From: a virus
Length of the DNA stretch: 38,884 bases
Virus genome (UHGV): UHGV-0130462
Direction: 5' to 3' (one strand)
Position 1 is the first letter of the stretch. Each line of letters begins with the position of its first letter. Made by a program: the position numbers and the translations under genes. Below the pieces are notes generated by a model that ran no database searches, was not told the DNA's origin, and was given only the letters and a program-made list of their open reading frames with translations. Positions 1 to 38,884 of this stretch are shown one piece after another.

Positions 1-8137: not shown

Positions 8138-10354
8138 TTAGTTCCTGACTTCTGCTTGCGTTCCAGCACTTAAACTTTGTGAGATTGTAGAGACTGCCTT
8201 TTCGAACTTGCTTGTTCCTGCTGGAGTTCCTGCTAATCTCATCACCGCCTCTCTAACTGGTTTACTTTCATAAATGCGAGCTAGTGCACCATAAGTTCCA
8301 GCACCAATTGCGGTTGATGGTTTTATGGCTGCGCCTAGGCCAAGTATGAACGGAATTGCTTGCTGACCAGTCGGCGTTGTGACACCTGCTTTTGCGGCTT
8401 GTTTGGTTGCTTCTAAATACTTCTTCAAGCCATTTATATAAATAGCATCTTGACCTCTAAATGCTATCCCTGTTTGGTTTGACATGATATTTAGTTGCCT
8501 CAAGAACTGATCGGGAGAATCACCAGCTTTCTCAATCGCCTTACCAATAATGGCATTCCTCATTTGAGCGCGACCACGAGTGTCAACTGAGTTATATAAA
8601 CTCCTAATTTCAGATTTGTTTTTGCTAAATAAAATATTGTTAACCACCTCTGGCGTTAAATCACCTTTGGTTAAGATGCTCTTCAATCGAGTATTTAATA
8701 TTTTATTTGCTTCATCTGCATAGATAGCATTGGCTTGGTTATATTTGCGTAAAGCATCAGCACCTAAGTTTGATGATATTGCATCACTAGCGTCATCAGA
8801 CATGGCTTTATAAACTCTATTTATCGCAGCATCAGAGCGATTAGGCATAGCCATTCTCTCACCCTTGACGTCTTGTCTAAATTGGGTTCTTAAGTCTCTT
8901 AGTTGAGAAATATCAACGTTACCAGATGCAAGCTCATTCCTGTAAGACTGCAATTTTGAGATGGTCTGTGTGTCAGCAACCTCACCAAGTTTAGATAATT
9001 TAGAGATTTCGCTATCAATCTGATTTATTGCTCGGTTAGGTGTGATAGGCACACCAGATAACGCATTCTGGATTGACTCTAACCTTTCGCCAGCCGCCTG
9101 TTTTATTGTTGATGTTTTTCGCTTTAAACTCTCAACAACTTGGCTAGGATCGTACTCTCCAAACCTGTCTGCGAAATCACGAACAAGTTTACTCCTCGCC
9201 TCTTGTTGGTTTGAACGCAAACCTGCCGTACCAGCAAAAGGTATGTTTTCAGCAGCCCCTTGAGCTAACCTTCCAGTTTTTGATTGCGGAGGTACAACGT
9301 CAGTTGTGTATAAAGGAACATTATTCTGCTTAGCGAATTCTGACAGCTCAGATGCCTCTTGCGTTGGTTTTCCGGTTGCCACCCGATAACCACTATTAAT
9401 AAGCTTCTCCGCCGCTTTAAACCCACCTCCAAGCCCTGCTGATAATGCTGTTTGTAGCGGGTTAATATCGCTACCGCCCGCCATATTAACGGACGATTGT
9501 AGAGCCAAGTCTGTACCTGCTGATTTCGCAGTGGCACCTAGTACAGTTGATGCTCTTCCCGCTGGAGTAAATGCGGCCGCGTTCGCTATAAATGGCATGA
9601 TATCTTCAGCTGATAGACCAGGCTTATTTAATGCATATCGGCCAGATGGTAAGTCAACTAACAGGTTCCCCTTTTCATCTTGAGATACCTTGCCTCCCAT
9701 ATTCCCGATCACTTTTACAAAGTCGTTGTCGTTGCCGAACATTTGTACCCAAGCCGCTTTCATTGCGTCAGTATTGAATGCATTCATTTCTGGCGAAGAC
9801 ATGATCCCTTCTAGCCCTTGGACTTCAGGAGTCATCTTGCTTTCACCAGTGAAGGCATCTATTACGTTTTCACGGAAACTTTTGGCGTCCTCAGACGATT
9901 GCTGTAACCCTTGAGAAAGATTCTGGTTGGTTTGCTTCATGCCGGCGATATAACTATTTTCTGGCTGTGCTGGTTGAGTGCCTTGTTCTTGTTGTGCCGA
10001 TGCGTCGAACTGATCAAAAAAATTCCTTACTTGCGGTAGGTATTCTTCTGCTTGTTGATTATGTAAGCTTTCGGCATAAGCTGTAGCGTCTTCTGGTGTT
10101 GAAAACATACCTAAGTGCTTACCTGTTCTTAGGTAGTTATCAATAGCTTCGTCGTCAGACATGATCCTGCCATCATCACTAACTGTGGGTATTAACACCT
10201 CCATTCCATCAATGTTTGCCGACAAACTCCTAACGGTACTTATGCTACCGTCTTCATTTTTCACCACTGGCCGATTATGAATATCAATATTACCTTTCTC
10301 AATCATACCATTAGGTAATTTTTGCTCATCAAATTGATCAAAGAAATTAGCCAT
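8138..10354 (-). CDS. internal virion / DNA-ejection protein (P22 gp16 position), 738 aa
   Basis: Position and size in the conserved P22-like order gp7-gp20-gp16 upstream of tailspike. Confidence 0.5.
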   Translation of the reverse strand: MANFFDQFDEQKLPNGMIEKGNIDIHNRPVVKNEDGSISTVRSLSANIDGMEVLIPTVSDDGRIMSDDEAIDNYLRTGKHLGMFSTPEDATAYAESLHNQQAEEYLPQVRNFFDQFDASAQQEQGTQPAQPENSYIAGMKQTNQNLSQGLQQSSEDAKSFRENVIDAFTGESKMTPEVQGLEGIMSSPEMNAFNTDAMKAAWVQMFGNDNDFVKVIGNMGGKVSQDEKGNLLVDLPSGRYALNKPGLSAEDIMPFIANAAAFTPAGRASTVLGATAKSAGTDLALQSSVNMAGGSDINPLQTALSAGLGGGFKAAEKLINSGYRVATGKPTQEASELSEFAKQNNVPLYTTDVVPPQSKTGRLAQGAAENIPFAGTAGLRSNQQEARSKLVRDFADRFGEYDPSQVVESLKRKTSTIKQAAGERLESIQNALSGVPITPNRAINQIDSEISKLSKLGEVADTQTISKLQSYRNELASGNVDISQLRDLRTQFRQDVKGERMAMPNRSDAAINRVYKAMSDDASDAISSNLGADALRKYNQANAIYADEANKILNTRLKSILTKGDLTPEVVNNILFSKNKSEIRSLYNSVDTRGRAQMRNAIIGKAIEKAGDSPDQFLRQLNIMSNQTGIAFRGQDAIYINGLKKYLEATKQAAKAGVTTPTGQQAIPFILGLGAAIKPSTAIGAGTYGALARIYESKPVREAVMRLAGTPAGTSKFEKAVSTISQSLSAGTQAEVRN

Positions 10355-10364
10355 GTAATTATCC

Positions 10365-11846
10365 TTATGGTAGATATCCGTATTTAGCTTTGAATTGAGA
10401 TGCTAATGATGGATCTTGCTTTAATGCTTGAATCGCCGCTTGAGGGGCTTGTTGCTTTGGTTTCTGGCTTGATGGTGCACCTAGATTGGCGTTATTCCTT
10501 GAATTAAATGCCTTCGTGTATTGGTCAATTATTTTCACTGAATTCTGCAATGCTTCAGGGCTGGAATAATCAAGCTGTGGCATTGACTGGAAGAACATTT
10601 TTGCTTCTGCAACCGTATTAATCCCACTAGCCCCCATCTCTCTAGCTGCACTAATACCTTGATTTTGCATGTTACCCTGTATACGTTGAGCGGCATTATA
10701 TAAAGATCGCGCCTCTTTATTCACCGTCCTAGTTCCTGCGTCAGCTGTTATAGGTGTTGTTCCTGTTCCTCCAGTAATACCAGTAATGGCATTTAATTGG
10801 GAAATAGGCGCGTTTGCTATTAAAGATAAATCCTCATTCATGCGTGTAGTTGATGCATTATTTGCTGTAGACGACACACTTGATAAAGCATTGACAGGAA
10901 TGGTTACTACATTACCGTTAGCGTCGAAACCCTTGTAATACTTGGAATCTCCTGCGCCTTGAGCTTTAGGGTCAATCATTACAGTTTGCCCGTTGGATAA
11001 CTGAGCCTGTTGTAATTCACTCTCTCCCCTACCTTTTAACGCTAAAAACTGCTTACGTTGCTCAGGGGTAAGCGATGCCATGTACTCGTACTCTTGCACA
11101 GATGCAGGCTTGCTTCCTGAAGAGTTAGCAGATCTAATAGAGTTTTGAGCGGAGATATTTTGTCCTCTAATTTGTATTTGATGACCTTCTCGCGTCAACG
11201 CTTCACTGGCTTGATTACTACGCACTGTCTCGGAAAGTTTATCTCTATCAATAGAACGACCTTCGATTTTATCCTGAACATCAAAATACTTATCAGGGCC
11301 TAATGCCGACATGCCGATATGGTCAGCTAACTCTATAGCCCCTTTTGGGTTTTCATTTGCCATTGCCAGAGCCTGCTGAGGGTCAATACCTAATCGTCTT
11401 AACTCATCAGCGTTTTTACGGATGTAATCAGTAGTATTACCACTATTAATAGCTATCCGGTAGCCAGATGCTATGTTTCCTAAAGATTCCCTGACGTCCT
11501 CTGATATTCCCTGCATACCTGAGGTTATTTTCTCAGCCTGATCTGGATATGTAGCCATCAACTGCCTCATAGCGTCTCTATCTCCAGATGCGTACGCCTT
11601 ACCCCACAAAGATTGGAATTCTCTATCTCTTTCCTGAGCTTGCTGTTGCTTGTACATTTCACCAAGTCCACCAAGCCCTTGAGCTAACTGCAACCCGATA
11701 TTATTAGCTCCAGACCGTTGCAGGTCATTATTTTCTCGGATCATAGCAAGAGTTGCGTTTGCGTCACTTGCTTTGGGGGCATTAGTATTATTTAAACCAA
11801 TACCGCCAAGAAATCCCCCTGATCCTTGCTGGTTCCATGTAGCCAT
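10365..11846 (-). CDS. DNA-ejection protein (P22 gp20 position)
   Basis: Synteny; 493 aa, close to the gp20 size. Confidence 0.5.
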   Translation of the reverse strand: MATWNQQGSGGFLGGIGLNNTNAPKASDANATLAMIRENNDLQRSGANNIGLQLAQGLGGLGEMYKQQQAQERDREFQSLWGKAYASGDRDAMRQLMATYPDQAEKITSGMQGISEDVRESLGNIASGYRIAINSGNTTDYIRKNADELRRLGIDPQQALAMANENPKGAIELADHIGMSALGPDKYFDVQDKIEGRSIDRDKLSETVRSNQASEALTREGHQIQIRGQNISAQNSIRSANSSGSKPASVQEYEYMASLTPEQRKQFLALKGRGESELQQAQLSNGQTVMIDPKAQGAGDSKYYKGFDANGNVVTIPVNALSSVSSTANNASTTRMNEDLSLIANAPISQLNAITGITGGTGTTPITADAGTRTVNKEARSLYNAAQRIQGNMQNQGISAAREMGASGINTVAEAKMFFQSMPQLDYSSPEALQNSVKIIDQYTKAFNSRNNANLGAPSSQKPKQQAPQAAIQALKQDPSLASQFKAKYGYLP

Positions 11847-11855
11847 ATCATCACC

Positions 11856-12512
11856 TTAAAATAATGAACCAAGAACACCAAGACCACCACCTATCGCAGC
11901 ACCCCATGGACCACCAATAGCCATGCCGGCAGTAGCACCACCTAATCCACCCATAATCCCTTGTTGCATAGATGAAGGTCGGTTAGCCATAGCCGCTTGA
12001 GCAGCTGCATTCTGTTGTAGTAACTGCCCTGTATTATTGGCGTAACTCTGACCTGCGTTTGCCTGACCTTGTAATGCTCCTAGACCAATATTCGCCAAAT
12101 TCTGATAGTTGTTCATTTGATCAGAAAGCCAGCTTTGTCCTAACATTGGCGCGATAGAAGCAAGCTGATTACTTGTCGCAGTGGAACCAAGTCCACCCAT
12201 AGCTTCTGCACCTGCTAACTGCTGGTATCTGGCTTGGTTTGCTAAATCATTAAACTGTTGAGAGTTGTAGTATTGGTTTAGTGCGTTTCCTTGTCCCTCT
12301 AATGTTGACAGGTTTTGCATTTGTCCAACGTACTGTTGCGCCATAGGTGTAAAAGGCGCCAAGTTATTCATGGTGGTTTGCCATATTTCACGCTGTAACG
12401 CTGTAGCTTCACGAGTCGCATCAGCTTGAGCACCTGCACCACCATCACCACCACCTTTCATCAGACCTGACATTGGTAGCGTTTTATTTTCAATCCATCT
12501 GATTATTGACAT
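11856..12512 (-). CDS. DNA-ejection protein (P22 gp7 position), Gly/Gln/Ala-rich
   Basis: Synteny; 218 aa low-complexity protein typical of ejection proteins. Confidence 0.5.
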   Translation of the reverse strand: MSIIRWIENKTLPMSGLMKGGGDGGAGAQADATREATALQREIWQTTMNNLAPFTPMAQQYVGQMQNLSTLEGQGNALNQYYNSQQFNDLANQARYQQLAGAEAMGGLGSTATSNQLASIAPMLGQSWLSDQMNNYQNLANIGLGALQGQANAGQSYANNTGQLLQQNAAAQAAMANRPSSMQQGIMGGLGGATAGMAIGGPWGAAIGGGLGVLGSLF

Positions 12513-12967
12513 TTCAATAACTCCTCATATTGAGAGCGTTTTAATTGATACATCGTTATACCAACAGGCTTACCGTTACTAATGTATGCATCATCTAAAT
12601 GACCGACACGAGTAGCACCAAGCATTTTCACAATAACGCGACCATATTTTGTGGTATCAGGAACCATAGTTACCGAGTTAGTGAATTGACTATTTTCCAG
12701 TAACCACTTGCAGAATAATTTGTGTGCATCAAAGGCGTACTTGCCACGGAATCCAGTATCAAATATGGCGTGACACTCAACAACTGTATGCCAGAAGTTA
12801 CGCACCTCGAAAACACCAACCAACAGAACTCCTTCATAAATACCTAAGTAAAGCGCATCAGGTTTAATGAAATACTGATCATTACTATCAACGATATTTC
12901 CCGTGTTCGACTTATCATTTAAAAACTCAGATAGTCGAATAGGATTATCAATAATTTTAATTTCCAT
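12503..12967 (-). CDS. P22 gp14-position virion assembly / ejection-associated protein
   Basis: Synteny between the tail needle and ejection genes; 154 aa. Confidence 0.45.
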   Translation of the reverse strand: MEIKIIDNPIRLSEFLNDKSNTGNIVDSNDQYFIKPDALYLGIYEGVLLVGVFEVRNFWHTVVECHAIFDTGFRGKYAFDAHKLFCKWLLENSQFTNSVTMVPDTTKYGRVIVKMLGATRVGHLDDAYISNGKPVGITMYQLKRSQYEELLKCQ

Positions 12968-13665
12968 TAGTCTATTAATCCGTGTGAGCGAAGTGCATCT
13001 TCAAGCGCCTTGATTCTCTGTCTAGCCTCAATTAACCCATTTGCTAGGGTTTGCATTTCTGATCGAGTGTAATCAGCACTGAATGAGTAGGATTGGTTAG
13101 CGTTAAACGAACCCTTAAATTCCGTACCCGTTGCTGATGTAAAGCCAGTAACACGAGAGCCAACAACTTTAGTTCCGTTTACTGAGTAGGATGTTGAAAC
13201 ATCGATGGGCGATAAAAGCTTTTGTTTTTCTGTTTTACTGAGAGAAACGTAATCAACTTTGATTTCAGATATTTGACCATCGAGGTCTTGTATCTTTATT
13301 TTCAGCCCATCAATGTCTTGCTCAACATTAAGGACTCTTACCTCTAACTTAGATAAATCCTCTTCCGTTTTCGTTATCCGCTCTTCATGATTTGCTAATT
13401 GATTGCCATGTAGAATAATAGTCTGCTCAGCATCACCAAGTCTTTCCTCATGATCATCTAGAATAATGTCTTGTTCATCATTTTTAACTTGAGCATCGAG
13501 CGCTTCTACGCCAGCCTCATTTGCACGACCAGCCACCTTTGCCATATCATCAGCGCCACTCAACACTATACGTCGATAGGCTTCGCTAAAGTTAGAAGGC
13601 AGTATGTCTGGAATAATATAAGCGGATTGGATTTCTATTGGCTTAGAAAGGTTTTCATTTGCCAT
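12967..13665 (-). CDS. tail needle protein (P22 gp26 homolog)
   Basis: Strong similarity along the length to P22 gp26 as recalled (…AQVKNDEQD… …SYSV.G.KVVG… …EDALR.HGLID at the C-terminus); coiled-coil heptads. Confidence 0.9.
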   Translation of the reverse strand: MANENLSKPIEIQSAYIIPDILPSNFSEAYRRIVLSGADDMAKVAGRANEAGVEALDAQVKNDEQDIILDDHEERLGDAEQTIILHGNQLANHEERITKTEEDLSKLEVRVLNVEQDIDGLKIKIQDLDGQISEIKVDYVSLSKTEKQKLLSPIDVSTSYSVNGTKVVGSRVTGFTSATGTEFKGSFNANQSYSFSADYTRSEMQTLANGLIEARQRIKALEDALRSHGLID

Positions 13666-15446
13666 TATTCAACCCTCATAGATAGATCGCTCAGTGTTAC
13701 AGGTGACTTAGTGATAACGCGAACCTTAAATCCTATATTCTTCCTCACTCTTCCTACTCTTCGCCACAAAACACGGCGGTCATATTGGAATGGTGAGTTC
13801 TGTTCAATCATTTGCTCTCGACCAAAATTAATGCCATCAGCCGTTGCCGACAAAAATAAACGATCAGCAATTTGAGCGACGCCTGTTGATGCCTCAAGCT
13901 CTAAATCGAACACCCTTGCGTTATCGGCTTTAGCCATGGGCGTATATAAGATATGCTCCACCTGCTTGTCGTACTGAGATGATTTATTGAAAGCAAGATT
14001 ACCAATAACTCCCTCATTCTTATCCGCGACAGTGATCTGATTACCTTCGTACATAAAATCAATTGCACGATAGGTTTCTTCATACAGTCCAGACTTTAGA
14101 ATGCACCACTGCGGATATTGCTGGCTTCCTGCTGCATCAAAGCAAAGTGTATGGCGCTGTAAGTGAACAATGAGTAACTCATGACCATCAAAGCGAATAG
14201 CCTCAAGAACCGCATGTGATAACTCGTATGACGTATAGCTACGAATGATCTTATCAATACTTGCTGTGGAAATTTGGCTAGCCGTTCCAGCACCAAGAAT
14301 ATAAATAGAAGGCGCGCCGTTTGCAGGGTTACTGATGAATGCGAATGATTCTCCAAACTTACACTTAGCATCACGACCAGCAATGCCCATCTGAACAAAA
14401 TAAGATGGTTGTGGCGCATATATTACTTGTGACGCGTTTGTTGATCCGGTAATGGTAAAGTATTCGATAGTTGACGAACCAAAGCAAAGCACCATATCAC
14501 GCCAAGAGGCAATGGCGATTATGCCGTCAGGTTGAGATTCAGCAGTGTAAAATGGACGATAACGATCAGGTTTAGACTCATCTTCTAAGTCAGTAACTCC
14601 GAACCTTTCACCTCCTTTCTGTAACCAAATATAACGCCCTCGGTTACGAGCAACATCAACAACATCACCTAATTCGTATTGAGGGTATCTCTCAACTACC
14701 TCTAGCGCCTCTTGCGTCATTATAAATTCAGTAACGTCTTTGGCTGTTTGCTCGCTAGATTTGGCAAGGTTCATTTTATACGTGACTGTAATTTTACCAC
14801 CTGCGCGCTTAACACCTTCTACCAGAACATCAGTAAGATAAGGTTTATCATCTTCTTCCTGCTGAGATAATTTAACGCCCACCATTTGCTCAGTGATAAG
14901 CATCTCATTACCGGTTTTACCATCAGAAGTTTTAGGCGTGATTTTTAACGTTAAGAACCCATCCAGATCACCCTTTGTGAGTGGCACAAAATCATCATTG
15001 CCGTCTTTGTGAGTCCATTTTTTAACGTCGCGTTTATACCCTTCGGTAATTACCTTTTCTTCAGGCCAGTTAGATAATTCCTTAACCTCACCGTCATAGC
15101 GATAGAGTTTTAACTTACCGCCTGACGCCACTGCTTGACTGTAACCCGAGTGCGCCATGGTAACCCTGTCTTTACCTTGAATGTCAGCAATAGCATTCTG
15201 TCCACGATAAAGTTTATTTCCACACACGCGATAGACCGTGTTGTTTTTCGTGTTGTACTGGACACCACGAGATACACCATCAACACTATGACGCTTTTCT
15301 AATGCAGGGAACGAACGCAAATAACCGGACGCATTCAATACTTCTTTCGGTGTGGCCAACATATTAACTGGAAGACCATCAATATAATCTGCTGTATGCG
15401 GGTCTTTTCGCAAACCTCTAGCAAGAGGTATTTGGATCCTTGGCAT
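13665..15446 (-). CDS. tail hub protein (P22 gp10 homolog) with an apparent internal insertion
   Basis: N- and C-terminal thirds track P22 gp10 motifs (ADYIDGLPVNMLATPKE..., ...GINFGREQMIEQN...RVITKSPVTLS); the protein is about 120 aa longer than recalled for gp10. Confidence 0.85.
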   Translation of the reverse strand: MPRIQIPLARGLRKDPHTADYIDGLPVNMLATPKEVLNASGYLRSFPALEKRHSVDGVSRGVQYNTKNNTVYRVCGNKLYRGQNAIADIQGKDRVTMAHSGYSQAVASGGKLKLYRYDGEVKELSNWPEEKVITEGYKRDVKKWTHKDGNDDFVPLTKGDLDGFLTLKITPKTSDGKTGNEMLITEQMVGVKLSQQEEDDKPYLTDVLVEGVKRAGGKITVTYKMNLAKSSEQTAKDVTEFIMTQEALEVVERYPQYELGDVVDVARNRGRYIWLQKGGERFGVTDLEDESKPDRYRPFYTAESQPDGIIAIASWRDMVLCFGSSTIEYFTITGSTNASQVIYAPQPSYFVQMGIAGRDAKCKFGESFAFISNPANGAPSIYILGAGTASQISTASIDKIIRSYTSYELSHAVLEAIRFDGHELLIVHLQRHTLCFDAAGSQQYPQWCILKSGLYEETYRAIDFMYEGNQITVADKNEGVIGNLAFNKSSQYDKQVEHILYTPMAKADNARVFDLELEASTGVAQIADRLFLSATADGINFGREQMIEQNSPFQYDRRVLWRRVGRVRKNIGFKVRVITKSPVTLSDLSMRVE

Positions 15447-15915
15447 GTGGTTTTCTCCTGTGGAAGTATCGCTGACCAGTCATCGTTAATAATCGATTAC
15501 CTGAGCCAATAGGGAAACCATCGGGATGATGAGATCTGGCATTTTTAGCTCTCTTTAAAGCACAGCTTCGCATGAGTCTTTCTTTGCCATATCTAGCAGT
15601 TGTAATGACCTTATCAAGCGGGGCAATTTGGTAATCAGGTGCAATGCGAGTAGCTAAGTTGTAGATAACTGCGTTAATGGCTTGTTTGTTTAACCCGTGT
15701 TCATCACCTTGATCGATAGGAGTGTCTTCATCAGCGAACTTATAGCCAGTATGAATTCCTGCACCATCTTCAAACCATTCGTACATCATTGATTCTAAAT
15801 CAACCACGCCATCTTCTAATGACTGAGGCTCGATATCGGTTAATGTAGCATCGGAAGCAACGCCTAATTTACGTAACGCCGCTACAACTAACTCACCCTT
15901 CGTTGTTATCTGCAT
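15418..15915 (-). CDS. head-completion / tail accessory protein (P22 gp4 homolog)
   Basis: MQITTKGELVVAALRKLGVASDATLTDIEPQS... closely matches the P22 gp4 N-terminus. Confidence 0.9.
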   Translation of the reverse strand: MQITTKGELVVAALRKLGVASDATLTDIEPQSLEDGVVDLESMMYEWFEDGAGIHTGYKFADEDTPIDQGDEHGLNKQAINAVIYNLATRIAPDYQIAPLDKVITTARYGKERLMRSCALKRAKNARSHHPDGFPIGSGNRLLTMTGQRYFHRRKPHAKDPNTSC

Positions 15916-16096
15916 CTTTCACCGCCTTTTTCTTGGTAGCGGGTTTATCTTCAGTCTTCTTCTTGGTGTCGTTTGGATTTTTACACCAGCCATCTTTCAA
16001 ATAACTTTCAAGTTCATCATCGTTGACAGTAATAATTTGAAGGTTCATACCCCAAATTTTCACATCACCATTAGCTTTATAAAGCATCGTTTTCAT
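15893..16096 (-). CDS. hypothetical small protein downstream of coat
   Basis: ORF track 15893..16141, but the first 13 codons are encoded by the coat terminator hairpin; GGAG sits 6 nt upstream of ATG 16096, the likely start. Confidence 0.4.
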   Translation of the reverse strand: MKTMLYKANGDVKIWGMNLQIITVNDDELESYLKDGWCKNPNDTKKKTEDKPATKKKAVKDADNNEG

Positions 16097-16109
16097 TGTC
16101 ATCTCCAAT

Positions 16110-16132
16110 AAAAAAAGGGAGCCGAAGCTCCC
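16110..16132 (-). terminator. strong rho-independent terminator immediately downstream of the coat gene
   Basis: Minus-strand RNA: GGGAGC-UUCG-GCUCCC (perfect 6-bp stem, UUCG tetraloop) followed by U7. Confidence 0.65.
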
Positions 16133-16148
16133 GAATAACAACGAGGGT

Positions 16149-17432
16149 TTATTTTTGACCTGTCAGCCCAACACCAACTGCTTCAGGTCGTTTGGTACAT
16201 GCAGAATACCAAACGGCAATACGGCATTTGCCTTCCAGTGTTGAAATATCACCCTGATATGCAACAACGCCATTTAAACCAACAGAAGGAATGTTAAACG
16301 CCTCTGTCTTCATACCACTAAACAGCGCATGGTTAAGCGGGATAGGTTGGGATAGCAGAGTAATTGAATCATCAGCCCAGAAGATGTTTGTCTTAGACGT
16401 TTTCACGTTAAGAACATTAATTGCAGCGCCATTTGCAAGAGATGTATTCACGTTGGCATATGCGCGTTGCTCTGGTTTTAAATCTGTATCATCAAGTGCA
16501 ATCGGCTTAGGCATAATAGTAATGTTGTTACCTTCAACACCAACAACAGCAAATGTTGCATCCTGAGTAAGTAAGTCTTTCGCCATTTGCGAGATGAACT
16601 TAACACCAGCAAAACTGATCTTATCACCGCGTTTAAATGCTGAACCGTCACTAACTTTAACTACTGCTGTGCGGTTATCAACGTTTTCACGATTTCCGTC
16701 AACATCTTCTTTCCATGCTTCAGGCTTGAACTTCTGCGCACCATCAACTGTAACACCAGTTGCTGTTCCAGCGGTTAGAGTTGGAAGCTTAGGTGAGCGA
16801 AGAACATCTTCAAACCCAGCAACTTGCTTTTGAATTGTTCCTGACTTGTAAGCCTCTTCCTGAATGCGTCCGTATAAGTCTTTACCTACCAGATTATACC
16901 CAGCCTTCAGGTAGTCATCTGGGTTAAAGAAATAACTAAGACCTTGGTTGCGGTTCAGCTCGCGTGAGAACATAAGAGACTCTGCTTGAGACACAAACCC
17001 CCAAGAATCTGCACCATTAGATAGATCACCTGCATCAGCAACAACTAAAGATGCCGTGTCTGCTGCTTGTTTTGCAATGGACGTCTCAACGTTGTTAGCC
17101 AGCTTTAACCCAGATGCACGAATACGACGACGTAAAGACGTTTCGTCACGAACATCATCAGCACGTAAACCGAAGAAATCGTTATCAGGAACGCCCATGT
17201 TACATTTAACAGACAATTCCAAGATACCGGTTTCTTTATCTGTTAAATCCCAGCCTTTCTGCGTTGGCGCTTCTTGCTCTACTGGCATCCAGAAAGTATT
17301 TTGAGAGCGCTGCATATCGCCAGCAGGCGGCGTATATTTACCTACACGCTGAGCCATTGGACAGTTATTTTCGATAGTGTTTACTACTTCATCCACCATA
17401 TAGGTGATGATTTGACCTTCATTTAAAGCCAT
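16149..17432 (-). CDS. major coat protein (P22 gp5 homolog)
   Basis: MALNEGQI... and extensive similarity to P22 coat protein throughout (…[11 protein letters not shown]…, …SQPIP.NH.LF.GMKT…). Confidence 0.95.
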
Positions 17433-18346
17433 TATTTTATTCCTTGTAATTTAGCCTTGATTGCGCGGTACTTTTGAACATCACCTTTACTTGCTGCATC
17501 ATCCATTTGCTTTTGTAATGCCGCGACATTTGCCGCTGTAACATCACCGCTAATTGGTTCGTCGGCAGGTGGAGCTGATGAACGTTGTGTACCGCGAGGC
17601 TTGAGAGTTAAACGATCAGCTAATCGAGTGAGTTCGATAGTGACTTGAACTGGGTTTTTGCTAAATAAATCTTTGGCTTTTTCTGGGTTTGCACCTAGGT
17701 AGTAAATGATAGCGGCTGATTTTTCGGGAAAGTTCTGCGCGATACCCTCATAAACACCTTGAGGTAATACTTGCAACGCTGAATCTTCCTTTTCCTGATA
17801 GTCAGGCAAGTTTAACTTCTCAGCCGCATCATAATGAGCCTTGATTGCATTAGCGATTTGTTGACCTTGCTGTGTGTATTCCTGAGTTTTACGACCCTGA
17901 TCCGCCACAGCTTTACTTCTTGCGTCCAAAGCCTTGTTTTGCCATTTCAGCAACTCAGCCTGAAACGCAGCGCTAGCCTTATGTGTGTCATAGTCATATT
18001 TACCGAGCACCTCCTCAGATAAAAAATCATCCAGCTTAGGCATTTCTGGTAGCTCAGGATTTACCCGCAAGTCTTCAGGAAGTTCGCCATTTTCAATTGC
18101 TGCTATCTGTTGCTCAATTTCTCGCTGGCGTTTACGAGCGATGCGTTTCGCTGCTTGGATAGCATTATTGCTTGGCTTTCCTTCCTGTGGTTTCTCATCG
18201 TCTTTCAGGACAATCTCGAAGCCTTCCTCCTGTCCTGCTGCTGAGTTGGCATTTTCAGCAGACTGACTTTCTACGGATGCCGCCGCCTGATCGTCGGACA
18301 AGTTTAATTCTTCAGAGTTATTCTGAATTTCGGTGGTTGTACTCAT
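17432..18346 (-). CDS. scaffolding protein (P22 gp8 position)
   Basis: Synteny between portal and coat; 304 aa, acidic and helical, basic C-terminus. Confidence 0.7.
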
Positions 18347-18360
18347 GATATTTAACTCTC

Positions 18361-20451
18361 TTACATGGATTGAGGATTATTCTCGACGTTATTGTCGGTA
18401 GGAATGTTTTGTTGTTGCTGTTGTGCAACCTCGTTCAGAAGTTTAATGGCCTCTCTTACTGCCGATTCATCTATATTCCTAGCTTGAGCCAGTTTATAGA
18501 CTGTATTAGCTTGAGACTCCATTGCATCTTGCTGAGCGGTAAATGCTTTGATTTGAGTTTGTGCTGTTTCGTTATTAGCTTTGGTTTGCTCTGCTTGAGC
18601 CGCGATGATTTGTGCCTGAGCTAACATAGCGTTAGGATCTTGATTGCTTTGTGCTGCTTGCTGAGCTTCCATCAACCATTGTTGTTCTTCCTCGGTTTCT
18701 GGTTTCTTCAAGCCATTAACAATCAATTCCTTGTTGGCGTAATCTCTGATGTATTCAACACCCTTGCCTTCCATCATATTTGCATATGTCAGCACCATGA
18801 CATTCCACATTGGATGCTCTACTGGAACCTTGGTGATAAGCTCGCCTATCTCAGCCCTAGCAGCATCTTTTTGTGATTGGAAAGATGGGCCCACATCAGT
18901 AAATGTTTCGTACTTGCCTCGGATATCATTGCGAACAATCATTTCACCTTTGCGGAAGTCTAATTCTTCCTGCATTAGCTCAACCTGATTCTCACCCCCA
19001 TCTTCAGCAGTTGTTGTTACTGTTCGATTGGTGTCGTATATCTCAGCTGCGATTGATGCGTAAATTTCACCATCACGGCGCATTGCGATAGCTAAGTTAT
19101 CCTGAAACACGTATGTCTCTAGGTCGATGCGACTATTTAGTTGATTAACGGTATCGAACGCCACTTGTCCATTAGCTGCCTCAGTATCAACGCCGACACG
19201 AGCGGTTGATTTAGCTGCTTCCGTTGCCACTTCCAGAAGCAATGCATCAGCCTGTGAAACCTCGGCATTCTCCATATAAGCAACGGGCGAAGGAGGCAGG
19301 TCAGCATTGTTCTCATCAGTACGGTTGAGTAGATAGTAAGGGTAATCGTCCTCACCGCTATACATGTGCTCATACCCTGCTATTTGCTCAGGGTAAAAGA
19401 ATGGCTTCTTCTTAGGTGATTTGGCGGCAGTGTCGGCAGACTTGGATAAGATAAAGTTACGCAGCCGTTGAGCATCTTTAGATAACCTGACAACCCCCTC
19501 ATACAGTTCGTTATCATCAAATAATCCCCACTCACCATACACAGGAACAATTGGTATGTGCTCGCCAGCTATCGGCATTCTATCTTTCAAAATACCAGTG
19601 CTAGTGATGATTGACTTATAGACTCTGCGCTTCTTAACTTTACGCTCACCTACTTTTTCATAACCAGCATCAGCCAATTCATCAATCTTTTCTTTCGCTT
19701 CTTTTGCTGAATAAGTTTGAAGGTCATTAGTTAGCGGATCGCGATAGACAAATACTAACTCCCTCTTTTCCTCAACTTCGTAATACTCAGCAACATGAAT
19801 TGTCTTTCCATTCGACCAAGTGAAAAGTAAGTCATTGTTCGGTGATTGGAATGATGGTTGAATGTCAGGATCTAACCCGTACTGCTCAGCGAACGCTTCC
19901 CATCCATTAATATTCATTGCGTGAATAATAGTGCAATTCTTAGCGTCAGACTTATCCATTGCCTTGGCGTTGCAATCCCATATAACGTGAGTACAAGACT
20001 CATGCATTGGAACACGTCGGATGATCTGGTTATTACTGGTTGGGTTATCGTCCTCATACTCAGTGACGAGTCGCCAAGCGCCGTAACCACATTCGATTTG
20101 CTCTCTTACTGCCACATTAACGGCAATCTTTGAGCTATTGTTTCGCATGTCAGTTCGATACATGCCCATAAGAATATCAGCGGCATCGGCTGGCGCGTTA
20201 TCCTTCGGTCGATACTGAACCTCAATAGGATTCTTGCGCATCTCAGCGACGAGCTTACGAACCATTGGGCGCACTACGTCAAACTGACCTCGGTATTGCA
20301 ATGTGACATAGTTTTCCAGCCAGTCGTCCCACTGACTAACGCGACTAAAGAATAAATCGTTTCTCGCCTCCGTTCTGGCATTTTCAGATGCAGAGTAATC
20401 GAGGTCGAATTTGCGAAGTATTTTCTCAAGCCGCTCGTTTCTATCGACCAT
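18361..20451 (-). CDS. portal protein (P22 gp1-like)
   Basis: Synteny after terminase; 696 aa; Q/A-rich helical C-terminal barrel-like tail. Confidence 0.85.
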
Positions 20452-20453
20452 CT

Positions 20454-21989
20454 CTATCTCCTAATAGGTCTAATTGGGGCGGGAATTCTCTTTTCTTTAG
20501 GCTTTTTGATATCACGCAACTGCTTAGCGAAGCGCCTCATCATGTAGGCATAGCGAACAGCATCAAGCACATCATCGTTTGTTTTGACTATCTTCCCGTT
20601 TTCGTCACGGTGATATAGTCTGAACTCTTCAAAGAATGGCTCACAGGTATTAAATACTCTAAATCTGTTATCAAGCATCAGATCACGTAATTCATTAATA
20701 CCGGACTCTACTGAGTTACCACCCTCCGCAAATGTAGCGTGCTCCTTCAGCATCAAGAATCCAGCATCTGCATACTGAGTTTTTAGCTGCTCACCACCGC
20801 CTTTCTCGTGCTGATGACCATCATGAGGCCATGCTACAGGAACTTTATTAGCCCATGACTTAACAGCACCCCACGCTTGAACTGCTGTGTTTTCTGATTT
20901 CTTCCACACTCTAGCAAGATAAAAAACACCCTCATCTTTATCCCACCATAACTGGATATGAGCCTGCGGGTGATTCCAGCCGAAATCCTGACCATCGATA
21001 ATGTAAAAGTGATCAGGGCATTCGAAAGGCTGGCACTTAATAGACTCTTCGGGTATTTGGTAAATTCGACCGCTACCCATTGTTGGAATACCACGAGCAC
21101 GAGCCTCTCTTTCATGTTCAGGATATGAAGCAACAATCCGTTCTTTCTCTTCCTCGGTGTAGTGATCAGCATCATAGATAGTCATGTTGACTACCTTCTG
21201 TGCCTTACTCGGGTTCTTTAGAAATTTTGTTACGACATCAGACATACCCATCAGCGGGGTGAATGTTAGGATAGAGAACTGACCATATTTGTTGGTTCTA
21301 GTTAAACCCTCGCTATAAATACTGTATGGCGGCTCCTCATCGAACCACACCCCATGAACAGAATCACCTTGCCATCGTGCTCGACCTTGAGAATATGGCT
21401 TGAAGTAGCATATGGACATACCATCTTCAATCCCATCTTCCGTGTGATGTCTAACAAGAAGGTGGTCGACTAAGTTCGGGAAGAAAGGCGACTTCTTCCA
21501 GCTAATAATGTCCTCTTTCGGGATTGCTCCATAACCAGGATCATCATTCTCTTCGATGCGACCACATAGAATGCGCTGCGTCGTCTTCGTAACTGTCTCA
21601 TTAGTCTCGCCACCAACCCAGAATATAACTGGCTCATAGAATCTCTTCCCTTCCCATTCTTTTCCATACAGCCCATCATCTGGATAACCTTTTGTTCCTG
21701 GGTAGCGACCAGTAAGATGAAAAGCAACTTCGGCTCCACCAGTGAATGATTTGCCTAGTTGGTTTCCAGCCATAAAGCAGCGCTCAGGGTAATCATTCCC
21801 AGAGTCAATAAATTCTCTTTGCTTGTCATAGGGAGAGTATTCAAATAAGCGGTGCGTTTTCCTGTACTCTTCCTCTTCTTCCAATAACTCAAGCAATTCG
21901 TATTGTTCGTCGTCGCTCAGGTTATCAAGTATCTGATCCAGATTTTCCACGGTTGAATAACTCCTTAATTCGAGAGCGTCGCTTGTCAC
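20454..21989 (-). CDS. terL: terminase large subunit
   Basis: Follows terS; ATPase plus nuclease-type architecture; 511 aa. Confidence 0.85.
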
Positions 21990-22416
21990 GGTCTCCCTTA
22001 TCTGGAGTTACATCCTCGACCTCTTGTCTGTCTTTGAGACCTAAATCACGAGCAATAATATTTGCATTCAGCAAGTCAGCGGCTGCGCCTGAGAATTTCT
22101 GATCGTAGATAACTTTCTCAGCTCGCGTAGTGACCTCGATAAAATCTTCTCTGGCTCGATACAGTCGCCATGTGTCCTCATGTATATCCAAGAACAAACA
22201 AAGCCCTGATAGCGTCATAGCTCGCATTTTAGGCAATGTTTCTTTAGTCACTGCCCCTTGGAATGCAAACGCCTTAGTTTCATACAGTGGATTATCTTCA
22301 ACCCACTCGAAGTATTCACAACAAGCGTTCCATAAATCATCAGGAGACTCGAATATGGGTTTTCTTCCGTGACTACTTCTAGCCTCCCAGAATCTATTTC
22401 CTTTTGGTGCTGCCAT
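21925..22416 (-). CDS. terS: terminase small subunit, near-identical to P22 gp3
   Basis: [18 protein letters not shown]...KMRAMT...[30 protein letters not shown]...[25 protein letters not shown] matches P22 gp3 almost residue for residue. Confidence 0.95.
22126..22149 (-). other. candidate pac site inside terS
   Basis: Minus-strand GAAGATTTTATCGAGGTCACTACG at the REDFIEVTT codons; P22 pac lies at the equivalent position in gene 3 (sequence recalled from memory). Confidence 0.4.
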
Positions 22417-22424
22417 ATATCCAC

Positions 22425-22802
22425 CTAATCATTAGCACTAATTTTGTAATAAAACTTATTTATCTCATTACTAATCCAACCAGTTAGATACGCCAACGCC
22501 TCATGATTTTCATAGTCTACTTTAATACCAACTATTTCTAACACCTTCCATGCGGCATGCACTGACTCATGAGATATAGTGTCGGCATTAAAACAATCGA
22601 CATCTTTAAAGCTAATGAGGATTATCATCTCGCCAGTTTTTGTATTTTCAATCTGAACAACCTGCCCCATATTTGATGGGGTATGTATGCCCGAACCATA
22701 GATACTGCCTGCAACATCCTCAGTAGCGCAGATATGAATGTTAAGTCCGTATATGGGGACTTTTATTTTTTTATGTAATTTCACATATCCCCCTTTAATC
22801 AA
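22425..22802 (-). CDS. small protein with a zincin-like HExxH motif (HESVHAAW); putative metallopeptidase-like accessory protein
   Basis: ORF track; HESVH followed by downstream Glu/His candidates; start may be the GTG at 22784. Confidence 0.5.
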
Positions 22803-22838
22803 TTATCCAGCCCACTCGTAAATGAGCTGTGTAATTAA

Positions 22839-23066
22839 CTATTGCGTGAATAGGTCGAGTGCTTCTTGAGCTTCTCGTGCTGCTTTCTGTGCTCGTGATA
22901 CAAACTCACTTTCAGTCTGGCATGTTTTGTATGCGTCTTTGAATAACTCAAGCTTGAGCGCATCGTCTTTTACGAACTCGATAGCAGCTTGAGCCGCTGC
23001 GGTATCATTGCCAACTAACCGCAATAGCTCTAAGCGCATTTGATTCTGTGCTGTAATTTCTGTCAT
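22839..23066 (-). CDS. hypothetical small helical protein
   Basis: ORF track 22839..23102; AGGAA 6 nt upstream of ATG 23066, the likelier start. Confidence 0.45.
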   Translation of the reverse strand: MTEITAQNQMRLELLRLVGNDTAAAQAAIEFVKDDALKLELFKDAYKTCQTESEFVSRAQKAAREAQEALDLFTQ

Positions 23067-23266
23067 TTGATGTTCCTGTGTGAAGTTAATCGCAACCATC
23101 ATTACGTATCACTACGTTACTTTGGTCACTTACGGCTTACCCGTCAGCAAGAAGGATCACCTCCTGTTACCTTGTCGGGGTTATTCTTTTGGAATGCTTT
23201 TATCCAGCTCTTCACGGAATTGAGTTGGGTTATCGAAACCTTGTGCTGCCATGATATTTCTCCATT

Positions 23267-23291
23267 AAAAAGCCCCGCTATTGAGCGAGGC
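23267..23291 (-). terminator. rho-independent terminator overlapping the Rz stop codon
   Basis: Minus-strand RNA: GCCUCGC-UCAAUA-GCGGGGC followed by U5. Confidence 0.5.
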
Positions 23292-23733
23292 ATTCAGTGT
23301 TGATGTAATTCTGCAAATACAAAGTTTGCTGTTCGTTCTCGACTATCATTTCTCTGAGACGTAGATAATCTTGTTCAACTGCTTTGTTAAGTCTTGCGGT
23401 GGTTTCATTGCTTCCGCTTTCGGTGGAATTTTTGGTGACTGCTGGACACTCGGCTTTGATGTACACCCGCTTATTGCCAGAGCTAACAGCATCACGAAGA
23501 GTGTTGATTTCATTCTTTGCACTGGCTAACTCCTGAGTGTATTTAATATCGAGTTGATTTAGTCGAGTGATACGAGCTTGGTAGTCTTTGTTGATTTCGA
23601 CTTGTTGAGATAGTTGACTAGTTAATTCAGCATTTGAAGCTTTTAGCTTACCAATCCTGTTACCCTGCCACGTCATACCGACGCTCATCATCAAAATAAC
23701 GCCCACGGACACTATCGTTTCGCCTAGATTCAT
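23278..23733 (-). CDS. Rz: i-spanin (Rz-like)
   Basis: N-terminal TM segment then coiled-coil periplasmic domain; last gene of the lysis cassette; ATG 23733 overlaps the upstream stop (ATGA). Confidence 0.8.
   Translation of the reverse strand: MNLGETIVSVGVILMMSVGMTWQGNRIGKLKASNAELTSQLSQQVEINKDYQARITRLNQLDIKYTQELASAKNEINTLRDAVSSGNKRVYIKAECPAVTKNSTESGSNETTARLNKAVEQDYLRLREMIVENEQQTLYLQNYINTECLAQ
23346..23513 (-). CDS. Rz1: o-spanin (Rz1-like lipoprotein) embedded in the +1 frame of Rz
   Basis: MKSTLFVMLLALAISGC lipoprotein signal with lipobox, then a Pro-rich 38-aa mature region; fully nested within Rz. Confidence 0.75.
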   Translation of the reverse strand: MKSTLFVMLLALAISGCTSKPSVQQSPKIPPKAEAMKPPQDLTKQLNKIIYVSEK

Positions 23734-24146
23734 AACAACAACCATGCATCTTCAAATACTTTTGGGCTGTAAGGCTGATAACCCAGCTCAACACCAACAA
23801 TCGCTGTGCCCAATGCAATCATAACTTCTTTTTTGTTGACTGATACACAATCTTCCGTACTTACATTCAATTCTTTAGCGACTCGATGAATGTATCCCTC
23901 AGTATTATTTTCTTTGGGCGGAGCATAGCGATTGATGATTTCACGGATAGAACATAACCCGTATTTCTTTTCGTAGGTTCGCATCAATACATAGATTGCT
24001 CGTATACCATATTCAGGTGATACGAATTGGCAAAAGTCTTTATCGGTTTGCTGTGCAGATAGTCCTTGCCATTTTGAACCGTGTCGAATATTACCAGGGT
24101 TGTTGTTTCTTTCCCCGCGTGCTGGTCTAGTCATCTTTAACTCCAA
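23730..24146 (-). CDS. putative endolysin (assigned by position between holin and spanins)
   Basis: Overlaps the holin stop and Rz start; family not recognised from sequence alone. Confidence 0.5.
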   Translation of the reverse strand: MELKMTRPARGERNNNPGNIRHGSKWQGLSAQQTDKDFCQFVSPEYGIRAIYVLMRTYEKKYGLCSIREIINRYAPPKENNTEGYIHRVAKELNVSTEDCVSVNKKEVMIALGTAIVGVELGYQPYSPKVFEDAWLLL

Positions 24147-24483
24147 ACTTAGCCTTTACTATTTTGACCGCACCCTCAAAAAGTGCGTATAGTTTCTTTG
24201 TCCCTAAGAATCCAATTACAACACCACAGAATTCCGCCAATAATGCCCACGAACTAGCATCACCACTACGTGATAGCCACCAATCAATAAACCGAATAGT
24301 TCCAACACTAAGCAAGCCACACATAACAGCCTCACCTAAAGAACGCTTCCATTGAGAACCAGCCTGTCTTTCTCTGATGTATGCAATTGTTGTAGCAATA
24401 GTAAATCCACCTAAGAGTGGGAGGACCGATTGTAACCAGCGTAAAATCTGCTCCCATTCGAATTTTTCTGGCATACGTTTCAT
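24127..24483 (-). CDS. class I holin, lambda S-like, with dual-start motif
   Basis: MKRMPEK... N-terminus and AYIRERQ...MCGLL...IRFIDWWL parallel lambda S; two in-frame ATGs separated by Lys-Arg (24483 and 24474); GGAGG upstream. Confidence 0.85.
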   Translation of the reverse strand: MKRMPEKFEWEQILRWLQSVLPLLGGFTIATTIAYIRERQAGSQWKRSLGEAVMCGLLSVGTIRFIDWWLSRSGDASSWALLAEFCGVVIGFLGTKKLYALFEGAVKIVKAKFGVKDD

Positions 24484-24583
24484 ACCCACCTCCCCATAGG
24501 AGGAATTTAGTTAATAGAACGCCGACTCACAGCTCTTGTGTGAACGTGAGGTGTTGTGATTGATTCTGTGGTCGGCATATACG

Positions 24584-24607
24584 AAAAAGCCCCACTAAAA
24601 GTGAGGC
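24584..24607 (-). terminator. rho-independent terminator between the KilA-N gene and the holin
   Basis: Minus-strand RNA: GCCUCAC-UUUUA-GUGGGGC followed by U5. Confidence 0.5.
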
Positions 24608-24627
24608 TTGCTATAAGTGATTCATAA

Positions 24628-25395
24628 TTACTCTGGGGCTGGTAAGGCTAATATTATATCATTCAGATGAGGTAATGCTTCTTTATCTTTACCCTTAAAG
24701 TAAGTTATTGATTTATTCTTTATCCAGTTGTTAATTTCAAAATTAAACATTGTCATTAACTCATTTGGATAAAGCCTTGCCTTAACAACTGGTCTTCTTC
24801 CATCATCAAATTCATGCTCATAAACAGGAAATGAATCAGGATCATAACCTCTAGCCCTGAGAATATCGCTAAAGAATCTACCTAAAGATATGTCAGGCAT
24901 AAGTTTTTGTGGGAGCATATACCCTCTAGATTCTAATGGAGCTAATAACTTTAAAGTCATTTGATCCAGCATAGAAAAGTGAGTTGGCGGTATTTTTTCC
25001 CGATTAATTAAGTAACGCCTTACATGATATGGCATCGCTGATTGATGCTGTTTTGCACCAGACATCCAATCGAATACCCATTTTGAAACAAGAACAGCGA
25101 ACTTAGGTGAAGCCCATTGACCTAAGTTGATAGCTACCTGAGGATGAACCCAAGTGCCTTGCATTTGAGAAAAACCACCTCTAACTATTTGAATTAATTC
25201 CGATACCGGAATTCCGGTATCGCTCGATAATTCAGCAACAAATGCTTTTGTTGAGTTATTATCAAGGTAATGATTGAGCCTCTTCCCAGCAGCTTGACAC
25301 ATTGCAGTAGCATTTATGTATCCATCATGAGCTCTTTGTGAAATAACTACATTGTTTTCCTGCCTAGAAATTAATGGCAATTCTAATTGGTTCAT
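24628..25395 (-). CDS. KilA-N domain protein with a C-terminal domain of unknown function
   Basis: N-terminal region (...HDGYINATAMCQAAGKRLNHYL...TKAFVAEL...) fits the KilA-N pattern; AAGGAG 5 nt upstream of ATG 25395 (ORF track start 25410 is TTG). Confidence 0.7.
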   Translation of the reverse strand: MNQLELPLISRQENNVVISQRAHDGYINATAMCQAAGKRLNHYLDNNSTKAFVAELSSDTGIPVSELIQIVRGGFSQMQGTWVHPQVAINLGQWASPKFAVLVSKWVFDWMSGAKQHQSAMPYHVRRYLINREKIPPTHFSMLDQMTLKLLAPLESRGYMLPQKLMPDISLGRFFSDILRARGYDPDSFPVYEHEFDDGRRPVVKARLYPNELMTMFNFEINNWIKNKSITYFKGKDKEALPHLNDIILALPAPE

Positions 25396-25470
25396 TACAT
25401 CTCCTTGCAAAAATCCAAATTACATTTTATGACAAGAAGATATAAAGCTAAAGGCAAATTAATATATACG

Positions 25471-25492
25471 AAAAAAGACCGCCTAAGCGATC
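25471..25492 (-). terminator. second late-leader terminator
   Basis: Minus-strand RNA: GAUCGC-UUAG-GCGGUC followed by U6. Confidence 0.5.
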
Positions 25493-25587
25493 TTCTGAAT
25501 GAGTTGTTCGGAATAACCGAATATGTGAACTATCCGGAAATTCCGGAGAGTTGAACTTGTAACGATTGCTTACAGGTTGCAGATAAC

Positions 25588-25609
25588 AAAAAACCCCGCC
25601 GGAGCGAGG
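25588..25609 (-). terminator. tR'-like terminator of the late leader
   Basis: Minus-strand RNA: CCUCGC-UCCG-GCGGGG followed by U6, about 50-60 nt downstream of the candidate late promoter. Confidence 0.6.
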
Positions 25610-25660
25610 TCTTGAATTCTTTTAACGTTAACGAAATGGCAATAACCCATCGTTAGAACG

Positions 25661-25689
25661 ATATTTACACAGAAAGGTGCAAAAGTCAA
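25661..25689 (-). promoter_or_regulatory. candidate late promoter PR'
   Basis: Minus strand: TTGACT, 17-nt spacer, AAATAT; directly downstream of the Q-like gene. Confidence 0.4.
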
Positions 25690-25713
25690 TTCATTCGTTA
25701 GAAGTATTCGTTT

Positions 25714-26469
25714 TTAATTTGTTACCTTTTTTAGTATGTAATCTGCGTTACTTTCTCCTTTTTCACACTCAACCGCCAATGACTCATAAAATTTACTAAC
25801 TGAACGCTTCCATTGATCAATCGTAATCCCTAAATGAGACACAGCCTGAAAAGCCTTTGATGCAGGTATTCGCTCGTAACCACGACCAGAACAACGCTTA
25901 CAAGGCATACTGACAGCCTCACCGGTTAACCTTAGCGTTTCTTTGTCTATTGCCATACCACGCCCTTTACAGTCATTGCACGCACAAGAAACATAACCTT
26001 TACCGTTACACTTATCACAAGCGCATGACTCGGTGTCATCAATAATGCGAACTTCTTTACCAAAGACTTTTTTAACCTTAATCGCCTTTACCTTAAAACC
26101 TGATCCATTGCACTTTACGCACTCAATAACACTTGATGCCGATCTGCAATAATCTGCATAAGCGAATTTTGCGAGTATTTGCATTACCTTTCGCTTAACA
26201 TTCATATCGAGCTTGCGTAAGGCTGGAACCTTATCGCAATGATTCAATGCATGCCGAGTTAAAAGTTGTATCGCTTTCACTTTGTCATTCTGGCTTATCT
26301 CCATCTTTCCCGAGAACGCAGAAAAGCCGAATGACTCTTTACTCTGACACATACCAAAAGCGCCCATAACATCAGTACCGGTTAATCTATCTGGCGATGT
26401 TGAGCTAGGCGCATCTGATATTGATGTTGTTTTGGCGAAGTGATATTTAACAGCGCTTTCTAGGTTCAT
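25714..26469 (-). CDS. putative late-gene antiterminator (Q-like) with a DnaJ-type zinc finger
   Basis: Four CxxCxGxG repeats (CVKCNGSG, CDKCNGKG, CNDCKGRG, CKRCSGRG); sits between the nin genes and the late promoter/terminator; GGAGG upstream. Confidence 0.5.
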   Translation of the reverse strand: MNLESAVKYHFAKTTSISDAPSSTSPDRLTGTDVMGAFGMCQSKESFGFSAFSGKMEISQNDKVKAIQLLTRHALNHCDKVPALRKLDMNVKRKVMQILAKFAYADYCRSASSVIECVKCNGSGFKVKAIKVKKVFGKEVRIIDDTESCACDKCNGKGYVSCACNDCKGRGMAIDKETLRLTGEAVSMPCKRCSGRGYERIPASKAFQAVSHLGITIDQWKRSVSKFYESLAVECEKGESNADYILKKVTN

Positions 26470-26669
26470 CTCGCCTCCGGTAATACTGTGTGATTATGGC
26501 AGTCGTAGCGTGTGCTAAATGACTTTCTGAGTAATGCCTCTCTCGACATGCCGACCTCCTGCCTAACCGATAAGAAGCCGTTTCTTTTTTGAGTGACGAC
26601 ATGATGATGCTTTGTTTGTTGCCTAAGCCACCTAGCCTCTTCAATGGCTGCGCGGATATCAGTAAACAT
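26466..26669 (-). CDS. hypothetical nin-region protein (NinH position)
   Basis: Start and stop overlap the neighbouring genes (ATGA / TAATG overlaps). Confidence 0.4.
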   Translation of the reverse strand: MFTDIRAAIEEARWLRQQTKHHHVVTQKRNGFLSVRQEVGMSREALLRKSFSTRYDCHNHTVLPEAR

Positions 26670-27289
26670 TAAGCCACCTCCGAATATTGATCCTTTCGCC
26701 TTTTCTCATACCAACGGGCCCTACGAGTGAATATTGATTTCATTCGCTTGAGATATTCGATGTCGAATTTACGGACCGTGTTATCGTGCTCTAAACGAAT
26801 TACTCGCTCTTCGCCGATTTTATTGATGAGATTAATGCGATACGGGATGAGATTTCCTGACAGGTCCCTATTGCAGTGAACACAGCCAGCGTGAATATTG
26901 AGTAAATTAAATCTTAAATGACTTGCCGAACCCCTTGATCTGTAATGACTAGCATCTACGGACCCACCTCTTACTCCATAATTTAAGGGCCGACCGCAAG
27001 CGATGCATGGCTGACCATAGTCTCGCCAAAATATGTATTTATTTACTGCCGCTTGGGCCTCTTTGTTCCAGTCTGATTTTGTCTTTAACTTTTCCTTTCT
27101 GGCCCGCAATATTTTTCTTTCCTCAGATAAACGTTTCTTACGGCCCTTTTCTTCGGTCCGTTTAATTTCATTTGAGGCGAATTTTATTGCGCAGGATGTG
27201 GAACAAACTTTTTGGGTGGATAGGTAGGGAATGAATTCTTTGTTGCAGACTTTACAGGTTTTGAGCTTCGGCTTTTTAGCCTTCGCCAC
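26669..27289 (-). CDS. ninG: NinG / Rap recombination protein
   Basis: N-terminal CKVC...CSTSC zinc motif, basic stretch, and CIACGR...HYRSRG...LRFN..NIHAGCVHCN..LSGNL.PYR pattern as in lambda NinG; GTG start. Confidence 0.85.
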   Translation of the reverse strand: MAKAKKPKLKTCKVCNKEFIPYLSTQKVCSTSCAIKFASNEIKRTEEKGRKKRLSEERKILRARKEKLKTKSDWNKEAQAAVNKYIFWRDYGQPCIACGRPLNYGVRGGSVDASHYRSRGSASHLRFNLLNIHAGCVHCNRDLSGNLIPYRINLINKIGEERVIRLEHDNTVRKFDIEYLKRMKSIFTRRARWYEKRRKDQYSEVA

Positions 27290-27404
27290 TCTTTTCCTCC
27301 TTGATTTTTTCCATCACTTCCAAATGAGCGTATTCATCAGCACACTGGGCACACACATAAATTTCATCATCTGTTAGCTGTCTATTGCATGATCGGCAGT
27401 TCAT
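27276..27404 (-). CDS. ninF: NinF-like small zinc-binding protein (42 aa)
   Basis: [10 protein letters not shown]...[10 protein letters not shown] resembles lambda NinF; ATG overlaps the upstream stop (ATGA); not in the ORF track. Confidence 0.5.
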
Positions 27405-28078
27405 TTGATTTGCCTCATAGTTAGCCCATAACCAAACACAGCTCCAGTATCGATGTATTCCTGATTAGCGCGCTTTTCGATACCTTTAATCATTGGTGTG
27501 TGACCAAATAGAAATAGGTCCGCACCTTTAATCTCACGGACGTTATCGTCACCAATGCGCTCACGGCTCCAAATCACATACTGCTCATCTACTGGTTTGC
27601 CGAACTCGTATTCATCGGATGGATAATCAGCATGTGCAATGACTGCCTTTTTTTCATCTGTATTTACTTCGATAATAAAGGGAAGTTTCTCTGCTCTGGC
27701 TAAGCAGGCGCGGGATAAAATCTCTTCCTCATAATTTTGCAGAAAAAACCAATTACCACCGTTGTATAGCCAGTTATTGACATCCCCACCATTAAACAAG
27801 GCATCAATAGCCATTTGCTCATGATTACCACGCACCGCTCTAAACCATTTTTCATTAATCAGGTCTAGGCATTCGACATTCTGATCACCCCTATCTATTA
27901 GGTCACCAACTGAAATCAATAAATCTTTTTCTTTATCAAAATCAATTCGATACATATTCCTTTTTAATAGATTGAAGCATCCGTGAATATCACCAACCAC
28001 CCAAATATGGCGATATTGATCACCATCGATTCTGAGGTAAATTCCGTTTCTTTCTTCTGTCATTTCTCTAACTCCCAC
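27401..28078 (-). CDS. Ser/Thr protein phosphatase (lambda NinI / PP-lambda family)
   Basis: Calcineurin-like motifs GDIHG, GDLIDRG and GNHE. Confidence 0.9.
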
Positions 28079-28278
28079 TCCGCAAGTGTAATAACAAGCA
28101 TCGGATTACTGCTGCTTTCAATCTTCCGCATTGCTTCATACGCTAAATGCCCTTTAAATTTGCGCTTTAATAGCCCTGCACACTTCCTGACGGCGTTATT
28201 AGATCTATGGATAGACCAACATAGCTTGAGTGTTGTTAATGCGCTCATAAACGCTTCTGCTTCGTTTTTCATCTCCAC
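28060..28278 (-). CDS. hypothetical nin-region protein
   Basis: ORF track; overlapping arrangement with neighbours. Confidence 0.4.
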
Positions 28279-28466
28279 ATCCTATTAATCATTGCTCGTG
28301 GTGTTGGCTTGAGCCATTTTTGGGTGGGTAGGTTGACTGATACATCGAAATTTTTCGGGTTAATATTGAGCATTTTGACTGGGGAATAACCTTGTCGCTT
28401 GTAATGCTCACAAAGTCTTTCTGCTTCTTCGTAAGTGAGAAGCTTGTGTATGTGAGGTTCTTTCAT
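28269..28466 (-). CDS. hypothetical nin-region protein
   Basis: ORF track; overlapping arrangement with neighbours. Confidence 0.4.
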   Translation of the reverse strand: MKEPHIHKLLTYEEAERLCEHYKRQGYSPVKMLNINPKNFDVSVNLPTQKWLKPTPRAMINRMWR

Positions 28467-28912
28467 CTCTCTTGCTGCTCCTTGAGTTTCATGTATTCGC
28501 TGTCGTTTGGGATGATGATTGGAATGCCTTTTTCAATACACCATGCTTCGTGTTTCTCCATCATGTAGAGCATCCGTGCTTTATCCATCTTGCGGGTTTT
28601 CTCACGCTCTCCGTTTTCATCACGACCTAGCCAGTGACCAACAAAATACTCATGCGTTTCTTCGTTAGTGATTGGCTTTGATAGAACAACCTCACCAGCG
28701 CCATTTTTAATATCAATGACAACGCCACGCGCACGCAGCCAATCGCCTGTGGTTTCTATCCACATACGCCATGTTTTGTTCATTGGTATTGTTCTGAGTT
28801 CACGCCATTCGGTGATTTTGATTCGGTAACGCTTACCAGTTTCTGTTACTTCTGAGAGAGTTTTGAAAATGCCTTTTAGATTGGATTTATGGAGACAGAT
28901 ATCATCCGTCAA
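28463..28912 (-). CDS. ninB: NinB / Orf-family recombination mediator (putative)
   Basis: Position at the head of the nin region and a ...NKTWRMW... motif reminiscent of lambda NinB (DQNRKLW). Confidence 0.5.
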   Translation of the reverse strand: MTDDICLHKSNLKGIFKTLSEVTETGKRYRIKITEWRELRTIPMNKTWRMWIETTGDWLRARGVVIDIKNGAGEVVLSKPITNEETHEYFVGHWLGRDENGEREKTRKMDKARMLYMMEKHEAWCIEKGIPIIIPNDSEYMKLKEQQER

Positions 28913-28935
28913 TTAAACCTCCATATCACTCACTG

Positions 28936-29328
28936 TTAGCTCTCCTGCTGATACTGTTCAAACCAGAAAACAACCGGTTTATCGACCAATTCAATCAATC
29001 CAAACCTTTCAGCCGTTCTGAAATTAACAGATGATTTTCTAGCCCTATCAGCTTGTTTTTTGATTTCTTCTCGAAACACTTCAATGCTATAAACAGATTT
29101 AAATAGATTGCAGGGTGCGCATGCAGGAACAAGGTTGTCCTCTGTGTCTTTTTCAGGATTAAAACACTCTCCTGTTACTACTATTTTTCCGTTAATTCTG
29201 TCGATTTTTCTGTAAATAGGCTCTACGTGATCCGCGTGCCAACCTTTTTCTGGTAACTCACAACCACAGTAAGCGCATCGACCACCGAATAGCATCCGTA
29301 GATTTTCACGTTGTTTTTTAGTCATCAT
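28936..29328 (-). CDS. HNH endonuclease
   Basis: CAYCGC...GWHADHVEP...CAPCN layout. Confidence 0.8.
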   Translation of the reverse strand: MMTKKQRENLRMLFGGRCAYCGCELPEKGWHADHVEPIYRKIDRINGKIVVTGECFNPEKDTEDNLVPACAPCNLFKSVYSIEVFREEIKKQADRARKSSVNFRTAERFGLIELVDKPVVFWFEQYQQES

Positions 29329-29570
29329 TCACCCTCTGGCATTGGTGGGAGCGGCAGGTCTTTGATGTACATCCAGTAGTCGAATGTTTCCAATGGATCC
29401 GAATCATAGTCGCTGTTATTGTGTGGTATCCATCTAAGTTCTTCGCAGTCAACACCACATGAAATTAGCTCGTATGTTATGTTCTGGATATGTTCGCCAT
29501 AGATAACAATTACCGCCTCGCCTTCGGTTGGTAATTTGTCCTTTGTCTTAACCCAATTAGTTCCCTGCAT
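29325..29570 (-). CDS. DUF551-like phage protein
   Basis: NWVKTKDKLPTEGE...VIVIY...DYWMYIKDLPLPP pattern typical of DUF551. Confidence 0.45.
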   Translation of the reverse strand: MQGTNWVKTKDKLPTEGEAVIVIYGEHIQNITYELISCGVDCEELRWIPHNNSDYDSDPLETFDYWMYIKDLPLPPMPEGE

Positions 29571-29850
29571 TAGATGCCTCCTCCCCTATCAGTGGCTCAA
29601 ATGAAACCAACTCAAATGTAATTTCACGATGGTAATCGTAATAATCATTAGTTGGTTTTAGCGTATAGACCCCCTCACCCTGAAAGTAATCTTCTCCGGT
29701 CAAAACCATTGATATTTCTTCTTGAAACTCTCGAATGTCAGTTGCGTCAAAATCACCATGGCAACCCTTTAAATAGACCTCGTTTTCGTCATCAACAGCG
29801 TGATGAATTACAACAATAGTTCCAAATGGGATTTCCTTTTGCTTGTTCAT
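29557..29850 (-). CDS. hypothetical protein
   Basis: ORF track. Confidence 0.4.
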   Translation of the reverse strand: MNKQKEIPFGTIVVIHHAVDDENEVYLKGCHGDFDATDIREFQEEISMVLTGEDYFQGEGVYTLKPTNDYYDYHREITFELVSFEPLIGEEASNAGN

Positions 29851-29869
29851 CTAAAAATCCTCTTGCGTG

Positions 29870-31240
29870 TTAAACGTTGGCACCTTGGAATCGCCGTTGT
29901 TGTGGTCTGCTACTTTGTTGACAGATGCTAGATGCTTGAGCCTGATCGGTGTCAAGAAAATGACCGTTTTTAAATAATTGATAGACAGTACCCAGTTTCC
30001 CAAATCGGTTTTTTGTCACAATTATTTCTGCGTAAGCTGCTGCGGGGGAGTTCTCGTTATAGACTGCATCGCGGTAAAGCATGATGATGCTATCTGCATC
30101 TTGCTCTACGCTTCCTGAGTCTCTTAAATCCGCATTGGTAGGTCGTTTGTTAGGTCTCTTTTCAACATCACGAGATAACTGGCTTAGTGAAATAACAGGC
30201 GTTCTGATGTTTTTAGCCAACCCTTTCAGCGTTGCTGAAATATGAGCAATAGCCAAATCGTTACGCTCTGCGCGAGGTTTCTCAATCAACCCTAAGTAAT
30301 CAACCATGATTAACGATAATTCAGGGTGACGTTTCTTGTGTCGTGTTGAAATTGCAGTGATTTGTTCAACGGTTAACTTACTGGCATCGACAACCCAAAC
30401 ATTCAGTCCAAGTAAATTACCTGCCCCCATTGATACCCTGCCCCAATCTTCGTCACTCATACGAGATGGGTTTCTCAATGCGCTAACAGATAGATTTGCG
30501 GATCCTGCAATCTGACGCTCTACGATTTGCTGGGAGTCCATTTCCATGGAGAAAATTAAAACTCCTTTTTTGGTGTCAGATCCGATAACATTTTGAGAGG
30601 CAACACCTTCTGTAATTTTCAGCGCGATTTCTGTTTTACCCATTCCTGGTCGAGCGGCAATGATGACCAGGTCAACAGGATTGATACCTCCCATAATTTC
30701 ATCTAATTCGCGGATCCCCGTTTTTAACGTGTCCGACTCCTCGCCTTTGTTAACACGCTCTTGTAAAACTTCCGTGTAATCTTCGATTAACGATGACACA
30801 TGGACTGGTGCGATATCACCTTTCGAAGAATGCATATCAGATGCCTGAGCAAGAAAACTTTCCATTGCCTCACTGGCTTGCTCAATAGTTCCGTTCTCAA
30901 TCACACCGCGCACAGAATCCATTAACTGGATCATAGCTCTACGGTTATGATTATCGGTCACCATCTTGGCATAGCCTTTCAGGTTGGCTGCGCTAGGGCA
31001 ATCCTTGGCTGTTTGAATGATGTTTGCTAGGTGTTCACTTCCCATTCCTTCAGCAACCATCATCATATCGATGACACCGCGAGACTTGGCTTGTTTTTGA
31101 ATAACTTGATAGGCTTCTCGATAGAACCTAACTGAAAATGATTCAGGCTCTAAAGTGGCCAAAACATCCGAGGCATCAGGTGTTAACCCTGAAATTAACA
31201 AACCGCCAATAACACTTGCTTCAAATTCCGTATTGATCAC
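29870..31240 (-). CDS. replicative DNA helicase (DnaB-like; P22 gp12 position)
   Basis: Walker [10 protein letters not shown] and DnaB C-terminal domain motifs; follows the O-like initiator. Confidence 0.9.
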
Positions 31241-32077
31241 TTAAAACCCCCTGTCAGCAAATTTACCTTCTCGAACACCCGTCAACGTTGTTTCTCTTAG
31301 CAGATAATCAATGTCAGCCGTCCAGCCTGTGTCGTTTTCACCAAAATAAAATGGCTTAGCCATTCGAACAAAAGCTCTTACGTAGGCTCGCCAACCATCA
31401 ACGTTTGCCGTTGCAAGGTTTTTGATTATCTTCCTGATCCGTGTTTTACGTTTCTCGTTAGCTTCCACAGCGTGAGGTAATCTGTCGCCAACCTCCTCGT
31501 TGTAGGCATTGAGATATTCATCGTAGTTAATTGGAGTTGATTTTCTCTTGGTAGGTTTTACCGATTCTCCCCCTTTCACCTCGTGAGGGGTAAGGGGTGT
31601 ATTACTTTCTTTCTTTTCTTTTGTAATAGTTTCTTTTGTGTGTCCCTGTTTTGGTGACAGCGCTGTCACGCTTTTGGTGACACTTTTTGTCACTGTTTTG
31701 GTGACAATGACACCGTTTTGGTGACACTCATGAATATCCCACTCAGTTAGGTTTTTATTAGGCCCTATCGCCATACCAACTTTCACTATAACTTTCATAG
31801 CGATAAGCTCATTTTTTGCCTTGTTAACTTTCTGCCTTGGTAGTCTAGTTAACTCTGCCAACTGACTGTCTGATATGCGGTCTGTTTTCTTATTAAACCC
31901 ATAAGTTTTCCTGCAAATAGCATGAGCAACTTTTGCCTGATTCTTTGTTAGGTTTGCGCCAATTAATTCTTCGTAAAGCTCATTAGCTAATTTTGTATAG
32001 CCATTATCAAGATCTGCCACGTTAGGCCTCTCTTGCCGTCGTTGATTACCAAAATCTGCATATGCAACATTACTCAT
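31241..32077 (-). CDS. replication initiator, lambda O-like
   Basis: N-terminus (...NVADLDNGYTKLANELYEEL...LTKNQAKVAHAICRKTYGFNKKTDRISDSQLAELT...) parallels the lambda O N-terminal domain; iteron array inside the gene. Confidence 0.85.
   Translation of the reverse strand: MSNVAYADFGNQRRQERPNVADLDNGYTKLANELYEELIGANLTKNQAKVAHAICRKTYGFNKKTDRISDSQLAELTRLPRQKVNKAKNELIAMKVIVKVGMAIGPNKNLTEWDIHECHQNGVIVTKTVTKSVTKSVTALSPKQGHTKETITKEKKESNTPLTPHEVKGGESVKPTKRKSTPINYDEYLNAYNEEVGDRLPHAVEANEKRKTRIRKIIKNLATANVDGWRAYVRAFVRMAKPFYFGENDTGWTADIDYLLRETTLTGVREGKFADRGF
31649..31726. repeat. origin iterons: four direct TTTTGGTGACA repeats at 20-24 bp spacing inside the O-like gene, next to an AT-rich tract
   Basis: Read directly at 31649, 31672, 31696 and 31716; partial inverted TGTCAC/GTGACA elements. 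Confidence 0.75.
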
Positions 32078-32246
32078 GCGATCCTCCTAGTAATTTCTCA
32101 CGATGCTCATTTCTCAATTTTGCATCTTCGAATGCTTCCTTTAGACGTTTACTTCCTAACGGTGTCACTTCTCGTAACGTCTTATCTCGCATGATGTTTT
32201 TATGCACTTCGTGACGATTAAACCAATGATTAACTTTCTTCTTCAT
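32070..32246 (-). CDS. hypothetical small basic protein (58 aa) between cII-like and O
   Basis: ATG 32246; its stop overlaps the O start (ATGAGTAA); below the ORF-track cutoff. Confidence 0.35.
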   Translation of the reverse strand: MKKKVNHWFNRHEVHKNIMRDKTLREVTPLGSKRLKEAFEDAKLRNEHREKLLGGSHE

Positions 32247-32279
32247 GGTATAATTTCCTTATTCCTAAGCTGTATCAGC

Positions 32280-32306
32280 AAAAGGAAAGCTCAAAATCAG
32301 CTTCCC
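32280..32306 (-). terminator. rho-independent terminator downstream of the cII-like gene
   Basis: Minus-strand RNA: GGGAAGCU-GAUUUUG-AGCUUUCC followed by a U run. Confidence 0.45.
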
Positions 32307-32363
32307 TTTAATGCTGGTTATTGATACAGTGTATTTGTTAGTTTAAATGGTTAAGTCCATTTG

Positions 32364-32690
32364 TTAATGCGCCTCGGTTGCTCCAACAATCGGGGCGTTT
32401 TCTTTTGTTCTCACCTGAGAAAGTTCACCTATTTGTTTCCATAAAAAGCGGTATTCTTCCTCTGATATTTTCCTCTCTCCTTCCATCACAAAATCGACTA
32501 TCCCTGATGCGACTAATGTCTCGCATATCTCAGGATATTTTTCAGTTCTGCGTAGAATGGTTGAGTCATGAACACCTAATGTTTTAGCGACCACCGACTG
32601 AGTTTTATTTCTCAATGCCTGTAATGCCGAAGCCATCAAGTGATTTGAAATGAATTTATTAAATTGTTTGCGTGTATTTGTGTATTCCAT
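32364..32690 (-). CDS. CII-like transcriptional activator (HTH)
   Basis: Position after cro and HTH segment ALRNKTQSVVAKTLGVHDSTILR. Confidence 0.5.
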   Translation of the reverse strand: MEYTNTRKQFNKFISNHLMASALQALRNKTQSVVAKTLGVHDSTILRRTEKYPEICETLVASGIVDFVMEGERKISEEEYRFLWKQIGELSQVRTKENAPIVGATEAH

Positions 32691-32779
32691 GGTTTAATTT
32701 CCTTATTAAATTACTTCTCGTTAGAGAACAGCAGTAATGATCCGTGGCTCATTCCATATGAGCGGATTGTTGATATGTT

Positions 32780-32813
32780 CCACAATGGCGGAACCTAAAT
32801 TGTGAAAAGAGCG
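32780..32813 (-). promoter_or_regulatory. nutR: boxA (CGCTCTTTT) plus boxB-like hairpin (CCGCCAUUGUGG)
   Basis: Minus strand, just downstream of the cro stop; same two elements recur at nutL. Confidence 0.5.
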
Positions 32814-32819
32814 GGTAAA

Positions 32820-33038
32820 TCAGTGAAAAATGTCTGGGTATAAAACTTCTTTAGATAATCCAGTAGCCATCATAAATTCACGCATTTTTGTTCTTGGTAG
32901 AGAACCACCGTTCTTTTTGATGGCTGAAATTCGCTGAGGTGTTAAGCCAACCTTTTTCGCGAGGTCTTTTTGCTTTCCACCTACTGCACTTACTGCAATA
33001 TCAATTGGTGTTTGCTTTTCCATTAAGTATAACTCCAT
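32820..33038 (-). CDS. cro: Cro-like repressor
   Basis: 72-aa HTH protein (QKDLAKKVGLTPQRISAIK) divergent from cI across the operator region. Confidence 0.6.
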   Translation of the reverse strand: MELYLMEKQTPIDIAVSAVGGKQKDLAKKVGLTPQRISAIKKNGGSLPRTKMREFMMATGLSKEVLYPDIFH

Positions 33039-33044
33039 GTTTAT

Positions 33045-33121
33045 TTATCAACATAATGTTAATCATTATCGAGCCATAAATCAACATAAAGATGATTGGT
33101 TTAAATAAACAAAATGTTTAT
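33045..33121. promoter_or_regulatory. OR: three dyad-symmetric operator sites sharing (T)CAACAT/ATGTT(G) half-sites, with divergent pR/pRM
   Basis: ATCAACATAATGTTAAT (33047-33063), ATCAACATAAAGATGAT (33080-33096), AAACAAAATGTTT (33107-33119); candidate pRM TTGGTT-17-TATCTT. Confidence 0.55.
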
Positions 33122-33141
33122 CTTTGTGTTCGGAGGTTCGC

Positions 33142-33852
33142 ATGGAACTTAGAGATCGAATTAATTACTTGCTAAAGGCTGAAAATCTAAAGCAAAAGGA
33201 CTTAGCTGAGAAACTAAATGCCAGTGCGCAAACAGTTAATAACTGGCTAAAAAGAAACTCAATTAGCAGGGAAGCAGCGCAACAGATTAGTGATATTTTT
33301 GGTTATTCACTTGACTGGTTACTGATTGGCAAAGGTGAGCCGAAAATAAAAAATATTGGACAATCAGAAATACCTGATGAAAACAAATTTATTCCTCTTC
33401 GAGTTTGGGATAGTCTAACACCTCTTGAGGCAGATGAAGTTGAGGTTCCTTTTTTGAAGGATATAGAATTTGCTTGTGGTGATGGATCGTTTACAGACAC
33501 TGATTACAACGGATTTAAACTAAGGTTTTCTAAAGCAACAATGCGGAGGATCGGAGCCAACAGTGACGGAGAAGGTGTGATTTGCTTCCCAGCCAGAGGG
33601 GATAGCATGGAGCCTGTTATATTTAATGGTACTACTGTTGCTGTAAACACTAGAGATAAGAAAATTGTTGATGGTAAAATTTATGCGATAAATCAAGGTG
33701 GGCTAAAAAGAGTGAAAATGCTTCATCAAACCACGCCTAAAACATTAACAATTCGTAGCTTCAATAAAATTGACTACCCAGACGAAGAAGTGCCAATAGA
33801 GGCAATAGAGATCATCGGTAGAGTTTTCTGGTGGTCTGTATTAGACGTCTAA
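33142..33852 (+). CDS. cI: CI-type prophage repressor (HTH plus LexA-like S24 autopeptidase domain)
   Basis: N-terminal HTH (LKQKDLAEKLNASAQTVNNWL) and C-terminal GDSMEP ... LKRVK catalytic Ser/Lys; GGAGG 6 nt upstream of ATG 33142. Confidence 0.9.
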   Translation: MELRDRINYLLKAENLKQKDLAEKLNASAQTVNNWLKRNSISREAAQQISDIFGYSLDWLLIGKGEPKIKNIGQSEIPDENKFIPLRVWDSLTPLEADEVEVPFLKDIEFACGDGSFTDTDYNGFKLRFSKATMRRIGANSDGEGVICFPARGDSMEPVIFNGTTVAVNTRDKKIVDGKIYAINQGGLKRVKMLHQTTPKTLTIRSFNKIDYPDEEVPIEAIEIIGRVFWWSVLDV

Positions 33853-33868
33853 TCAGCACTAACAAATG

Positions 33869-33897
33869 AAGCCACTTAACAAAAGTGGCTTTTTTTA
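33869..33897 (+). terminator. rho-independent terminator after cI
   Basis: AAGCCACUU-AACAA-AAGUGGCUU perfect 9-bp stem followed by U6. Confidence 0.65.
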
Positions 33898-33954
33898 TGC
33901 TCAAAATACACCTCTCGTATATCAAATGTTTATTTTTACAAAATAAATCCCTTT

Positions 33955-34032
33955 TAAAATCAACACAAAATCAACTTTTTCAGAAAATAAATCAACATAG
34001 AGTTGACTTTAAAATCAACATAATGTTTAATT
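33955..34032 (+). promoter_or_regulatory. OL operators and pL promoter
   Basis: Repeated AAATCAAC motifs including dyads TCAAC-ATAGA-GTTGA and ATCAACATAATGTT; TTGACT (34003-34008), 17-nt spacer, TTTAAT (34026-34031). Confidence 0.55.
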
Positions 34033-34072
34033 AACTCATCGAAGGCAAGGAGCCATAGATAAACAGGATGTT

Positions 34073-34106
34073 CGCTCTTTTACAAATTAACTCCCGCCAT
34101 TGTGGG
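34073..34106 (+). promoter_or_regulatory. nutL: boxA (CGCTCTTTT) plus boxB-like hairpin (CCCGCCAUUGUGGG)
   Basis: About 40 nt downstream of the pL -10; same elements as nutR. Confidence 0.5.
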
Positions 34107-34345
34107 AAAGTTTCAAAACTCCAAGTGAGTATTGGGATGCGGTTACGCTGAACCAGATGCAAGCAAAACCAATGTCAGACGGTGTGAGTCCGTCGAGTAA
34201 TAACAACGCTGTTGATCATTAACTTAGGAAGGTGAACAGCAAATAAAGTGGTGTTATTGCAGAGGATGCAAGCAAGGCTGACAAGACAGTTCGAGACTGA
34301 TAGCCAATGACCGCATCACCAATACTTACTAACCGAGGGTAAATT

Positions 34346-34618
34346 ATGGCTCAAATTACTTACTTACCGCGCACTGGTAAGACAAATTCAAAGATGCGTC
34401 GTTATATCGCTAGAGGAGAATTAATGGCGCGTAAGGCTTTAGAGGAAGCTAATCGCGGTCGCACTACTGAGGAAATTTGGGATTCAATCATTAAACCAGT
34501 TGATGAAACAGATGTGCTAGCAAGTTTGGTGTTAAGTCTTAAATCATCACCAGATGCACGCAAAACATTAAAACTGAAAAAACAGCCGAGCAGTGAGTTC
34601 GGGGTTACGGCGAGATAA
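34346..34618 (+). CDS. N-like antitermination protein (P22 gp24-like)
   Basis: MAQITY...GKTNSKMRRY arginine-rich N-terminus and ...VTAR C-terminus parallel P22 gp24; first gene after pL/nutL. Confidence 0.6.
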   Translation: MAQITYLPRTGKTNSKMRRYIARGELMARKALEEANRGRTTEEIWDSIIKPVDETDVLASLVLSLKSSPDARKTLKLKKQPSSEFGVTAR

Positions 34619-34632
34619 ATAGGAGAAGTAAG

Positions 34633-34950
34633 ATGAAATTTGAAGATTTAACAGAAGCGTCTCAAGAATCGGCTCGTGCGGTTCTATCAGCCATGCTAGT
34701 TGATAGTTATCGACGCAATTTTAAATTAACTCGTGATGATATTTTAGAATTAGGTCATAGAGTTAGAAAGGCATTTGTGACCTTGGAAAGTGAAGAGCCT
34801 AAAGCTGAATTATGTTCTGGTTCAGGTATGTGTAGTGACTTGCATCCTGATGCCTCGTTAAGTGTGGGAGGGCTTGGCATTCAGCAAGGGCATGGAATTG
34901 CTATGAGTGAAAATAACGCAAATCAGTTAAGAAAAAAAGGAATGCTTTAG
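34633..34950 (+). CDS. hypothetical early-left protein
   Basis: ORF track. Confidence 0.5.
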   Translation: MKFEDLTEASQESARAVLSAMLVDSYRRNFKLTRDDILELGHRVRKAFVTLESEEPKAELCSGSGMCSDLHPDASLSVGGLGIQQGHGIAMSENNANQLRKKGML

Positions 34951-34961
34951 TTAACTAAAAT

Positions 34962-35573
34962 TCATTTATTAAAATATCCAGTGAATTGCCTAACGCATTC
35001 TGAGTAATAATCGGGATTAATTATAAACTCATTGGTATGTCTCATACTCAAATGCTTTGACGAATCATGGAGAATGTCTTTATCCAACAGTGAGTTAATA
35101 ACAGGGTCATTTCTTTTCCCGCCTAGAAATTCCTTTCCAGTGTCAATGAACATGGCTAGGTAATCCTTTTCATCCTCAGAAAGGCTTGAAATAACAAATG
35201 ATATTTTGTGCTGATTATTACGCTTTATTGATTTTAACTTTACGGAATTAATTATACCAAAAGTTAATAAATATATTCTTTTTGTTATATCTGAAAGAAA
35301 GAAGCTAACAGGAATAATAAAAAGAACAGCATTGATATTATTTACCGAGCCAAAAATTGGCTTTGCGTTAAGAAAATCAAAGAATGATTCAGGTAAAAAT
35401 AACCACAAACTGACCAGATATAGCAACCACACCATAGTAAACCTCAGTGAAATTTGGTTTTTCAAATAGGCAATCACTGCCTCAATCCAATTCGGCATGG
35501 TTGATAATCTCTTATTCTGTAGGGGTAAGTGGATTATAGCCGATTTCTCGATGTAGGGGTACACGAGAACCAC
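34962..35573 (-). CDS. AT-rich membrane protein (two N-terminal TM helices plus soluble C-terminal domain), transcribed against the pL operon; superinfection-exclusion or abortive-infection candidate
   Basis: ORF track; hydrophobic segments FTMVWLLYLVSLWLFL and INAVLFIIPVSFFL; convergent with the upstream plus-strand gene, divergent from the next; strongly AT-rich. An alternative GTG start at 35564 has a GAGGTG site upstream. Confidence 0.6.
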   Translation of the reverse strand: MVLVYPYIEKSAIIHLPLQNKRLSTMPNWIEAVIAYLKNQISLRFTMVWLLYLVSLWLFLPESFFDFLNAKPIFGSVNNINAVLFIIPVSFFLSDITKRIYLLTFGIINSVKLKSIKRNNQHKISFVISSLSEDEKDYLAMFIDTGKEFLGGKRNDPVINSLLDKDILHDSSKHLSMRHTNEFIINPDYYSECVRQFTGYFNK

Positions 35574-35664
35574 CTCGCCTGACGTGGCTAAAAGCAGGCG
35601 CAGTTAACTAATTACAGTCCATTCTGTGGGCTGTGGTGAGTTGATTAATAGATAGGAGATAGAT

Positions 35665-35853
35665 ATGGATATTACGATTTTGTGCTCATCTGCTGATTGC
35701 AGTTCAGGGGTTGGAATAATGGAGGTAAAGGTCATCGATGTGGCTGATATTTCAATTCCAGAAGAATACCAAAATGAAGTGCTCAGAACCGCTATTAGTG
35801 AAGAAAATATAATTAAATACCTTAAAAGTCAGGGTTATTTAGTTACTTGTTAA
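35665..35853 (+). CDS. hypothetical small protein
   Basis: ORF track; AGGAG upstream. Confidence 0.4.
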   Translation: MDITILCSSADCSSGVGIMEVKVIDVADISIPEEYQNEVLRTAISEENIIKYLKSQGYLVTC

Positions 35854-35866
35854 TAACGGAGGGAGT

Positions 35867-36106
35867 ATGACAGATAAAACAGGTGGAGCGGCTTTTCCTG
35901 CGAGCGGGCATCCAAATATGCAATTTGTAGCTCAGGAAGGTGTGAATATGCGTGATTATCTAGCTGCTAAGGCTATGCAGGGCGATTTAGCTTCACAAAG
36001 CGCAGAACTCGGTCATTTTCCAAATGATGTAGATGATGAATGCTTAATAAAACGCGCTAAATTCTACTACCGCATGGCAGATGCAATGTTAAAAGCTAGG
36101 GGGTGA
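35867..36106 (+). CDS. hypothetical early-left protein
   Basis: ORF track; GGAGG upstream. Confidence 0.5.
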   Translation: MTDKTGGAAFPASGHPNMQFVAQEGVNMRDYLAAKAMQGDLASQSAELGHFPNDVDDECLIKRAKFYYRMADAMLKARG

Positions 36107-36107
36107 T

Positions 36108-36251
36108 ATGAACGAAAAATATAACGGAGGAGTTAAGCCTGATAATACAAAAGAAGCTAAAAAGCTCAATCGTGATTATCAAGTTAAACGCCTAATTGCT
36201 AAAGGCCACACAAAGAAGTTTGCCCGCCAACAAGTTAAACGCATTAAATAG
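36108..36251 (+). CDS. hypothetical small basic protein (47 aa)
   Basis: ATG 2 nt after the previous stop; K/R-rich; below the ORF-track cutoff. Confidence 0.35.
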   Translation: MNEKYNGGVKPDNTKEAKKLNRDYQVKRLIAKGHTKKFARQQVKRIK

Positions 36252-36325
36252 CAAGCAGTAACCCATCACTTAATCATTCATATCGCTATTAATAGTGATG
36301 AATACGCACATAAGGGATATAGGAA

Positions 36326-37267
36326 ATGGCAAATGAATTAGTCGTAATTGAACAAGCTACGGCGCTAGATTTGTTTACGGCACCAGAAAAAGTAAATCAG
36401 ATGCTAGAGCACATTAAATCTCTTGCAGAAGAAGAGCGTAAAGAACTCGACAGTGATTTCTCAGTAGCTAAAAACCGAAAGGCTTTTGCATCTCTGGCGT
36501 ACAAAGTTGCTCAAACAAAAATGTATATCGACAAGGAAGGTAAAGCGGTTGTCGATAAGTTAAAAGAGCTACCCAAAAAAGTTGATGCTAATCGCAAGAT
36601 ATTTCGTGATGAACTAGATGCATTAAGCACAGATATTCGCAAGCCACTAACAGAGTGGGAAGCACAAGAAAAAGCTCGCGAAGAAGCTGAGGCGCTTAAG
36701 AAGCAAATCGAAGTTGATCACGAAGAAGCTCTGCAAATGAACGAGTTGTTTGATTTGCGCAAAGCCGAAGAGGAACGCAAACGCATTGCTCGTGAAGAAG
36801 AAATGAAGCGACAAGCTGCGGAACAGGCAAGACTTGAAGCTGAGCGCAAAGCACAGCAAGAAATTGAAGCAGCAGCACGGCGCGAACGTGAAGCAAAAGA
36901 AGCTGCCGAACGAGCAGAGCGCGAGAAGCAGGAAGCTATTCAACGTGCAGAGCAAGCGGCAAAAGAAGCCAAGGAAAAGGCAGAACGTGATGCTAAAGAA
37001 GCTCAGGAACGAGCAGAGCGCGAGAAGCAATTAGCTATCGAAGCTGAACGCAAGAAAGTACAGGAAGCAAAACAAGCGCGATTAGCAGAAGAAGAACGTA
37101 AGCGCCAGGAAGAAGCTAAACGTCAGGCTGATAAGGAGCATCGTCGCAAGTATAACCAAGAAACTTTACAGGCATTAGTAAGTAACGGATTTGATGAAAA
37201 ATTAGCGACTGAATTTATTAAGTTAGTTGCTAGTAATAAAATCCCCCACATGACAATGAACTACTAA
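36326..37267 (+). CDS. protein with a long E/R/K/A-rich charged helical region (coiled-coil or single alpha-helix) after a roughly 110-aa N-terminal domain
   Basis: ORF track; low-complexity ...REEAEALKKQ...AERAEREKQ... repeats; located just upstream of the Sak4-like ATPase. Confidence 0.6.
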   Translation: MANELVVIEQATALDLFTAPEKVNQMLEHIKSLAEEERKELDSDFSVAKNRKAFASLAYKVAQTKMYIDKEGKAVVDKLKELPKKVDANRKIFRDELDALSTDIRKPLTEWEAQEKAREEAEALKKQIEVDHEEALQMNELFDLRKAEEERKRIAREEEMKRQAAEQARLEAERKAQQEIEAAARREREAKEAAERAEREKQEAIQRAEQAAKEAKEKAERDAKEAQERAEREKQLAIEAERKKVQEAKQARLAEEERKRQEEAKRQADKEHRRKYNQETLQALVSNGFDEKLATEFIKLVASNKIPHMTMNY

Positions 37268-37322
37268 TACCCACCGCACCAACACCAGATAACCACCCTA
37301 TCGCTCACCTAGCGAGGTAACA

Positions 37323-37499
37323 ATGAAAACTAACTATTACAGCGCTATGCGTGATTGCATGGCGGTGCGTATCACTACGCCTTTTTTACAACTCGCACGT
37401 CAAGCGGCAAGGATAGCCGTCTCAACTAATAACAAGGATGTCTGGCGGTTGGCGAGTCAACTACAGAAGATGGCTTACGGGAGGAAAGTATGTCACTGA
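37323..37499 (+). CDS. hypothetical small protein
   Basis: ATG 37323 after the previous stop; overlaps the next ORF by a few nt; below the ORF-track cutoff. Confidence 0.3.
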   Translation: MKTNYYSAMRDCMAVRITTPFLQLARQAARIAVSTNNKDVWRLASQLQKMAYGRKVCH

Positions 37500-37765
37500 C
37501 TATACGTTACACCTATGCAGATATGACCAGTAGAAACCGAAATAACGGCACGGAAATAGCCTTTCAGAATCTTAACGATGTCCGCATTGAAACAGAATCA
37601 TTCAGGGAACTTACTCAATATTACCAACCTGAGCCATCAGAAGTCGTTGATTACATCATTAATCAGTATGACGCAAAGTCACTCGCAGCAGCTATTCATC
37701 TCTCAGGACGAGGGGAAGTAGTCGCAAAGATACTCAATGAGTTGTATTTCAGGAGGGTTGCGTGA
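37490..37765 (+). CDS. hypothetical protein
   Basis: ORF track. Confidence 0.45.
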   Translation: MSLTIRYTYADMTSRNRNNGTEIAFQNLNDVRIETESFRELTQYYQPEPSEVVDYIINQYDAKSLAAAIHLSGRGEVVAKILNELYFRRVA

Positions 37766-37910
37766 CAAATCATCAACAATGGTTGGAAGAATTACGCAGG
37801 AAGCGTAAAGAATCGCAGGAACGCGAACACGATGAATTTATGTATCAAACGGAAGTGTTAGGACGACAAGGATTGTCTATGCCTCTCAAGGACTTTTCAG
37901 GAGATTTTCA

Positions 37911-38231
37911 ATGAACGTTTCTAACTCATACCCTACCGATAAATACCCCCAATTAACATCACCGTCATTAGCAAAAAACAGAGAGGAAGCTCTGGCTCAA
38001 GCTATTGCAATGATTGAGGGATGTTTGCCAAATACGAGTGCGCCAGACAGGGAAAAACGATTAGCAATGGAACTGCTACACATGAACTTGGACGCATCGA
38101 AAAATCACCCTCCTCTACCTGCTCATATTCAGGCATTACGTGATGCGGAAAGGAATTCTGCACCGAGTAATAAGTTTGAAGTCGATTACTACGGAAGCGA
38201 TCGACGTCAAGGTCAATACTTAGGAGATTAG
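37911..38231 (+). CDS. hypothetical protein
   Basis: ORF track. Confidence 0.5.
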   Translation: MNVSNSYPTDKYPQLTSPSLAKNREEALAQAIAMIEGCLPNTSAPDREKRLAMELLHMNLDASKNHPPLPAHIQALRDAERNSAPSNKFEVDYYGSDRRQGQYLGD

Positions 38232-38884
38232 TATGAAATTCGCCAAGGCAATGCGAAAAAAAGCAAAATTAAGGCTCGCTTTAACAGGGCCTAGTGGCTC
38301 AGGTAAAACCTATGGAGCACTGGAAATAGCCAAAGGACTTGGCGGAAAAACGGCATTGATTGATACGGAAAAAGGAAGTGCTTCTCTTTACTCTGACCGT
38401 TTTAATTTTGACGTATTGGAGTTAGATCCACCATTCACACCAGAGCGATTTATTGAAGCTATCGGGGTTGCGCAGGAAGCTGGCTACGATAATTTGATAA
38501 TCGACAGTATTACTCACGAATGGAGTGGAACAGGCGGATGTCTAGAATTACTCGATGTGTTAGCAAAAGCCAAGTATCGAGGCAATACGTGGTCAGCATG
38601 GAGCGAAATAACACCACGTCACAATGCATTTCTCGACGCGATACTACGGTCTGACCTGCATATTATCGCAACGATGAGAAGTAAAACGGAAACTGCTCAG
38701 GTCGATAAAGGCAATGGTAAGAAAGGCGTAGATAAACTTGGCATGAAATCAGAGCAGCGTGACGGGGTTGAGTATGAGTTTACGACTGTACTAGACCTAA
38801 ATCACGAAACTCACACGGCAATGGCAAGCAAGGATAGAACAGGATTGTTCAGCAACGCCGAAGTTACTCAGTTAAATGAATTAG
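38232..38884 (+). CDS. Sak4-like RecA-fold ATPase (AAA_24 family), 3'-truncated by the window edge
   Basis: Walker A LTGPSGSGKTYGA near the N-terminus, LIIDS Walker B-like segment; GGAGA upstream of ATG 38232; open to the window end. Confidence 0.65.

Follow-up and report, generated by a model that had tools for sequence, protein, structure and literature searches.

The right-hand part of the window, by which we mean the whole 38,884-nt stretch of viral DNA analyzed (UHGV-0130462), carries what we consider, with a probability of about 0.7, to be the homologous-recombination (Rec) module in the early-left operon of a P22-like temperate Proteus/Providencia phage, cut by the point at which the genome was linearized. 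The module, whose features all lie on the plus strand, would begin with a 313-aa protein of PHROG 1376, continue through three small ORFs and a 106-aa ORF to a Sak4-like AAA_24 ATPase, and extend across approximately 650 nt outside the window to a canonical SSB gene, a 53-aa ORF, and on to Dam, xis, and int. As far as sequence comparison can carry such assignments, the gene identities, their contiguity by synteny, and the placement of the ATPase in the exact Erf slot of a near-identical phage are established. The cluster itself is ordinary, a textbook mosaic exchange of phage recombinases, families of which are known to replace one another in the same gene context (PMC2896510); the 313-aa family within it is a modestly interesting unknown. 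An Rfam scan of the window returned no families.

Architecture of the 313-aa protein

The first gene of the module (36326..37267) encodes the 313-aa charged-helix protein, for which the first-pass annotation had proposed a profile search; this search placed it in PHROG 1376 (E 1.1e-67) by a full-length match, residues 2-313 aligning to positions 4-362 of the phrog_1376 profile. Three parts are common to 49 aligned members: an N-terminal domain, a charged helix of variable length, and a C-terminal mini-domain. The N-terminal conserved helical domain (aa 1-112; 36326..36661), with predicted helices at residues 10-18, 20-40, and 48 onward (pLDDT ~82-88), contains R51, K65, G72, K73, K80, R90, and P107, which are invariant across these 49 diverse members. 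Residues 113-270 (36662..37135) form a putative ER/K-type single alpha-helix spacer, judged from the model and from a composition of 85% E/K/R/A/Q and 11% hydrophobic residues with no heptad register and 46 i/i+4 opposite-charge pairs; in the AlphaFold2 model, residues 48 to 286 make up what is essentially a single helix. Lengths across the family span 197 to 436 aa, the helix being short in the members of 209 and 226 aa. The C-terminal mini-domain (aa 271-313; 37136..37264) has a predicted helix at 291-302 (pLDDT 83-95) and ends in IPHMTMNY, the terminal Tyr being conserved in 111 of 148 family representatives. HMMs of the N- and C-terminal domains matched 110 and 108 ORFs, respectively, in the same ORF set.

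No Pfam, NCBIfam, PDB sequence, or PADLOC match was found for the protein, its profile, or the 49 relatives. With the model as query, Foldseek retrieved nothing from PDB and BFVD beyond unnamed family members and nonspecific helical bundles, and a protein-word search with the N-terminal domain returned fragments only. A candidate hairpin in the intergenic region upstream of the gene folds no better than shuffled sequences.

Distribution and gene context of PHROG 1376

Against representatives of clusters drawn at 50% identity, the PHROG 1376 profile gave 5365 matches; at E ≤ 1e-10 there were 4424, a family of approximately 4,400 clusters. Every IMG/VR locus with enough downstream sequence (67/67) was followed on the same strand by a recombination module, and a recognized annealase, starting 67-2050 nt downstream, was present in 58 of the 67. 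The modules in question are of RecT, Erf, Rad52-like, Bet, or Sak4 type. The family directly adjoins recombination modules in Pseudomonas D3 and JBD44, Sinorhizobium phiLM21, a Vibrio phage, and 'Plectonema' Lbo240; in Klebsiella Mulock, its member immediately precedes gam-bet-exo, and in Iodobacter PhiPLPE, it is placed between RecT and RdgC. Gam-like genes (in seven loci, 8 nt downstream) and Abc2 are also found together with the family. Thus, the position upstream of a Sak4-like gene that the first-pass annotation had pointed out is real, but it is not specific to Sak4, the family being linked to recombination modules generally. The protein is also dispensable, since only 14 of 57 loci bearing the ATPase contain it and 43 do not. 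A matching of the C-terminal mini-domain to annealase type was rejected, as one and the same variant accompanies RecT, Erf, AAA_24, and RecT2. The association between PHROG 1376 and these modules could largely reflect conserved lambdoid early-left gene order. DUF1351 may be an analogue. A survey of 246 lambdoid Rec modules lists no such component (PMC12315714).

Possible roles of the 313-aa protein

We tentatively read the 313-aa protein as an optional accessory of the Rec module, a tether or spacer that acts independently of annealase type. The ER/K helix would hold the conserved basic helical N-terminal domain and the small C-terminal domain 20-35 nm apart, and the protein would connect a recombination intermediate, either SSB/ssDNA or DNA ends, with a shared partner that probably belongs to the host. 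The broader proposal that PHROG 1376 as a whole is a widespread, previously unrecognized Rec-module accessory, a tether serving any annealase (RecT, Bet, Erf, Rad52-like, or Sak4), is a shade less likely again; the partner shared by all would presumably be ssDNA covered by SSB, DNA ends, or a protein of the host replisome or recombination machinery. Thousands of uncharacterized PHROG 1376 proteins precede recombination modules in Proteobacterial phages, which provides a specific candidate for an accessory function that has been missing.

It is somewhat unlikely, though a serious competitor, that the protein is unconnected with recombination and is instead an early-left host-takeover, anti-defense, or exclusion protein kept in place by lambdoid gene order. 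The slot that the family occupies in Sf101 is filled in P22 by the unrelated gene 17 (growth on a Fels-2 lysogen), the family is missing from 75% of loci with the same ATPase and does not co-vary with annealase type, and the region is rich in morons such as the SieB-like gene at 34962..35573. Speaking for recombination are the persistence of the adjacency beyond enterobacterial lambdoids, in phages of Sinorhizobium, Iodobacter, Vibrio, and Pseudomonas (with one placement between RecT and RdgC), the presence of a downstream Rec module at all sampled loci, and the lack of any match in PADLOC. Homology of PHROG 1376 to P22 gp17, its counterpart in the same slot, was considered and rejected.

An activity as a DNA-end protector or nuclease (RecBCD) inhibitor resembling lambda Gam, Mu Gam, or Sipho_Gp157 is improbable. 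The protein shares its relative position with lambda gam and with Sfi21 orf157, which lies upstream of a Sak4-like gene, and its N-terminal domain has conserved basic residues, but the family occurs alongside Gam-like genes (the seven loci above and Mulock) and Abc2, for which reason the idea of a Gam replacement was rejected. Moreover, none of the Pfam matches of the 49 members is a Gam family, and the predicted fold is all-alpha and extended, without a Ku-like core. Homology to Sipho_Gp157 was rejected at the sensitivity used (hhalign probability 0.2%), and a relationship to Rac RecE (a 'RecE-2') was dropped after no match was obtained. Sfi21 orf157, a Sipho_Gp157 member, is annotated as 'Mu Gam-like'.

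Small ORFs upstream of the ATPase gene

Between the 313-aa protein and the ATPase gene lie three small overlapping ORFs of 58, 91, and 50 aa (37323..37914), which are conserved in relatives, the same ORFs being found in phage MS2 LVA; only that of 58 aa matches a PHROG (phrog_2180). The 106-aa ORF that follows (37911..38231), directly upstream of the ATPase gene, matches neither PHROG nor Pfam and is a weak candidate for an Abc2-like accessory; compared with P22/HK620 Abc2, BLASTP was negative and hhalign gave a probability of 35% (E 4e-4, 45 columns). It was found upstream of Erf or Sak4-type genes, mostly abutting them, in nine loci, and never alongside Abc2 or Gam-like genes in the census.

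The ATPase in the Erf slot

The ATPase gene (38233..>38884) opens with an ATG at 38233 and runs without a stop through 38884, where the window edge cuts it, giving the N-terminal 217 codons of a P-loop protein of phrog_1366. The translation contains a Walker A motif, GPSGSGKT, at aa 19-26 and NLIIDS, read as Walker B, at aa 87-92. Pfam AAA_24 (PF13479) was matched at 103.7 bits (cut-off 27), and among PHROGs the best match was to phrog_1366 (8.5e-92), accompanied by one to phrog_124, 'Sak4-like', at about 6e-12 to 7e-12. The earlier identification of a Sak4-like ATPase running off the right edge is therefore supported at the level of AAA_24 and phrog_124. The protein has some similarity to Sfi21 orf233 (E 3e-7). 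Its core was modeled by AlphaFold with low confidence (pLDDT 58), and a Foldseek search of PDB with this low-confidence core returned RecA chains most commonly, as weak matches (E 1e-3 to 1e-2, TM ~0.25).

Homologues identical over the 217 aa are 262-294 aa long and, where full-length, 290-294 aa; one of 294 aa (P0173) is followed by an SSB gene in a Proteus mirabilis prophage. The Sak4 family has been described as 'core-only' RecA proteins of fewer than 290 aa (Lopes et al. 2010, PMC2896510). The ATPase is not of this kind, its 290-294-aa homologues having a C-terminal helical domain that is confidently modeled and that is of the Erf C-terminal type, as opposed to that of RecA or DnaB. An HMM trained exclusively on the C-terminal domains of ERF, Rad52, and RecT proteins, with no ATPase as input, matched P0173 at aa 232-287 (E 1.6e-11), a part absent from the window, as well as 90 ATPase ORFs and P22 Erf at aa 146-205 (E 4e-21). 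The HMM did not match lambda-type Bet or Rac RecT, and the domain had no match in PDB. [quoted passage not shown]

In an IMG/VR relative (L008), flanks 98-99.7% identical to those of the window enclose an Erf gene instead of the ATPase, the breakpoint coinciding with the gene start, and phage MS2 LVA shows the same swap, with Erf between the same flanks. Such a clean natural swap, in which identical flanks hold either Erf or a Sak4-like ATPase, could help in selecting proteins for recombineering in Proteus and Providencia.

An SSB gene directly follows the ATPase gene in 64 of 76 related loci (84%), and likewise in the relative L006; for the window, this adjacency is inferred across the gap. 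The first-pass statement that Sak4 usually partners with SSB holds for these loci, with the caveat that the SSB of the characterized HK620 Sak4 is of the DUF669 type and not a canonical one. We infer that the ATPase is the single-strand annealing recombinase of the phage, with a RecA-like core and, in full-length homologues, the additional C-terminal domain. It would probably work on ssDNA covered by the adjacent SSB, as does HK620 Sak4, the annealing activity of Sak4 being stimulated by the neighboring SSB through the C-terminal tail of the latter (PMC5928155).

There is a small chance that the protein is some other AAA_24-type NTPase, for instance a replication or packaging helper, and not a recombinase: phrog_1366 is annotated as 'unknown function', the TIGR01618 score is far under the cut-off, and pairwise similarity to HK620 Sak4 was not detected. 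Weighing against this are its occupation of the exact position of Erf in near-identical genomes, the C-terminal domain held in common with ERF, Rad52, and RecT annealases, the linkage to SSB in 84% of loci, a match to phrog_124 that is stronger than that of HK620 Sak4 itself (1.9e-5), and the absence of a second annealase from the module in the window.

The window ends and the circular map

While the right edge cuts the ATPase gene, the left edge opens inside the C-terminus of an SSB gene, of which the last 32 codons and the stop are present (3..101). Frame 3 reads ASSNQAPQSEPPQDWDDQEIPFYPPYPFNQRI and stops at 99-101, and the DNA is homologous to the 3′ ends of the SSB genes of phage Brookers, phage MS2 LVA, and the P. 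mirabilis prophage. The SSBs of MS2 LVA, L006, and L008 match the SSB models TIGR00621/PF00436, and the complete 175-aa SSB of L008 bears an identical extended tail; on these homologies, what the left edge carries is the 3′ part of a canonical SSB gene. The first-pass annotation was accordingly right in recognizing an SSB C-terminus at this edge. Its acidic motif, DWDDQEIPF, is not terminal, being followed by ten residues (YPPYPFNQRI), since the TAA stop codon of the Brookers gene corresponds to TAC in the window. The SSB of the window thus departs from the pattern of an acidic tip with a free Phe carboxylate at the extreme C-terminus. A free IPF terminus is the interaction tip in HK620 and E. 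coli, and its absence here speaks against the SSB-tail mechanism.

The window is best described as a circular-type permutation whose opening falls within the recombination module and which lacks approximately 650 nt, a description supported by the ATPase-SSB synteny and by an int gene whose neighbors are phage and not host genes. Adding the outstanding 233 nt of the ATPase gene to 427 nt of the SSB gene and subtracting an 11-nt overlap gives ~649 nt, and a further relative gives 636 nt, both within the 0.5-0.7 kb suggested when the ends were first proposed to be contiguous. Since the same flanks enclose either the ATPase or Erf in near-identical relatives, the ends should lie ~650 nt apart on a circular map; among relatives sharing either flank, the flanks are 636-1037 nt apart with solely a recombinase and an SSB between them. 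The window plus 650 nt amounts to ~39.5 kb, and the relatives measure 39.2-40.2 kb. A further synteny anchor for joining the ends is the 53-aa ORF at 104..265, the same protein following the SSB in Brookers and MS2 LVA. An exact search of IMG/VR with the right-end sequence found no contig that closes the gap.

Host DNA at either end, or a left-edge ORF in a different frame, had been put forward as evidence that would count against contiguity. Host DNA was found at neither end: the genes that come after int are a Wzy-like gene and that of the tailspike, the int-to-tailspike junction being intact, whereas in an integrated relative int abuts the host gene folD. The frame has no bearing on the question, since different genes lie at the two edges. 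That the ends are not neighbors, with the window a fragment of a larger element or with extra genes between ATPase and SSB, is very improbable: the junction itself lies outside the window and 12 of the 76 related ATPase genes have no SSB directly after them, but the recombinase-plus-SSB spacing holds in all flank-sharing relatives, the total length fits theirs, and host genes are absent from a window with an intact int-to-tailspike junction.

Comparison with known systems

The long E/K/A-rich helix of the 313-aa family resembles domain II of TolA; its conserved N- and C-terminal domains, unlike the helix, are unrelated to TolA, and its context is a phage Rec module. Pfam scans (E ≤ 0.1) of the protein and the 49 relatives returned no TolA family, and the TolA name that some databases give to family members is a low-complexity artefact. 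Sipho_Gp157 (PF05565) of Streptococcus phages offers a parallel in placement, as it too is a helical protein just upstream of an AAA_24 recombinase, whereas it is half the size of the 313-aa protein, has no ER/K spacer, and shows no detectable homology.

The module occupies the same genomic slot as the P22 Rec module (erf, arf, abc1, abc2), as the Erf genes between the flanks in L008 and MS2 LVA illustrate. It differs in that P22 Erf is a Rad52-like ring and the window protein a P-loop ATPase, and in having no recognizable Abc1, Abc2, or Arf, for which the 106-aa ORF supplies only a weak Abc2 candidate.

The closest characterized system is Sak4-SSB of HK620 (Hutinet et al. 2018, PMC5928155), which likewise places a P-loop ATPase (RecA-core type, putatively so in the window) in a P22-like Rec slot with an SSB directly after it and has no phage exonuclease in the module, both ATPases matching phrog_124. 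The two belong to different subfamilies (phrog_1366 and, in HK620, phrog_2872), and a BLASTP comparison was not significant, with nothing in common beyond Walker A. Their SSB partners also differ, the HK620 protein being of the DUF669 type and that on the window side a canonical OB-fold SSB (PF00436) whose IPF is not terminal. Finally, the homologues of the window ATPase measure 290-294 aa and HK620 Sak4 226 aa, a greater length that is accounted for by the extra Erf-type C-terminal domain.

Results

Genome layout

The window is a temperate phage genome of the P22-like (Lederbergvirus-like) type. Proteus and Providencia phages and 'Salmonella phage MS2 LVA' are its nearest relatives in the databases, and its nearest protein homologues are from Proteus mirabilis, Providencia, and Morganella. 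The integrase gene (int; 2817..3992, minus strand) abuts host folD in an integrated relative, and no host DNA was found at either end of the window. Between int/attP and the tailspike gene (5719..8037, minus strand) lies a Wzy_C-type O-antigen polymerase-like gene of 407 aa (4420..5643, minus strand), which matched Pfam Wzy_C (O-antigen ligase/polymerase; 33.1 bits, cut-off 31.7), found no match in PHROG, and is likely a serotype-conversion gene. Structural genes and then an O-like replication gene lie beyond the tailspike, a CI-type repressor is encoded at 33124..33852, and the rightward genes of the homologous-recombination (Rec) module come after a SieB-like (SieB/Esc-like superinfection-exclusion) gene at 34962..35573 on the minus strand.

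Probable contiguity of the window's ends and recombinase replacement

The first-pass annotation had read the two ends as possible neighbours on a circular map, and the features on which it relied are all present: the 313-aa charged-helix ORF (36326..37267, plus strand), the open-ended ATPase ORF (38233..38884, 217 codons), and a left-edge SSB-like frame (3..101) ending in ...DWDDQEIPFYPPYPFNQRI*. The left-edge DNA aligns to the 3' ends of SSB genes in phage Brookers, MS2 LVA, and a P. mirabilis prophage, and in the first two of these the counterpart of the 53-aa gene (window 104..265) comes after SSB. In the P. mirabilis prophage L006, a 106-aa ORF is followed by the ATPase (6001-6885) and SSB (6875-7414), and a canonical SSB gene lies directly 3' of the ATPase in 64 of the 76 IMG/VR loci that have the window's ATPase type and enough downstream sequence, in line with the report that ssb neighbours ~80% of sak4 genes (PMC5928155). 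Homologues identical across the window's 217 residues are 262-294 aa long (full-length P0173, 294 aa). The missing stretch, estimated earlier at 0.5-0.7 kb, comes to ~649 nt from the geometry of L006 and the IMG/VR relative L008 (233 + 427 - 11) and to 636 nt from a third contig, L105, which implies a genome of ~39.5 kb, matching relatives of 39.2-40.2 kb. Synteny, gap size, and genome length thus support circular contiguity, with a putative junction spanning the gap. Another contig with the 313-aa gene and the ATPase, L104 / L026 (IMGVR_UViG_2905361683_000005), also ends within the ATPase gene (aa 288), so assemblies or prophage calls recurrently break off in the ATPase-SSB region.

L008 is 98.4% identical to the window over 35001-38236 and 99.7% over 1-879, and between those flanks (L008 6911-7949) it carries Erf and SSB rather than ATPase and SSB, as does MS2 LVA. 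On the left, the breakpoint coincides exactly with the recombinase start codon (window 38233-38236), and the pair represents a clean natural recombinase swap; substitution between recombinase families has been described before (PMC2896510). This replacement of Erf between identical flanks is the strongest functional evidence for the ATPase.

The ATPase and its C-terminal domain

The ATPase matched Pfam AAA_24 (103.7 bits, cut-off 27), phrog_1366 (8.5e-92, profile positions 3-218 of 307), phrog_124 'Sak4-like ssDNA annealing protein' (7e-12), and Sfi21 orf233 (E 3e-7). BLASTP against HK620 Sak4 returned nothing common beyond the Walker A motif; phrog_124 is matched by both proteins, more strongly by the ATPase, which is probably a distant relative of characterised Sak4 proteins. 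Its AlphaFold core is of low confidence (mean pLDDT 58), and in Foldseek searches with that model RecA chains were the commonest protein by far, with weak matches. The ~75 residues that fall outside the window are modelled as a confident helical domain (pLDDT 83-95).

This C-terminal domain is homologous to that of P22 Erf (L005 3255-3872) and also to those of Rad52-like and some RecT annealases in sister phages. An HMM built from ERF, Rad52, and RecT C-termini alone matched P0173 at aa 232-287 (E 1.6e-11) and 90 ATPase ORFs (1e-17 to 9e-7), and an HMM of all eighteen aligned C-termini (A4) matched P22 Erf residues 146-205 (4e-21). The domain, ~55-60 aa long and found in many IMG/VR loci, is common to four recombinase cores (ERF, Rad52-like, some RecT, and the AAA_24 ATPase) and is probably a portable partner-binding domain. 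HMM search did not detect it in HK620 Sak4, lambda-type Bet, or Rac RecT, and Pfam and PDB sequence searches gave no match.

SSB tail extensions

The IPF motif, previously taken as the SSB C-terminus, is not terminal: the window reads TAC where Brookers has TAA right after IPF, which adds ten codons (YPPYPFNQRI). The complete 175-aa SSB of L008 bears an identical tail, which makes a sequencing error an unlikely source of the read-through. Among the SSBs compared (window 3..101; L006 6875-7414; L002 4325-4864; those in L008-L167), ~1/5 to 1/3 lack the DDDIPF end, and most of these bear a conserved 15-aa extension, APIGLPYPRHAIYVI-like, of which the tail in the window and L008 is a shorter derivative. 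Such an extension would bury the Phe carboxylate, the usual binding point of SSB partners; stimulation of HK620 Sak4 needs the SSB C-terminal hexapeptide (PMC5928155).

The 313-aa and 106-aa proteins

The charged-helix protein, to which the first-pass annotation gave no role, aligns full-length with phrog_1376; Pfam, NCBIfam, PADLOC, and PDB searches found no match, and neither did Pfam, meaningfully, for any of 49 diverse family members. Its N-terminal profile recovered 5365 cluster representatives (50% identity), and 4424 of these had E<=1e-10. Members, 197-436 aa long, combine a conserved helical N-terminal domain of ~112 aa (invariant R51, K65, G72, K73, K80, R90, and P107), a charged helix of variable length, and a C-terminal mini-domain of ~43 aa, usually with Tyr last. 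The central 158 residues (85% E/K/R/A/Q, 11% hydrophobic) lack a heptad register but contain many i/i+4 opposite-charge pairs, form a continuous helix in the predicted model, and are read as a putative ER/K single alpha-helix rather than a coiled coil. The name 'TolA', given to family members in some databases, is a low-complexity artefact, and no homology to P22 gp17, Sipho_Gp157, or Rac RecE was detectable. Just 5' of the gene, a 62-nt intergenic stretch (36254..36315) is 96.8% identical to an L006 stretch with different flanking genes and may be a mosaic boundary or regulatory site; its hairpin folds no better than shuffled sequences.

Among 67 IMG/VR loci with the family and no less than 2.5 kb of downstream sequence, a recognised annealase, confirmed by Pfam, starts on the same strand 67-2050 nt downstream in 58: RecT (30), a second RecT cluster (5), Erf (9), Rad52-like (7), or the window's AAA_24 type (7). 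Some of the other nine carry ExoVIII and a 164-193-aa protein that bears a weak Erf-type C-terminal domain, or HK620-type Sak4 and a DUF669-like SSB; L079 has a YqaJ-type exonuclease but no recognised annealase, and L052 other genes. The pattern extends to annotated phages far beyond enterobacterial lambdoids: the family precedes ERF and YqaJ exonuclease in Pseudomonas D3 and JBD44, ERF, YqaJ, and NinB in Sinorhizobium phiLM21, ExoVIII, a hypothetical protein, and an OB-fold protein in a Vibrio phage, bet and exo in 'Plectonema' Lbo240, and several genes and an ATPase in Hafnia Meifeng. It lies between kil and GamL-Bet-Exo in Klebsiella Mulock and between RecE-RecT and RdgC in Iodobacter PhiPLPE.

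In nine loci the 106-aa ORF (37911..38231) precedes an Erf or Sak4-type gene, mostly abutting it, and in the locus census it never occurs with Abc2 or Gam-like genes. Profile comparison with Abc2 was borderline (probability 35%, E 4e-4), and the ORF may be an analogue that modulates RecBCD, in a module without its own nuclease.

Discussion

We infer with fair confidence that the ATPase is the module's annealase, which, by analogy with HK620 Sak4, would act on ssDNA coated by the neighbouring SSB. For the 313-aa protein we tentatively favour (probability about 0.35) an optional accessory independent of annealase type; the spacing of its two small domains by a rigid helix suggests a tether between a recombination intermediate and a common partner. 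C-terminal variants of the family do not follow annealase type, and the converse association fails, the family being present in only 14 of 57 loci with the window-type ATPase and missing from the P. mirabilis prophage L006. The main rival, an unrelated early-operon host-takeover protein, has to be weighed with this patchy presence as well as with the strict Rec-module association, and we consider it only slightly less probable than the accessory reading. A Gam-like role is improbable in a family whose members are found alongside Gam-like and Abc2 genes.

The PHROG 1376 family does not appear in a 2025 survey of lambdoid Rec modules (PMC12315714). The present analysis adds how large this unstudied family is and how strictly it associates with Rec modules, along with the common Erf-type C-terminal domain and the SSB tail extensions that recur in these modules. 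The first-pass interpretation is largely borne out, but the module itself is of a known kind and an ordinary example of it. As in P22, a SieB/Esc-like gene is carried on the other strand within the early-left region. No exonuclease was seen among the genes examined, and the Rec module follows the nuclease-less P22/HK620 style.
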